From a virus (taxonomy: Duplodnaviria; Caudoviricetes): a stretch of DNA of 64,000 nt. Where the stretch lies: the IMG/VR virus record IMGVR_UViG_3300035499_000522, positions 1 to 64,000 of that record; one strand, written 5' to 3'. Below the pieces are notes generated by a model, which saw only the letters and a program-made list of their open reading frames with translations, was not told the DNA's origin and ran no database searches. Positions 1-64,000 of this stretch are shown piece after piece. The translations under genes were made by a program, and so were the position numbers. Numbering within the stretch: the stretch's first letter is position 1; each line of letters begins with the position of its first letter.

Positions 1-108
1 ATTATGAACAAATCAATATTTTTTTGTGAATTTTTTGTAAACAATTTGTGAACAAAAGTCCCGTTATTATGCACAATAATAGAACAAACATTTTGTACAT
101 TTTGCATA

Positions 109-137
109 TTGACATTTTGCTGATTATACGGTATAAT
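109..137 (+). promoter_or_regulatory. sigmaA-type promoter (one of many near-consensus early promoters)
   Basis: TTGACA(109-114)-17 nt-TATAAT(132-137); similar promoters at 498-526, 1502-1530, 4150-4178, 4794-4822 and upstream of most + strand genes. Confidence 0.8.
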
Positions 138-598
138 AATAATAAAGTATGAATAGTATGCAGTTGGGAATGAATGGTAATGGAAAAGTCTTCCATGACT
201 GTAAGTTTTTGGTATTCCCTGTCGAATGGTAATTTTTACCAATTCTGTCAGCTTTTGGGACTTCCAGTTCTTACCATTTCTTCCAAAAGCTATGACTGCC
301 AATATATGGCGGAAATGACAAGAACTGTATATGGGTTCATATGGCAGAACTTCCAAGAGCTGGAAGTGGCTTTGTATGGCAAGACTGGAAAATTCTGTAT
401 ATGCAAGGTATATACAGATATTACCGACAGCCGCATCCATATGGGAATCATTTCCAGTTGTACATAGAAAGTTCATAAAGTGTTTACGCTGAGTTCATTG
501 ACATTCCTCTTGTTATGCGGTATAATATATATAGAACAAGAGAAAGAGAAACAACAAAGCAAAAACAAAAAATAAAAAAAAGAAAGAGGTTGTTATTT

Positions 599-760
599 AT
601 GGTAAAGGTTAAAATGTTTTCAAATGAGGGTATCACAAGAGAAAAGGTATTTTTCAGCTTTGCAAAAGCAGAAATATTCTTTGACGATTTAAAGAGGTAC
701 AATGCAGGTGTAAACCATGCACAGCTTCTCTATGACGGTGCAATTGTTTTTGACTTCTAA
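599..760 (+). CDS. small hypothetical early protein
   Basis: GAGGT RBS then ATG at 599, downstream of promoter 498-526. Confidence 0.6.
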   Translation: MVKVKMFSNEGITREKVFFSFAKAEIFFDDLKRYNAGVNHAQLLYDGAIVFDF

Positions 761-876
761 CGTGCGGAAGTGCGGAAACTGAAATAAAGAAAATGTTTCC
801 GCACTTCCAAAAACCAATTTGAAAAAATCTATAATATTTGTTATAATTATTATAGAAAACAAAAGGAGTAATTAAA

Positions 877-1071
877 ATGAAAAATGCACTTGTAAATATT
901 TACCTGTTTGTTGCTCTTGCTGTAAAGGCAATTGTTACTATTGCAGTTTCCGTTTTTGTCGTTTGGTTGTGCGGTTCATTCTTGGAAATTGGTGCAAAAA
1001 ACACACAGGAAAATCCAAGTTATTCAAATTACAATGCGTTTATTCTTTTTGAAAACGCTATAAATCACTAA
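877..1071 (+). CDS. small membrane protein
   Basis: AGGAG RBS, hydrophobic N-terminal helix. Confidence 0.6.
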   Translation: MKNALVNIYLFVALAVKAIVTIAVSVFVVWLCGSFLEIGAKNTQENPSYSNYNAFILFENAINH

Positions 1072-1092
1072 TTGAAAAGGAGTTGCTTTTTT

Positions 1093-1482
1093 ATGTATGT
1101 TATTATAGGTGTTATTGTTGCTATAGTTTTGGCAATAGTTGGAATGGGCTTGTTTAATGAAGAACGGAATACTTTGGGAGTAATTGCCATTATACTTGCA
1201 ATAGTTGCTTTTGCAGGCGGAATATATTGTCACCTTAACTTTACAGAAAGTGGAAAACGCTCTCTTAAAAGTATGACATCTGATTATACGGGCGGTATTG
1301 AAAGAACAATAACTGTTTACGCCTATGACGGCGAAATTCTCTATCAGTACAGCGGAAAATTTGACTATTCAAGTGACGGTGATAGAATTATTTTTGATGA
1401 TGAAAATGGTAATAGACACAGTATATTTAACACTATCGGCACAGTTATCATTGAAGAAAATGAAACAGATAAAACTTCATAA
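1093..1482 (+). CDS. two-TM membrane protein, hypothetical
   Basis: AGGAG RBS, ATG 1093, two hydrophobic helices plus soluble C-terminus. Confidence 0.7.
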   Translation: MYVIIGVIVAIVLAIVGMGLFNEERNTLGVIAIILAIVAFAGGIYCHLNFTESGKRSLKSMTSDYTGGIERTITVYAYDGEILYQYSGKFDYSSDGDRIIFDDENGNRHSIFNTIGTVIIEENETDKTS

Positions 1483-1577
1483 ATTGTTTACAAACTGTTC
1501 ATTGACTTTACCTCTTGGGTATGCTATAATAATAATGTACTCAAGAGGTACAGAAAAAACTTAAATTCAAAAGGAGA

Positions 1578-1982
1578 ATGATTATTATGAAAGAAAATTT
1601 TGTTGTTGGTAATGAATTGGTTATTGTTACTACCGTAACACAGGTATGGAATGAAAATACTGGAGAATGGGAAGTTGTAGTAACAGAGGAAACAGATGGA
1701 AAGCTTACAGGGTTTAATAATTTTTCATTTAATGCTTGTGATGAAGAAGTGCCTGTTTATGCGGTTGCTGAATTTAACCGCTGTCAACATCTATTGAAAA
1801 ACAATGAAAAAAAAGATAATACAAACAATGAAGAAGAAACTGATAAACTTAAATCTTTTTTTGCCAAAACTTTCTTTATGTTGGAAGATAAAAAGAAAGA
1901 AGCTATTATTACAAGAGGACAGAATAAGATATTATTTAATGAACTTTTAAAAATATACCGTGAAGTAGAAAACAAGAGTTAA
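1578..1982 (+). CDS. hypothetical protein
   Basis: ORF with RBS and promoter 1502-1530. Confidence 0.7.
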   Translation: MIIMKENFVVGNELVIVTTVTQVWNENTGEWEVVVTEETDGKLTGFNNFSFNACDEEVPVYAVAEFNRCQHLLKNNEKKDNTNNEEETDKLKSFFAKTFFMLEDKKKEAIITRGQNKILFNELLKIYREVENKS

Positions 1983-2277
1983 TCAAACAGACCACGGAAA
2001 CAGGTTAATACAGCTAAATAATTATTTAACCTGCTTCCGCACTTTTTAAAATGATTTTTCTGTATAAAAAGTAATGGAAAAATTAAAATTTTCGGCTCTT
2101 GAATTTTGAAATGATTTTTCTAAATGGTACAAGTTGGAAAATTTTAAAATGATTTTTCTACACAAAAAATTCACATCTTTTTTACAGAAAGTTAATTGAT
2201 TTCCGCAAGTAAATGTGTTATAATAATAATGTACTCAAGAGGTACAGAAAATAAATAAAAGAAAGAGGTTGTTAATT

Positions 2278-2553
2278 ATGGAAACAAATGTAAAAAATCA
2301 AGAAGTATGGTACGTTTTTGAAATAGGAGAATATTCTCCAAGCCTAATGTATACTTGTTCTAATTATGAAGAAGCTCTTGAAAAGGCAATTCAATATCTA
2401 CTTGACATTGAGGAATGGCGTGAATCTTATCAAGAATATCTTGAAGATTTAGACATTGTTTATGATGAAATACTTAATTATTATGACTTTACAAAGAGTG
2501 CAATTGTTAATGAAGTTAATGACTATATTTATATTTCAAGGAAAAGAGGTTGA
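2278..2553 (+). CDS. acidic hypothetical protein (paralog of next gene)
   Basis: shares EVW.xF...A.E.A..YLL.I.EW.E.YQE and L..xDFTK.AI motifs with 2559-2903. Confidence 0.7.
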   Translation: METNVKNQEVWYVFEIGEYSPSLMYTCSNYEEALEKAIQYLLDIEEWRESYQEYLEDLDIVYDEILNYYDFTKSAIVNEVNDYIYISRKRG

Positions 2554-2558
2554 TAAAA

Positions 2559-2903
2559 ATGGGAACAGCAAAAAACAAAAAAACTAATCAGTATACAGTA
2601 GAACATAAAGGGGAAGTGTGGTGTCTTTTTACAGTAGAAGATGACTTTCCTACGCTATCTGCTGTATATCTTTCAAAAAAGAAAGCAATAGAAGAAGCAG
2701 TAGAATATTTACTTTCTATTGATGAATGGGAAGAATTTTATCAAGAATTTAAAGCACAAGGTTTTGATTTTGAGTGCTCTAAATATTATGATAAAAATCA
2801 TAATGTTCTTAATTTCCACGATTTTACAAAAGCTGCAATTACAGATGATGTAGGTTCTGCAAGTGATGATTATGTTTACATTGAAAGACACGAAGTAATT
2901 TAA
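2559..2903 (+). CDS. acidic hypothetical protein (paralog of previous gene)
   Basis: motifs shared with 2278-2553. Confidence 0.7.
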   Translation: MGTAKNKKTNQYTVEHKGEVWCLFTVEDDFPTLSAVYLSKKKAIEEAVEYLLSIDEWEEFYQEFKAQGFDFECSKYYDKNHNVLNFHDFTKAAITDDVGSASDDYVYIERHEVI

Positions 2904-3010
2904 TTAAAAAATTCACATTCTGTTCATTGACAATTTGAACAGAATGTGATATAATAAAAATGTAATCAAAAAGGTTACAAAAATAATAATTTTGAAAGGA
3001 ATTGATAATT

Positions 3011-3535
3011 ATGTTAAATGAGTATTTTTTAGTAATAGAATGTAAGGAATTGGATGACCCGTATGAATGTGACTGCGAAAGAATACCAAAAGCAATAGTA
3101 AAAGATTGGGAAAAGTATCTTACTGATAATGAAATAAACCGTGCAGAAGTTTATAAAATTAATTCTAATGGCTCTATTGGAAAACTTGTAAGAGGATATG
3201 ATGAAATATCTGAGGGAAAAATTGACGGTTATGCAGTTTATTCTGTAAATGGTAATTGCGAAATAAAAGTAATAAAGCAATTTAAAAGTAAACTAAAGCT
3301 AAAAGATTTTATGAACTCAAAACAGTATGAAGCTTGGATTCATAAGTATTTTATAAATAATCCAGATTATCAAAAATTACTAAATTTCAAGAATAAATAC
3401 GCTGACTGTGTTACTGATTTATTTTCTACTGACTATGAAAACAAGCTAAGATACTTTTGTGTATATAACAAAGAAACAGATATTGAATTATATATAGGGC
3501 AATATAAAGGTGATATATTTGCACTTGAATATTAA
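3011..3535 (+). CDS. hypothetical protein
   Basis: ORF with promoter, RBS and downstream hairpin terminator. Confidence 0.7.
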   Translation: MLNEYFLVIECKELDDPYECDCERIPKAIVKDWEKYLTDNEINRAEVYKINSNGSIGKLVRGYDEISEGKIDGYAVYSVNGNCEIKVIKQFKSKLKLKDFMNSKQYEAWIHKYFINNPDYQKLLNFKNKYADCVTDLFSTDYENKLRYFCVYNKETDIELYIGQYKGDIFALEY

Positions 3536-4296
3536 TTAACATTTTATCCAGTTTGTGGATTTTCCATAAACTGGATTTTTGGCGGCAACCGCTTTAGTGC
3601 GGTAAATCGCTAAAGTGCGGAAATTTTAAAACCAGATTTTGGAAACACTTTAGCACTTTAAAGTGGTAGCACTTTAGCAGGGTAAAGCGGCGGTGCGATT
3701 TCACAAGTTGTGGCACCGTTTTTGCGAATGTGAACAAATCAAGCATATTTTGTGAACAAATTGTTAATTTTTCTTCATCTTACCCAATTCCCAATATTAA
3801 CCTGCTCTCCCCAGTTTCTTCCATAACTGTAAATGGTTGGAAGCCCTCCGTCGCTGGAAAATTTTACCAAATTCAAGGAAATTATTCCAAAATAAAAATA
3901 GAGCCAAATTTTCCAATAACTCCCAAAAATAGAAATGGGTTGCCAGCCCCCGCTTCACCGCACTAAAGTGTTAAAGCGGTAAAGCGTTTCCAAAATTTGG
4001 TAAAAATTCCGTTGGTAATTTATCCCATAATTCTCCAACAATTGGCAGGAAATTCTTGGTATTATATGCTAAAATCTGTGTTGCGATTCTGCACAAAGCC
4101 AACGCCGCAAACTTGTGCAATATTTCACGAAAAAATTTTTCAAAAACTATTGACATTCCTATATAGAAGTGGTATAATTAATACATAAGGAAGAGGGAAG
4201 AAAGAATAAACCTCTTGAACAGTGCTTATCATGGGAAATGGGTAAAACTCCTATAAGTTGCCTAAAATCTATATTTTTGGAAGGATTTGTTAATTT

Positions 4297-4773
4297 ATGA
4301 AATTACTGTTTATCTTTATCATTTTGAACATTCTGAATGTTATTATTCAGACTGTAAAGTCTATCTGTACTATAAAGTGCGGAAAAGTTCAAGCGGCATT
4401 TGTAAATGCTCTTGCATACGGTCTTTATACAGTCGTGCTTGTATACATGACGTGTGAATTGACAACAATTACCAAGGCTATTGTTGTAGCTGTTTGTAAC
4501 CTTGTGGGCGTTTACATTGTAAAACTTTTGGAAGAAAAAGGAAGAAAAGACAAACTTTGGAAAGTTGAAATGACGGTTAATACTGATAAAAGTAAGAGTT
4601 TAGCAGACAACTTGAAAAAGCTTGAAATACCTTTTTCAGTGCTTGAAACTATGGACGGCAATTATATCATTTTTAATGTGTATTCAGCAACACAAAAAGA
4701 AAGTATACTCATAAAGGAAATTGCAGACAGATACAAGGCGAAATATTTTGTATCTGAAACAAAAAGTTTATAA
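4297..4773 (+). CDS. membrane protein, UPF0316/DUF5698-like
   Basis: three N-terminal TM helices plus ferredoxin-like soluble tail. Confidence 0.5.
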   Translation: MKLLFIFIILNILNVIIQTVKSICTIKCGKVQAAFVNALAYGLYTVVLVYMTCELTTITKAIVVAVCNLVGVYIVKLLEEKGRKDKLWKVEMTVNTDKSKSLADNLKKLEIPFSVLETMDGNYIIFNVYSATQKESILIKEIADRYKAKYFVSETKSL

Positions 4774-4878
4774 AAAAATTAATATTTTGTTCATTGACAA
4801 ATTGAATAAAATACGCTATAATTATAATGTACTCAATTAAGAGTACAGAAAACACAATTTGAAAGGATTTGGTAAAAA

Positions 4879-5625
4879 ATGAATATTTTGGTTTTTGACA
4901 CGGAAACAACTGCACTTGGCAAGGTGTTTACTTACAATGTAGGCTACTGCATTGTAAACACAAAGACAGGGGAAAACCTTGTAGAAAAGGACTTTGTAAT
5001 TGAACAGATTTGGCATAACTTAGAACTTTTTTCCACTGCATACTATGCGGAAAAAAGACCGCTTTACGTCAAGGCTATGAGGAGTAAAAAGGCAAAACTT
5101 GAAAAATTTGGCAAGGTATGCCAAGAAATGATACGTGACATTAAGAAATATGATGTTACTTCCGCTTATGCCTACAATGCACGTTTTGATGAAAGAGTAT
5201 TCACATTCAATTGTGACTGGTTTAAATGTATCAATCCTTTTGACAACATACCAATTTATGACATTTGGGGATATATTCATCATTCTATTGCTTGGGATAA
5301 TGATTATCAAAATTTTTGTGAAGAAAACGAACTTTTTACAGAAAAAGGTAATTATTCCACAAGTGCAGAAAACATTTACAAGTACATCAAAAATGATGTA
5401 AATTTTGTGGAAGAGCACACAGCTTTAAGCGACAGTTTAATAGAAAGCGAAATTCTTAAATACGCTATTGAGAATTACGGCATGAAGTGGGACTGCACTT
5501 ATAAGACTTACAATTCAATTCCACGCATGATAGAAAGAACGCTGACAATAAAGCAGGACGGGGAAGAATACGAATACATCTACCACAAAATGATAAAACG
5601 TGACGATACCATTTATTTAAAGTAA
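4879..5625 (+). CDS. DEDDh 3'-5' exonuclease family protein
   Basis: ExoI VFDTET, ExoII AYNARFD, ExoIII HTALSD. Confidence 0.85.
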   Translation: MNILVFDTETTALGKVFTYNVGYCIVNTKTGENLVEKDFVIEQIWHNLELFSTAYYAEKRPLYVKAMRSKKAKLEKFGKVCQEMIRDIKKYDVTSAYAYNARFDERVFTFNCDWFKCINPFDNIPIYDIWGYIHHSIAWDNDYQNFCEENELFTEKGNYSTSAENIYKYIKNDVNFVEEHTALSDSLIESEILKYAIENYGMKWDCTYKTYNSIPRMIERTLTIKQDGEEYEYIYHKMIKRDDTIYLK

Positions 5626-5832
5626 GTCACAAAAAGTTCATAATTCTTTTACAGAAAGCTAATTACTTTCTGTAAAAGATATGATATAATAATAATGTAC
5701 TCAAAAGGTAATTGTTAGAGAATAACAGTGCACAATGCACAATTTCTAAAATGAATTTTAGTTATTCTGACAGTCGTTACCTAAAGAGCACGAAAACCAA
5801 TTTTTTCAAAATTTTAAAGGAGTTGTTTATTT

Positions 5833-6201
5833 ATGGCAAACGTAAAAATGACAAAGAGAGATTATTTCAACGCACTTTCTGCACTCGTTACAAATGCAGA
5901 TGTTGACAACAAGACCGAACTTATGGAATTCATTTCCAAGCAGATTGAACAGATTGACAGAAAGGCTACAAGCGTTTCTGCAAAGTCCGCCGAAAAGAAA
6001 GCGGAAAATGAAGCCCTTGAAAACAAGGTTCTTGAAGTCCTTGCAGGTGCAGAAAAGGAAATGACTGTTAAGGAAATTATGGGAAATTTCCCTGAACTTT
6101 CCAATCAGAAAATTACTTATCTTCTTTCACACCTCAAGAGTGAAAACAAGGTAACAAGAAACGAAATCAAGAAAGTTCCTTATTTTGGAATTGTTAAGTA
6201 A
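5833..6201 (+). CDS. coiled-coil plus winged-HTH DNA-binding protein (paralog 1 of 3)
   Basis: MTVKEI..LSNQKITYLL..L wHTH; near-identical to 7408-7758. Confidence 0.7.
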   Translation: MANVKMTKRDYFNALSALVTNADVDNKTELMEFISKQIEQIDRKATSVSAKSAEKKAENEALENKVLEVLAGAEKEMTVKEIMGNFPELSNQKITYLLSHLKSENKVTRNEIKKVPYFGIVK

Positions 6202-6426
6202 TTCCTAATTGGCACTAATCCCCAATAACAGAAAATCCCATTGGATAAAAATTCCAGTGGGATTTTTTGGTAATGTCAGTTTGCGGCAGCTAACTCCTAC
6301 TACTCCGATGGGATTACTTCCCCCGAGGATTTGGTAAAAATTTCCTGCGGCAATTATGAATTTTGTTCATAATTTGTTTACAAAATGTTTACAAAAAAGA
6401 CTTGAAATGTTCATAAATTGCGGCTG

Positions 6427-6616
6427 GGGCGCGAACGAAGGATGCGCCCTGTTTTCGGCTAATTGTGAACATTTCAAGTATTTTTGATGAATTTTTTATG
6501 AACGCTGCATTTTCGTCATTTCCCACAAATACTTATTATAAACTTTGTGTATTTTGCCTATTGTATTTCCGCACATTATCTGTTATAATTAGTATAGTAA
6601 ATAAATCAAAAGGAGT
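6427..6616 (+). repeat. intergenic cassette repeat copy 1 (GC hairpin, TGAAC boxes, promoter, RBS)
   Basis: 6427-6484 matches 8921-8978 with one mismatch; similarity continues to the RBS. Confidence 0.8.
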
Positions 6617-7407
6617 TGTTTCTATGAAGCGTAATGTTATTAAAGTCTTTTGGCTGTACAATGAAAAAAATGAAAAAAGTGGGTTTTTTCTCCAAAATGA
6701 GGAAAACCTTGCTAAAATGTTCTGTGAAGAAAATAATGGCTTCACTTACAAGCTTGAAACACTTATGTAACATCAATCCAGTTTGCAAAATTTCCGCAAA
6801 CTGGATTTTTTATTAGAGCCGAGATTTTTGGTAAATGATGGAAGTAACCCCGAACCGCACCTAATTATGAACAAATCAATATTTTTTTATGAACAATTTG
6901 TAAACATTTTTAAACTTAAAATATCCTAAAATAGTGTATATTTTTTCGGACAACAGACAAACGCTGGAAAATATTGTAAACAAAACTGGTAACAAATGGT
7001 ATAGTCATTTGCTTAGCAAAATGCACAAGAGAATACAAAAAAATTTGTACAAAAAAACGTTGACATATTATTATAAAAGTGGTATAATGTATACAGTGAA
7101 TGAGAGAGGCGGAAACGTTAGATACAAAACTCTTACACCTACCGCCCGCACTTCACAAACTGTTCATAAAACAAATACAAAAAATACATTGACAAAAGGA
7201 AGTGAATGTGGTATAATTAATACAGAACAAGAGAAAAGGAAGCAACAAAACGAAATAAAATAGATAATTCATAAAAAATTAATAAAAAGTTTAAAGATTA
7301 TCTATTGATTTTTTCTAAAAAATATGTTATAATATTTATAGAAAATAAAAAAAGTTATTAAAGCTGAAAAGCTTTAAAATAAAAAATTTTTAAAGGAGTT
7401 GTTTTTT

Positions 7408-7758
7408 ATGACAAACAGAGAAAAGTTTGAAGTTCTTAAGGGTATGGTAGAAGTTTCCAATGCGGAAAACAAGACAGAGCTTGTGGAATTCCTCACAAAG
7501 CAGATTGAAATTCTTGACAGGAAGTCAAGTGCAGTTTCCGCCAAGAGTGCCGAGAAAAAGGCAGAAAATGACAACCTCAAGGTGCAGGTACTGGAAGCAC
7601 TGGTAAACTTTGGCAAGCCTGTAACTGTCAAGGAAGTTATGGGAGTTATTCCTAATCTGAGTAATCAGAAAATTACTTATCTGCTTAAGTCTCTTGTGCT
7701 TGATAACAAGGCTGTTAGAAGTGAGATTAAGAAGATACCCTATTACAACGCAGTTTAA
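7408..7758 (+). CDS. coiled-coil plus winged-HTH protein (paralog 2)
   Basis: KQIE.LDRK..VSAKSAEKKAEN and wHTH shared with 5833-6201. Confidence 0.7.
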   Translation: MTNREKFEVLKGMVEVSNAENKTELVEFLTKQIEILDRKSSAVSAKSAEKKAENDNLKVQVLEALVNFGKPVTVKEVMGVIPNLSNQKITYLLKSLVLDNKAVRSEIKKIPYYNAV

Positions 7759-7857
7759 CACAAAAGCATAAAATGGAAAAATGCGGCAGTCGGTAAAAAG
7801 ATACCACAGACCGACTGCCGCAAATTTTCAAAAAAAAAGAAAAGGAGTTGTTTAATT

Positions 7858-8037
7858 ATGGAAAAAATGAAAGTAGTTATAACCTGCGGAAGTGATGACC
7901 CGCAGTATCTTACATTGACCGCAGACCAATACAAATTTTTGAAATATTTTGATAATCAAGGTTATCTTAATGATGAAATTTTTTATGAAATCTTTTCAGA
8001 TGAATTTTTTCATGAAATAACTGAAGAAAATTCATAA
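7858..8037 (+). CDS. small protein homologous to the C-terminal domain of 9262-10068
   Basis: MEKMKVVIT...LTADQYKFL vs MEEMKVIIT...LTEKQYAFL; AGGAG RBS. Confidence 0.65.
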   Translation: MEKMKVVITCGSDDPQYLTLTADQYKFLKYFDNQGYLNDEIFYEIFSDEFFHEITEENS

Positions 8038-8104
8038 TTTATTCATTGACATTTTTCTCTCAATGTGTTATAATAAAGATACAAATTAAAAAGGAGTTGG
8101 TAAG

Positions 8105-8518
8105 ATGAATTACACATTACCAAGCGGAAAAATTATCCGCATTTCTGACAGTGAGATTGAAAAGAACATGAAAATTCTTGAAATCTCAAAAGAAGAAGCC
8201 ATTCAGATGTATCTTGAAGATGAAGGCATTGAAGAAAATGCCGAACAGGAAAACTTATGCCAAAAGGCAAAAAATTCCAACATTATGCGGACGATACACG
8301 GTGCTTACAGCTATGACAAAGATAAACAAAAGTCACAGCGTGAGAGAGTGAGAAAGGAAAATCCCACCAAGGAAAAAATTGTCAACGGTTTAGCGGAATA
8401 CCTGCAAGGGTTTGCGGAAGATGTTGTTATTGAGAACGCAGGAAAGTTAATCACCTTTACAGCTGACGGCAAAAAATTCAAACTGGATTTAATCCAAACA
8501 AGAGAAAAGAAAAATTAA
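8105..8518 (+). CDS. hypothetical phage protein
   Basis: ORF with promoter, RBS and terminator. Confidence 0.7.
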   Translation: MNYTLPSGKIIRISDSEIEKNMKILEISKEEAIQMYLEDEGIEENAEQENLCQKAKNSNIMRTIHGAYSYDKDKQKSQRERVRKENPTKEKIVNGLAEYLQGFAEDVVIENAGKLITFTADGKKFKLDLIQTREKKN

Positions 8519-8920
8519 GGGGGCGGGCGGTTATAGTCTGCAATGTAACCGCCCTAACCTAAAAAAGAAATGGAGTTGTTTAATTATGGAAAATAAGAAA
8601 ATATTGTCAATTCATGATACAACTGGACAGCACCTGTCACTATTTTATATTGTTGACGAATTGACAGAACAGACAAGAAAAATTTTAAATGGATTACAAT
8701 ATTTTGGCATAGATTATGAAATAATTAGAATAACAGAATGTGAAGAAATTTAACAAAAGATGGAAAGCTGATAGGAAAATTCTGTCAGCTTTTTTCTATG
8801 CGGAAATATCCTACTATTCTGATGGGATTACTGGGCAGCGGTTAGTAAGATATTTTTTTGTTCATAAAATATTTACAATTCGTTCATAAAATATGATAGA
8901 TTTGTTCATAATTTTGGTCA

Positions 8921-9110
8921 GGGCGCGAACGAAGGATGCGCCCTGTTTTCGGCTAATTATGAACATTTCAAGTATTTTGTGTAAACAATTTGTGAACGAG
9001 GTATTTCCGCCAAATCCCACAATTGCCGCACATTAACTTTGTTCATTTTGCCTATTGATTTTTAATAAAATATTTGTTATAATTATTATAGTAAATAAAT
9101 CAAAAGGAGT
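8921..9110 (+). repeat. intergenic cassette repeat copy 2
   Basis: direct repeat of 6427-6616. Confidence 0.8.
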
Positions 9111-9261
9111 TTGATAATTATGAATAATAATTATGTAGTAACCAGTTGCGAACAGTGTCTGTATTGCGACCGTTGCATGAAAAACCCAAGTGAAGATTGT
9201 TGGCTTGGTTCTGACGAATTTTATGAAGAGTCTGTAGAAGATGAAGAAAGGGATGAATTTT

Positions 9262-10068
9262 ATGACTGATAGGGAAATTCTTGAAACCTATGACAATGCG
9301 GAAGATTTTGCTAATTGTATTGAATGCGGTTTTTGCCCTAATTGTTCTATTAAAGACTATTGTAAAGATATGAATACGTGTGGTTGTTATGAAACGGCAT
9401 TAGAATATTATAAGTCCATTGAAAATGAAAGTAGAAAAACTATGACTAATGAAGAAATTCTTGAAAAATATAATAATTCAACATCTTTTGCGGAAGATAT
9501 GTATAATAATGGTTGCAATAAATGCCCTATTAAAAAATATTGCGAAAGATTTGATGATACTTGTTTTGATATTGCAACAAGTTATTACGAATCTATTGAC
9601 TCAAGAGAAAAAAAGACAAATAATAAGATTATGACCGATGAAGAAATGCTTGAAAATTTTGATACTGCACAAAAATTTGCTGATTATTGCGGTGATACTT
9701 ATTATTGTTCTAATTGCGATAAATGCCCCGCTGATGCTTTTTGTGCTAAAATGTCAGAATGTCTATCTTGTGAAGATAAAGCATTAGCTTATTACAATGC
9801 AATTAAGACAAAAGAAGAAAGATTAACACGTTGTAATGAAGAAAAATCAGTTTATTATAGTGCGGTTAATGCACTTAATGAAAGCAAGGAGGAAGAGGAA
9901 ATGGAAGAAATGAAGGTAATAATTACCAATGATTGTAATGATACTTACAATGTTATTTTGACAGAAAAACAGTATGCTTTTTTGGAGTTTCTTTCAGACA
10001 ATGGACTCCTTTATGATTCTGTTGATTGGCAGATAGTAAAGGATGAAAATTTTGAAAGAATAAATTAA
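9262..10068 (+). CDS. Cys-rich repeat protein (three ~60-aa repeats)
   Basis: 3x MT..E.LE....FA...CxxC....C...C...A..YY. Confidence 0.75.
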   Translation: MTDREILETYDNAEDFANCIECGFCPNCSIKDYCKDMNTCGCYETALEYYKSIENESRKTMTNEEILEKYNNSTSFAEDMYNNGCNKCPIKKYCERFDDTCFDIATSYYESIDSREKKTNNKIMTDEEMLENFDTAQKFADYCGDTYYCSNCDKCPADAFCAKMSECLSCEDKALAYYNAIKTKEERLTRCNEEKSVYYSAVNALNESKEEEEMEEMKVIITNDCNDTYNVILTEKQYAFLEFLSDNGLLYDSVDWQIVKDENFERIN

Positions 10069-10176
10069 CAATTTGTTCATTGACTTTTTCTCTTGAGTGT
10101 GTTATAATAATAATGTACTCAAGAGAAGAAAAGAAAAAGAGTGCGGAAATGATTAATTGAAAGAGGTTGATTTATT

Positions 10177-10572
10177 ATGAAAGAAATAATAATTTACGAA
10201 ACTGAAAGCTATGGCGGAATGGAAGGCAGAGACCTTGTAACAAGTAGGTATGAGACTGAGGAAATAGCAAAACAGCACGCTATAACAAACAATTGGAATT
10301 CAGGCTACACACTTTATAAAGTAAAAATTACTTTCAATGGTGTAATTACAGAGGAAAAAGAAGAAATTGGTAGAATACCTTGTGGTTGTGATGTCAAAAG
10401 GATGAATTACATTGCCAATAGACTTATTGAACTTCAAGAAGAACTTACCACACATTTAAACAACAACAGAATAAAAGAAACCACAAGAGCAAAAAGAGTA
10501 GAAGAATGCCAAAGAAAAATTGATGATTGGACTAAAGATTACAATGAATTGAAAGAATTGACAAATATGTAA
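10177..10572 (+). CDS. hypothetical protein with C-terminal coiled coil
   Basis: ORF with promoter and RBS. Confidence 0.65.
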   Translation: MKEIIIYETESYGGMEGRDLVTSRYETEEIAKQHAITNNWNSGYTLYKVKITFNGVITEEKEEIGRIPCGCDVKRMNYIANRLIELQEELTTHLNNNRIKETTRAKRVEECQRKIDDWTKDYNELKELTNM

Positions 10573-10594
10573 TTAAGAAAGAGGTTGATTTATT

Positions 10595-10969
10595 ATGACT
10601 AATAAGGAAATGCTTGAAAATTTTAAAAATGCGGGAGACTTTGCTAATGCTATGTATATTAGTATTGGTTGCCATAATTGCATTGAGTGTTCAGCTAATG
10701 AACTTTGTAAAAAAAGACCTAATGTAGAATGTGATGCGGTAGCAATAGAATATTACAACTCTTTACTTGATATTGATAAAAGAATATGTGAAAACTTTGA
10801 AAATGTAGAAGTTTTTACTAAAGAATTTAAAAATAGACAACATAATTGCTATGGCTGTCCTATTTACAATTATTGCGTGCGAATTTTCTTTAATGAGCAT
10901 TTAACTTGTAATGAAGTTGTAGAAAGATATTACAATGATGTTAAATCAAAAGCTAAGAAAATAAAATAA
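10595..10969 (+). CDS. Cys-rich repeat protein (two repeats; paralog of 9262-10068)
   Basis: same MTNKEMLENF..FA..CxxC..YY repeat. Confidence 0.75.
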   Translation: MTNKEMLENFKNAGDFANAMYISIGCHNCIECSANELCKKRPNVECDAVAIEYYNSLLDIDKRICENFENVEVFTKEFKNRQHNCYGCPIYNYCVRIFFNEHLTCNEVVERYYNDVKSKAKKIK

Positions 10970-12206
10970 TGCGGAAATGCCCGGTTTGTGGAATCTCACA
11001 GGCTGGGTATTTTTGTCATGCGGAAACACTTTAGCGTAGTGCAGTGGTAACGCTTTAGTGTGCTAAAGCGCGGCGGCACGATTATGTTTGGGATGTGCCG
11101 AATCGCCGCAATTTATGAACATTTCAAGTCTTTTATATTAATAAATTGTAAATTATCAAAGTTGAGTATTTTCCCAATATTTACCTTTTGAGTGGGCAGC
11201 GGACGGGCACCTGGGTCCGAACTTTATGAACAAATCTACCTTTAAATATGAACAAATTGTGAATTTTTTCTCCTAAAATTTTCCAAAAAATCCCAAAATT
11301 TACCATTTTATGGTAAAAAATAACAAAAATTACCATATTTTTCCAATTTTTTTGGTAATTTTTAACAATTTTTGGAAAATTTTTCCATTTTTTCTGGAAT
11401 TTTTTACCATTTTGCGGCAAAAACTGGTAAATTTACCATCATATGGCAACCACTTAGAGAACTGGACCGACCTTTTTACCCCATATGGGCTCTCCCGCTA
11501 GTTGTTTGGACTCGCATATGGCCGTCTTCCCTAGTTGTTTGATGCTTCAGCTCTTGATTATTTTGTTAGGGGAGTGATACCTGCTCATATGGCGAGCAAA
11601 AATAGTTGTTTTGTTGCAAAAAATCAAAAAATATGTTATAATTTTAAAAAAAAATATTTTTTTTGCACATTATTTAAAATTTGACAAGATTTCCTACGTT
11701 ATATAAAGGTTCGATTAAATTTCAATAGGTAATATAATATATTTAAATCTGTTTAACAAGAGCTAGTTAATATTTTAGCAAAATTTTTGTTCATCGTTTG
11801 AATAGAATTGAAAGAAATGTAGATATAGAATGCAAGGAGGGAGGTCGGTTTCACCACACTTCCCCCATTTTCTCTATTTTTATATAATTTTCTCTATTTT
11901 CCTTATTTTTATTCAATTTTTCTATAGTTTTATTTAAACTTCTCTATTCCCTTGAATTTCCTCTTAGCTTTATTTAACTTTGTTTATTGTTTATTTTACT
12001 CACGCTCACCCAACTCCTTTCTCACTTCACTCCCCAAAAGTTTCGCGGCGCAAGGATATGAAATATCCCGAGGAGCGAAGCGACGAAGGGATATTTCATA
12101 TCCCCTTATTTATAATTATTTATTACTTAGATATACTTAGACTTTTTACCTATCTTAATTAGATTTTTTACCTACCTTAATTAGATATTTTACCTAATTA
12201 GCAAAA

Positions 12207-12818
12207 TTAGTTGTCCTGTTTCTTCTTATACTCGAAAGATAAAAATGTAAGTTTTTTCTTAGCAACATTGCCATCATAAAAAGAACAATAGTCTATTAAA
12301 CCTATATCATATAAAAGGTTAAGGCTATTATCTAGTATCTCATAACCTCTACTATGGCCTTCAAGTTTAACTCCAGTATGCTAAGCTAATTCTTTTAAAG
12401 AAAACTCATAACTGTTTTTACCCTAACTCTAAGCATATTTATATCTCTAAGCTAAATAAACATAAATCTTAATGATATTTTCTTTAGTAGTATCCAATAA
12501 AAACTATAAAGTATCTAAAGGAATCATTAAAAAGATATTTTCTTTATTATTTAAAACATAATAATCACTTTCTTTGACTATATATCCTTTTTCTATCAAA
12601 TAATCTAAATGTACTCTATAAGTTTTAGGACTTTTAATACCTATTTTTTTACATATCTTAGACTAAACTGGTAAAGAAGAAAAGTACACGCGAGTTTCAC
12701 CATCCTAAGGCTTAGACATACTCTAAAAATAAGCATACAATTCTCCATCTATCTTCTTATCATTAAGAAAAGTAGAAACTTCTAAAGTTGTATCTGCGGG
12801 AAATCTTTTCTATATCAC
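12207..12818 (-). CDS. TAG-recoded 203-aa protein with two wHTH-like segments; possible replication initiator
   Basis: GGAGGTG RBS, GTG start, open to TAA if TAG=Gln (9 TAG, 1 CAG); KTYRVHLDYLIEKGYI and FSLKELAQHTG...LYDIGLI wHTH-like motifs. Confidence 0.65.
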
Positions 12819-12887
12819 ATTTTTCACCTCCTTTCAGCATTAAATAAAAATATAAAAAGGTAAAATAAAAAAATTTACCCAAGCTTT

Positions 12888-13360
12888 TAGATTTTTTACC
12901 TAACTTTTTTACCTAATTTAATTAAAATGCTACGTGTATTCAAAATGAATTAACGTGTAATCAAAATGAACCTATGAAGCAGCTTGCTAACTTAGATTTT
13001 TTACCTCAAAATTTTACCTACTTTGTTAAAGCTTAACAAAACATTAGAAAAATTTTAACAGGATTTTTTAACAACCTAATTAAAATGCTACGTGTATTCA
13101 TTTTGACAGCAAAATAATTACGTGTATTCAAAATGAACCTATGAAGCTTCCAAGATTTTAAAATGAGTTTTCCAAATGTTCCTTGCGGCAACCGTAGGTA
13201 TGAGGTTTCCAAAAGCTAAGTCCCGAGATTTTAAAATGAGTTTTCCAAATGTTCCTTGCCCCTAGATTTTAAAATGATTTTTTAAAAACAATATGCGGAA
13301 ACCCTAGGTATGAGGATTCCTAAAGCTAACCCCGCCGCATTTTAAAATGAGTTTTCTAAA
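12888..13360. repeat. iteron-like direct repeat cluster
   Basis: repeated TTTTTACCT, AAAATGCTACGTGTATTCAAAATGAA-like and GATTTTAAAATGAGTTTTCCAAATGTTCCTTGC (2x) units. Confidence 0.7.
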
Positions 13361-13493
13361 TCAATATACCCCCTATAAAATAAATCGACTTTCCGCATAA
13401 TATATCGCCCCTATAAAGAAAAATGGATTATGCATTCGCCGCATAACCCATTCCCGCCGTTTCGATTTAATCTTTCTTCTCTTGTTTAAAAAC

Positions 13494-13799
13494 TCAAATT
13501 TTTTCATTGTTTATGTAATTAAATCCCAATTCTACCTTTTGTACTTCCTTTTCTTTAGGAAAAACTACTACTTCCCCTGAAACAATATTAACAGTAATTA
13601 AATTTCCTACATCATCTAAATAATCAAATTTCTTTTTAAGCATATCATCGCCATTGGGGTCTGCCTGCCGCCAAATTAGCATATAATACTTACCATCACA
13701 CTTAAAAGTATCGCCATTATTCAGATATCTTACTTTTGTTGTTACTGTTGTATTTTTAATCATATTTTTCATGCGGAAATTGCTCCTCCTCGGCATCAC
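13494..13799 (-). CDS. small beta-rich protein, tandem family member 11
   Basis: L..GDTF....YY.....VNI.SG motif. Confidence 0.7.
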   Translation of the reverse strand: MMPRRSNFRMKNMIKNTTVTTKVRYLNNGDTFKCDGKYYMLIWRQADPNGDDMLKKKFDYLDDVGNLITVNIVSGEVVVFPKEKEVQKVELGFNYINNEKI

Positions 13800-14071
13800 A
13801 CAAACTTAAACCCCATATTTACTTTCTCCACAAACTCTGTTATCTTAAAAAATCTTATCTGCCCACTTACAAGGTTTGCCGCCAAAAATCTACCAGATTT
13901 AAATTTACCTAAAGCTTTAATAAATTTATTAAAAGTCTTAGAACCATCGCATTCCCAAGTAAAGTCATCATAAAGCAAAATATAATACTCGCCTTCGCAT
14001 TTAAATACTTCTCCAAAATCTATATCAAAAAGCTGGGCTACATTCTTATCACTATTGTTTAAATTTTTCAT
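13796..14071 (-). CDS. tandem family member 10
   Basis: IDFGEVFKCEGEYY...AANLVSG. Confidence 0.7.
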   Translation of the reverse strand: MKNLNNSDKNVAQLFDIDFGEVFKCEGEYYILLYDDFTWECDGSKTFNKFIKALGKFKSGRFLAANLVSGQIRFFKITEFVEKVNMGFKFV

Positions 14072-14099
14072 GCGGCAACCGCTCCTTTCATGCTTCCTC

Positions 14100-14429
14100 T
14101 TATCTAAGTATTAAATCCCCCAAGCGTAAATCGCCCTTTTTAGCATCCATTTTTACTACTCTTGTATTCCAACAGCTGATATAATTAGCAACTTGGCTCG
14201 TCCGCAAATTTACTGCAATGTCACGAGATGCCGCTTTGCTCTCATCATCAAAATACTCATACTTAACCTTTATAAAGGAATCTCTGTCTGGATTCAGCAT
14301 ATCTTTATATTCATAAAAAATATCGCCTACCTCTAAATCGTCAAACCTTGTATCAAATTTACCACTAAAAAAATAAAATTCATTAATAGGAGGCTCTGGT
14401 CTATTTATAACTTTGCTTTTTGTCCTCAT
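14100..14429 (-). CDS. tandem family member 9
   Basis: FDDLEVGDIFY...AVNLRT. Confidence 0.7.
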   Translation of the reverse strand: MRTKSKVINRPEPPINEFYFFSGKFDTRFDDLEVGDIFYEYKDMLNPDRDSFIKVKYEYFDDESKAASRDIAVNLRTSQVANYISCWNTRVVKMDAKKGDLRLGDLILR

Positions 14430-14433
14430 TTAA

Positions 14434-14704
14434 TTATCTCCATAAATAATCTCTCACTTGCTTTTTAGATTTTTCAATTTTATTTTCTACAATGCCTGTT
14501 ATATTTACTTGTCTTACTTTTGTTTGCGGATTATCATAAAAATATTTAGTAGTAATTCCACGATTCAAATTTGCGGCAAATGTTGCTACATATCCATTTA
14601 TTTCAACTTGAACAAGCATATAATTAAAAACCTTCATAAAAGAAAGTATCTCCAATTTCCAATTGATTTACACAAATTGAATTTTCTTTTTCCTCAATCT
14701 ACAT
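14434..14704 (-). pseudogene. tandem family member 8, frameshifted
   Basis: M(Q=TAG)IEEKENSICVNQLEIGDTFFYEGF, then one extra T in a T5 run (~14626-14630) before NYMLV...AANLNRG. Confidence 0.55.
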
Positions 14705-14930
14705 ATAATTTATTCTTATCCCCTTCTACCTCTAAAGTAGCATCACTGTAATAATCTACCTGTGTATATGTATTAAAGTTTTTGTCTAATACTTCTCCTG
14801 ACATTAAATTGGTTGCAACTGGATTGCCGCCATAATAGCCTTTTATATAATACTTTCCACAAGAACCAAATACAGCACCATCATCTAACTGACCAAAAGA
14901 TTTAATATGATTATTTGAATGAATTATCAT
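14694..14930 (-). CDS. tandem family member 7
   Basis: FGQLDDGAVF..YYIK..ATNLMSG. Confidence 0.7.
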   Translation of the reverse strand: MIIHSNNHIKSFGQLDDGAVFGSCGKYYIKGYYGGNPVATNLMSGEVLDKNFNTYTQVDYYSDATLEVEGDKNKLYVD

Positions 14931-15157
14931 CTTGTTTCTCCTTCATAATACCAATCGCCAACATCTACAACTGCATCCCTGACATATTGTACATTTATGG
15001 TAGGGCGGAAATCTCTTACTTCACCTTTGTCTAGTTCCATAGCTACTGAAAAACCTTTATATGAACCTTTCATATAATATTTTCCTTCGTAATAAAAAAT
15101 TTTACCATTGCCTAATACTTCAAAAGGTATAAGCCAACTATGTGAATGGACTATCAT
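14927..15157 (-). CDS. tandem family member 6
   Basis: FEVLGNGKIFYY..YYMK..AMELDKG. Confidence 0.7.
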   Translation of the reverse strand: MIVHSHSWLIPFEVLGNGKIFYYEGKYYMKGSYKGFSVAMELDKGEVRDFRPTINVQYVRDAVVDVGDWYYEGETR

Positions 15158-15375
15158 CTTACTTGAAATTCCCCTTCTACCTTAATTACTCTTGCATTAT
15201 CAGAAAAATCATCATAAATATCACCAGTAACTATATTTATAACTACAAATTTATTTCTATGAATGTCAAAGCCCTTCATATAAATTCTACCTTCATCTTC
15301 TTCTTTGAACCTAAATACATCGCCATAATACAAATCGCCAAATACAAGTTTTTCTATTTTTTCATTAACTATCAT
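15154..15375 (-). CDS. tandem family member 5
   Basis: FGDLYYGDVF..IYMK..INIVTG. Confidence 0.7.
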   Translation of the reverse strand: MIVNEKIEKLVFGDLYYGDVFRFKEEDEGRIYMKGFDIHRNKFVVINIVTGDIYDDFSDNARVIKVEGEFQVR

Positions 15376-15611
15376 ACAAAATCTGCCTCCTCATTAAATT
15401 TAACATTAACTTTTGCATTACATTTTAATACAGTTACATATGAAGCAATTTCACATCCAATTCCAGTCTTTAAATCTATTGCATTAAGTAAAATACCATT
15501 ATTATCTTCAAGCGGTTCTATTTTTATAAATACATTATCATCCTTAATAAAAGCATCACCTTCATTCAAAAGTTCAAATCTGGTGTGCGTAATTCCAAAA
15601 TCAACCTTCAT
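15372..15611 (-). CDS. tandem family member 4
   Basis: FELLNEGDAF..FIK..NAIDLKTG. Confidence 0.7.
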   Translation of the reverse strand: MKVDFGITHTRFELLNEGDAFIKDDNVFIKIEPLEDNNGILLNAIDLKTGIGCEIASYVTVLKCNAKVNVKFNEEADFV

Positions 15612-15623
15612 ATTAATTACTCC

Positions 15624-15851
15624 TTATTCATATACGTAAGAAACATCAATTTTAATTTTACAATCATCAACCTATTGGCAATCAGGAAAACGAACGGGCA
15701 GTCCATCTCTCACCCTTACTGCATTATATATGTGGTCAAAAGAACCATATACTTTTAAGAAAAGCTCTTTATTACTTATGAAAAAATTTCCTTCATACAC
15801 ATCTTCAAATTTTATACAATGTTTTCTTCCTTCTTTTATATTAATATCCAT
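15624..15851 (-). CDS. tandem family member 3 (one in-frame TAG=Gln)
   Basis: MDINIK...FEDVYEGNFF..FLK..NAVRVRDG; GGAG RBS; missing from the ORF track. Confidence 0.65.
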
Positions 15852-15863
15852 ATTAATTACTCC

Positions 15864-16100
15864 TTAAGCAAATTCAATATTCAATTTAGCTTTACATTTA
15901 ATAACAGGCTCATCCCAACTTATATTACAAAATTCCATATTATCCAAATAAATTGCATTAACTAAAACTCCATTACATCCATAATCATTAATAAGAAATG
16001 AGCCTAAAAGTTTTATAACAGGTCTACCCTTATAAAGAAATACATCACCAGCTTCTAATGTATCAAAAATACTTCCGTTATTATTTATATTAATATTCAT
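15864..16100 (-). CDS. tandem family member 2
   Basis: FDTLEAGDVFLY..IK..NAIYL. Confidence 0.7.
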   Translation of the reverse strand: MNININNNGSIFDTLEAGDVFLYKGRPVIKLLGSFLINDYGCNGVLVNAIYLDNMEFCNISWDEPVIKCKAKLNIEFA

Positions 16101-16111
16101 ATATTCACCTC

Positions 16112-16354
16112 TTAAAGAGTTCTAAGATTTAAATTAGCTTCACACGCATCTACAAATGCGTTATGGTCTATATATTGAAATTCTTGACTCCCTAAACCAA
16201 TTGCGTTAATAAGATAATCAGTATAACAACTATAATTACTAACATAATACTTATCTTTAAGCTTCATATAAACTTCGTCTTTAAAAAGAAAAACATCTCC
16301 AGCATCCAATTCATCAAAAGTATACTTACTATTCTGATTTATATTAATATTCAT
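16112..16354 (-). CDS. tandem family member 1
   Basis: FDELDAGDVFLF..YMK..NAIGL. Confidence 0.7.
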   Translation of the reverse strand: MNININQNSKYTFDELDAGDVFLFKDEVYMKLKDKYYVSNYSCYTDYLINAIGLGSQEFQYIDHNAFVDACEANLNLRTL

Positions 16355-16355
16355 A

Positions 16356-16625
16356 TTATAATGCCTTTCCTTCAAATTCATAAGTTATAATAGAAAGTGT
16401 AATACTCTCTGCTATTTTAAAACAACAATAGCTTCCATTATCCAAAAGTTCTTTCTCTATTTCTTCAAAACTGTCAATCTTATTAGTATCTCCCAATTCA
16501 GTTGCAACCTGTATCATTTCATTTGCGGCAGCAATACACGCATCTTCTCTACTCTCAAATATTATTCCAATATATTTATCTTCACAATCTTCACAAGAAA
16601 ATTTGACACCATAAACCTTGTCCAT
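16356..16625 (-). CDS. hypothetical protein
   Basis: GGAGG RBS; operon context. Confidence 0.6.
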   Translation of the reverse strand: MDKVYGVKFSCEDCEDKYIGIIFESREDACIAAANEMIQVATELGDTNKIDSFEEIEKELLDNGSYCCFKIAESITLSIITYEFEGKAL

Positions 16626-16628
16626 ATT

Positions 16629-16943
16629 TTATTCCTCCACATCAAATTTCTTTACGCTACAAAAAATGTCAACAACATCAAGGTCATTAGCTTCCCCTTC
16701 AATATTTCTATAATAAGAATAACTTCCATATTTATCAAGAGACTCCATAATAGAGTATTCTTTATCTGTGATTTTTAACGAATAAAAATTTGCATTATCT
16801 ATAATAGTTTTTGTTGCCGCCTTAACCAGATTATCTTTGTTCTTATATACAGAAGGAAGAATTTCGATATCAGGAAGAGTTTCGATATCAGATGCACCAT
16901 TTGTATAATTGATGTAAACAATAGCTCCATAAACAGTATTCAT
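16629..16943 (-). CDS. hypothetical protein
   Basis: GGAG RBS and sigmaA-like promoter upstream. Confidence 0.6.
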   Translation of the reverse strand: MNTVYGAIVYINYTNGASDIETLPDIEILPSVYKNKDNLVKAATKTIIDNANFYSLKITDKEYSIMESLDKYGSYSYYRNIEGEANDLDVVDIFCSVKKFDVEE

Positions 16944-17041
16944 ATTAATTACTCCTTTTTAAATTTTTCTATATATATTATATCATTATTTTTTTAAGAA
17001 TACAAACGACGCGGCAATGGCAGGTCACAGGCATCCTTATA

Positions 17042-17422
17042 TCAAGGTCTGCCGCATTCTTCTACAACAAGCATAGGCAATATTCTTATTTCTATTGTTT
17101 GAAAACAGCATATTTTATTTAAATTAAGTTCTTTGGTAAATAACGTATAATTATTATACCTTATTAAAGCTTTTTCAATTTCTTTTCTTTTGTCATACCA
17201 AGAGTCGCCCAATAGCATAATAATGTTATCTGCATTACTTATACAATATTCTTGTTTTAAAATATCTTCAAGTCTACAAATGGCATCATGTGCTACATCA
17301 GTTATACTTTCAAAACATTTATCAGGATAATACATATGAGAATCTCCATCGCAGGTATCGGGATAATATATACAAGAATTTTTACATGAACCCATAATTA
17401 TAGCTATATAACCGTACATATC
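17042..17422 (-). CDS. hypothetical protein
   Basis: AGGAG RBS before MYGYIA. Confidence 0.55.
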   Translation of the reverse strand, partial: DMYGYIAIIMGSCKNSCIYYPDTCDGDSHMYYPDKCFESITDVAHDAICRLEDILKQEYCISNADNIIMLLGDSWYDKRKEIEKALIRYNNYTLFTKELNLNKICCFQTIEIRILPMLVVEECGRP

Positions 17423-17547
17423 CAATCTCTCCTTTCTTTTAAAACCAAAATTTGTCATTATCATCATTATCTTTTCTAACAATAATAATTCCTATAATAA
17501 TAGCCGCTACAAAGCAACAGCCCGCAAAAATCCACATATTATTTACC

Positions 17548-17874
17548 TCACAATATAATTTTCATTGGAATTATTCTTATATCTATTGAATCAAAATCAC
17601 TAAACTTAAAGCATTTACTATTATTAAAATTATAATGATGAAATTCTGATAAAAGTATGTTTGTTCTTCTTTTCCATTTATTTATATTTATATTTGCATC
17701 TTCAAACATTTCGTTTATATCTGAATAATGATTTTGATGTTCTATCAATAGCTTCCTAAACTGCTTTATCCCATATTCTATTGCTTTTCTTTTGGTTAAA
17801 AAACATTTTAATGGATCGCTTCCAAAAGCTACGCCATTGATAAGCCCTTTAACTTCAGCTGTATAAACCCACAT
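17548..17874 (-). CDS. hypothetical protein
   Basis: ORF with promoter and RBS. Confidence 0.6.
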   Translation of the reverse strand: MWVYTAEVKGLINGVAFGSDPLKCFLTKRKAIEYGIKQFRKLLIEHQNHYSDINEMFEDANININKWKRRTNILLSEFHHYNFNNSKCFKFSDFDSIDIRIIPMKIIL

Positions 17875-18032
17875 ACTAAAACCACCTTTTATTTATAATA
17901 TGTATATATTATACCATTAAATTAATTAAAAATCAAATAAATTCATTTGCCGCTATCTTTACTTCCTCTTGAAAATTTAAAAATTTTATGATATGATAAT
18001 TATACAATCAAAAGAAAAGAGGTATACAGATT

Positions 18033-18407
18033 ATGACTGTAAGAGAGTATATTACTAAGGAATTGGAAAAGGGAAATTCTATTGATGATATTGCTGCGGG
18101 TTTCACTAAGGAGATTAATGCCGCAAAGTCAGAAATAGATAAGAAGAAGGAAGCTGAAAAGGCAGATACTATTAAGAAGGCTAAGGTTGCGGCATCCCGC
18201 AGAATAGCAGCAAAGAGCATACTTGACTATCTTGTTGCAAATGAAATGCTTGATAAGTATTTTTCTGATGAAATTAATTATGTTGAAGAGGCTCTTGATG
18301 ATGCCATTAAAGACCTTAAAACTCTTGAAAAAGTTAAGGATGCTTTTGGAGACTTGCTTGATTCAAAAGAAAAGAATCCCTTTAAGTCAAGCTTTGGACT
18401 TTTCTAA
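18033..18407 (+). CDS. helical hypothetical protein
   Basis: promoter, GAGG RBS, terminator. Confidence 0.7.
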   Translation: MTVREYITKELEKGNSIDDIAAGFTKEINAAKSEIDKKKEAEKADTIKKAKVAASRRIAAKSILDYLVANEMLDKYFSDEINYVEEALDDAIKDLKTLEKVKDAFGDLLDSKEKNPFKSSFGLF

Positions 18408-18545
18408 TTTTTATAATTAAATAAAAAAAATGAAGGTAGCTTAAATTAATAAGCTACCTTTTTTAATCCATATCATTTCCATCAAAATAAACAATAGCAA
18501 GCATAAACAAATAATAAATAAGGAATAATATCTCTCTCCAAAATA

Positions 18546-18761
18546 TCATTTTAATTCACCATCACTTGGCGGCTATTCCTAGATTGCAGGAATCACATAT
18601 TTTATATCATCAAAATGAATCGCCGCATCAATTTGTAAATTCCGCTTACACTCGGGACATTCCGCCCCCATTATCATTCTATTGTTATTAAATGTGACAT
18701 CTACAACTTCCATATTTACAAGGCTGCCGCATATTGGACACTAAATCTAATTAATAACCAT
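18546..18761 (-). CDS. small zinc-ribbon protein (TAG-recoded)
   Basis: CPICG...CPEC; four in-frame TAG; ends TGA. Confidence 0.55.
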
Positions 18762-18779
18762 ATAATTATCCTCACATTT

Positions 18780-19049
18780 TTACAAACACATAACTACAAT
18801 AAGAATAATCGTTAGCACAGAATTTATGCTAATTCCAGCTAGCAATAGCTTAGTCAATTCATTAACTTTTGTGTTAATCTTTTCTGAAAAAATTCTTATA
18901 TTATAATTTATGTTATTAGCTATATCATCTAGGCGGCGATTGGCGTGATAAACTTCTAAATTTATATCTTCTAATTCCTATTGTATATCTAATATATTAC
19001 TATTAATCTCTTCTCCGCAATTTAAAAAAGCTGACTCTATTTCATCCAT
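18780..19049 (-). CDS. coiled-coil protein with C-terminal TM (TAG-recoded)
   Basis: AGGTG RBS, one in-frame TAG, hydrophobic C-terminus. Confidence 0.5.
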
Positions 19050-19867
19050 TTTCTTCACCTATTGCTTATTTTTATTAAATAAATCTTCTATATCCTTATT
19101 ATAATTATCTAATTCTACATATTTATTAATTGTATAATAAGGAGTTAGCTTCTTATCTACGCAAATATTCTTTTCTGCAATGGGCTAAACAGTAGTGTCA
19201 ATTGATTCCATTGTCATTCTCCTTTATAAAATTTCCGTCTATTATTTTTTCTATCTATTTAAACTATTTATCTATTGGTGTCTATATTCTATGCTAATTA
19301 GTCTAACCATTGTCTTTCCAAACAAAAGAACACTAACCATTCTAATTTAACTTTAATACTCTTTTAGAGCATAAACCTTCTTCATTATATGGACATATCT
19401 AAGTATTACACTGTATCATATTAATTCACCTCTTAGTTCATATAAATATTATATCATAAAAATTTTCTTAAGTCAAGAGGAATCTAAAAACATTGTATTT
19501 TTCAAAAAATTATTATATAATATATACATATTAAAAAAAGAAAAAAATAAAAAGAAAAATGAGGTGCGGCAAATGGATAATCTACTCAAGAGTATGCAGC
19601 TTGAAAACCTTACTATCACGCTCAAAAACATATATTCGCTGTTGCGGCAAGTGCTTGAAGACGAGCTGACAAATGAGGAATACAGCGATGTAGTTATGTA
19701 TATGAGGTCTTATCCAAATTTATCAAGCAAAGAATATGCGGCTATGGTGATGCATGGACGCTACGACCCCGCAGAATCAATAAGCAAAGCTGAAATTAAT
19801 GAACTTGTAAACTTTTATTTTGAGGATATGGGAGAATATAATAATGCTGAGATTAACGGATAGAAAA

Positions 19868-20578
19868 ATGGAAATGGAGAGATTATTTGACAAAATAGTT
19901 GAAAATCTTAGATTATCCAAATATGAAGATAATGAAAAACCTACAATATTTGGTGAAGACATGGAATTTAGTGAAATCGTTAATCTTAATCTTCTGAGTG
20001 AAGCAGTTTTTAAAGCAGGGTTTACTAATGATGAATTTGAAATAAGAACTGGAGCATCAAAAGCCGTAGTTGTCTTCAAAAATTATGATTATGTATTAAA
20101 AATTCCATTTTGTTGTAATTGCTTTGGAGAAGAAGTAGACTATTTTGAGTGTGCGGAAGTAGACTATGATGCAGCTGAACCTTGGGACTATTGTGCGGCA
20201 GAGGAAGAGGTATATAATTTAGCATATGATTATCATGTTGAGGAGTTTTTTGCGGAAACCTCTTTCTTTAATAATACAAAAGGAGATTATCCAGTATATA
20301 TTCAAAAGAAAGTTGCTCCTTTTTATGATTCTCCTAAGTGTTCTGAACTTTCAAAAGATATATCTTGCTATTGGGATACATCTGACTATTTTGAAAATCT
20401 TCCAAGAGGATGGAAAGAATGCTTGATTGATAAATATGGAATTAACAAAACTTTTGAATTCCTATATTTTATAAATGAAATTTACCCTCATGTTACAAGT
20501 GATTTACACAGAGGAAATGTAGGATTTGATAGTTGCGGCAATCCAGTCATCTTAGATTATAGTTCTTACGATGAATAA
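19868..20578 (+). CDS. protein-kinase-like fold protein
   Basis: GASKAV, VLKIP, DLHRGNVG catalytic loop, ILDY. Confidence 0.65.
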   Translation: MEMERLFDKIVENLRLSKYEDNEKPTIFGEDMEFSEIVNLNLLSEAVFKAGFTNDEFEIRTGASKAVVVFKNYDYVLKIPFCCNCFGEEVDYFECAEVDYDAAEPWDYCAAEEEVYNLAYDYHVEEFFAETSFFNNTKGDYPVYIQKKVAPFYDSPKCSELSKDISCYWDTSDYFENLPRGWKECLIDKYGINKTFEFLYFINEIYPHVTSDLHRGNVGFDSCGNPVILDYSSYDE

Positions 20579-20647
20579 AGCAAACTTTATTTTTTAAAAA
20601 ATTAATGTTATAATTAATTATAATAAAAAGAAAGGAAGTAAAAAGAT

Positions 20648-20782
20648 ATGTTTGATTATTATGATGATGTAGCAGATTATGCTGATTACAGAGCAGAAGT
20701 TCTTGAGGAAGCAGGATGGGATTACGATTGGGAGGAATTCAATGAAGAAACAGGCTGGGCAGACATTGAAAAAAACTGGTGA
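20648..20782 (+). CDS. 44-aa acidic/aromatic peptide
   Basis: promoter plus AGGAAG RBS; MFDYYDDVADYADY...GWDYDWEEF. Confidence 0.5.
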   Translation: MFDYYDDVADYADYRAEVLEEAGWDYDWEEFNEETGWADIEKNW

Positions 20783-20909
20783 GGAATTACAGCTTTACTT
20801 TCACTTTAAAAAGAGACATGGTATGAGTGAATTAAAGAAAGGCAAAGGCTCTTACAACAGGAAGAAAGAAAAGGAGAAGCTGAGAAGAGGTGATTATGAA
20901 TGTACATAA
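20742..20909 (+). CDS. ArfA-like basic protein
   Basis: GGAGG RBS; KKGKGSYNRK matches the ArfA KGKGSY.RK motif. Confidence 0.55.
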   Translation: MKKQAGQTLKKTGEELQLYFHFKKRHGMSELKKGKGSYNRKKEKEKLRRGDYECT

Positions 20910-21496
20910 CCCTCTAATCAAAAGGAGGAATATCAATGTTTAAAGATGAACCCGCAAAAACTTTGTATGCTTTTGAATGTGAAGGATTGCTTGATACGAG
21001 AAGCAGACGCATTGCCGCAGCAACAAAAGAAATAAGAAAGCTTTATAAGAAATTTGGAAGCGTAAGTGCGTCTACTGTTGAAAGCATCCTCATTAAATGT
21101 CAGATTAAGCAGCTCACTAAAGAAGAGTGGGCAGGTATGATGGGAGATATAATAGCATGAATGTCTATGAATATAAAATTGAATATTATAACGAATTTGA
21201 CGAAGAGCCAGATAAATTGCATGAAGACATTGGCATTGTAATAGCTGAAAACTATGGAAAAGCAATGTCAATTATTATTAATAGCTATACAATGCCAGAA
21301 GACCCAGTTGAATTAGTCGAATCAATTTATCTTTCTTTTGTTGAAGAAGGAAATACATTTTCGGCTAAGCATGATAAACCTAAGATGTTTAGCGTAGACG
21401 TACCCGGAGAATAATTTGCATTTTTAAAAAATTTTTGATATAATATATACATAAGTTAAAGAAAACAAAAAACAGAGTTAAAAGGAGAAATTTATT

Positions 21497-21880
21497 ATGG
21501 CTGATGTAAAGGTAACCAAGAAGGATAATTATGTTGACCTCATTTCTATTGTTGAGAATTCAGATGCAAGTGAGGAAAGAAAGAGTGAACTTGTTGATTT
21601 TCTTAATAAGCAGATTGAGCAGGTTGAACAGAAGGCGGCTAAGGCTAAGGAGAGACGTGAAGCTACGAAGGATGCGGGAGATGACCTTCTTAAGGCAGTA
21701 AAGGCAGTAATCACTGATGAGTGGCAGTCTGTAGATAATATTGTTGCATCTATTGATGTTGAGGATGCAACTAAGGCTAAGATTGTTGCACGTCTTACAA
21801 AGCTTGTTAAGGCTGAGGAAATTGTTAAGGACCAGACTAAGATTGGCGACAAGAAGGCTGTCGTATATAAGCTTGCATAA
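21497..21880 (+). CDS. coiled-coil plus wHTH protein (paralog 3)
   Basis: ELVDFLNKQIEQ...KIVARLTKLV; resembles 5833-6201. Confidence 0.7.
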   Translation: MADVKVTKKDNYVDLISIVENSDASEERKSELVDFLNKQIEQVEQKAAKAKERREATKDAGDDLLKAVKAVITDEWQSVDNIVASIDVEDATKAKIVARLTKLVKAEEIVKDQTKIGDKKAVVYKLA

Positions 21881-21957
21881 TTAATTTAATTTGGTACTGT
21901 TAAGGAAGGGGGCAATTATATATTGCCCTTTTCTTTTAATAATGAAAGGAGTAATTC

Positions 21958-22818
21958 ATGAAGTATTGTTTGGATTATCACCCTAACAATTTAAATAAGT
22001 ATTTAGATAAAATTGATGAAATCCGCTTTTTTATGCAGGAAAGTAAGAAAATCAGTATTGAAAAAATACAAGATATAATTGAAAAATATCCTAACGCCAC
22101 ATTTATTTTTTGTGGTGCTTTTGAAATTATAAATGGATTTTGGTTGGAAGTATTTAAAACTTTTAGAGCATATAATCATTATAATTTTAAAGTAGAAATT
22201 GTTTTAGATAATAAAAAATTTTATGTATCAGAAGAACTTAAAAAAATAATTGAAGAATTAAAAGAAAATGAAATAAAATATTATTTTAGTTGTAATACTA
22301 ATGATTGGGAAACTTTATATTTACAATTAAAAGAAGGCGTAAGTGATGTCTATATAACAGAAGCATTAGGATTTGAATTAGATAGCGTATCAAAAATAGT
22401 ACATAACTATGGTGCGGAAATAAGGGTATACCCTAATATCTGCCAATATCATTGCTCCCAATTTAATCGTTTGTATAGTTTCTTCATAAGACCAGAGGAT
22501 GTAGATTTCTATGATAAAAACAATTATATTGATATTTTTGATTTTTCTTATTGTATGAACAAAGATATGCAGTGTATTGATGAAACTTTATATAAGATTT
22601 ATGCAATAGATAAAAAATGGTATGGAAATCTTAAAGAATTGATTCAAGATTTATGGATAACTTTTGATAACAGAAATGTAATTGATATTTTTGGACCAGC
22701 TAGAGCAACGTGCGGCAGACGCTGCTTAAAGGGTGTAAATTGCAATATTTGTAGCCGCGTACAAGACATTGCCGCCAAGGTAGGACAAAAGGAAGATAGT
22801 TTTAAGAAAGAGGTATAA
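21958..22818 (+). CDS. hypothetical protein, distant U32-peptidase-like barrel with Cys-rich C-terminus
   Basis: FFIRPEDV..Y and CGRRC...CNIC patterns. Confidence 0.4.
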   Translation: MKYCLDYHPNNLNKYLDKIDEIRFFMQESKKISIEKIQDIIEKYPNATFIFCGAFEIINGFWLEVFKTFRAYNHYNFKVEIVLDNKKFYVSEELKKIIEELKENEIKYYFSCNTNDWETLYLQLKEGVSDVYITEALGFELDSVSKIVHNYGAEIRVYPNICQYHCSQFNRLYSFFIRPEDVDFYDKNNYIDIFDFSYCMNKDMQCIDETLYKIYAIDKKWYGNLKELIQDLWITFDNRNVIDIFGPARATCGRRCLKGVNCNICSRVQDIAAKVGQKEDSFKKEV

Positions 22819-22822
22819 TATT

Positions 22823-23284
22823 ATGATATGCTTTAATGGAGAACTTACAGAAGAAGGTATTTCCTGCCTTTAGAATTTTACTTCCTTTATTCATACTATT
22901 GCTTTTAATTTAAGACCTAATAAGGAAGTTCTTACAGAAAAAGATTTTAATGATATTTATGCTGGAAGAACTATGGAAAAAGTATATAAGAAAAATTCAA
23001 AAGTAATGGCTAATATAAATTATACTTTATGTGTGGCGGCAGAGAAGCAAATCCCGCAAACTATTCATACAACAGAACAAGAAACACTTAATTTTAATGG
23101 TATAACTCCAATTGTGTTTGGCTATTGTCCAAGATGCAATAGTAGTCTTGAGGTTATTGATTTGCGAGAAAAGGTTTGGAAAAAGCAGTATTGTCCTTGG
23201 TGCGGGCAAAGGATAGAGTTAGAACCTAATCCTGAATTAGAAGAAATGATGCGTGATGACGATGAAGGGGCAGTATATGAATAA
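22823..23284 (+). CDS. zinc-ribbon protein (one TAG=Gln at 22871)
   Basis: GAGG RBS plus ATG 22823 in frame with ORF 22973; CPRC...CPWCGQ. Confidence 0.6.
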
Positions 23285-24065
23285 TTATTGGAACAACAAA
23301 GAAGAATTATCTAAAAAAGCATTTGTTCATACTTGTAAAATGGCAGAAAAATATTCAAATGAAATTAAAGCAAGCGTAGCCGCCACAAAAATATATGATG
23401 ATTCTATTTATAACAAGCCCTACGATATTAACCCAAATATTAAACATAAAGTAAGAATTATGGATACTGACAGTGTTTCTGCTATTGAATATCAAAGTAG
23501 TGGAAAGACTGCTGTACTTAATTTTGCTGATTATACTCTTGCAGGTGGGCTGTTTCTCAAAGGCAGCTCCGCTCAAGAGGAAAGTTTATGTCATGAATCA
23601 TTTCTTTATAATGTACTATCTCAATTTCCTGATTATTACAAAGAAAATAAAAAAACTTGTAATTATGGACTTTATTCCAATAGAGCCATTTATACACCAG
23701 ATATAATATTTAAAGATATATATAAATGTGATGTAATAACTTGTGCAGCCCCTAATCTTAATGCTATTAAATATAGATGTAAAACTTCAAAAGACTTAGA
23801 ATTTTATGCTAAATATAAAACTTTTAATAAAGCAGCTATGTATGATAGAATTAAATTTGTTTATGATATTGCGGCAATTAATAAAGTAGATACGCTCATC
23901 TTGGGGGCTTGGGGCTGTGGTGTCTTTGGACAAAATCCCACGCAGGTAGCCCATTTCTTTAGAAGACCTCTTGTTGAGAAGAAAGTTGGCGTTAAAAATA
24001 TTATATTCGCAATTCCCACAGGAGAAAACTACGATGCTTTTATAGAAGTCTTTAATTCAGATTAA
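23277..24065 (+). CDS. TIGR02452/DUF2263 macro-type ADP-ribose glycohydrolase (bacterial PARG-like)
   Basis: VLNFA...GG...AQEESLC, ITCAAPN, ILGAWGCGVFG. Confidence 0.85.
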   Translation: MNNYWNNKEELSKKAFVHTCKMAEKYSNEIKASVAATKIYDDSIYNKPYDINPNIKHKVRIMDTDSVSAIEYQSSGKTAVLNFADYTLAGGLFLKGSSAQEESLCHESFLYNVLSQFPDYYKENKKTCNYGLYSNRAIYTPDIIFKDIYKCDVITCAAPNLNAIKYRCKTSKDLEFYAKYKTFNKAAMYDRIKFVYDIAAINKVDTLILGAWGCGVFGQNPTQVAHFFRRPLVEKKVGVKNIIFAIPTGENYDAFIEVFNSD

Positions 24066-24131
24066 TAATTGATTTTTATTAAATTAAATGTTATAATATA
24101 TATGTAATAAAAATTAAGGAGTGATTAATTA

Positions 24132-24428
24132 ATGGCTAAGGGTGCTGTAAGCAAGACTAATATTATTAATAAAATTATGGAAGTTTATCCTGATGCTTTT
24201 CTTGTAGACGGTAAGGAACTGCGTATACCTATGCGTGAAGATGGTGAAGAGGTACAGATTAAAGTGAGCCTTACTTGTGCTAAGACAAACGTTTCCGCAG
24301 AGGGAGAAGCAATAATTCCTAAAGAAGTAAATTATACAGATGAAACAATAGCTCAGAAGATGAATACAGAGCCAACAGAAGAAGAAAAGAAACAGGTAGC
24401 TGATATATTGGCGGCAATGGGTCTTTAA
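24132..24428 (+). CDS. hypothetical phage protein
   Basis: promoter and RBS. Confidence 0.7.
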   Translation: MAKGAVSKTNIINKIMEVYPDAFLVDGKELRIPMREDGEEVQIKVSLTCAKTNVSAEGEAIIPKEVNYTDETIAQKMNTEPTEEEKKQVADILAAMGL

Positions 24429-24446
24429 TGAGAGGAGTGTAAGCAT

Positions 24447-24734
24447 ATGGCAATTATGAAGTATACTGAATGGCAGTCTGGAAGCGGTAATTGGTATTGT
24501 ACAGATACAAGTAATATGGCTGGTGGAAGTGCTAAATGGTGGCTGCCTTGCCGTATGCTTAATATTTCTCCCGCAGATTTTGTAAAGAAATTAAAAGAAG
24601 AATTCAAAGCAACAGATATTGTATTTGATTTAGAAAAAAATGTTTTGATTTATTCTTGGAACAATAAAGAGGATTGCCATAAGTTTGTGTTGTATATTAA
24701 CAGAAAAAGCAGGGAGGCTAACTATGTTATATAA
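24447..24734 (+). CDS. hypothetical protein
   Basis: GGAG RBS. Confidence 0.65.
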   Translation: MAIMKYTEWQSGSGNWYCTDTSNMAGGSAKWWLPCRMLNISPADFVKKLKEEFKATDIVFDLEKNVLIYSWNNKEDCHKFVLYINRKSREANYVI

Positions 24735-25320
24735 TACATATGACTATTCAGATAGCTATTATTTATATGATTTCCGCAAAGAATCTATGCAGTTTATTGG
24801 TAATTATAATGATTTTATTAAATTTTTAGCAAAAGGCTATGAAATAAGATGGCTTCCTGATGAGTGTGGTTGGTATGATTGGAGAGAATATAATAAATAT
24901 CTTACTTATTACACTTGCGATGTAAATGAATCTTATCCTAATATGAGATATTTTTTGTTTATGAGAGACAAAAGTGTAATTAATCCCTCTATTTATCAAG
25001 AGGAAGTAAAAAAATGTGCGGAAGCCATGCAGTTGGAAGCTAAAACAATGTATGGCGTAGGTTGGCATAAACCTTTGTATTATTTTAAGTATAGGAAGGG
25101 TCCAGTGCCTAATACTGCCTGTTATAGAGGCGGGTGCAGCCAGAAATCTGCAAGGGTTAAGAGTATTCTTATATCTAAAACCGACCCAGAATATAAAGAA
25201 TTTCATCGAACATTTAAGAGTAGAAAAAGACCCGTACCTGTGTGCTGGGATGACCGCTTCCGCCGCCCGCAAAGAAGTTGGAAAGAGCAAAGAAAAACTC
25301 AATATAAGGAGAAGAATTAA
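24724..25320 (+). CDS. hypothetical protein with basic C-terminus
   Basis: GGAGG RBS; R.GPVP...WDD...RSWK..RK.QY tail. Confidence 0.6.
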   Translation: MLYNTYDYSDSYYLYDFRKESMQFIGNYNDFIKFLAKGYEIRWLPDECGWYDWREYNKYLTYYTCDVNESYPNMRYFLFMRDKSVINPSIYQEEVKKCAEAMQLEAKTMYGVGWHKPLYYFKYRKGPVPNTACYRGGCSQKSARVKSILISKTDPEYKEFHRTFKSRKRPVPVCWDDRFRRPQRSWKEQRKTQYKEKN

Positions 25321-25822
25321 TGAATATAATAGCTTATGTACTATTGCTAATAGCTTGTTTTATTATGATATTCACTACAGAAGGAATAAAACTATATATC
25401 TATATTATATTGGGTATTTCTATTGTTTTTGAAATAATTACTGTATTAGCATATGTAGCAGAGGAGTATCTTATAAGCAAAGGTATTATTCAAATTATAG
25501 AAGATGAAGATAATAATGATAAAAATCAAGATAAATGATTAATTTGATTTTTAAAAAATTTTATGATATAATATATATAGAAAAGTTAAAAAAGAAAAAA
25601 TAATTTAGAGAGGTGCTTTATATGAGAACTGTTGTTTATGTAGATGACTATGGTGACAAGCATATTATAGAAGTTGACCCTTTGGATGAAATTTTTCTTA
25701 GAAGCAGATTTACAATTATATCTTGCGAGTCTGCTTAAAATTTGATTTTTTAAAAAATTTATGTTATAATTATATTATACATTTTGGTTATTAATAGTTT
25801 ATTTTGGTTATCTCAAACTCTA

Positions 25823-25888
25823 AAGGCATTTACAGCAAATTTTAAAGGAAATAATATAATAGCTTTAATTATTTATTAAAATGCCTTG
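25823..25888 (+). ncRNA. ACAGCAA terminal-stem element E1 (identical to E5)
   Basis: AAGGCATT-TACAGCAA...AATGCCTTG; 66 nt identical to 36407-36472. Confidence 0.55.
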
Positions 25889-25908
25889 AAAAATTAAGTT
25901 GAAGAGAA

Positions 25909-25980
25909 GGCTGTATAATTTAAATGGTAGAAGTCCCCACTTATATCGGGGAGATAGTTGTTCGAGTCAACTTACAGTAT
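25909..25980 (+). tRNA. tRNA-Ile(UAU)-like, possibly degenerate
   Basis: cloverleaf with GTTCGAG T-loop, anticodon loop CTTATAT; no CCA, mismatches. Confidence 0.5.
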
Positions 25981-25997
25981 AAACTTTAACTTAAAAT

Positions 25998-26082
25998 GCT
26001 CCTATGGTGGAATAGGCAGACACAAGGAACTTAAAATTCCTCGGATTAATCCGTACCGGTTCAAGTCCGGTTAGGAGCACCA
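25998..26082 (+). tRNA. tRNA-Leu(UAA)
   Basis: AGGAA-CTTAAAA-TTCCT, long variable arm, ACCA end. Confidence 0.92.
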
Positions 26083-26090
26083 AATTTTAT

Positions 26091-26175
26091 GTGGATGTGC
26101 TGGAATTGGCAGACAAGGCAAACTCAAAATTTGCCGCTGAAAAGCGTGTGGGTTCGAGTCCCACCATCCGCACCA
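26091..26175 (+). tRNA. tRNA-Leu(CAA)
   Basis: GCAAA-CTCAAAA-TTTGC, long variable arm, ACCA end. Confidence 0.92.
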
Positions 26176-26203
26176 ATTATATCTTAAGTAGTAGATATAT
26201 ATA

Positions 26204-26269
26204 AAGACGCAGACAGCAAATTAATAATTTTGTTTTAAATTTCCAAAACTTCAAAATGATAGCGTCTTG
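26204..26269 (+). ncRNA. ACAGCAA terminal-stem element E2
   Basis: AAGACGC-AGACAGCAA...GCGTCTTG. Confidence 0.55.
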
Positions 26270-26439
26270 TTTAAAAAACAAATACATTCTTTATACATAT
26301 TAAATTACTTCATTTCATGAAAAGTATAGGATTTTTTAGTCCTATACTTTTTTCTTTTGGGCAAACCCCTTATAATATTTTCTATAAAAATTTAATATTA
26401 ATTAGTAAAATCTTTATAGACGGGGAGGAATTATCTTTT

Positions 26440-26613
26440 ATGTATAGTATTACTAAATAGTCAAAAGGTTATGTAACAGAATTTGTAGTAGATTATTTAA
26501 CTGATATTACTACTTTGCCTATCACGCCCTATGCTATTGGAAGTACTTGTTTTTGTATAGAAGATTCTAGTGTTTGGATGTTAGGAAATGATAGACAATG
26601 GCATTAGATTTAA
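26440..26613 (+). CDS. small virion-type protein (2 TAG=Gln)
   Basis: GGAGG RBS; EFVVD..DI..LP....GSTCFCIE..VWML. Confidence 0.6.
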
Positions 26614-26629
26614 GGAAGGAGAGATTTAA

Positions 26630-27151
26630 TTGGATATAGTTACATATGCTTTGTGTAAAAGATTAGCTAAAAGTGCGGTAACAGGTATATCAAAACTCTC
26701 TGTTGATGGAACTACTTTAAAAATAATTTTAAATGATGGTTCTGTATTAAATATGGAATTTCCTACTCCTTTAGACGGAAAATCTATTACTAATGTTACA
26801 ATTAATGATGATAAACATTTAATATGTACATTATCATCAGGAGAAGAAATAGATGCGGGCAAGCTGCCGGAAAGCATTACAGATTATTCACAGTTATCGA
26901 ATTTACCTTCTATTAATGGAGTTACTTTAACTGGTGATTTAACGGTTGCCGCAGTCAAATCTGATGAAGATGTTCCCGCAAATGTAGATATACCTATTAC
27001 TTATACAGATAGAGTATTTAGCGGAGATAGCGACCTTGATTTAGCTGACAAAGAAGATGTAGATGAAATGTTTGATAAATCAGAAGAAAAAGAAGATAAT
27101 AATGATGGCTATACTTTTGCCGATAAAGAAGATATAGATAATTTATTTTAA
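26630..27151 (+). CDS. tail-fibre-like protein
   Basis: DGKSI...L..G.EIDAG, DYSQLSNLPSINGVTLTG; two A.KED(V/I)D..F motifs at C-terminus. Confidence 0.6.
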   Translation: MDIVTYALCKRLAKSAVTGISKLSVDGTTLKIILNDGSVLNMEFPTPLDGKSITNVTINDDKHLICTLSSGEEIDAGKLPESITDYSQLSNLPSINGVTLTGDLTVAAVKSDEDVPANVDIPITYTDRVFSGDSDLDLADKEDVDEMFDKSEEKEDNNDGYTFADKEDIDNLF

Positions 27152-27232
27152 TTTTTAAAAAAAAAACAAACTTAATTTATTAAGTTTTTTATATATAAAA
27201 TAATTGTTTTAATGAAAATGGAGGAATTTATT

Positions 27233-27853
27233 ATGGCTGAAACTAATAATGCAGCTGCTGTTGATTCTGCAACCAAGCTTGTTTCGTTATCATTACTTAC
27301 ATATTATGATGGCAAAATCAAGCAGGTAATTGCCGATGGCGATACTCCTGCAATTAAAGCGGTTGATTATAAGAGTAATTCCCTTTATTTCTTTAAGGAT
27401 GAAACTCTTCCTGCCGAAGCAGATTACGACACAAAGGCAGCATTTAAGCTTGACCTGCCCGAGGAGCAGTTCCTCGACCAGCTGAATACTAAGTTTGTAG
27501 ATAGCTTTGCTTATAATGCTAATACATATCCTAATACATCAGACCCCAATCTTGATGGTAGACCTGTGCTTGTTCTTGCAGTAAAAGGTGATACTGATGT
27601 TAGCTACAGTTTCGTAAACCTTGAAAAGCTTGTTGACGTTTACACAGGTGATACGTCTGATACTGCTAACGTTACAATTACCAATAATGCGATTAAAGTA
27701 GATGTACGTATTTCCGCGAGAAGTAACAATGCCATTGTCACTGTTACCGATGCAGGTGAAGAGGGACTTTATGTAGCACCTACTGTTCTTACGTTTGCAA
27801 GCGATACGGATGTTGATGCTTTATTCAACACTACCACAAATGGTACTATCTAA
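27233..27853 (+). CDS. fibre/appendage-like protein
   Basis: GGAGG RBS; N-terminal LSLLTYYDGKIK, C-terminal FASDTDVDALF. Confidence 0.6.
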   Translation: MAETNNAAAVDSATKLVSLSLLTYYDGKIKQVIADGDTPAIKAVDYKSNSLYFFKDETLPAEADYDTKAAFKLDLPEEQFLDQLNTKFVDSFAYNANTYPNTSDPNLDGRPVLVLAVKGDTDVSYSFVNLEKLVDVYTGDTSDTANVTITNNAIKVDVRISARSNNAIVTVTDAGEEGLYVAPTVLTFASDTDVDALFNTTTNGTI

Positions 27854-27957
27854 TCTGATTTGATTCGCACCTAATTAATACATAGCGAGTGCTATTTTGA
27901 TTTATTTCATTATAGCACTCGCTTTTGTATATTTATTTTGCGGAAAGGGGTTAAAAC

Positions 27958-28296
27958 ATGGCAGATAGTAAGAAAATTGTAAGCATGGATGAGCTTACAC
28001 ATTATGATGAGCTTATCAAAGACCACATAGAAGATGAAGTAGATAAAGTCTCTACAATAGCAGTAAGTGAAACTGCACCTACTAAAGACAATGTTGTAGC
28101 TTGGATTGATTCTTCTGATACGGAAGATTATGAAATTCCTGAAATTAAGGATGATGAAACAAACGAAACCGATACTTGGAGCAGTAAGAAAATTTCAGAT
28201 GAACTTAGTGCAATTCAAGGCACGTTAAACATGGCAGATACTACAGATATAGATGCTTTGTTCGCAACTACAAGTGATATTGATAACTTAGGCTGA
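27958..28296 (+). CDS. fibre linker-like protein
   Basis: IVSMDELTHYD, DTWSSKKI, MADTTDIDALF. Confidence 0.6.
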   Translation: MADSKKIVSMDELTHYDELIKDHIEDEVDKVSTIAVSETAPTKDNVVAWIDSSDTEDYEIPEIKDDETNETDTWSSKKISDELSAIQGTLNMADTTDIDALFATTSDIDNLG

Positions 28297-28310
28297 TTGG
28301 AGGAATTTGT

Positions 28311-28976
28311 ATGATAAAAGTTTCTCATAAAAAGATGAACATAAAGAATCCTGATGATGGCAGTTGGCAAGGTGTAATGGCGGTTGGTAGTGGTAGTGAT
28401 ACTGACGGACTTAATGAAAAAGAACGTGACCAAGTAAAAACTATTGTTAATAATAGAAGTTGGGATGATGAAATATATCAGTATTTTCATTATTATTATG
28501 GTTATTGCCTTGTTGAAGGGAGCGATAATAATCTTGTAGTAGACGGCATTACTGGAATTTCATATAATCCGTATCAAACATTATTTCTTGTTAAATTTCA
28601 AAGTGTGCCTGAAAATTTTGGCATTACTAAAATGACTTTAAAATTAAATGAATCAGGAGAATACGAACCAAATGATAATACCTACTTTTTAACTTTTTCA
28701 ACGGGTGCTACATCAACATGGCATAATCTTGATTTTTCACAATTAACCGCTCTTAAAAACTTAGCTAACTATGAAGATGGTACTTTAGGAGTTCGTTTTC
28801 CTCTTGACGTAGAATATATAAAACGTGTTGATGATATTATAAAAATAAATGAATCAGATATTGGAATTATATATTTCAATTGGATAAAAAATCCAAATGA
28901 TTCAACTGGAAAAACTTATTGGGGAGAATGGGTATTAGCAGGAGTAATTCCTTGTCCTCCGTATACAACCAAATAA
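28311..28976 (+). CDS. hypothetical protein in fibre module
   Basis: GGAGG RBS, 221-aa ORF. Confidence 0.65.
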   Translation: MIKVSHKKMNIKNPDDGSWQGVMAVGSGSDTDGLNEKERDQVKTIVNNRSWDDEIYQYFHYYYGYCLVEGSDNNLVVDGITGISYNPYQTLFLVKFQSVPENFGITKMTLKLNESGEYEPNDNTYFLTFSTGATSTWHNLDFSQLTALKNLANYEDGTLGVRFPLDVEYIKRVDDIIKINESDIGIIYFNWIKNPNDSTGKTYWGEWVLAGVIPCPPYTTK

Positions 28977-29042
28977 TCACAAATAGATTAAAATAATGTT
29001 AAATATAAATTCACATATTACAAACGAAAGGAGTGTTGATAA

Positions 29043-29246
29043 ATGGCTGATAAATCAATTAGTTCAGATGAAATAGCTGTTAATTTAACTTCTCTCAAAA
29101 GATTTAAAGAGAAAATGGATGAAGAGATTAACTCTAAAGTTGGGAGTGGCGGTGGGTCGGGTTCTTCTTCCACTATCGACATCCTCGAATCAGACCCTTC
29201 CTCCCCTGAAACAGGATATATGTGGATAACGCAGTCAACATCATGA
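29043..29246 (+). CDS. small fibre adaptor-like protein
   Basis: VNLTSLKRF, Gly/Ser linker, DPSSPETGYMWI. Confidence 0.6.
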   Translation: MADKSISSDEIAVNLTSLKRFKEKMDEEINSKVGSGGGSGSSSTIDILESDPSSPETGYMWITQSTS

Positions 29247-29271
29247 TAGATAGAAGAAAGGAAAAATTAAC

Positions 29272-30582
29272 ATGGTAACAATCCTCTCCCCCAAATCCGT
29301 CTATGTAGATAACGACAACGCCGAAACATATACCCTGAACTGGCAGGGCACACTAAGCGGTCAGACTGCTTATGAAGTGCTGTACAAACTTAAAAGCAGC
29401 GATATATGGCTTACTGCCGGTAAAGTAACATCCACTGCAACTTCTTATGATTTGCGTAAAGTATATGACCTGCTTGGTATTGATTTTGCAGAAATAAGCT
29501 ATAAGGTTTTGCTATACTATACCACTCAGACAACCGATAACGAAACCACTACAGGTACTGAGTATAGTAACACCTATTCACTTATCTTTAATCAGGGTAG
29601 TGTGGGCAGTTTGAATGTATGGAATGGCTCGGAAAAGAAATCATATCCTGTTTTTGATAAGGTAACCAATGATAATGTTGCCTTGCTCAACGTTAAGACA
29701 AAAGATACTGTAATCAAAGCACCTTTGGTAGATGATGAATCACCGCTTAAGAGTGACCTTAAAATCAGAGTGGCGAAAGATACAACGCTTTCTGTAGCTA
29801 ATAAGGATGCTTCTTTCCACTATTACACACCAACTTCAAGTGATAAGTTTGGTGATTTTTATGTATATGGCAGAAATTATAATAATACAGGAACTGGTAC
29901 AGAAGATGCTTATGCAACCGATACAAGCTATTATTACAGAGATGTACAATATTATTACATAAGTCAGTACAGTTATAGATATAAATATGTTTCCTCTTAC
30001 AGTGGTGCTTACTACAGATTGTACTTGAATGGCGAAGGTGTCTATCAGTATACTTATGACAGACAAAATTATCAAATCAGTAGTTATAGTTATATTGACA
30101 ATCCTAAACTCTTAAATGACCAATATACTTATAGTTATATGAAAGTATATCATTATGGTTATAGTAACCAATATGGAAGTCGCTCTTTTTCTTATCAACT
30201 ATATGTTACAACACCCGTAGACAATTATGTTTTGGGTTCGGGTATATATTATTACGAGTATGTATCATATAAGACCCTTATAGATAATATATTAAAAGAT
30301 ATTCGTTATAGTTATCTCCAAAGGGTGTACACTACATATAAATACAGATACTATTACTATTACTCATACACTCAAACTACTGCATACGATGGCAGATATA
30401 CATACAATTATTACAACTATCAAGGATATTACTACTACTCGAATTACAGCTACAGATACACTTCGGATGTATATAGTTCTTCAACCCGAAACGAGAGATT
30501 TAGTTCTGATTACACATATAGCTACAGGTATAATTACAGCTATCAGTATATAACTGATTATAGCTATTCATATAAAACTTGA
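29272..30582 (+). CDS. Tyr-rich protein (Fn3/Ig-like N-terminus; C-terminal ~215 aa about one-third Tyr)
   Basis: about 70 Tyr counted in the C-terminal half, mostly YxY motifs. Confidence 0.75.
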   Translation: MVTILSPKSVYVDNDNAETYTLNWQGTLSGQTAYEVLYKLKSSDIWLTAGKVTSTATSYDLRKVYDLLGIDFAEISYKVLLYYTTQTTDNETTTGTEYSNTYSLIFNQGSVGSLNVWNGSEKKSYPVFDKVTNDNVALLNVKTKDTVIKAPLVDDESPLKSDLKIRVAKDTTLSVANKDASFHYYTPTSSDKFGDFYVYGRNYNNTGTGTEDAYATDTSYYYRDVQYYYISQYSYRYKYVSSYSGAYYRLYLNGEGVYQYTYDRQNYQISSYSYIDNPKLLNDQYTYSYMKVYHYGYSNQYGSRSFSYQLYVTTPVDNYVLGSGIYYYEYVSYKTLIDNILKDIRYSYLQRVYTTYKYRYYYYYSYTQTTAYDGRYTYNYYNYQGYYYYSNYSYRYTSDVYSSSTRNERFSSDYTYSYRYNYSYQYITDYSYSYKT

Positions 30583-30620
30583 CATAACTTAAACCAAAGG
30601 AAATACAAGGAGATTAAAAA

Positions 30621-31577
30621 ATGGCAAATATCGCAATCGTAAATTATTGCAACCTGAAATGCAAATACTGCTTTGCGGATGACATGATTCAGGAAGAAAC
30701 ACAAAGCATAACTCTCGATGATTTTAGGAAGATTCTTTCTTTTATAGCAAGGACACCGAAGAATCATGTTGGCATCATAGGTGGTGAACCTACTTTACAT
30801 CCTCAGTTTGAGGAAATTTTAAAAGAAACAAACAAGTATTGCAGAGAAGTAAACACAGATGCAACACTTTTTACAAATGGTATCGAACTGGAAAAGTTTC
30901 TGCCTTATATCGGTGACAGAATAGGTATCTTGATTAACTGTAACACTCCTCAGTATCAATCGGCGGATAACTTTAAGAAACAGAGAGAAACTCTCGACCA
31001 CTTGAATGAACTTAGTTGGTTTGACCGTAAAGCTAACTGCGGATGCAATGTATATCCAGGCTGTACGGATTATTCGTATATGTGGGAAATTGTTGATAGA
31101 TATAATCTTGACCACATCAGATGTAGTGTAGTTTCACCTGCCGCTTGTTACGAATCGTGGCGAAAGGATAAAGAGGGTTACTATAACTACATGAAGCCTA
31201 TCTTTATGGATTTCTGTAAGGATGCTCAGAAGCATCACTGTCGTTTGAATATGGACTGTGGACATATCCCTGTGTGCTACTTTACAGCAGAAGAAAAGGA
31301 AATTGTTTATGACATCTGCGACAATGTAGAACAGGGATTCTGTGAACCTGTTGTGGATATAACACCTGAATTTAAGGCTACAGCTTGTTTTGGAAGTTAT
31401 GACCCTGTAGATATCAGAGATTTCAACGATTTAATTGAACTTGAAAGATATTTACTGCTTAAAAAGTCTTATCCAAGAGCAGAAGCAAACTGCACGGGTA
31501 AATGTACAACCTGTAAGAAGCATAAGCTTTTGCAGTGTCAGGGAGGTTGCTTAGGCTTTGCGGAGGTGGCTACATAA
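30621..31577 (+). CDS. radical SAM enzyme with SPASM/twitch domain
   Basis: CNLKCKYC, GGEPTLH, TNG, C-terminal C...C and CTTC..C.GGC. Confidence 0.9.
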   Translation: MANIAIVNYCNLKCKYCFADDMIQEETQSITLDDFRKILSFIARTPKNHVGIIGGEPTLHPQFEEILKETNKYCREVNTDATLFTNGIELEKFLPYIGDRIGILINCNTPQYQSADNFKKQRETLDHLNELSWFDRKANCGCNVYPGCTDYSYMWEIVDRYNLDHIRCSVVSPAACYESWRKDKEGYYNYMKPIFMDFCKDAQKHHCRLNMDCGHIPVCYFTAEEKEIVYDICDNVEQGFCEPVVDITPEFKATACFGSYDPVDIRDFNDLIELERYLLLKKSYPRAEANCTGKCTTCKKHKLLQCQGGCLGFAEVAT

Positions 31578-32194
31578 TGAAAGTGCTTTCTATTGACTTT
31601 GATTATATCATGTCACCTTGCATCAAGCTATACAACTCCTATTGTGCAGGCAATGAAAATGCAACCGTTAGTTGGAACAGAATTGAAAATGAACTTGGAA
31701 TTGAAAAATTTCTTTGCTATGATGCGGAAAGCCTTAAGCAGATTGCATTGCTTATTCAGCGAAACGTGCAGAACGGTGCAAAGCTTATCCCCATTGAGGA
31801 GCATCAGGAGATTATAGATAAGCTTCCTGATTTACCCGATAGTGAGAAACTCGACCTTGTTAATGTTGATTTTCATCATGATATATGGTACAACCCCGAT
31901 GCTTTGGAAAACATCATTAACTTTGATGATTATTCATGTGCCGATTGGGTTGGGTATTTATATTTCAAAAATAAGCTTAACTCCTATAGATGGGTAAAAG
32001 CAGCTAATTCCGATATATTCAACAATAGTACAGGTGAGGAAATTCCTCTTGAAGTTCTTGGTAAGAAGGATTTGCCTAATATCGAGAATGATTTTGATGT
32101 TATTTACTTCTGCTTTTCGCCACAATGGACACCGTACAAATACAGACACCTGTATGAACTCATTATTGAAATGTGTAAAGGAGAACCCGTATGA
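31577..32194 (+). CDS. UPF0489-like (arginase/deacetylase-like fold) protein
   Basis: LSIDFDY, EEH, NVDFHHD, CADWV, SPQWTP; TAATG-coupled to the rSAM gene. Confidence 0.55.
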   Translation: MKVLSIDFDYIMSPCIKLYNSYCAGNENATVSWNRIENELGIEKFLCYDAESLKQIALLIQRNVQNGAKLIPIEEHQEIIDKLPDLPDSEKLDLVNVDFHHDIWYNPDALENIINFDDYSCADWVGYLYFKNKLNSYRWVKAANSDIFNNSTGEEIPLEVLGKKDLPNIENDFDVIYFCFSPQWTPYKYRHLYELIIEMCKGEPV

Positions 32195-33003
32195 ATATAT
32201 TAATGGCTACGGATTCCAACACATATTGCGGATGTGAGCTTGTCGTTTATACGACACTCACCCACAACAAAAACGTAAATTTTTATATTCTTACCATGGA
32301 TATTGAAATTGACAATGAGGAAACAGGAGAACATTTTGTTTATCGTGGACTGAACGACTGGCAGAAAAGCAAACTACGAAGAATAGTTAAGTATTTTGAC
32401 AAAAACAGTCATATCACAATTATAGATGCAAAGGACTACTATCTGGAACATCTTAAGGACAGTCCTAACAAGTATTCCTGCTTTACACCTTATGCAACAC
32501 TTAGGCTTATGGCTGATATAATTCTTCCCCATGTACACAATGTTTTGTATTTAGACTGTGATACCGCCGTAATGGGAGACATCACAGGAGTGTATGAGGA
32601 ATACACACACAAAGATTGTAACTATGCTGCATGGATGGCGGAGGATGCTTGTGACGGTGAAGGTGAGATGGTTTCGGGTGTAATGATTATGAACCTTGAT
32701 AAGATGCGTGAGACAGGTTTTCTCGCAACCGCAAGGCGAAACTATATGCAGAATAAGTACAGATACCCCGACCAAGATGCAATAAGAGATGCAGGAAAGC
32801 CAGTACATTTACCGCAGTATTTCGGATTCTGCAATAACTTGGATGATTGCTTTGATATGCCACTGGTATTACATTTTACAAATCAGCTGTCACCCAAGAT
32901 ATACACAGATAAAGGCAGGACGTACTTTTTTAAGAAGTTCCCGTTTTTGCAGTATGTCAAAGATGGTGTTGAACTGATTGACAGGATAAATTTTAAGGAT
33001 TAA
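32191..33003 (+). CDS. glycosyltransferase family 8
   Basis: LRL, LYLDCD (DxD), SGVMIMNL, YPDQDAI, LHF. Confidence 0.85.
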   Translation: MNILMATDSNTYCGCELVVYTTLTHNKNVNFYILTMDIEIDNEETGEHFVYRGLNDWQKSKLRRIVKYFDKNSHITIIDAKDYYLEHLKDSPNKYSCFTPYATLRLMADIILPHVHNVLYLDCDTAVMGDITGVYEEYTHKDCNYAAWMAEDACDGEGEMVSGVMIMNLDKMRETGFLATARRNYMQNKYRYPDQDAIRDAGKPVHLPQYFGFCNNLDDCFDMPLVLHFTNQLSPKIYTDKGRTYFFKKFPFLQYVKDGVELIDRINFKD

Positions 33004-33021
33004 CCGAAAGGAGAATGCTTT

Positions 33022-33336
33022 ATGAAAGCAAGAATAAACGAAAAGACTTACACCGTGGCAAAGGTAACAAAGACGTACTCAAAGGCAGAAGGTGCTTACA
33101 AGGTAGAACTTGTGTTTGAGAATACCGATGCCACAATCGAAGAACTTACACAGGCTTTTGTTGACGCAGGCAATGTAAATGTATCGGTTGAAAGAGAAGG
33201 ACTGGACGATATTGTTTTTGAAGGACTTACTCTGGATTACATTGCCGAGGATATTTACGAGGATGCTATTAAGGTTACTCTGATTACCAAGGTTGAGGGT
33301 GAGAAAGAGGAAACTGAGGAAGCAGTGCAGGAATAA
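33022..33336 (+). CDS. acidic hypothetical protein
   Basis: AGGAG RBS. Confidence 0.65.
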   Translation: MKARINEKTYTVAKVTKTYSKAEGAYKVELVFENTDATIEELTQAFVDAGNVNVSVEREGLDDIVFEGLTLDYIAEDIYEDAIKVTLITKVEGEKEETEEAVQE

Positions 33337-33342
33337 TAAGTA

Positions 33343-33705
33343 ATGAAGAAAAGTAATATCGCTCTTTTCAGAATTGGTAATCATTATTTATACAGAGAAC
33401 AGAATCTTATTGAATGCGAAATTCCAATACTATTTGTGTGCATTGATGATGTTGACAATAGGTATCTGGTTCTTAATCTGGATTTTGAAATGGATGAATA
33501 TCTCGTAGCTAAGGTAACAAAAACCGACTTAACGGATATGCTTGAAAGCAAAATTACAATAAGAAAGCCATTTGAAAATTCAGAAAGCATTTATTTAATC
33601 CGTGCAGGAGAAAGCTTAGAAAAAGATATTATAGTCAAAAAAGATTTTTCTGATATAAATGAAGAAGATTTACCAAGAGAAAATTTGCATTTTATTATAA
33701 ATTAA
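33343..33705 (+). CDS. hypothetical protein (DUF6575-like)
   Basis: PILFVC.D...RYL pattern. Confidence 0.45.
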   Translation: MKKSNIALFRIGNHYLYREQNLIECEIPILFVCIDDVDNRYLVLNLDFEMDEYLVAKVTKTDLTDMLESKITIRKPFENSESIYLIRAGESLEKDIIVKKDFSDINEEDLPRENLHFIIN

Positions 33706-33783
33706 ATAAGCTACAAAATATTAAAATAGAAATACTACATTCTATATTTGTAGTATTTCTATTTTTAATAAGAGGAATAAATT

Positions 33784-34035
33784 ATGTATAAAATATTAAT
33801 TAAAAAGGCACAAATGCCTAAAAATACATATTCTTTATATACAGAAACAATAACAGAAGTAAATGAAGAAACAGAAGCAGTTACTAAAACAACTTCTATT
33901 TATGAAACAGATAGTTTAGATACTTTAGCTGAAAAATATAAAGAATTACTTAATACATATACAACAGGTTAGATATTAGTAGTAGATGAACTTGATGTTA
34001 ATTTGATAGCTAACATTACAGATACTACTGAATAA
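33784..34035 (+). CDS. hypothetical protein (TAG=Gln at 33970)
   Basis: reads through TAG to TAA 34033-35, followed by a terminator. Confidence 0.55.
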
Positions 34036-34375
34036 GCGGCGACCCTTGGTTTGTGGTTTCCATGGACCAAGGGATTTCCGCATTTTTGTATTTTAATAAA
34101 TTTTATGATATAATAATTATAGAAAATAAAGAAAAGAAAGGAATTGATAGATATGGTTATAAGGTGTTTTAAATGTAATATTTGTAATCGTTATTTTGAT
34201 GAACCTATATGGAGTTCAGTCGACGGAAGTGAAGAATATTACACCCCCGCTTATGTTTTTGAAAAGGCTATTTGCCCCATATGCGGTAGCGAAAATTTTG
34301 AACTTACTGATATTGAAGAAAATTGATTTTTTAAATTTTTTATGATATAATATTTATAGAAAGTGAGTGATAAAT

Positions 34376-35143
34376 ATGGAAAAAATTTGGGATAAGTTAA
34401 AAGATAGATATGAATTTTTGTGCGAAACCTATGGAGAAAATTCTGTTTTAGGAGTATTTCTTTATGGTTCACAGAATTATGGTATTGATAATAAAAATAG
34501 TGATGTTGATACTAAAGCTATATTAGTACCTTCTTTTGATGCTATAGCCAATAACGAAACTCCTATATCAGCAGGCTTTACATTTAACGATGAATTATTA
34601 GATGTAAAAGATATAAGATTAATGTGCAAAATGTACAAAAAGCAAGGTATTAATTTTATTGAAACCTTGTTTACTGATTATTATTGCCTTAATCCTATCT
34701 ATGCCCCAATATTTCATGAATATTTTATCAAAAATAATGAAACAATAGCACATTATAGTCATAAAGCAGCTGTTATAAGTGCAGCAGCAACTGGTTTAAA
34801 TACTTTAAAGAATAAATCAGATAAACCTATTTCTAATAAACAGGTTGCAACAGCATTAAGATTGCTTGATTTTATTAAAAAATTTGATATAGATTATATT
34901 CGTTATAGTTATCCAAAATCAATGGTTCCTTCTGGTGTTATTAAATCAAGAATTATGCTTTTGAAAGAAGAAGGAAATGAAGAATATCCTAAAAAAGATT
35001 TAATAGACGAATTTAAATCAACTTTTAATATGATATTAGAAGATTCGCTTTCATTAAAAGATGATAGAGATTTTGAAGTTGATAAAATCTTAACGCAAGG
35101 TACAAAAGCTTTAATCATGAAAAGATATGAACTTGAAAATTAA
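34376..35143 (+). CDS. Pol-beta-family nucleotidyltransferase
   Basis: LYGSQNYG.D...SDVDTKAI. Confidence 0.75.
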   Translation: MEKIWDKLKDRYEFLCETYGENSVLGVFLYGSQNYGIDNKNSDVDTKAILVPSFDAIANNETPISAGFTFNDELLDVKDIRLMCKMYKKQGINFIETLFTDYYCLNPIYAPIFHEYFIKNNETIAHYSHKAAVISAAATGLNTLKNKSDKPISNKQVATALRLLDFIKKFDIDYIRYSYPKSMVPSGVIKSRIMLLKEEGNEEYPKKDLIDEFKSTFNMILEDSLSLKDDRDFEVDKILTQGTKALIMKRYELEN

Positions 35144-35266
35144 AAAAATTTATGATATAATTATTATACAAAATAAAGAAAGAAGTAAAAAATATGGATA
35201 TTGACCATTAAAAATTTGATTATTATAAAATTTTATGATATAATATATATGTAATAATATTAAAGG

Positions 35267-35345
35267 TAAGCATTAACAGCAATTTTAATATAATTTTAAA
35301 GAAATTTTTAATAATAATAGAAAATATAGAATATTAAATGCTTAG
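35267..35345 (+). ncRNA. ACAGCAA terminal-stem element E3
   Basis: TAAGCATT-AACAGCAA...AATGCTTAG, just after a sigmaA promoter. Confidence 0.5.
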
Positions 35346-35378
35346 AAAATCCAAAATTAATATTATTACATTATGTAT

Positions 35379-35455
<77 letters not shown>

Positions 35456-35460
35456 CTTTA

Positions 35461-35640
35461 AAGACACATGGGTATTGCAGCAAAAAATCAAATTATAATA
35501 GATAAGTAATACTAATGATAATTTGTTTCTTTGTTTAAAAGAAGATAGGTTATTATAAATGAAGCGTTTGATGGATTAAATACTCTTTGAAGTTTTTCGA
35601 TTAATCCAAATGCTTGCCAGAGGAAACTTCCGGTGTCTTG
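35461..35640 (+). ncRNA. terminal-stem element E4 (long variant)
   Basis: AAGACAC...GCAGCAA...GTGTCTTG with internal hairpin. Confidence 0.45.
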
Positions 35641-35647
35641 TTTTTAT

Positions 35648-35723
35648 CGAGATGTAAGTCAATTGGTAGACGGCTAAGTTTGGGGCTTAGTAGCTGGAGG
35701 TTCGAGTCCTCTCATCTCGACCA
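35648..35723 (+). tRNA. tRNA-Pro(UGG)
   Basis: CTAAG-TTTGGGG-CTTAG, ACCA. Confidence 0.9.
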
Positions 35724-35726
35724 TAT

Positions 35727-35803
35727 GGGCGATTACCCGAATAGGCATAGGGGCTAGCCTTAGAAGCTAGTATGTTAGAGTTCAAATCTCTAATCGCCTA
35801 CCA
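35727..35803 (+). tRNA. tRNA with UAG anticodon (Leu), short variable loop
   Basis: CTAGC-CTTAGAA-GCTAG, ACCA. Confidence 0.8.
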
Positions 35804-36078
35804 TTGTATTATTTAGTAAATTGTATAATTTACAAAATCTTTACATCGCTAGCTTAAAGTAGCGGATAGCTTTAAGACCCTACTATGAGGGGGATAGAAT
35901 AGTTGTGAAGCAGTTTGTACTTTTCTGTGTCTGTGAGCCAACAAACAGGCTTAACAAAAATTGAAAAGGGAGTTAGAAAGTTGGTTTTCTACTAAACGCC
36001 ATAAGTTGAAAAGAAACCACAAACGTTTGGGGCGGTAAGCTGCCTCTCCGATAAAATGGAGAAAGTGCTTACAATTAT

Positions 36079-36154
36079 GCTCATGTAGTTCAGTTGGTAG
36101 AACAACTGACTTTTAATCAGTAGGTCGTGAGTTCGAGTCTCATCATGGGCACCA
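36079..36154 (+). tRNA. tRNA-Lys(UUU)
   Basis: ACTGA-CTTTTAA-TCAGT, ACCA. Confidence 0.92.
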
Positions 36155-36160
36155 ATTTAA

Positions 36161-36263
36161 GGGGTTGTACTCAAGTGGTTGTACTCAAGTGGTTTAAGAG
36201 AGCTGTCTACTAAACAGCTAGTTCAGCAATGGAGCGTAAGTTCGAATCTTACCAATCCCGCCA
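36161..36263 (+). tRNA. tRNA-Ser(ACU) with 14-nt tandem duplication in the 5' half
   Basis: GCTGT-CTACTAA-ACAGC, long variable arm, GCCA; GGTTGTACTCAAGT twice. Confidence 0.65.
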
Positions 36264-36406
36264 CGGAGAAGCATTATAGGGGCTATGACTGCTAGCCTTA
36301 GCCTTTGATAGCAGCAGTAAGGACGTCCACGCAATAACCAAAGGGTTCCGCTTCTCTTTTTATTTGTAAAATTTAAAAATTTATGTTATAATTAATATGT
36401 AATCAA

Positions 36407-36472
36407 AAGGCATTTACAGCAAATTTTAAAGGAAATAATATAATAGCTTTAATTATTTATTAAAATGCCTTG
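36407..36472 (+). ncRNA. ACAGCAA terminal-stem element E5
   Basis: identical to 25823-25888; between a sigmaA promoter and the suppressor tRNA. Confidence 0.55.
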
Positions 36473-36479
36473 TTTATTT

Positions 36480-36570
36480 TGCGGAGTTGGCAAGCGGTTA
36501 AGCCTCAGGTCTCTAACACCTGCACCCCTTAGCGATAAGGTCCAGAGTTCGAATCTCTGCTCCGCAACCA
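36480..36570 (+). tRNA. amber suppressor tRNA(CUA), probably Gln-accepting
   Basis: CAGGT-CTCTAAC-ACCTG; U1:A72 and A73 as in this phage's tRNA-Gln; GTTCGAA T-loop; ACCA. Confidence 0.88.
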
Positions 36571-36578
36571 ATTTTTTA

Positions 36579-36667
36579 AAGATGCTAACAGCAAATTATT
36601 CTGGTTTAATAAAACTTATTTGAATGAAAACTTAATTTTCATATAATAAAAATATTTTGGCATCTTG
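36579..36667 (+). ncRNA. ACAGCAA terminal-stem element E6
   Basis: AAGATGC-TAACAGCAA...GCATCTTG. Confidence 0.55.
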
Positions 36668-36674
36668 TTAATAT

Positions 36675-36759
36675 GGGGGAATCGCATAGTGGCAATTGCG
36701 GCGGACTGTAAATTCGCTACCTTATGGTTTCCTTAGTTCGAGTCTAAGTTCCCCCACCA
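36675..36759 (+). tRNA. tRNA-Tyr(GUA)
   Basis: GCGGA-CTGTAAA-TTCGC, long variable arm, ACCA. Confidence 0.9.
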
Positions 36760-36765
36760 ATATAT

Positions 36766-36841
36766 GAGGTTTGTAGTGTAATGGTTAGCACGTCAGTTCG
36801 TGGCACTGATAGAAAGAGTTCAAATCTCTTCATTCCTCCCA
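36766..36841 (+). tRNA. tRNA-His(GUG)
   Basis: G-1:C73, anticodon loop TCGTGGC; two U-U mismatches in the acceptor stem. Confidence 0.75.
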
Positions 36842-36849
36842 CTAATTTA

Positions 36850-36978
36850 AAGGCACTTTCAGCAATATTAATTAGATATTTTAAGGAATTTTGTACATGG
36901 GTTCAATTCCCATTGCCGCTGCAATTAGTGGCGGTATAGCTTAGAGGTAAAGCAAAAATAATATACTAAAGTGTCTTG
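36850..36978 (+). ncRNA. element E7: Y-RNA/YrlA-like RNA with circularly permuted tRNA domain
   Basis: terminal stem AAGGCACTTT/AAAGTGTCTT plus CAGCAA; inside: T-arm 36897-36913, loop-closed acceptor hairpin 36914-36936, D-arm 36939-36953. Confidence 0.7.
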
Positions 36979-36985
36979 TTTATTT

Positions 36986-37062
36986 GCTTGTGTAACTCAA
37001 ATGGCTAGAGTACTTCTTTCATAAGGAAGAGGTTGTAAGTTCAATTCTTACCACAAGTACCA
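36986..37062 (+). tRNA. tRNA with CAU anticodon (elongator Met or Ile2)
   Basis: CTTCT-TTCATAA-GGAAG, ACCA. Confidence 0.85.
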
Positions 37063-37408
37063 AAACGGCTAGTAGCTGTGAATATAGGCGGAGTTAAATT
37101 AAGAAGAAAGGATTGAATTATCTCCTTTCTACCCAAATCTTCGTTAGGGTGATAACATGAGAGCTGCTCCTATGGCTGAAGGCTCTTTACTAGCTTCGTA
37201 ATTTTGAGGAATGAGAAACCTGCTCTCAATGGTTGAAATGATATATACCGAGAGCCGTGCTAATACGTATTAGACAAAATTATGACGTTACTTAAATAAG
37301 CGTGAATATTTAAGGTTTCTTATCTCAGTGCTTCATGGTGCGGCAGTCGCAGATAAGAATCAAAAAACCATGAAGCTTTACATACAACTTTAATTATTTT
37401 ATATATAT

Positions 37409-37484
37409 TGGCATATAGCCAAGCGGCAAGGCAACGGATTTTGACTCCGCCATTACGAAGGTTCGAATCCTTCTATGCCAACCA
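37409..37484 (+). tRNA. tRNA-Gln(UUG)
   Basis: TGGCATA/TATGCCA acceptor (U1:A72), anticodon loop TTTTGAC. Confidence 0.92.
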
Positions 37485-37607
37485 CTATATTCTTTATCCT
37501 TTCATATAATGCGGGATGATGCACAATAGCTAATTCCCGCATTTTTATTTATACCAATAAAGGTAAATTACTTTAGCGGTATACCAAAAAACTTTAAGGA
37601 GAAAATA

Positions 37608-38261
37608 ATGGAAAAACTTATAACAATGCTTGCCATGGTGTTAGCTCTAATAGCTTGCTCATTTACTACTATACCAACGCCCGCAAAGGATGAAGCTATT
37701 CCAATTATTCAAGAAGGAATTGAATATTAGTCTATTGATAATTTTAAATTAATAGAATACAAAGCTAAACAAGAGGTAAAAATAGAAACTCTTTCAATAG
37801 CTAAAGAATTAATAGAACTTCCAAATTGTGCTACTAATATGTATACTTTTATGGATTATAAAACTATTACAGATTCTACTTCTAATCAATGGAAACTTCA
37901 ATATGACAATAATGTATCTACTAATGAAAATGGTATTAGAATTTACACAAAAGACGAAATTGAATATTATATAGTGGCATTAGGTTCTGTGTGTGGGACT
38001 GATATAGGCGTCGCCTATAAAGTAACACTTGATAATGGCTCAGAATTTAATATTATTATGGGCGATTGTAAAGCGGGTGTTTATTATGGACACTCAACTA
38101 TTAACTACGATGGTTACTATTGTGTAAATATGATTGAATTTATAGTAAATGAAAATTATGTTCCTAATAGAATAAAAAATTTAGGTACATATTCTGGATT
38201 AGAATTTTTTAATGGTAATATTGCATCTATTGAAAAATTAGGTAAAATATGGGAAGCGTAA
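37608..38261 (+). CDS. exported protein, possible cell-wall-acting (3D/RlpA-like) domain; TAG=Gln at 37728
   Basis: AGGAG RBS, signal peptide, in frame with ORF 37839; VALGS...GD.KA. Confidence 0.5.
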
Positions 38262-38412
38262 TTAATAAGGCGGAAATAAATAAATAAAATATTTCCGCCT
38301 TATTTTTTTTGCATTTTTTAAAAATTAATGATATAATATATATAGAAAATGAAAAAGAAAAAAAAGAAACAAATGGTAATGCCAATTACCAAATCTTAAA
38401 GGAGATTAAATT

Positions 38413-39936
38413 ATGAATACTTTTATGAATGAACTTGAAAAGACTACTAATTTTACTACAACCACTAATGGTGCAACTGCTCATAAGTCTACCTTGAGCA
38501 AGGTATATGATTTGTTTGCTTTTGGCGGTGCATATCGTAATCGCAGCGAAGCAGATTGTATTAATTTGTTTAAGAATGCTTATGAGGAAGATTCCTCTAT
38601 GGCATTGAAGTGTCTGTTCTACTTGGTTGATGTACGCGGAGGTCAGGGGGAGCGTAGATTCTTCAGAGTGTGCTTCGCTTGGCTTTGTAATGAGCATCCT
38701 GAAGTTGCTTTCCGCCTTGTAGATAAGATTCCTTTCTTTTCGAGATGGGATAACATTCTTTATGCAATTCCTGATTCTGCTACTTATGTTAAGAACGAAG
38801 CTTATGAAGTAATTAAGACTCAGCTTGCTCTTGATATGGATTCAAAGACACCTAGCCTTATGGGTAAGTGGCTTCCTTCAGAGAATGCTTCCGCTCAGAA
38901 AACTAAGAATGAGGCTCATAAGCTTAGAAAGTATCTTGGTTATTCTCATAAGGAATATAGACAGATTCTCTCTGCTTTGAGAAAAAAGATTAATGTTCTT
39001 GAAAGACTTATGTCATCTAATCAGTGGGATAAGATTGAGTTTGATAAGATTCCTTCTAAAGCTGGTCTTATTTACAAGAACGCATTTGCAAGAAATGATA
39101 TAACATCAGAAAGATATAAGGCATTTGCTGCAAACAAAAATACAAAAGTTAATGCTTCTACACTTTATCCTTATGACGTTGTAAAAAAGGCAATTGACTT
39201 TAATTACAGTTATGGCTTTTATGGTAATTCAGAAACTGATAGAAATATGATTAATAAGTATTGGGAAAATCTTCCTGATTATTTGAACGGAGCAGATTGC
39301 AAGATGCTTTGTGTTTGTGATACAAGCGGAAGTATGCGTGGAGGTGCTGCCGCTGCCCCTATTAATGTTGCGATTGGATTATCCATGTATTGTGCAGAAC
39401 GTATAGGCGGTCCTTTCAAGAATCATTATATTAGTTTTTCATCTCGTCCTCAGCTTATTGAAACAAAAGGTGTAGACTTTGTAGATAAGGTCAAGAGAAT
39501 ATATGACACAAATCTTTGCGAAAATACTAACCTTGTGGCAGTATTTAACCTTTTAAAGGATACAGCATTGAAAGCTAATGTAAAGAAAGAAGATATGCCC
39601 GAAACAATAGTTGTAATCTCTGATATGGAAATTGATGCAGGTACAAGTCCTTGCTGCTGGCGTAAATACAACGATTTTAAACGCTGGACAACAAAATCAG
39701 CATCAACTGAAATGGAAAAGATAAGAGAAGAGTGGGCGGCAGCTGGCTTAACGCTTCCTAGAATCGTGTATTGGAACGTTAATGCAACTACCGACATAAT
39801 TCTTGATTCTGGTCCTGATGTAACCTTTGTGTCAGGTGCTTCCCCCATAATATTCAAGTCGGTCATTACAGGCAAAACTGGAATCGACATTATGCTTGAA
39901 GTTCTTTTGAATGACAGATACGCAAATATTTTTTAA
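38413..39936 (+). CDS. DUF2828 (TROVE/Ro60-like helical domain) plus vWA protein
   Basis: T.NGA, DVRGGQGERRFF, KWLPSE, YR..LS.LR, DTSGSM MIDAS motif, ISDME. Confidence 0.8.
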   Translation: MNTFMNELEKTTNFTTTTNGATAHKSTLSKVYDLFAFGGAYRNRSEADCINLFKNAYEEDSSMALKCLFYLVDVRGGQGERRFFRVCFAWLCNEHPEVAFRLVDKIPFFSRWDNILYAIPDSATYVKNEAYEVIKTQLALDMDSKTPSLMGKWLPSENASAQKTKNEAHKLRKYLGYSHKEYRQILSALRKKINVLERLMSSNQWDKIEFDKIPSKAGLIYKNAFARNDITSERYKAFAANKNTKVNASTLYPYDVVKKAIDFNYSYGFYGNSETDRNMINKYWENLPDYLNGADCKMLCVCDTSGSMRGGAAAAPINVAIGLSMYCAERIGGPFKNHYISFSSRPQLIETKGVDFVDKVKRIYDTNLCENTNLVAVFNLLKDTALKANVKKEDMPETIVVISDMEIDAGTSPCCWRKYNDFKRWTTKSASTEMEKIREEWAAAGLTLPRIVYWNVNATTDIILDSGPDVTFVSGASPIIFKSVITGKTGIDIMLEVLLNDRYANIF

Positions 39937-40246
39937 TCATTAAGATAGAGAGGAATAAATGTAATGTTTATTCCTCTTTTTGATTTTTAAAAATAAATAT
40001 GATATAATATATATAGAAAAATTAATAAAAGGAGAAAGATAACAATGAGAAAAAGTAAAATTCCAAGCATTCTTAATATCGTAGAGTTTATTATTGCTTA
40101 TGGGTGGTTAGCTTACATACTTGCCGCAATAATTTTTAGTATTCCAGTTTCTAATATTATTGTATGTTTCTATTGTTTATCTTATGGTATTTGTCTTATT
40201 TTAAATAGCATTAAAGAAATGATTGCAAAGAGGGATAAGATATTTT

Positions 40247-40687
40247 ATGAATGAATTTAATAATATGCAACTTATAAAAATAAATAGTATATCATTTGAA
40301 AAGAAAACTTTAGGTTCAACCTTGAAATTTGAAATTACTGAACCTAAAGACTTTACTTGTCAAAATGTTGAAGCTTCTATAATGAACTTTCATAATGAGA
40401 TAGGAAAATTTTCTAAAAGCTGGTTAGAATTGTTTGCTCCTGATACTAAAATTTTTATTAATGGTACTTTAAGAGTTTCATTTGAAGATAAAGATATTAA
40501 ACCTCTTAAAATGATATTAAGAGACAATAGTACTCTTATTATTCCTGCTTTAAGTTCTATAGAATTTGACGGTAAATTTGATTTGTTAAAATTACTTAAA
40601 GGAGAAATAATTAAGATAGAAAATGAAGAAGAAGTCTACATAAATAGCATAGAAGATTTAATAAAGAAGGTTAAACCAGTTGAGTGA
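40247..40687 (+). CDS. hypothetical protein
   Basis: operon context. Confidence 0.55.
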   Translation: MNEFNNMQLIKINSISFEKKTLGSTLKFEITEPKDFTCQNVEASIMNFHNEIGKFSKSWLELFAPDTKIFINGTLRVSFEDKDIKPLKMILRDNSTLIIPALSSIEFDGKFDLLKLLKGEIIKIENEEEVYINSIEDLIKKVKPVE

Positions 40688-41030
40688 ATATGGAATCAGA
40701 GAAATAGAATCTATAAAGATGTATCCTGTTGAAAGAATTTATACTAAGAAAAATATTCCAGAATACCAAAAGGTATCTCATACTAAATTTAAAAGTTTTC
40801 TTTATAATAAAAACGCCATTACCCGTCTTAATACTTCAATGGATACAGTATCATATAAAGATGAATATGATAATTGCATAGCATATGTAAATTTATATGG
40901 AACAGAAACTTATTACATTAATCCTGATTTATATGCTCTTGGACAAGAGAAAAAAAGTAAAATTGAAGATGAATATTATGAGTAGAAAACAGGAGAAGAA
41001 TTAAATCTGTATATTAAGGAAGAGGTTTAA
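40680..41030 (+). CDS. hypothetical protein (TAG read-through at 40983)
   Basis: read-through ends at TAA 41030, abutting the next ATG at 41032. Confidence 0.5.
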
Positions 41031-41031
41031 A

Positions 41032-41253
41032 ATGAAAACTTATCTTGTTTACTTTGAAAATAGCAGAGGTATTGAAAGAGAAATTGCGGCGGTTGGCAGC
41101 CGAGAAGCAGCGTTTGTCGCAATTGATAAGTTTCTTAATGAACATAAATATAAAAGCTATTATAAAAATATAAGTGAATATCCAGATGGTTCTCTAAGTG
41201 TAGATGTAGGTAGCTGGACAGAAAGATTTATTGTAAGAGAAGGTATAGAATGA
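41032..41253 (+). CDS. hypothetical protein
   Basis: DVGSWTE.F motif common in small phage proteins. Confidence 0.65.
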   Translation: MKTYLVYFENSRGIEREIAAVGSREAAFVAIDKFLNEHKYKSYYKNISEYPDGSLSVDVGSWTERFIVREGIE

Positions 41254-41591
41254 TAGATGTAAATGAAGTAAAAGAATATATTGAAAAGAAAAATAATATA
41301 ACTCTTACTCCTGCATAGCTTTTAATATTGAAAGCTATTATACGTGGTGATAATATATATACGCCAAGACATATAGGCAGAACCACATTGTATACTGGCT
41401 ATGCTAATTATATGATTGAAAAATTAGCTAAAAGTACTAACTATAATTTAATGCCAGATGAATTTGATAGTGTTTTTACTTATGAATTGTTTTTTAAAGA
41501 TAAAGAATGTAAAGCATTATTAGAAAAAGGTGTAGCAGAAGCGTTCAAAGAAGAATATGAATGTCATTGGACAACGAAAGGAGAGGATTAA
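41250..41591 (+). CDS. hypothetical protein (one TAG=Gln)
   Basis: ATGA overlap; LTPA(Q)LLIL..PRHIGRT. Confidence 0.6.
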
Positions 41592-42644
41592 ATGGATTAG
41601 TATTCTTAGGATAATAAAATACATGATAAGTAGAGATTAAAAGAATTACAAGCCTTACCTCTTGACAGAAAAATTCAAATTACACAAACACGCTTGATAG
41701 AATGGTATACATATTGGCAAGGTAACTGTTATATTTCTTTCAGCGGAGGCAAAGATTCTACTGTGCTTTCCGACTTAGCAGCAAGAGTGTGCAAAACGTT
41801 AGGATATAAACTTATTTTGTGGTTTTCAGATACCGGACTTGAATATCCAGAAATAAAATCAAATGTTGATTATGTTGGAGCATTTCTTAAAAATAAATAT
41901 GAAATTGAAGTAGAAATAATTAAAGATTATCCTAAAGATAAAAAAGGAAATCGTATTATATTTAAAGATGTCATAGAAGAATATGGTTATCCAATAATAA
42001 GTAAAACAGTAGCAAGAGATGTTGGTAGAGTTTAGAAAAGTGGAGCATATAATAAAAAAACAGGAGAATATTCGTATGCTTATAAGTTATTACATAACTT
42101 AGTAGTTTAGGAAGATGGCTCACCATCTCAATTTAATAAAGGTAAGTATTTATATCTTGTTGATGCACCATTTAAAATTAGTGAAAAGTGCTGCGATGTA
42201 ATGAAGAAACAACCCGCACATAAATTTGAGAAGCAAACAGGACTTAAACCTATTATAGCAACAATGGCTTGTGAAAGTGCTTTGCGTAAAAACGATTGGA
42301 TAAAAACAGGATGTAATGCTTTTTCCGCAAAACATCAGAAGTCTACTCCATTATCATTTTGGACTGAACAAGATGTATTAAAATATATACTAGATTATAA
42401 TTTACCTCTTGCTTCGCCTTATGGAGAAATTAAGCAAGACAATAAAGGAAAATATTATACAACAGGTTGTAATAGAACAGGTTGCGTATATTGTGGTTTT
42501 GGCTGTCATTTGGAAAAAGAGCCTAATAGGTTTCAATAGCTTAAAGAAACTCATCCTAAATTATATGAATATTGTATGAAGCCACAAGAAGAAGGCGGAT
42601 TAGGTTTAGATGAAGTATTAAATTACATTAATATAAAACATTAA
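41592..42644 (+). CDS. PAPS-reductase-family (PP-loop) enzyme, 6 TAG=Gln
   Basis: SFSGGKDS, DTGLEY, CC..MKK.P, ES.LR, RTGCVYCGFG; one frame with TAG at 41598, 41607, 41631, 42033, 42108, 42537. Confidence 0.85.
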
Positions 42645-42681
42645 AAAAATCCTCATAGATGTAATTTCTATGAGGATTTTT
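42645..42681. terminator. bidirectional intrinsic terminator
   Basis: AAAAATCCTCATAGA-loop-TCTATGAGGATTTTT between convergent genes. Confidence 0.75.
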
Positions 42682-42683
42682 AT

Positions 42684-44168
42684 TTAAGTTATTCTTACTT
42701 CTATATAATCTTTTGATAATAGTATCTATTCTATTTCAGATTCTGTAAATTGCGTAGTAGTAAATTGGTCATACTCAGGTATATTTGTACTTGTATTTTG
42801 GTCATATACATAACTAATAATAGGCCTTCTTAAAGCAAAAATACCTTCTATAAAATCTTCTCCTTTAGAAATAGAATCTTTATATTGAGGAATTGATGAA
42901 TTATCACTAAGTCCTAAAGTAGATGTAATATGAGATAAAAATATATTGCTATTATAAATGCGATTTAATGCTGGAGTCTTTTTTAAAAATTCTTTTGTGT
43001 CTTTTTCATAATCTTCACTCGGCGTAGTTTTTATATAACGAGCAATATCATATTTTCTTTCATTAGTAAGTAAGCCAGATTTTCCACTTGTATTATGAAC
43101 ACTTATTTTTATATATTCATTCCAACCACTATCACTATTTCCAAATCTTTTATATAAAGCATATGGTATCGTAGTATATCTAGATAAAAATTTATAAGAC
43201 GAAAAAGGTCCATTTGTAACATCGGCATAACCGCCTACACCAACAGCCTAATCTTCGCAATAGGTATTAAAAGTTGTCTATGCTGATATATTATTAGTAT
43301 ATACATAATAATGTGAAGTATAATTTAAATTTTGTATTTCATTATCTATTCCAATAATGTCATAATATATTCTATATCTATTATCTAAACTTTCAGCAAA
43401 CTCATAATTTGCTTTTAAAGTTCTCCAAGTATAAATATCTTTATTAAATTCATCTTGTATAGCTAAAAAATTTTTATACTATGTTCTATCATAAGAAGGG
43501 GCATACCATGGTCCATTTGCATAACCAGTATACATTATATTATAATAAGCTTTTCCTTCTGTTATAATAAATTCCTAATTATTTTTATAAATATCTACTT
43601 GCCTAAACTTTAATAGTATATCAGAATATAAAGTACTAAAATTGGTCTATGCTAAATCTGTATTACTTGCTATTCTTATATCTTCTACACTTTCTCCGGA
43701 AGAATTTATTATAGTGGTTAAATATCCTAATTTGTAAGTATGGGTTCTAGTTATACATTCTTCTAAATTTTCATGAAATTTTAATTTAAAAAGATATGGA
43801 CTAACTTGAATATATCCAATAACATTAGAATTATCAATAATAACTTTTATTTTTTGTTTGATTGGTTTTGCACCAGAAATAAAAGATATAATAAAATAAT
43901 ATACTCCATTCTAAAGATTTTCATATATAGAATATGTATGTTCATTAAAAGAAATAAGTCTATTATTATTGTTATATACATAATAACTAATTAAACAGTT
44001 ACAATAATTATTACTTTTTATTGTAACTATATCTGATTCTCTATAAGGCATCTTAAGACTAATAGAAACTATATATTTTGTTTTATTTTTTATATTAGTA
44101 GGAAGTTTAAACAAATCTTTATTAATATAACTTAACATCCATCTTTTTTTAAATTGATTTTTATTCAA
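42684..44168 (-). CDS. TAG-recoded hypothetical protein (~494 aa)
   Basis: AGGAG RBS plus TTG; start and TAA in frame; spot-checked segments show only TAG interruptions. Confidence 0.55.
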
Positions 44169-44250
44169 AAATTATCACTCTCCTTTTATATAAATTATAT
44201 CATAAAAAAAGAAAAAAGGCAAATATAAATTTCTTATATTTGCCTTTTTA

Positions 44251-46077
44251 TTATGCTATACTCCAGCCATTTTTAAATATACTAATATAGCTTTGTAAAT
44301 TTGCGGAAGTCAAATCATCAATTACCGCAATCTCATTATCTTCCATAAACTAAGTTAATCCATTATATTCTTCATTGGATATTCTTGCCTCTGCTTCATT
44401 ATCTAAAGATTCTAATTCTTCCAAATTATTTACATCCCAAGTATCAGGGTCAATAAAATCTTCTGTATGATTATTATACCCATCTTTGTAATATTGAAGT
44501 AAAGTAGCTAAGTTTGTTGCTCCAATAGTTAATGTTTGACTACTAACCCCCGCCTTTAAATTACATATAGTTCTATGTAATGAATTACCTGTTAAAGTAT
44601 TTGACCTAATATTTAATCTAGTAGATAAAGACCATCCTTTTCCTAAAATAATATTTCGTAAATTAGGACAATAATAAATAAAATTATTACTATTAGTAAG
44701 CGTTAAAGTATTATTCTATTGAGCCACAATAGTGCCCGGTATTCTAATATTCTAAACAGGTATATCAGGATAAAAAAGAAAATAACCAATTGTAGTTGCA
44801 CCATCTCCAAAATAAACACTTTTTAACGCTGGCAATCCATTGCTACTTCTAAATATCTATGATGTAATAGTCGGTGGAGTTTTAAGATATTCTACAGTTT
44901 TTAAAGAAGTACAATTATGAAAAACATAGCTTCCTGTTTCAGAAAAAGAATTATCATAAATTTGTATAGTCTATAAATTAGTGCAATTCTAAAACATATA
45001 AGACCAAGCATTTTTTACCTTTAAATTTTTTAAATTAGTGCAATTAGAAAAAGCATATGGATATACTGTATAAGAATGCTCTAAAATATCTGTTACAGTT
45101 TCGTCTCTTAAACTAGCACATCCATAAAATGCATATTCTCCTAATGAAAAACTTGCATCTTTTTCTATTGTTAAGTTATATAATCCAGAACAATTATAAA
45201 AAGCATACTAATCAATTTCTGTTAAAGTGGAAGGCAAAGTAATGTTATTTAAAGCTGTACATCCATAAAAAGCATAATTTCTTATTGTTGTTAATGTAGA
45301 AGGAATATTTATTTTTGATAAATTTGCATTATTCTAAAACATATAATGAGAAATTTCATAATATAAATAATTTTCTCTATTTTCTATATCTTCTGGTAAA
45401 ACCACTTCATTTAAATTTGTACAACCATTAAAGGCATAATTTCCAAAATATAATGTTGAACCATTTATATTAGGTTTCAATATAGTAACCTTTTTAAGAT
45501 TAGTACAATCTTTAAAATAATAATGTTTAACAAAATTTGTTGTTATATCTGTTATTTTAGTTAAACCAGCAAAAGAATAATCTACTGGTTCTTCAATTAG
45601 CTATGTTAATGTGGAAATTGTTTTATTATCAAGGGAAGAACAACCACTAAAAGCATAACCATTAACTTTTAATTTTTTTATATCTTCTGGAATAGTAATT
45701 ATAGATAAATTAGAGCAACCATTAAAGGCATACTATTCAATTTCTGATAAATTATTATCAAATTCTATTTTCATAAGTCCAGTATTATTATTAAAACAAT
45801 ATTCTGAAATAGAATTTAAATTTTTTGGAAGGATTACTTCTGATAAAGAATTACATCCTTCAAAGCAATAAGAATCAAATTTTTTTAAATTTTCTGGAAA
45901 GCTTATACTATTAACGTTAATATTATTTCTAAATAACATATTGCTAAGATTAATAGTCTTATCTATTATTATAACATTTCCTGCGGGGCGACCATCGGTA
46001 CCAGTAGGATAAATTCCTAACTACTCACTAGAACCGCCGCCAGTTTTCCCTCTTTTTGTAAGATAACATTGTCCCAT
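44251..46077 (-). CDS. BspA/LRR_5 leucine-rich-repeat protein, likely receptor-binding (TAG-recoded)
   Basis: repeated YAF.GC..L..I.IP..; C-terminal KNGWSIA; many in-frame TAG. Confidence 0.75.
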
Positions 46078-46078
46078 A

Positions 46079-47431
46079 TTAAACTACCTCAATTATCACA
46101 TTTAAATCAATAGATGGCTTTGTTTCATAACAATATGCAGTTATACTATTAGTTCCTGTTGTAGCCCTTGTTATGTAACCAAAATTTTCTTCTTCTTTCA
46201 TACCAAGTACCACATTTTCAGAAATCACAACATCCATTCTTGGATTTAAATCTTCTGTAATGCCATTTACAGTAACTGTCTAAGTATATGGAATATTATT
46301 ACTCCAATCAGAAGCAGACAAAACAAAAGTTTTATCTATTTTATTTGTTGAGACAGTAACTGTTCCATCCTCTCCCTTTAGACTTTTAAGCCATTCTTCT
46401 TCAGTCCCACTAAAACCATTATTAACAGCAATTTGATATGCGGAAGCACCATTAGAACCATTTCTTAGTCCTACTGTTGGCTGTGTACCATTAATATCAT
46501 TTATAGTTAAATCATAGCCACCATTATCAGTAGTTATAGTAGTGACTTGAATAGTAGGCGAAATTCCATCGTTACCATCTGCTCCATTTTTTATAGTAAT
46601 AGTATTACTTTCTGTTTCGTTAGTAATTTCAATACTGTATCCATTATCTATTTCTTCTGTTTTTATAGTAGGAGTATAGCCATCTTTACCAGCTTCTCCC
46701 TTTTCTCCCTAAGAACCAGTTAATACTTTCCATTTATCTTCTTCAAAAGTATCAGATGATGTATGTGCGGAGATACATAGATATAGAGCAGAATTGTATA
46801 AAACTACTTGATTTTCTTTATATTCAGTTGCGGCAGTCCATACTAAGATACCATCTCCGCCATTTCCGCTACTTCCGCCAACTGTAATTTCTGTCCAATA
46901 AGAAGAATCAAATGCGGTTAATGTAGCAGGCTAAGCAGTTGTACAAACTAAAAGTTTAGAATTATACCAAATAATAGTACCTAAAGAATAAGCTGTTGTT
47001 GCATTCCATGAAAAGACTTGTGGAATAGCTGTACCATAACTGTATATATACTAGAAATTAGTTGAAATTGTACTCCAAGTTCCCTAAGTATTATCTACCA
47101 TACATACATATAGCATAGGTGGTAAAGAATCTTTCTAAACTAAAACTAAAGAACCTTTATAATATGTTATATTTTCATCAAATGTATTATATCCACTTAT
47201 ACTAGTCCAAGACATTGGAGCAATAGGAGAAGTTACTAACTATCCATTTGAATTTTTCTATATAGTTTTATTATCTATTTCAATGTCGCTGCCGCCAACA
47301 GAAATTCTATTAGTATCACTTTCATCAAGATAAATTTTCTATTCATCTGTTGTAAAAATAAGCTAGCCTTCTGATATAGGCTAAGCATCTTTTTGTGCGG
47401 CAGTCAATTTATAAGGTTTAAATTTTGCCAA
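46079..47431 (-). CDS. tail fibre-like protein with CBM-like and collagen-like segments (TAG-recoded)
   Basis: PISEG(Q)LIFTTD, WTAATEY...AHTS, GEKGEAGKDGYTP, SAYQIAV.NGF.GTEEEWL.SLKG. Confidence 0.7.
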
Positions 47432-47841
47432 AATTATTAATCCTCCTTATATATCTTTTTCTATTGAAAATAATTTTTAAATTATTAATATTATATTAAT
47501 TTACCCTTAACAAAATAACTTAAATTGATTTTTTAAATAAATTATATTATAATATATATGTAAATAAAAATAATAAAAATAATTAAAGGAGATTAAGATT
47601 ATGAATAATAAGGAGGCTAAAGCTATGAACGACTTTATGTATGATTATATGAAGAATCATTGTTCATTTAATGATATTGATAAGTATATTAATAAATATA
47701 AAGAAGATAATATAGATATTTCTCTTAAAGACTATCTTGGATTTAATGCTGATAACATTGCTTCATTTGGTGAAGATGCGGTAAATAGTCTGCTTAGAAA
47801 AGTAATTTCATATAAAATATAAGTTGAGAAAGGAAAAACAA

Positions 47842-48519
47842 ATGACTGAACTTTACTACTCACTACTGGATTATCTTAACGGAATATTTAGTCACCAGCG
47901 TATTCTTGGTCTTTTTGCATTTTCAGAGAAATCTTATTATGCAATTTATTTACCAAGTTTTGAAGAACTTTGTTTTGAGACAAGGCAGGAGAAGAATTAC
48001 ATTTATTATGAAGATACGGAAATTCAAATCGTAGACATTAGAGACCTTGATTCTTCAGCAGTACATGAAATTGTAACAGATGATGATGGTTACTTTAATT
48101 ATTTAATCAACACGCAATACAAAGAAACAGCAGAAAAGCTTATTAAAATAATAATAGGCGGAAAGAAAGAATTTGGACTTAATTATAACATCAAATATAA
48201 GGCGGCAATCGTAGATATTATGATGCTTGCAATCAAAGATGATGACTTCCACTCGTTTGAAGAAGCTTTAACAGATTCTGAAAAATGTGCTATGTATAAT
48301 ATATATAGCAATATTGAAAATCCTAGACATGGAGACATTTGTATAGGCAATTTAATAAATATATATGGATATTCTCGTTCAACTTACAACAGTCTGCTCG
48401 CAAAGATGAAACAGTATAAAATTGCAGAAATCTCATCTGGAGGACCAAAAGGCACTTGCATCCGCACTAATGATATATACGTTAAAGACATTAAAAAATT
48501 CTTAAAAGAAATGGATTAA
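47842..48519 (+). CDS. degenerate nucleotidyltransferase-like domain fused to CodY-like wHTH
   Basis: ILGLF..AIYLPSFEEL..VDIR resembles 34376-35143; SRSTY..L.KMK...EISSGGPKGTCI resembles the CodY C-terminus. Confidence 0.5.
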   Translation: MTELYYSLLDYLNGIFSHQRILGLFAFSEKSYYAIYLPSFEELCFETRQEKNYIYYEDTEIQIVDIRDLDSSAVHEIVTDDDGYFNYLINTQYKETAEKLIKIIIGGKKEFGLNYNIKYKAAIVDIMMLAIKDDDFHSFEEALTDSEKCAMYNIYSNIENPRHGDICIGNLINIYGYSRSTYNSLLAKMKQYKIAEISSGGPKGTCIRTNDIYVKDIKKFLKEMD

Positions 48520-48631
48520 AAGATTAAACAAGAAGCAGAAATATTTCTTATTTAAATATTTCTGCTTTTTTGATTTTTAAAAATAAATATGATATAATAT
48601 ATATAGAAAAGATAAAAAAGGAGGAATTATA

Positions 48632-49048
48632 ATGGGTCTTGATAATGGTATAGTTCTTAAAACAAAAGCTAAGATTAGTCATATTTCTTTGCCAAAAGTT
48701 ATAAAAGAAGATTGGCTTAATAAGGATTATGATAAGTCAATTGAAGTTTGCTATTGGCGGAAATGTTGGGGCATAAGAAATGAAATTATATATGATATTT
48801 TGCAAATCAATGAAGAAGCATTATATGATTATTCATTGACAATTGAAAATATTAATGATATAATTGATATATTAAAAAAATATGCTTATAATAAAAAGTA
48901 TTATGAAGATAATGCTCGTTCAATATGGGAATTTGAAGAATATAATGATAAACTTAAAGAAGATATCAAAAGGATTAAATGGCTTAAAAGATATATGAAA
49001 TATCATAAAGGCAATATTGAAAAAGTAACTTTTTATGATAGCTATTAA
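48632..49048 (+). CDS. conserved phage protein (MGLD...YWRK...YDSY family)
   Basis: family motif pattern. Confidence 0.65.
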   Translation: MGLDNGIVLKTKAKISHISLPKVIKEDWLNKDYDKSIEVCYWRKCWGIRNEIIYDILQINEEALYDYSLTIENINDIIDILKKYAYNKKYYEDNARSIWEFEEYNDKLKEDIKRIKWLKRYMKYHKGNIEKVTFYDSY

Positions 49049-49068
49049 AGAAAGGAAAAGTGGTAGAT

Positions 49069-50244
49069 ATGCTTAATAAAGATAATGAGAGAATGCTTGC
49101 TTACACCGCAAGAGTAAGCTGGGTACAGCCTATCGAAGGTGCTGATAACATTGAACTAATAGGCATTAACGGTTGGACTTGTATTGCTAAGATTGGAGAG
49201 TTCAAAGAGGGAGACATATGCGTTTATTTTGAAATTGATTCTAAGCTTCCTGAAGCACCTTGGTCTGCGTTTATGGCATCTAAGCACTATAAAGTAAAGA
49301 CTATGAAGCTTGGTAAATTCAAGGTTATATCTCAGGGTCTTGCACTTCCTGCTGCCGCATTTGATATTGATATTCCTCTTGAAGAAAATGTTGATATGAC
49401 TAAAACACTTGGTGTTACTTATTCTATTGAGGAAGATAACAAGAGAAAAGCTAATTCTGCTGATAAGTATGCGGCAATGACTCGCCGCCATCCCAATATC
49501 TTTAAGCGTCCTATTGCACGTTGGCTGATGAAGCGGGAATGGGGCAAGAAGCTTATGTTCTTATTCTTTGGCAAGAAGAAAGAAAACAAGACTTCATTTC
49601 CTACACACTTTGAATACGTGAAGAAAACAGACGAAGAAAGAATTGAGTGCGTTCCACATCTACTCAAAAATAAAACAAAACTCATAGCCTCCGAGAAGCT
49701 CGATGGCACAAGTACAACATTTATTTTGGAACGTAAGGGCAAAAAGAAATTTGAATTTTATGTACTTTCTCGTAATGTAAGACAGCTTACGCCTGACCAG
49801 AAATGCTATCACGATGATAATATCTATTGGAATATGGCTTTTAAATATAATATTGAACAGCATTTGAAGAATTACCTTAATGAAAATCCTGAACTTAAGT
49901 ATGTATGTCTTCAGGGCGAATCTGTAGGAAGCGTACAAGGCAATCCGCTCAAACTTAAGGAAGATGATTTTTACGGCTTTAATTTTATTCGTTCAGATGT
50001 AGGAAGAATTTCATCTCTTGAAGGTAAGAAAATCTTGGAATCTTGGGGAATGAAGTGGGTTCCTATTATCTCAACAGAATGGGTTAATCCTGATACTATG
50101 GAAGAAATGAAGAAACTTGCTACTGGTAAGTCTTTGGTTAATCCAGAAGTATACAGAGAAGGAATTGTATATAGAAGTGAAGAAGATAATAAACTTAGCT
50201 TTAAATCGGTTTCAGCTGAATACCTTTTGAAGCACAATATCTAA
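49069..50244 (+). CDS. RNA ligase, DRB0094/Rnl5-like
   Basis: PIEGADNIE, YFEIDS, KTDEERI, EKLDGTS, QGE, REGIV, FKSVS. Confidence 0.85.
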   Translation: MLNKDNERMLAYTARVSWVQPIEGADNIELIGINGWTCIAKIGEFKEGDICVYFEIDSKLPEAPWSAFMASKHYKVKTMKLGKFKVISQGLALPAAAFDIDIPLEENVDMTKTLGVTYSIEEDNKRKANSADKYAAMTRRHPNIFKRPIARWLMKREWGKKLMFLFFGKKKENKTSFPTHFEYVKKTDEERIECVPHLLKNKTKLIASEKLDGTSTTFILERKGKKKFEFYVLSRNVRQLTPDQKCYHDDNIYWNMAFKYNIEQHLKNYLNENPELKYVCLQGESVGSVQGNPLKLKEDDFYGFNFIRSDVGRISSLEGKKILESWGMKWVPIISTEWVNPDTMEEMKKLATGKSLVNPEVYREGIVYRSEEDNKLSFKSVSAEYLLKHNI

Positions 50245-50257
50245 GGAGGAATTAATA

Positions 50258-50482
50258 ATGAAGAGAACAATTTGTATTTCAGACATTCGAGATATAACAA
50301 GTCTTTGCCATCAGGCACAGTCTATTAAGGGTGCAGTAGATGTATCCAAGGGTAAGTACTGCGTTGATGCTTGCTCGCTTATGGGTCTTCTTTCTATTGA
50401 CTTGTCAACAGGTGCGGACATAGAATACCCTGATGATGCGGCTAGTTTTGATAGCTTTTGCTCACTGTATGAAGTTAAGTAA
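50258..50482 (+). CDS. HPr-like phosphocarrier protein
   Basis: VDACSLMGLLS resembles the HPr VDAKSIMG Ser46 region; no His15 motif. Confidence 0.65.
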   Translation: MKRTICISDIRDITSLCHQAQSIKGAVDVSKGKYCVDACSLMGLLSIDLSTGADIEYPDDAASFDSFCSLYEVK

Positions 50483-50630
50483 TATAATATAGGACTAACC
50501 ACCCTATATTAACATATATTTTCACTCTTAAAAATAAAGTTACTATAAAGCAGTAACTTTATTTTTTTTATTTTTTATGTTATAATATATATGTAATAAA
50601 AAATAAGAAATATGAAAGAGGTTGATTAGA

Positions 50631-50984
50631 ATGAAAAAGAAAGAATATATTATTTCAGAATTTTATTGTACTCATTGCGGAGCCAAGGGCATGAGCCTCC
50701 CTCGAAATAGAGGTAAGCAGAGAGCCCCCGGTCATCTGAAGAATCTGTTTTGCTGCAATTGCCAGTGTCAGAGAAATCATGTTGAAATTAGACCCAATTG
50801 CCGCTACACAAAAGAAGATTTTGACTTAGAGTTTGAACTTGGAAGATATGTAGATGGCAATATTACCCCCATAGGTCAGTTGCCGCTTTGCAAAGAGGAT
50901 TGCCCTTATAATGTTAATGGAAGATGTTGGAACACAAATCATTCTTATGATTGTGATAAGAGAAAGGAAGATAGCAATGACTAA
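50631..50984 (+). CDS. zinc-ribbon protein
   Basis: CTHCG...HLK.LFCCNC. Confidence 0.6.
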   Translation: MKKKEYIISEFYCTHCGAKGMSLPRNRGKQRAPGHLKNLFCCNCQCQRNHVEIRPNCRYTKEDFDLEFELGRYVDGNITPIGQLPLCKEDCPYNVNGRCWNTNHSYDCDKRKEDSND

Positions 50985-51495
50985 GAAATTTCGTTATCCT
51001 AATGAATTAATTTTCGTAGTAGGGGCACCCGGTTCTGGTAAGTCTACATATTTAAAAGAACACGCAAATGAGTATTCTTCAAATTATAAAATTATTTCAA
51101 GAGATAAAATAAGATTTTCAATGCTTGACAAAAATGATGATTACTTTAATAAGGAAGATGCAGTATTTAAGGAATTTATTAAGCAGATTTATGAAGCATT
51201 ACTTGATGGATATGATGTATTTGTAGATGCCACTAATTTAAATAAAAAATCAAGAAGAAAAACATTAAAAGCTTTATTAAACTACAATTCTGAACATTTA
51301 GAAAATGGAATAATGCTGGTATCCCTTTCCGCAATTTATTTTGATACTTCTCTTGAAACTTGCTTATATAGAAACAATAAAAGAACAGGAAGAGAATTTG
51401 TACCTAAGTCTATTGTAAAACGTATGTATTTTTCTTTAGAAAAGCCTACAAAAGAAGAAGGGTTTGATATAGTATGGAAAGCGAAGGAGGATTAA
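50977..51495 (+). CDS. polynucleotide-kinase-like P-loop kinase (AAA_33)
   Basis: GAPGSGKST, SRD.IR, DATN, R...R.GR..VP. Confidence 0.8.
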   Translation: MTKKFRYPNELIFVVGAPGSGKSTYLKEHANEYSSNYKIISRDKIRFSMLDKNDDYFNKEDAVFKEFIKQIYEALLDGYDVFVDATNLNKKSRRKTLKALLNYNSEHLENGIMLVSLSAIYFDTSLETCLYRNNKRTGREFVPKSIVKRMYFSLEKPTKEEGFDIVWKAKED

Positions 51496-51496
51496 G

Positions 51497-52075
51497 ATGT
51501 CAGATATCTGGTTTACAAGTGATTTACATTTAAACCATAATAAAGATTTTATTTATAAAGCAAGAGGATATAATTCAGTAGAAGAAATGAATGAAGCCTT
51601 AATTGAAAATTGGAATAAAGTAGTAAAAAAGACTGATATAGTTTATGCTTTAGGCGATATAATGCTTGGTGATAAACTTGCGGGAATGAGATATTTATAT
51701 AGGCTTAATGGTAAAATTATCGTCATCATTGGCAACCACGATACTGATGCCCGCATTAGAATTTATGAAATTGTACATAATATAATAGATGTAAAATATG
51801 CAGATAGAATAAAAATTGACAAATACAATTTTTGGCTTTCTCACTATCCTACTAATACAATTAATTTTGATTATGATGCAAATAAGCCTCTATCTTATTT
51901 AGTGTTGAATCTTCATGGGCATACTCATCAAACTACTAACTTTATAAATGATAATTATACTCAATATCATGTAGGAGTAGATTCACACAACAATACACCT
52001 GTTGCCGCAGAAGATATTATTAAAGAAATTAAGGAATGTAGAGATAGGGCAAATATTAATAAAATTATTACTTAA
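51497..52075 (+). CDS. calcineurin-like metallophosphoesterase
   Basis: SDLH, LGD, GNHD, SHYP, HGHTH. Confidence 0.85.
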   Translation: MSDIWFTSDLHLNHNKDFIYKARGYNSVEEMNEALIENWNKVVKKTDIVYALGDIMLGDKLAGMRYLYRLNGKIIVIIGNHDTDARIRIYEIVHNIIDVKYADRIKIDKYNFWLSHYPTNTINFDYDANKPLSYLVLNLHGHTHQTTNFINDNYTQYHVGVDSHNNTPVAAEDIIKEIKECRDRANINKIIT

Positions 52076-52123
52076 TTTATCATTTATATTAAGAAATAAT
52101 TTCTAAGCAAAGGAGATAAAAAT

Positions 52124-53335
52124 TTGAGTAAATTTTTTCTTGATACAAATATTTTGCTTGATAATAATGTAGAATCTATTGTTGAAAATAATGAATTTTA
52201 TGTTAGTATTATCACATTACAAGAATTAGAGCATATCAAAACTTCTTTTAATAAAGACGAAAGTACAAAAGAAAAAGCAAGAAAAGCGTTGCATTTTTTA
52301 AAAAACAATGAAAATAGACTTCATATAGCAAGTCCATTTGCTGTAGATTCTAATGAATTAAATCATAATAATGATGAATTGATTATTAGTTCAATATTAA
52401 ACTTAGATAAAAAAGATATAACTTTTGTAACAAAAGATTTAGCTTGCTATATGATAGCAAAAAACTATAATATAAATGTATTATATCCTGAAAAGAAAAT
52501 AGAAGAATATCACGGATATAAAGAAATGCGGCTATCACAGGAAGAGGCTGCCGAATTCTATGCTAATGGATATGAAGAAAACAAATATAAACTCTTGAAT
52601 AATGAATATTTAATAATTGCAGATGAATTTGGAAATATATTTGACCATTATAAATATTCAGACAATCAACTTATAAAAGTACCATATACAAAATTTAATT
52701 CTAAAATGTTTGGTAAAATTGTACCTAAAGATGTTTACCAAGAATGTCTTTTGGATAGCTTTAATACAAATAAAGTAACATTAGTAGGCGGACCTGCGGG
52801 CTCAGGTAAAACATTCATGTCACTCGGCTATTTATTCTACTTGCTTGAAAAAGGTGAAATAGATAGAATAGTTATTTTCTGCAATCCAGTTGTCGCTAAA
52901 AATGCCGCAAAGCTCGGATTTTATCCGGGAACCGTGTTGGAGAAGCTACTATCGACGCAAGTTGGAGCCGTACTGTCAAGTAAGCTTGGTGATATTACAG
53001 AAGTTGAAAGATTGGTAAATCAAGGTTCATTGGTTCTTATGCCAGCTGGAGATTCACGCGGCTACGAGGTTCCCGCACATTCTGGTGTATATATTATGGA
53101 AAGTCAAAATCTTGATATTGTACTTTTGAGAATGATACTTCAAAGAATAGGCGAAGATTGTATCACAATAGTAGATGGTGATAGAGAAGAGCAAACCGAT
53201 ATGGAAATTTATGCTAATGATAATAATGGTATGGCTAGAATGTCAGAAGTATTCAAAGGTTCAAAAATATTTGGTCAAGTAGATTTAAAATATATTTATC
53301 GTTCTGAAATTGCATCTATTGCAGATTATATGTGA
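52124..53335 (+). CDS. phoH: PIN plus PhoH-family ATPase
   Basis: LDTNILL PIN; GPAGSGKT, LGFYPG, ESQN, GD..Q.D. Confidence 0.85.
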   Translation: MSKFFLDTNILLDNNVESIVENNEFYVSIITLQELEHIKTSFNKDESTKEKARKALHFLKNNENRLHIASPFAVDSNELNHNNDELIISSILNLDKKDITFVTKDLACYMIAKNYNINVLYPEKKIEEYHGYKEMRLSQEEAAEFYANGYEENKYKLLNNEYLIIADEFGNIFDHYKYSDNQLIKVPYTKFNSKMFGKIVPKDVYQECLLDSFNTNKVTLVGGPAGSGKTFMSLGYLFYLLEKGEIDRIVIFCNPVVAKNAAKLGFYPGTVLEKLLSTQVGAVLSSKLGDITEVERLVNQGSLVLMPAGDSRGYEVPAHSGVYIMESQNLDIVLLRMILQRIGEDCITIVDGDREEQTDMEIYANDNNGMARMSEVFKGSKIFGQVDLKYIYRSEIASIADYM

Positions 53336-53395
53336 AAATAAGGAAGCTTAAATTAATAAGCTTCCTTTTATTATATATAGAAAGGACTGATTTAT

Positions 53396-53818
53396 TTGTC
53401 TTGGGAACATAAACGCACAAAAGCAGTTAAAAGAATTGAGCGTAAAGAACAAGAATGGCAAATTGAAAAAGACCTTTTACAAAGAGAAAGTAAAATTAAA
53501 CAAGAGAAGTAGGAATTTGCAAAATCTAATAAAATGTCTACTTCAAAAAAATTAATATTGTTTTTATTCATTAATTGTACAATTATTGAATTATTTACAA
53601 TATTCGTAACTTTAAAAAGCTTCACATTGGCGGCAGCTACTGGATTAGCAGTTGATTTTACCCCTTTGGTTACCTTAATAGGTGCAATAGTTGGAGAGGT
53701 AATAGGATTTGCTATATATTCACTCAAAGCTGTAAGAGAAAATTGCTAGGGCGGAATCATATATGACCAAGCTATGTAGCAATATATAGAAGATAATGAT
53801 GAAGAACCTAAAGGATAA
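53396..53818 (+). CDS. two-TM lysis-associated membrane protein (3 TAG=Gln)
   Basis: GAAAGGA RBS plus TTG; ENC(Q)GGIIYD. Confidence 0.6.
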
Positions 53819-53830
53819 GGAGAATGAAAT

Positions 53831-54181
53831 ATGATAGAATTTTTAGCTAGTTATTGGTTTATTTTAGTTGCGGCGTTGGCTGTCGGCGCAGTAGCAGGTG
53901 CCGCAATTTTTTATTTTGTTAAACTTCCTTCAAAGGAACAGCTTAATAAGGTAGAGGAATGGCTTTTATATGCAGTAACAGAGGCAGAGAAACAATTAGG
54001 TTCAGGTACTGGTTAGATTAAACTTAGATATGTATATGACCTTTTTATGACCAAATTCCCGGCTGTTGCGAAGTTCATTTCCTTCGACACATTTAGCTCT
54101 CTTGTTGATAACGCATTGACAAAATTTAAAGCCCAATTGGAACAAAATTCTGCTTTACAGGATTATGTTTCATCTAATTAA
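53831..54181 (+). CDS. holin-like protein (TAG=Gln at 54014)
   Basis: N-terminal TM; WLLYAVTEAEKQLGSGTG(Q)IKLRYVYD. Confidence 0.7.
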
Positions 54182-54195
54182 AAGGTGAATTAAAA

Positions 54196-55797
54196 ATGGC
54201 TAACAATAGCTTAGTTAATGAATAGCAAATTTGGGATTATTTCAAACAAAAAATTAATAATGATTTTGGTGTTGCTGCATTAATGGGTAACTTAAAAGCT
54301 GAATCAGGTCTGCAATCAAATATATTGCAGACCTCTTTTGTTTCTAAATTGTCTTTAACAAGTGAAGAATACACTAAACACGTTGATAACAAAAGTTATA
54401 CAAACTTCACTAATGATGGGGCGGGGTATGGGTTGGCACAATGGACTTATCATACACGCAAATAGGCTTTATTAGATTATGCTATTTCAAAAAATAAATC
54501 AATAGGCGATTTAGAAATGCAAATGGAATTTTTATACAAAGAATTACAAGAATCATTTCCCAAAGTATTAAATAGTTTAAAAAATGCTTCTACTATTTTT
54601 ACTACTTCTAATATAGTACTAACAGAATTTGAAAACCCAAAAGATTAGAGTATTGCTGTTCAGATAAAAAGAAGTACATATGCTCAAGAAATATATGATA
54701 AATATTCAAGAGTAAATGTAAATGGAGGTAAAGAAATGGCAGATTCAATTAAGATTATATAGAAATTTAATACGAGAAATACAACTCCATTAGCTAATAG
54801 AAAAATTGAGTGGATTGTATTTCATTATACCGCTGGAACAAGTTCTAAAAAAGGAAGTGCAGAAAGCCTTGCTAATGGCTATGCAACTAATATGGTTGCT
54901 TCCTCTGATTTTACTGTTGACGATGAAACTATTGTATAGTATAATCAAGATATTAAAAATAGATACACTTGGGGAGTTGGAGGAGCTAAATATACCACAA
55001 TGACAACTTCTCTTGGCGGTTAGTATTATGGCAAATGCACCAATAGCAACTGCATAAATGTTGAAGTATGTAGCAATAAAACTAATAAAAGTTCTTTATA
55101 GGCTACTGATACAGATTGGTATTTTACAGATGCGGAAATAGAATTGTCAATATTATTGATTAGATATTTAATGAAACAATATAGTATTGATATAAATCAT
55201 GTTATAATGCATCACTAGGTAACTGGTAAGATATGTCCTAATCCTTGGACAGTAAATGAAAGTAGACTTAGTAATTGGTATAATTTTATAGCAAAAATAA
55301 AAGCAGCTAGCGTGCCAACGGTAACATATACAAGTGCGGCAACTACGTCTACTACTTCTAGTACCTCGACCAATACTTCCAATACCAGTTTTCCCGCAGT
55401 TCCATTTACAGTTAGCGTAATTGTATCAGATTTAAATTATAGAAGTCAACCTTCTATGTCAGGTACAATTAAAGGATAGACTGGTAAAGGTACATTTACA
55501 ATTACACAGGTATCTAATGGATGGGGAAAACTTAAATCTAATGGTTATTGGATTTATTTAGAAAACAAAAACTATTGCACTATTGGTAAAACAGTAAGTA
55601 CAACTACAAGTACAGAATATAAAGTAAAAGTTACTGCTAATGTTTTAAATGTAAGAGCGGGTGCGGCAACTACATATAAGGTTACTGCATAGATTAAAAA
55701 AGGTGAGATTTATACAATAGTAGAAGAGAAGAATGGCTGGGGTAAATTAAAATCTGGTATAGGCTGGATTTCATTAAATTACACTGAAAAAGTTTAA
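54196..55797 (+). CDS. endolysin: tail-lysozyme domain, amidase_2 and two SH3b-like domains (10 TAG=Gln)
   Basis: MGNL.AESG, GYGLAQWT, FENPKD(Q)S; HYTAG, HH(Q)VTGKICP; two WGKLKS repeats. Confidence 0.85.
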
Positions 55798-55802
55798 TAT
55801 AT

Positions 55803-55842
55803 AGGCAAGTATATAGAATTTATATACTTGCCTTTTTCTTTT
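55803..55842 (+). terminator. intrinsic terminator after the endolysin
   Basis: AGGCAAGTATATA-loop-TATATACTTGCCT then T-tract. Confidence 0.8.
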
Positions 55843-56265
55843 TCCTTTAAGGAAGAAATCATTTGACTTCAAAAAAATTTTTTGTTATAATTATAAAGGG
55901 ATTTGAAATTAAGGCAAAGAAAGGTCAGAGGTATAAAGATGCTTATAAATAAAGATAATATTAATAAATATATATTAGATATTAAAGAAAATAATAATAT
56001 TGATTTAAAAGAATTAAGAGAAGATGATATAGTTATATTTCATTTTAATTACTTTGATTATACTCCACAAGAACTTCAACATATGTTTGATATTGTTCGT
56101 AGAGATTTAAATTGTAAAGTAGTTTTTATACCAAATAATATAGATATTGAAATCAAGAATGAAAAAAATTAATATAACATTGAATAACATATCTTTTAAT
56201 TGAAAAATATTAAAAGATATGTTATAATTATTATATAAGAAAAATAAGAAAGGAAATAAAGATTA

Positions 56266-59200
56266 ATGGAAAGATATGATATTAATTCAATTGAATCTTT
56301 AACGACCTTGGAAGGATTTAGGCTACGTCCGCAAATGTATCTTGGAAGTAATGATATTGAAGGTACATATCAAGCGTTCAAAGAAATCCTTAATAACTCA
56401 ACAGATGAAAGTCTTGAAGGTTATGGTACTAATATTTATGTTACAGTAAATGAAAAAACAAATGAAGTAAGTGTTCTTGATGAAGGTAGAGGCGTTCCAT
56501 TTGGCATAAGAGAAGATGGCGAAAATGTCTTAGTTTCAGTTTATACTAAACTTCACGTTGGCGGCAAGTTTAATCATAAGAATTATTCCAATAGTGCAGG
56601 TATGAATGGTTGCGGCGGCAGTGCAGTTTGTGCAACCTCTTCTAAGTTTACTGTTGTTAGTTATAAAGATGGCAAAATGGCAACTGCGGAATTTGTAGAA
56701 GGAGTAAATACCTCTTATAAGGAAGAAAAGACCGACCATATAAATGGTACATATGTACGATTCACGCCAGATAAAAAGGTTTTTTCACTTGAAGAAATTC
56801 AGTATTCTTTTGATAGAATTTGTAAGGAAGTAGAAAATTCAAGTTTCTTTAATAAAAAGGTTAATTTCTATGTAACTAATGAAGAAACAAATGAAAAGAA
56901 ACATTATTATTCTGAGAATGGCATTGCAGACTTTATTAAAGACAAAGTTAAAAAGCCTTTAATGAAGAAGCCCATTATTTGTACGGCTAAAGATGAAGAA
57001 GATGAAATTGAAATAGCATTTATTTGGTCAAGCGATATTTCGCAGTCTTATGTTTTTGTCAACGGGCTCTTTTGTGTCGAGGGTGGAAGCCCTATAACGG
57101 GAGCTAAAACCGCCATCACAACTCAGTTTAAGAAGCTAAGCGGTAAGGAATTTGACCCAGAGTTGATAAGAAAAGGTCTTGTATATGCAATTAATTGTAA
57201 GGTTAAAAATCCTTCATTTGCAAATCAGACTAAATCAAAAATTAACAATCCTAATTTGAGAACTTTAGCTTCACAAGCATTTAAAGATGGTTTGACAATG
57301 TTTTCAAAGACACCAGATTTTAATGCTATTGTTGAAATGCTTAACAAGGTTCAGAAAGCGGAAGATGCCGCAGACCGGGCAAGAAAGCAAATTCTTGAAA
57401 CCGGTAAAGAAATTGAAAGAAATCAACATAAGAAGGTTTTTAATTCAGATAAATTAAAAGATGCGAAGAACTTAGGCAAAGATTCTGTACTCTTGATTGT
57501 AGAGGGAAATTCGGCTGCAGGAGGCATCGCTAATGCAAGAGATTATAAGAAGTACGGTATCTTGGCAGTAAGAGGTAAAATGCTTAATTGTATCCGTAAT
57601 AATGATGAAAAAATTGCACAAAATGAAGAGATTACGCTTCTTTTAAAAGCTATGAATATAGTGCCCGGTAAGTATGATAGTAAGAAGCTTCGATACGGGA
57701 AAATTGGCATCTGCACAGATGCAGATAGTGACGGTCAAAGAATAATGATGGCCGATGAAAAACTTTTCGCCTAACATCAAGGCGGGTAATATCTAAGAGA
57801 TATTGCTAACGGGGAAGCCTAAACTAAAATAGCATGGTAATCCCGTGGCAAACTTTTATTCTTTATATCTGTTTAATATATAAAGAATAATTGAAGCTGT
57901 ATCGACTATTCCCTAAGTCTTATGGGCAGGGAAGTAGGGCTGCTATTGATACGCAGCAGCATTTTAGGAAACGAATTGCTTTAAATGCCGAAATGGTTTC
58001 CTTTCTCATAAAGAGAAAGTAAAAGTTAGTCAGTGCTAATAGAAATATTAGATAAAACGTATCACATTGGGTTACTGGTGATGTCAGTTCTACGGTATTT
58101 AGCTCCTCAATTCTTGGAAGAGGGCAGATTATGCTGGCTCCGCTCACCACTTTATATAGTAAAAAATGGTAAGAAAGAAAGTTATTATTTCACAGATGAA
58201 GAAATGAATGCAGCAAGAAGTTCAATAACTGGTGAGGTGCAAAGAAATAAAGGGTAAGAGATAGTCTGGCCCTCAGATGTTTTTCCGCTTATCGGCGGGG
58301 TTAAAAGAATAAAATCTTTTAGCTAACGAGGTAGTCTAAATTTTTATTTTCTATTAAAAAATCTTGGTTAATTTAGGTTAACCTAATTTTAATAAAATTT
58401 TTATATAATAGAAAATAAAAACACGATAATCTCGTGGGAAGAAGGAGATTTTATTCAATGAGTATTGGAATTTATAAATTTGAGAACAAAATTAATGGTC
58501 ATATCTACATTGGACAAAGTTTAGATATTGAAAGAAGATATAAATAGCATATATACGATTCTAATAATTTAGATTCAAGGAATGGCTGCGGTGTAGATTA
58601 TGCAATTAATAAATATGGAATAAACAATTTTAATTTTTCTATTGTTGAATTATGTGAAGTAGAAAAGCTTGATGAAAAAGAGAAATATTGGATTTCTTTT
58701 TACAATTCTTTTGAAGAAGGATATAATAGAACTATTGGAGGAAAATCCCTTAGAGGAGAAGACCATCCTAGAGCACTCTTATCAGAAAAAGAAGTATGGG
58801 ATATTCGTGAAGAATATGCAAAAGGAACTCTTAGGAGTAAAGCAATAGCACCTTATATTGAAAAAGGATTTAGCGAAAGAAGTTTAATAAAAGTATGGAA
58901 TAATGAAACATGGATTGGCGTTCATAGTGATGTATATAATAAAGAAAATAAAGAAAAACATAAAAATCAATCTATACCCTCTAATTTTGTAGGAATAAAT
59001 AATGAACAAAGAGGATATTCAAAAGAAGAAGTAAATTTAATGTTAAATGATTATAAATCTGGAATGACTATTAATGCTATAGCTAAAAAATACCATCACG
59101 ATAATAATACAGTAAAAAAGTATTTATTAAATCCTAATTTTAAGCCAACAAATTCTTCAAATCAAGGTAGAAAAGTTAAAAATATTGAAACTCAATTAAC

Positions 59201-59670
59201 CTTTAACTCCATATCTGCTGCGGCAAGATGGGCAAAATGTGGAGCAACAACTTTATCAAATCATTTAGCTAGCGATGGAGCGGCTGGAAAAATTCCAAAT
59301 ACAAATGAAATAGCTCATTGGATAGAATTGAATTAACCTGTATCGACCATTCCCGTTGTTGGGAAGTACCGCTACTATTGATACGTAGTTTGATTTTAGG
59401 AAACGAAGTCAATTAAATGGGGAAACGGCATCCTCTTTTAATAAAGAGAAGAAATGGTCAGTATCTTTAGAAATAAAGAAATAATACGTAGGCGCCCTGT
59501 CACCAGAGCAAGCGAGAAGGTCAATGTTCACTCCTGAATTTCAGAGAATGGATACTTTAGTTTACTCGCAAGAAGCTATTGAATTATTGGATTATTTAAT
59601 GGGCGAAGAAGTTGACTTTAGAAAAGATTTTATCTTTAATAATGTTGATTTTAGTGAAATAAAAGAATAA
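56266..59670 (+). CDS. gyrB: type II topoisomerase B subunit; exons 56266-57735, 58060-58255, 59489-59670
   Basis: RPQMY, EGNSA, RGK; splicing restores DADSDG|YHI and RNKG(L)GAL...LMGEEVDFRKDFI. Confidence 0.9.
57736..58059 (+). mobile_element. group I intron 1 in gyrB (no ORF)
   Basis: 5' exon ends in U, intron ends in G; P1 CGGU/GCCG, P10 UGAUG/UAUCA; core GCTAACGGGGAA..ATCCCGTG, TATCGACT..AGTCAG. Confidence 0.85.
58256..59488 (+). mobile_element. group I intron 2 in gyrB carrying a homing endonuclease
   Basis: P1 AGGGU/GCCCU, terminal G; core closely similar to intron 1. Confidence 0.85.
58458..59336 (+). CDS. GIY-YIG homing endonuclease (TAG=Gln at 58545)
   Basis: GIYKF...IYIGQS..R..(Q)H, E.YWI, GYN.T.GG; AGGAG RBS. 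Confidence 0.85.
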
Positions 59671-59734
59671 TCTTTATTTACTTTAAAAATTATGATATAA
59701 TTAATATATAATAAAAAAGAAAGGAATATTGTAA

Positions 59735-62086
59735 ATGGCAAATGTAGATTTAAAAGATGTCATTGAAGAAAGCTTTATACAATATAGTGGTGCAGTTCTC
59801 CAGTCAAGAGCATTGCTTGATGTAAGAGATTGTTTGAAGCCTTCCGCAAGACAAATTTTCTATTGCTTGTATACAGACAATTTTCTTCCATCTAAACCTT
59901 TCAAAAAGACGTTGAAGGCGATAGGCGCGATAGCTCGGTTATACATCCACGGAGATGCTTCCGCAGAAGGCGTAATAATGAGGGCTGGGCAGCCCTTTGC
60001 CATGCGTTACCCCCTTATGGAGATTGAAGGTAATGCGGGAAACCTTATTGAAACTGGTAACTGGGGTGCTCCAAGATATACTTCTTCAAGATTGTCAGAA
60101 GTATCAACTCAGCTATTTGAGGATGTAAATAAAAATACAATAGATGAATGGCGTGATAATTATGATGATACTGAAAAGTATCCATCAGTTCTCCCATCAA
60201 AAGGCTTCTATAACATTGTAAATGGTACACTGGGTATAGGCATTGGTGTAAGTAGTTCTATACCTCAGTTTAATTTACGTGAAGTTAATAATGCATTAGC
60301 AACATTACTTAAGCATCCAGATTGTGATTTTAATGATATTTATTGTATTCCAGATTTTGCAACAGGCGGATTCCTAATAAACGAACCTGAGGTAAAGGAA
60401 TCCTTGAAGAAAGGTACTGGTGCTGCCTGTGCACTTAGAGCAAAAATAGATTATGATAAAGGCGAACATACATTAAAAATTACAGAAATACCATATGGAG
60501 TATATACAAACACAATATGCGAAGAACTTGAAGCGATAATTGAAGATGGCTCTTGTCCTGATATAGACAAATTTATAGATTTAACAGGTGAGCAGCCGCT
60601 TATTGAAATATATTTAACACCTAACGCAAAAATAAACAAAGTAATTAGCTTCTTATATAAGAATACTTCATTGCAGTATTATTATGGCATTAATATGACA
60701 ATGCTTGATAATGGTAGATTCCCTAAAGTATATGGATGGCGGGAAGCCCTCCAAGCCCACATTAATCACGAAAAGAGCGTATATAGAAAAGGATTTGAAT
60801 TTGATTTAAACAAAATTAAAGAGAGAATCCATATTCTTGATGGTCTTTTGATTTGTTTGAATAATATTGATGCTGTTGTTAAGATTATTAAAGAATCAGT
60901 TTCAACAACAGAAGCTAAGATAGCATTACAGAATAAATTTAAATTGGATAGACCCCAAGTAGATGCTATCTTAAATATGAAACTTTCAAGATTGGCTCAT
61001 CTGGAAACTGAAAAGCTTATTAAGGAAAAGGAAGAGTTAGATAAAGAAGCTAAAAGGATTGAAGCTATTTTATCAAGTGAATCCGCTCTTAATAATGTAC
61101 TCATTCAAGGTTGGGAAGACGTAGCTAATAAGTATGGCGATGAAAGACGTACAAAAGTAATCACGATTGAAAAAGAGAAGGAAGAGGAAGAACTACCTGA
61201 ACCAGCAAAGGTAGTAGTAATACTTGAAGAATCAGGAAATATTAAGAGAGTTCCTTTAGTATCCTTTAAAATTAGCAAGAGAAATTCAAAGGGCATTAAG
61301 ACAAAAGAGGATACAATTATATCAACAATTTCTACTAATACTATTGACACATTAACACTGTTTACGGACAAAGGTAAGATGTATAGATATTCAGTAAATG
61401 ATATACCAGACGATACAAAAGGCGTTTCAATATATAATTTAATAGATTTTGCGGAAAATGAAAAAGTAATTGCGGCAACATCGCTTTATAGAAACTCTAA
61501 AGCTAAGTATGTAGTATTTATAACCAAAAATGGAATGATTAAGAAAACAGCTATTGAAGAATATGGTAATGGTAAAATGGGAAAAGGTATTACCGCCCTT
61601 AAATTATCATCAGGAGATAGTTTAGCAAATGTAACTTTCATAGATGATGAACAAATGATTGTTGTAAGTAAAAAGGGATACGCTATTAGATTTGAAACTA
61701 AAGGCATTGCACCTGTTGGTAGAGCTGCTCTTGGAGTAAAGGCAATAGGCTTAGTTGATAATGATGAAGTCCTTATAGGTATTCCTATCCATAAAGAAAG
61801 TGATGATTTAGCAACATTTACAGATAATGGTATAGCAAAGAAAACAGCATTAAGTGAGTTCCCAATTCAGCAAAGGGCGGGAAGAGGATTATTAACGTAT
61901 AAGGCTTCTGAATCAACAGGCAATCTTATAGGTGCGGCAACTGTAGATGCGGAAGACCATATAATCATTACTGGACAGCCAAATTCAACCTGCGTCGCCG
62001 CAAAAGAAATTCCATCTCTTGGAAGAGTTAGTATTGGCGTTAAAATGATTAAAGATAGCAAAGTATTATCAATCACTAAGATATAA
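59735..62086 (+). CDS. gyrA: type II topoisomerase A subunit with beta-pinwheel CTD
   Basis: RDCLKPS.R, HGD, APRYT active Tyr, PDFATG, pinwheel repeats. Confidence 0.9.
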   Translation: MANVDLKDVIEESFIQYSGAVLQSRALLDVRDCLKPSARQIFYCLYTDNFLPSKPFKKTLKAIGAIARLYIHGDASAEGVIMRAGQPFAMRYPLMEIEGNAGNLIETGNWGAPRYTSSRLSEVSTQLFEDVNKNTIDEWRDNYDDTEKYPSVLPSKGFYNIVNGTLGIGIGVSSSIPQFNLREVNNALATLLKHPDCDFNDIYCIPDFATGGFLINEPEVKESLKKGTGAACALRAKIDYDKGEHTLKITEIPYGVYTNTICEELEAIIEDGSCPDIDKFIDLTGEQPLIEIYLTPNAKINKVISFLYKNTSLQYYYGINMTMLDNGRFPKVYGWREALQAHINHEKSVYRKGFEFDLNKIKERIHILDGLLICLNNIDAVVKIIKESVSTTEAKIALQNKFKLDRPQVDAILNMKLSRLAHLETEKLIKEKEELDKEAKRIEAILSSESALNNVLIQGWEDVANKYGDERRTKVITIEKEKEEEELPEPAKVVVILEESGNIKRVPLVSFKISKRNSKGIKTKEDTIISTISTNTIDTLTLFTDKGKMYRYSVNDIPDDTKGVSIYNLIDFAENEKVIAATSLYRNSKAKYVVFITKNGMIKKTAIEEYGNGKMGKGITALKLSSGDSLANVTFIDDEQMIVVSKKGYAIRFETKGIAPVGRAALGVKAIGLVDNDEVLIGIPIHKESDDLATFTDNGIAKKTALSEFPIQQRAGRGLLTYKASESTGNLIGAATVDAEDHIIITGQPNSTCVAAKEIPSLGRVSIGVKMIKDSKVLSITKI

Positions 62087-62177
62087 CAATTTAATAAGGA
62101 GGGATAAATTCCCTCTTTATTTTTTAAAAAAATTATGATATAATAATTATAGAAAATAAAGAAAGGGATTGATTGAT

Positions 62178-62582
62178 ATGGATAAATTAGCTATACAGAT
62201 TGGCGAATACCTTAAAGCTAAGGATGGAAAAGAAAATGTTATTGTAACTGATTTAATGTTAATTACTGGAAAAGAAAAAAGAGAAATAAATACAGTATTA
62301 GACTATATGCAATATGAAAAGAATTTTATTATAAGAAATACAGATTATATAGAAATTGGTAAAGATGTTAAGAATGGAATAACAACTTATAATGAAATAA
62401 AATATGTTTCTCTTACAGAAAAAGGTAGAAAATATTTTAAAGTTAAGAAAAATAAGAATAAGCAAACAGAATTTATTTCTTCTAATCGCAAGCCTATTTC
62501 TGAATTAGAAGAAGAGTTTAATAAATGTAATGGTTTTCGTATGCTAAGCGTTGATGGAAAAGGTTTTATGGAAAGGGATTGA
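62178..62582 (+). CDS. wHTH-like hypothetical protein
   Basis: promoter, RBS, LTEKG motif. Confidence 0.55.
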   Translation: MDKLAIQIGEYLKAKDGKENVIVTDLMLITGKEKREINTVLDYMQYEKNFIIRNTDYIEIGKDVKNGITTYNEIKYVSLTEKGRKYFKVKKNKNKQTEFISSNRKPISELEEEFNKCNGFRMLSVDGKGFMERD

Positions 62583-62587
62583 TTATT

Positions 62588-64000
62588 ATGGAAGAAAAAA
62601 TGAAACAACTTATTAATGAACTTAACAATTATACAGAACTATATGATAAAGGTACTCCTATAATTTCAGATAAAGAATATGATGAAAAATATTTTGAATT
62701 GAAAGAATTAGAAGAGAGTACAGGAATCGCCTTACCAAATTCCCCCACTCAAAAAATTTCTTATACTGTTGTAAACGAACTTACAAAAGTAAAACATGGT
62801 CATAAGATGCTCTCACTCGACAAGACAAAAAATATAGAGGATTTAAGCAAGTTTATAAATCATAAAGATGTTATTTTCATGGCTAAAATGGACGGTTTAA
62901 CTTGTAGTCTTTTGTATCAGAATGGAAAGTTAGTAAGAGCGGAAACTCGTGGTAATGGAGAAGTGGGAGAAGATATTACACATAATGCCATGATTATACC
63001 TTCTATTCCTAAAACTATTAGCAACAAAGAAAAAACTATTGTAGATGGTGAAATAATTTGTACTTATAAAAATTTTGAACCTTTTTCTTCCCAGTATAAA
63101 CATCCTCGTAATTTTGCATCTGGTTCTATTAGACTGCTTGATTCTAAAGAATGTGCTAATAGAAATCTTACTTTTGTAGCTTGGGATTTAATAACTAATA
63201 TACCAAATGATGTAGAACAAACTTTATCAAACAAATTGATGTATTTATACGCATTAAATTTTGTAACTGTACCATTTATTTATCTTAAAGATATTGATAC
63301 TATTGATAACATAATTACTCATATTACAGATACTTGCAAAGAACTTTCTTATCCAATAGATGGAATTGTAATTAAGTATAATGATTGTGAATATTACAAA
63401 TCTTTGGGTGAAACAAATCATCATAGCCGTGGCGGAATTGCTTACAAATTTTATGATGAAGAATATGAAACTCGTTTGTTAGACATAGAATGGAGCATGG
63501 GAAGAACAGGTATTCTTACTCCAGTAGCTATATTTGAGCCTGTTGAAATTGATGGCACAATTGTACAGAGAGCGAGTCTCCATAACATTAGTGTTATGAA
63601 AAATATATATCCCGAAGAATGGAATGATGCACTTGCAGTAACGGTTTATAAATCAAATCAAATAATACCTCAAATAAGCAGTGCTTTTCATAAGTATGAT
63701 TGTTGTGCAAAAAGATTTACTATTCCTCATTTTTGTCCAATTTGCAGAAAAGAAACAGAGATAACGCAAGATAATGATAGCGAAGTATTATACTGTATAA
63801 ATCCTCATTGCGATGGAAAATTTATCAATATACTCGACCATTTCTTTGGAAAGAGCGGACTTGATGTAAAAGGTTTATCAAAGGCAACATTTGAAAAGCT
63901 TATTGATTGGGGATACATTGGAAATATAAAAGAAGTATTTAGTCTTTCTACCTTTAAAGTTGAATGGATTTCAAAAGCAGGATTTGGAGAAAAATCTGTA
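62588..64000 (+). CDS. ligA: NAD-dependent DNA ligase (runs off the window)
   Basis: Y....P.ISD.EYD, MLSLDK, KMDG, TRGNG..GED, DGIV.K, GRTG.LTP, C..C zinc finger. Confidence 0.9.
   Translation, partial: MEEKMKQLINELNNYTELYDKGTPIISDKEYDEKYFELKELEESTGIALPNSPTQKISYTVVNELTKVKHGHKMLSLDKTKNIEDLSKFINHKDVIFMAKMDGLTCSLLYQNGKLVRAETRGNGEVGEDITHNAMIIPSIPKTISNKEKTIVDGEIICTYKNFEPFSSQYKHPRNFASGSIRLLDSKECANRNLTFVAWDLITNIPNDVEQTLSNKLMYLYALNFVTVPFIYLKDIDTIDNIITHITDTCKELSYPIDGIVIKYNDCEYYKSLGETNHHSRGGIAYKFYDEEYETRLLDIEWSMGRTGILTPVAIFEPVEIDGTIVQRASLHNISVMKNIYPEEWNDALAVTVYKSNQIIPQISSAFHKYDCCAKRFTIPHFCPICRKETEITQDNDSEVLYCINPHCDGKFINILDHFFGKSGLDVKGLSKATFEKLIDWGYIGNIKEVFSLSTFKVEWISKAGFGEKSV

What the first reader, a model, noticed from the sequence alone, without database searches (positions are those of the whole stretch)
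36850..36978. Circularly permuted tRNA-like domain with no anticodon loop
ATGGG-TTCAATT-CCCAT (T-arm), TGCCGCTGC-AATTA-GTGGCGGTA (acceptor closed by a loop), TA, GCTT-AGAGGTA-AAGC (D-arm), then AAAAT pairing back with ATTTT at 36888-92. A tRNA scanner would probably miss it. It could be a YrlA-like elbow mimic or, less likely, a permuted tRNA precursor that needs the phage RNA ligase.
Basis: seen in the sequence. Interest (0 to 1): 0.7.

Follow-up and report, generated by a model that had tools for sequence, protein, structure and literature searches.

The report
Phage Y RNA with tRNA mimic
This stretch encodes a small non-coding RNA whose upper half is a rearranged (circularly permuted) tRNA look-alike and whose lower stem is shared with six sister RNAs; it lies beside a Ro60-like RNA-binding protein gene, so it is a phage version of the bacterial Y RNA 'YrlA' and belongs to a large RNA family, absent from Rfam, that also occurs in Felix O1-like, Listeria P100-like, Bacillus and mycobacterial phages.

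Summary
Window 36850-36978 folds as a T-arm, a 7-bp acceptor stem closed by a loop, U8-A9, a D-arm and a 5-bp anticodon-like stem. A 10-bp terminal stem followed by single-stranded CAGCAA encloses all of this.

The element is not debris. A model built from ten other phages scores it at 62.8 bits (E 2e-11). In 56 distinct relatives 22 of 23 base pairs covary and the tRNA tertiary nucleotides are nearly invariant.

The stem-plus-CAGCAA module recurs seven times in this window, and about 150 times in related loci, almost always on one strand. Its interiors vary: hairpins, permuted tRNA mimics and even whole tRNAs.

A DUF2828/DUF7788 gene lies 1.4 kb downstream on the same strand. Its predicted fold matches Ro60 over the full length (Z up to 13.6). 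31 of 34 module-bearing virus records encode this protein.

Best reading: a YrlA-type Y RNA of a divergent Ro60-like protein. It fails Rfam YrlA and lacks the GNCGAA motif, so it is a new variant of a known kind.

A gut metatranscriptome contig shows a sister spacer RNA joined head to tail, which is possible circularisation.

First readers of this scan noted the same system in an overlapping window of this same genome.

The parts
36767..36841 (+). tRNA-His with encoded CCA. Its 3' end probably defines the 5' end of the spacer RNA.
   Evidence: ARAGORN; Rfam
36842..36849 (+). 8-nt 5' tail between the tRNA-His CCA and the terminal stem
   Evidence: Sequence. 8-nt gaps on both sides were measured for three of the window's stem-plus-CAGCAA RNAs.
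36850..36859 (+). Terminal stem P1, 5' strand; pairs with 36968-36977
   Evidence: Fold. P1 covaries: 5 of 7 pairs in A7 and 7 of 7 in A8.
36860..36865 (+). Conserved single-stranded CAGCAA motif, the presumed protein-binding site
   Evidence: Nearly invariant in alignments A2, A5, A7, A8 and in short sister RNAs
36866..36887 (+). A/U-rich linker. Many relatives have a V/anticodon-arm-like hairpin here; in this copy only a weak A-U hairpin is possible.
36888..36892 (+). Anticodon-stem-like helix, 3' strand (tRNA positions 39-43); pairs with 36955-36959
   Evidence: A strictly positioned 5-bp stem is present in 29 of 56 relatives against 2.5 expected.
36893..36896 (+). Variable loop GTAC. Its last base C corresponds to Y48 and can form the Levitt pair with G15.
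   Evidence: Sequence. Y48 is kept in 54 of 56 relatives.
36897..36913 (+). T-arm: 5-bp stem and loop TTCAATT with T54, T55, C56, R57, A58
   Evidence: T-loop positions are 54-56 of 56 conserved.
36914..36920 (+). Acceptor stem, 3' strand
   Evidence: All 7 acceptor pairs covary.
36921..36929 (+). 9-nt loop that closes the acceptor stem. Its first base is at the discriminator position. CCA is not encoded here, but NCCA starts this loop in 11 of 56 relatives.
36930..36936 (+). Acceptor stem, 5' strand
36937..36938 (+). U8-A9 junction, the 'UA' dinucleotide of YrlA
   Evidence: U8 in 56 of 56 and A9 in 37 of 56 relatives; 10.1101/312249
36939..36953 (+). D-arm: 4-bp stem and loop with A14, G15, G18, G19, A21
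   Evidence: GG in 56 of 56 and A14 in 53 of 56 relatives.
36954..36959 (+). A26, then the anticodon-stem-like helix 5' strand (positions 27-31)
36968..36978 (+). Terminal stem P1, 3' strand (36968-36977), plus the conserved unpaired G at 36978
   Evidence: The two letters after the last modelled P1 pair (here T36977, which also pairs, and the unpaired G36978) read TG or AG in 53 of 56 relatives.
36979..36985 (+). U-rich 3' tail that is also the 5' leader of tRNA-Met. An RNase P cut at 36985/36986 would make the 3' end.
36986..37062 (+). tRNA-Met, downstream neighbour
25823..25888 (+). Sister RNA with the same stem-plus-CAGCAA module, 66 nt, identical to the copy at 36407-36472
26202..26270 (+). 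Sister RNA with the same stem-plus-CAGCAA module
35267..35345 (+). Sister RNA with the same module, behind a promoter-like site with an extended -10
35461..35640 (+). Sister RNA with the same module and a ~145-nt interior. The whole spacer 35456-35647 is seen joined head to tail in an RNA contig.
36407..36472 (+). Sister RNA with the same module, directly upstream of the tRNA with anticodon CUA
36579..36667 (+). Sister RNA with the same module, between the tRNA with anticodon CUA and tRNA-Tyr
38413..39936 (+). Ro60-like protein gene (Pfam DUF2828 + DUF7788; vWA MIDAS motif DTSGS), the presumed partner of the RNAs
   Evidence: Pfam; alignment; model; Foldseek; VIA-align
49060..52075 (+). RNA heal-and-seal genes: Rnl-type RNA ligase 49060-50244, P-loop kinase 50779-51495 (TAG read through), metallophosphoesterase 51497-52075. 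The link to this RNA is inferred only.

Best explanation
Window 36850-36978 is the gene of a small non-coding RNA of the Y RNA type, closest to bacterial YrlA. It has two modules.

(1) A terminal stem made by the 5' and 3' ends, followed on the 5' side by single-stranded CAGCAA. Six other RNAs of this phage and hundreds in related phages share this module. I infer that it is the docking site for the Ro60-like ring protein encoded 1.4 kb downstream (38413-39936).

(2) An apical, circularly permuted tRNA mimic: an anticodon-like stem, variable loop, T-arm, a 7-bp acceptor stem closed by a loop, U8-A9 and a D-arm. It carries every nucleotide needed for the tRNA elbow.

The RNA is transcribed as part of the tRNA array. 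It is probably cut out by the enzymes that mature its tRNA neighbours, with the 5' end after the CCA of tRNA-His and the 3' end at the RNase P site of tRNA-Met. By analogy with Ro60/Y RNA particles, the stem holds the protein. The tRNA-shaped end would then recruit or distract a tRNA-binding factor, such as a processing, modification or repair enzyme or a host tRNA-directed defence nuclease.

Shown here: the structure, its conservation and covariation, the shared module, the strand and neighbourhood rule, the Ro60 fold of the neighbour, and the co-occurrence of module and gene.

Inferred: binding of protein to RNA, the RNA ends, and the cellular role.
For: Structure and its statistics.

Family membership:
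- Model R2, built from ten other phages, scores this element at 62.8 bits, E 2.4e-11.
- It finds 47 more full-length members in independently fetched loci.

Covariation:
- 13 sequences: 95.6% of cells paired, 20 of 23 pairs with compensatory change, score 0.785 against 0.239 in shuffles and at most 0.14 when the partner is slid.
- 45 distinct sequences: 22 of 23 pairs, score 0.826 against 0.219.

tRNA tertiary nucleotides are kept in 53-56 of 56 relatives.

The shared module:
- 167 hits on the gene's strand against 26 on the other, where shuffled sequence gives about 20.
- 127 of 128 model hits are on the + strand.

The partner gene:
- Foldseek's top 13 matches are all Ro60/Rsr/TROVE, full length, E 2e-7 to 3e-4.
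- VIA-align gives Z 13.6-8.8 over 349-398 residues.

Co-occurrence: 31 of 34 virus records with a complete module encode DUF2828.

The same arrangement occurs in cultured phages: Listeria LP-064 and cka15, Bacillus PK-3, E. coli phage ekra and Mycobacterium phage Lolly9.

The tRNA-like core of the Lolly9 member hits Rfam YrlA at 37.7 bits, E 6e-5.

Literature:
- YrlA architecture and its position near Ro60 (PMC4201824; 10.1101/312249).
- A phage Ro60 that binds upstream Y-like RNAs (PMC12135203).
- The Listeria phage homologue CKA15_055 was proposed to be Rsr-like with Y RNAs nearby (PMC12282133).
Against: - No binding, expression or end-mapping data exist for this RNA.
- Pfam TROVE does not hit the protein even at E 10. 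Sequence searches of the PDB find nothing, so the Ro60 link rests on a model of moderate confidence (pLDDT 70.5, TM 0.34-0.45).
- The canonical Ro-binding motif GNCGAA is absent and Rfam YrlA gives no hit here.
- The modules track tRNA arrays as closely as they track the Ro-like gene, so the module's partner could be a different factor.
- Co-occurrence is confounded by shared ancestry of the phages.
- Some modules enclose complete tRNAs, which a simple Y RNA model does not predict.
Confidence: 0.75

Rival explanations
1. Excision-and-circularisation cassette. The terminal stem exists to hold together the two ends left by tRNA processing, so that an RNA ligase can seal the spacer into a covalently closed, exonuclease-resistant RNA. 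Here that RNA would be a circular tRNA decoy. The Ro60-like protein would be a bystander or only one of several partners. This overlaps with the best explanation and could be true together with it.
For: - RNA-library contig of 222 nt = window 35482-35647 followed directly by 35456-35511, a closed 192-nt cycle in a k=31 graph. The junction lies exactly at the nucleotide after the CCA of tRNA-Met and the nucleotide before tRNA-Pro.
- There are regular 8-nt tails between the stems and the flanking tRNAs in this window, and 3-8-nt gaps are enriched in other loci.
- The phage has an Rnl-type ligase, a kinase and a phosphoesterase. P100-like phages have RtcB and an RNA ligase a few genes downstream of the Ro-like gene.
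Against: - The evidence is one contig at depth 2.5 in one run, and for a sister RNA, not this element.
- A tandem repeat in a variant phage or a template switch during library making is not excluded.
- A stem alone would not need an invariant CAGCAA.
- In Listeria phages the three RNAs stand in tandem, upstream of the Ro-like gene and not between tRNAs.
Confidence: 0.12
2. Permuted tRNA gene. The transcript is circularised and then opened at the acceptor loop by RNase P and 3' trimming, which gives a tRNA in normal order, as in red-algal permuted tRNA genes.
For: - The acceptor stem has 7 bp with a base at the discriminator position.
- 11 of 56 relatives encode NCCA right after the acceptor 3' strand.
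- M. smegmatis YrlA is cut by RNase P and receives CCA (PMC4201824).
- A ligase is present, and a sister spacer RNA shows a head-to-tail junction.
Against: - There is no 7-nt anticodon loop. Where it should be stands the terminal stem plus CAGCAA, which is shared with RNAs that have no tRNA features.
- Most relatives close the acceptor with 3-6 nt, without CCA.
- The product could not decode.
Confidence: 0.05
3. Debris: the 3' half of one decayed tRNA gene next to the 5' half of another, with no function.
For: The element lies in a tRNA array. Junctions between two tRNAs give look-alike hits in simple scans.
Against: - The acceptor strands of the two halves pair with each other.
- The architecture recurs in 56 distinct sequences from very different phages, with compensatory changes in 22 of 23 pairs, and always inside the same conserved stem module.
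Confidence: 0.02
4. Two-piece (permuted) tmRNA.
For: Weak Rfam hits to tmRNA (15.4 bits) and tmRNA_permuted (12.8 bits) over the T-arm and acceptor region.
Against: - The scores are far below the gathering score of 47.
- ARAGORN reports no tmRNA.
- The element has a full D-arm, which tmRNA lacks, and no tag reading frame or pseudoknots. The acceptor is closed by a short loop.
Confidence: 0.01

Closest known systems
YrlA (Y RNA-like A; Rfam RF02553) of Ro60/Rsr-encoding bacteria and mycobacteriophages
   Same: - Two-module RNA: a terminal stem made by the 5' and 3' ends plus a circularly permuted tRNA mimic.
- The mimic has the same order: anticodon-like stem, variable loop, T-arm, loop-closed acceptor, UA, D-arm.
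- The elbow nucleotides are conserved.
- It is encoded within a few kb of a Ro60-type gene, on the same strand, with sister RNAs beside it.
- The 7-bp acceptor matches M. smegmatis YrlA.
   Different: - The stem carries CAGCAA instead of GNCGAA(N)G.
- The Rfam model gives no hit here and only 37.7 bits, for the core alone, in the Lolly9 relative.
- The partner is a DUF2828/DUF7788 protein that Pfam TROVE does not recognise.
- The RNA sits inside a tRNA array with short tails to the flanking tRNAs.
- The same stem module also frames plain hairpins and complete tRNAs.
Thermus phage phiLo Ro60 with Yrl1/Yrl2 (PMC12135203; PDB 9KOP, 9L5Y)
   Same: - A phage-encoded Ro60 ring with Y-like RNAs encoded upstream on the same strand.
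- These two structures are the best structural matches of the window's protein (Z 13.6 and 12.6).
   Different: - The phiLo RNAs were recognised by a CGAA motif and a stem-bulge-stem shape, not by a tRNA mimic.
- The structure-based alignment shows about 15% sequence identity.
Proposed but undefined Y RNAs of Listeria phage CKA15 (CKA15_055, PMC12282133) and E. coli phage Bas63 (gp130, PMC11482910)
   Same: - CKA15_055 is a direct homologue of the window's protein: 34.7% identity over the full length.
- Felix O1-like phages carry a homologue next to their tRNA array.
- Both papers guessed that Y RNAs lie nearby.
   Different: - Neither paper identifies the RNAs.
- Here the RNAs are defined: three lie at cka15 25,290-25,552 and four in phage ekra, including a permuted tRNA mimic.
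- That Bas63 gp130 is the orthologue of ekra_107 is my inference from the paper's description; I did not test it.
Circularly permuted tRNA genes of Cyanidioschyzon merolae and some green algae and archaea (cited in 10.1101/312249)
   Same: - The 3' half lies upstream of the 5' half.
- The acceptor is closed by a loop in the precursor.
- The ends are brought together by a stem.
- Those genes pass through a circular intermediate.
   Different: - Those genes keep an anticodon loop and a bulge-helix-bulge site for the splicing endonuclease, and they yield decoding tRNAs.
- This element has neither feature.
Permuted (two-piece) tmRNA
   Same: Permuted order of the T-arm/acceptor 3' strand and the acceptor 5' strand.
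   Different: The element has a true D-arm, no tag frame and no pseudoknots. The scanners reject it.

Membership tests
YrlA / Y RNA (Rfam RF02553; PMC4201824) | Encoded within about 4 kb of a Ro60 orthologue, on the same strand | tested here: met
   The element ends at 36978 and the Ro60-like gene starts at 38413, same strand. 127 of 128 family hits lie on the gene's strand.
YrlA / Y RNA (Rfam RF02553; PMC4201824) | The partner protein is a Ro60 (TROVE HEAT-repeat ring plus vWA domain with MIDAS) | tested here: inconclusive
   Fold: Ro60/Rsr/TROVE structures fill the top of both structure searches over the full length, and the MIDAS motif DTSGS is invariant. Sequence: Pfam TROVE gives no hit at E 10 and PDB sequence searches find nothing. 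The model has pLDDT 70.5.
YrlA / Y RNA (Rfam RF02553; PMC4201824) | Terminal stem formed by the 5' and 3' ends | tested here: met
   10-bp stem, 36850-59 with 36968-77; it covaries.
YrlA / Y RNA (Rfam RF02553; PMC4201824) | GNCGAA(N0-1)G motif in the 5' strand of the Ro-binding module | tested here: not met
   There is no CGAA in 36842-36897. The family has CAGCAA at this place instead.
YrlA / Y RNA (Rfam RF02553; PMC4201824) | tRNA-like domain in the order variable region, T-arm, loop-closed acceptor, UA, D-arm, with tRNA tertiary nucleotides | tested here: met
YrlA / Y RNA (Rfam RF02553; PMC4201824) | Score at or above the Rfam gathering score (69 bits) | tested here: not met
   No RF02553 hit at this locus at E up to 10. 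The Lolly9 relative scores 37.7 bits over model positions 23-89 only.
YrlA / Y RNA (Rfam RF02553; PMC4201824) | Bound by Ro60 in vivo; T and D loops modified by TruB and DusA | not testable with these tools
   Needs immunoprecipitation and modification mapping.
Circularly permuted tRNA gene | A 7-nt anticodon loop with U33 and an anticodon is restored when the ends are joined | tested here: not met
   Beyond the anticodon-like stem lie linkers, CAGCAA and the terminal stem, which are shared with non-tRNA-like RNAs.
Circularly permuted tRNA gene | A circular intermediate, then opening of the acceptor loop | tested here: inconclusive
   A head-to-tail junction is seen for the sister spacer RNA 35456-35647 only. 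Opening of the acceptor loop was not tested.
Permuted tmRNA | Tag reading frame with a resume codon; alanine-type acceptor; no D stem | tested here: not met
   ARAGORN reports no tmRNA. Rfam gives 12.8-15.4 bits against a gathering score of 47. The element has a 4-bp D stem.

The most novel reading that the evidence does not exclude
The RNAs that carry the stem-plus-CAGCAA module, this tRNA mimic included, are cut out of the tRNA array by the tRNA-maturing enzymes. That leaves a 5' phosphate and a 3' hydroxyl held side by side by the terminal stem. A ligase then seals them into covalently closed circles. The result would be nuclease-resistant circular Y RNAs. In the members whose acceptor loop begins with NCCA, RNase P could reopen the circle into a tRNA-ordered, CCA-ended molecule. 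These RNAs would serve, together with the Ro60-like protein, as decoys or adaptors against host tRNA-directed or RNA-directed defence.
Probability: 0.2. Interest if true: 0.9.

Novelty: new variant of a known kind. Interest (0 to 1): 0.7.

Why it matters
Y RNAs and Ro60 are known in animals, in about 5% of bacteria and in a few phages, and their mechanism in bacteria is still largely open.

This finding defines a large, structurally well supported RNA family that no Rfam model reaches at its gathering score. It accompanies a divergent Ro60-like protein (Pfam DUF2828/DUF7788).
- The protein is present in 703 deposited phage genomes, including the model phages Felix O1-like, P100/A511-like and mycobacteriophages.
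- The Pfam domain name also appears in plant studies.

What this adds:
- A testable RNA partner and a candidate binding site (stem plus CAGCAA) for a domain of unknown function.
- Concrete identities for the 'possible Y RNAs' guessed at in two recent phage papers. One of those papers links the protein to escape from the Ppl defence system.
- Evidence that one protein-binding module can present many different heads: hairpins, permuted tRNA mimics and whole tRNAs.

If the head-to-tail junction seen for a sister RNA reflects true circularisation, this would be a new route to circular RNA in phage-infected bacteria.

Tried and rejected
- **Exact 23-mer.** A search with the T-arm/acceptor 23-mer in viral contigs gave 0 hits. 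nhmmer with the 144-nt spacer against the first six loci gave none. The family is too divergent for sequence-only search and was found by a structure descriptor.
- **blastn against GenBank phages.** It found only tRNA matches.
- **MAFFT alignment A2.** It put the acceptor strands out of register, so alignments were remade with covariance models.
- **PDB sequence searches.** Neither the protein nor its profile matched any PDB sequence.
- **The look-up of encoding contigs.** Contexts were taken from the search for related loci and the DNA search instead.
- **Ligase families.** RtcB (PF01139) and T4 Rnl1 (PF09511) were not found in this 86%-complete record. The PF09511 control rang in no genome, so that blank means little.
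- **RNA run X1.** It has no contig over 36850-36978. The library is shallow and small RNAs may be lost, so this says nothing about expression.
- **Literature.** Searches for DUF2828 and for circular phage spacer RNAs gave nothing relevant. The supplementary tables of PMC4201824 are not held, so I could not check which phage YrlA RNAs were listed in 2014.
- **CKA15 transcript data.** The abundant CKA15 transcript region given in PMC12282133 does not coincide with the three stem-plus-CAGCAA RNAs (25,290-25,552). The coordinates of the paper's other two regions are not in its text.
- **Pattern scan false hits.** 24 of 80 loci from the 16-nt pattern scan had no partner strand within reach in the locus. 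Of the 16 of these whose records were searched, 10 lacked DUF2828 (likely chance hits) and 6 had it.
Full report
**The observation**

The window is the first 64 kb of a 136.7-kb virus record with about 31% G+C. Its late genes are open only if TAG is read through. The finding lies in a tRNA array, in the 144-nt spacer between tRNA-His (36767-36841, CCA encoded) and tRNA-Met (36986-37062).

- T-arm 36897-36913
- acceptor 3' strand 36914-36920
- a 9-nt closing loop
- acceptor 5' strand 36930-36936
- U8-A9
- D-arm 36939-36953
- A26
- a 5-bp anticodon-like stem, 36955-59 with 36888-92, next to a 4-nt variable loop

All canonical elbow nucleotides are present: T54, T55, C56, A58, G53-C61, A14, G15 with C48, and G18 G19. 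The thermodynamic fold adds a 10-bp outer stem, 36850-59 with 36968-77. Its energy has z = -3.2, and none of 200 shuffles fold as well. ARAGORN and Rfam call nothing here except far sub-threshold tmRNA hits.

**It is a family, not debris**

The neighbouring 507-aa gene (38413-39936) was used to fetch 85 related virus loci. A descriptor scan for T-arm, acceptor strand, short loop, pairing strand, two nucleotides and D-arm found the same permuted layout in a dozen of them. These hits were never inside a called tRNA and always lay on the gene's strand. Their acceptor sequences were completely different, but the strands still paired.

All of these elements are enclosed by the same module: a 7-10-bp terminal stem, then a few nucleotides, then CAGCAA on the 5' side, and a G after the 3' strand.

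A covariance model seeded on one locus, and then rebuilt from ten loci that exclude the window, gave these results:
- The window's element scores 62.8 bits, E 2.4e-11.
- 47 further full-length members turn up in a second, independently fetched set of loci.
- In 13 sequences, 95.6% of cells pair and 20 of 23 pairs show compensatory change. The covariation score is 0.785, against 0.239 in shuffles and at most 0.14 when partners are slid.
- In 45 distinct sequences, 22 of 23 pairs show compensatory change and the score is 0.826 against 0.219.

These alignments were fitted to the model, which favours the structure. Even so, all seven acceptor pairs take four to six different pair types.

Across 56 distinct members:
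- T54, R57, A58, U8 and the D-loop GG are invariant.
- T55, C56, Y48 and A14 are kept in 53-55.

The strictly positioned 5-bp anticodon-like stem is present in 29 of 56 members, against 2.5 expected when the 3' linkers are dealt among the sequences.

**The stem module is shared with other RNAs**

The same stem-plus-CAGCAA module frames unrelated interiors. The window holds seven such RNAs: 25823-25888, 26202-26270, 35267-35345, 35461-35640, 36407-36472, 36579-36667 and the finding itself. Two of these were pointed out by an earlier first-reader note on an overlapping window, and I confirmed them in the sequence.

- A mechanical search finds 167 modules on the gene's strand against 26 on the other, where shuffled sequence gives about 20.
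- 127 of 128 model hits are on the + strand.
- Interiors range from simple hairpins to permuted tRNA mimics (roughly one in ten modules) to tRNA-like inserts in normal order.
- In about eleven cases the module encloses a complete ARAGORN-called tRNA.
- The stems stand 8 nt from the flanking tRNAs on both sides for three of the window's copies. Gaps of 3-8 nt to the next tRNA are enriched elsewhere.
- Promoter-like sites with an extended -10 precede the copies at 35267 and 36407. No terminator-like site separates the finding from its neighbours. It is therefore probably co-transcribed with the tRNAs and released by their processing. This is inference.

**The neighbouring protein**

Pfam sees DUF2828 plus DUF7788, and only a faint vWA match. 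The alignment has an invariant DTSGS MIDAS motif.

An AlphaFold2 model has pLDDT 70.5 and pTM 0.60.
- Foldseek's top 13 matches are only Ro60, Rsr and TROVE structures, over the full length, with E 2e-7 to 3e-4. vWA-only hits follow.
- VIA-align gives Z 13.6 and 12.6 for the Thermus phage phiLo Ro60 structures, 11.8 for Deinococcus Rsr and 8.8-10.6 for the animal Ro60 structures, over 349-398 residues. vWA domains alone reach about Z 8.
- TM-scores are low (0.34-0.45), and sequence methods see nothing.

The protein is therefore Ro60-like by fold, not a demonstrated orthologue.

**Co-occurrence and cultured phages**

A 16-nt pattern from the module was scanned through the viral collection.
- 56 of 80 returned loci held a complete module.
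- 31 of the 34 module-bearing records searched encode DUF2828.
- Ten of the sixteen records searched whose pattern match had no partner strand within reach in the locus lack it.

This association is strong but confounded by common descent.

The protein is found in 703 GenBank phage records. The RNAs lie next to it in cultured phages:
- Listeria phages LP-064 and cka15: three RNAs within 340 nt upstream.
- Bacillus phage PK-3: about ten, two of them with permuted tRNA mimics, the better at 52 bits.
- E. coli Felix O1-like phage ekra: four, one a mimic at 47 bits.
- Mycobacterium phage Lolly9: three, one a mimic at 61 bits.

In P100-like phages the gene is followed by RtcB, an RNA ligase and a phosphoesterase. 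This recalls the bacterial rsr-yrlBA-rtcBA operon.

**Comparison with YrlA**

YrlA is defined by four features (PMC4201824; 10.1101/312249):
- a Ro60-binding stem made by the RNA ends, carrying GNCGAA(N)G
- a tRNA-like domain in the order variable region, T-arm, closed acceptor, UA, D-arm
- conserved elbow nucleotides
- a position within about 4 kb of Ro60 on the same strand

The element meets all of these except the motif. It also fails the Rfam model: RF02553 gives no hit at the locus. The Lolly9 relative is matched at 37.7 bits, E 6e-5, over model positions 23-89 only. That span is the tRNA-like core and excludes the stem.

So the RNA works like a YrlA in architecture, but it is a separate family with its own stem module and a divergent partner. 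M. smegmatis YrlA, like this RNA, has a 7-bp acceptor. It is cut by RNase P and receives CCA. 11 of 56 members here encode NCCA right after the acceptor 3' strand. The window's copy does not.

**A possible extra step: circularisation**

One gut metatranscriptome run holds parts of this region. One of its contigs is 222 nt long: window 35482-35647 followed directly by 35456-35511. This is a closed 192-nt cycle plus the 30-nt overlap expected in a k=31 graph. The junction joins the last base before tRNA-Pro to the first base after the CCA of tRNA-Met, so it spans exactly the spacer that carries sister RNA 35461-35640.

This is what a circular, or tandemly copied, spacer RNA would give. An RNase P cut leaves a 3' hydroxyl. 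The phage encodes an Rnl-type ligase, a P-loop kinase and a metallophosphoesterase at 49-52 kb. The evidence is one low-depth contig for a sister RNA, so I treat it as a lead and not as part of the main claim.

**Rivals**
- A decoding permuted tRNA is unlikely. The anticodon loop is replaced by a module shared with non-tRNA-like RNAs.
- Debris is excluded by the covariation.
- tmRNA is excluded by the D-arm, the missing tag frame and the scanners.
- A processing or circularisation cassette that works independently of the Ro-like protein remains possible and is compatible with the main reading.

**Novelty**

These points are already known:
- Ro60-like proteins with Y-like RNAs occur in phages (PMC4201824, PMC12135203, PMC7824862).
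- CKA15_055 was proposed to be Rsr-like with Y RNAs nearby, and the protein was detected in virions (PMC12282133).
- Bas63 gp130 was described as Ro60-like, next to the tRNAs, and as a counter to the Ppl defence (PMC11482910).

Neither of the last two papers identifies the RNAs.

As far as the held literature and Rfam 15 show, the following are new:
- the stem-plus-CAGCAA RNA family
- its permuted tRNA-mimic members
- its link to DUF2828 proteins across many phage groups
- the variety of heads it carries

**Limits**

There are no binding, expression or end data for this element. The Ro60 link is by predicted fold. The co-occurrence is phylogenetically confounded.

Noticed in passing
window 35456-35647: A metatranscriptome contig (222 nt, depth 2.5) joins 35647 back to 35456. 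The whole spacer between tRNA-Met (CCA end at 35455) and tRNA-Pro (start at 35648), which carries a sister RNA with the stem-plus-CAGCAA module, therefore appears as a closed 192-nt cycle. This is a possible circular RNA whose ends are made by tRNA processing.
   Followed up: partly
window 37072-37320: A conserved, structured RNA of about 220-250 nt and unknown class lies between tRNA-Met and tRNA-Gln. It has invariant blocks, 43 predicted pairs (20 with compensatory change) and homologues in four other phage loci (L104, L119, L148, L149), in L119 and L148 about 100 nt downstream of a tRNA-mimic RNA (on the opposite strand in L149). It has no Rfam match. It is covered by the deepest RNA contig of the run (37078-37302, depth 7.9).
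   Followed up: partly
L015:1432-1543, L023:939-1050, L032:1801-1913, L056:2697-2811 and others: In about eleven related loci the same stem-plus-CAGCAA module encloses a complete, well-formed tRNA. One has anticodon UCA, which would read UGA. L009, L010 and L014 carry a tRNA-like insert in normal order with a poor acceptor stem. The module can thus frame real tRNAs as well as mimics.
   Followed up: partly
window 36480-36570: The only tRNA with anticodon CUA, the presumed TAG reader of this recoded phage, is 91 nt long with a long extra arm (class II shape). ARAGORN labels it Pyl. RNAs with the stem-plus-CAGCAA module flank it on both sides at 8-nt distance. Earlier notes assign TAG to Gln; I did not test the tRNA's identity.
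   Followed up: no
window 49060-53335: An RNA repair-like gene row: Rnl-type RNA ligase with an N-terminal OB fold (PHA02142), a P-loop kinase (AAA_33), a metallophosphoesterase and a PIN-PhoH protein.
   Followed up: partly
L073, L031, L015, L061, L097, L132, L147 and others (9 of 56 tRNA-mimic RNAs): The five nucleotides just before the variable loop can pair in two ways: with a local upstream copy, giving a small hairpin, or with the five nucleotides after the D-arm, giving the anticodon-like stem. The two partner segments are identical or nearly identical pentamers. This could be a relic of origin from a tRNA dimer or a conformational switch.
   Followed up: partly
11 of 56 tRNA-mimic RNAs (for example L061:3826-3942 and several loci in alignment A8); L007:6359-6486, not among the 56, reads ACCA at the same place: The loop that closes the acceptor stem begins with NCCA, that is, a discriminator base plus CCA. 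This is far more often than chance would give. It suggests that some members are opened to a tRNA-like 3' end, as M. smegmatis YrlA is.
   Followed up: partly
L204 5417-6075 (Listeria phage LP-064) = cka15 about 26,236-26,727: An unannotated stretch of about 500-650 nt behind a strong promoter-like site, upstream of the Ro-like gene. It corresponds to the most abundant non-coding transcript reported for phage CKA15 (PMC12282133). It is distinct from the three stem-plus-CAGCAA RNAs.
   Followed up: no
window 36264-36360: The spacer after tRNA-Ser begins and ends with complementary G+C-rich segments (GGAGAAGC with GCTTCTC) around a G+C-richer interior. It may be another structured RNA without the CAGCAA module. 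nhmmer found no homologue in the fetched loci.
   Followed up: partly
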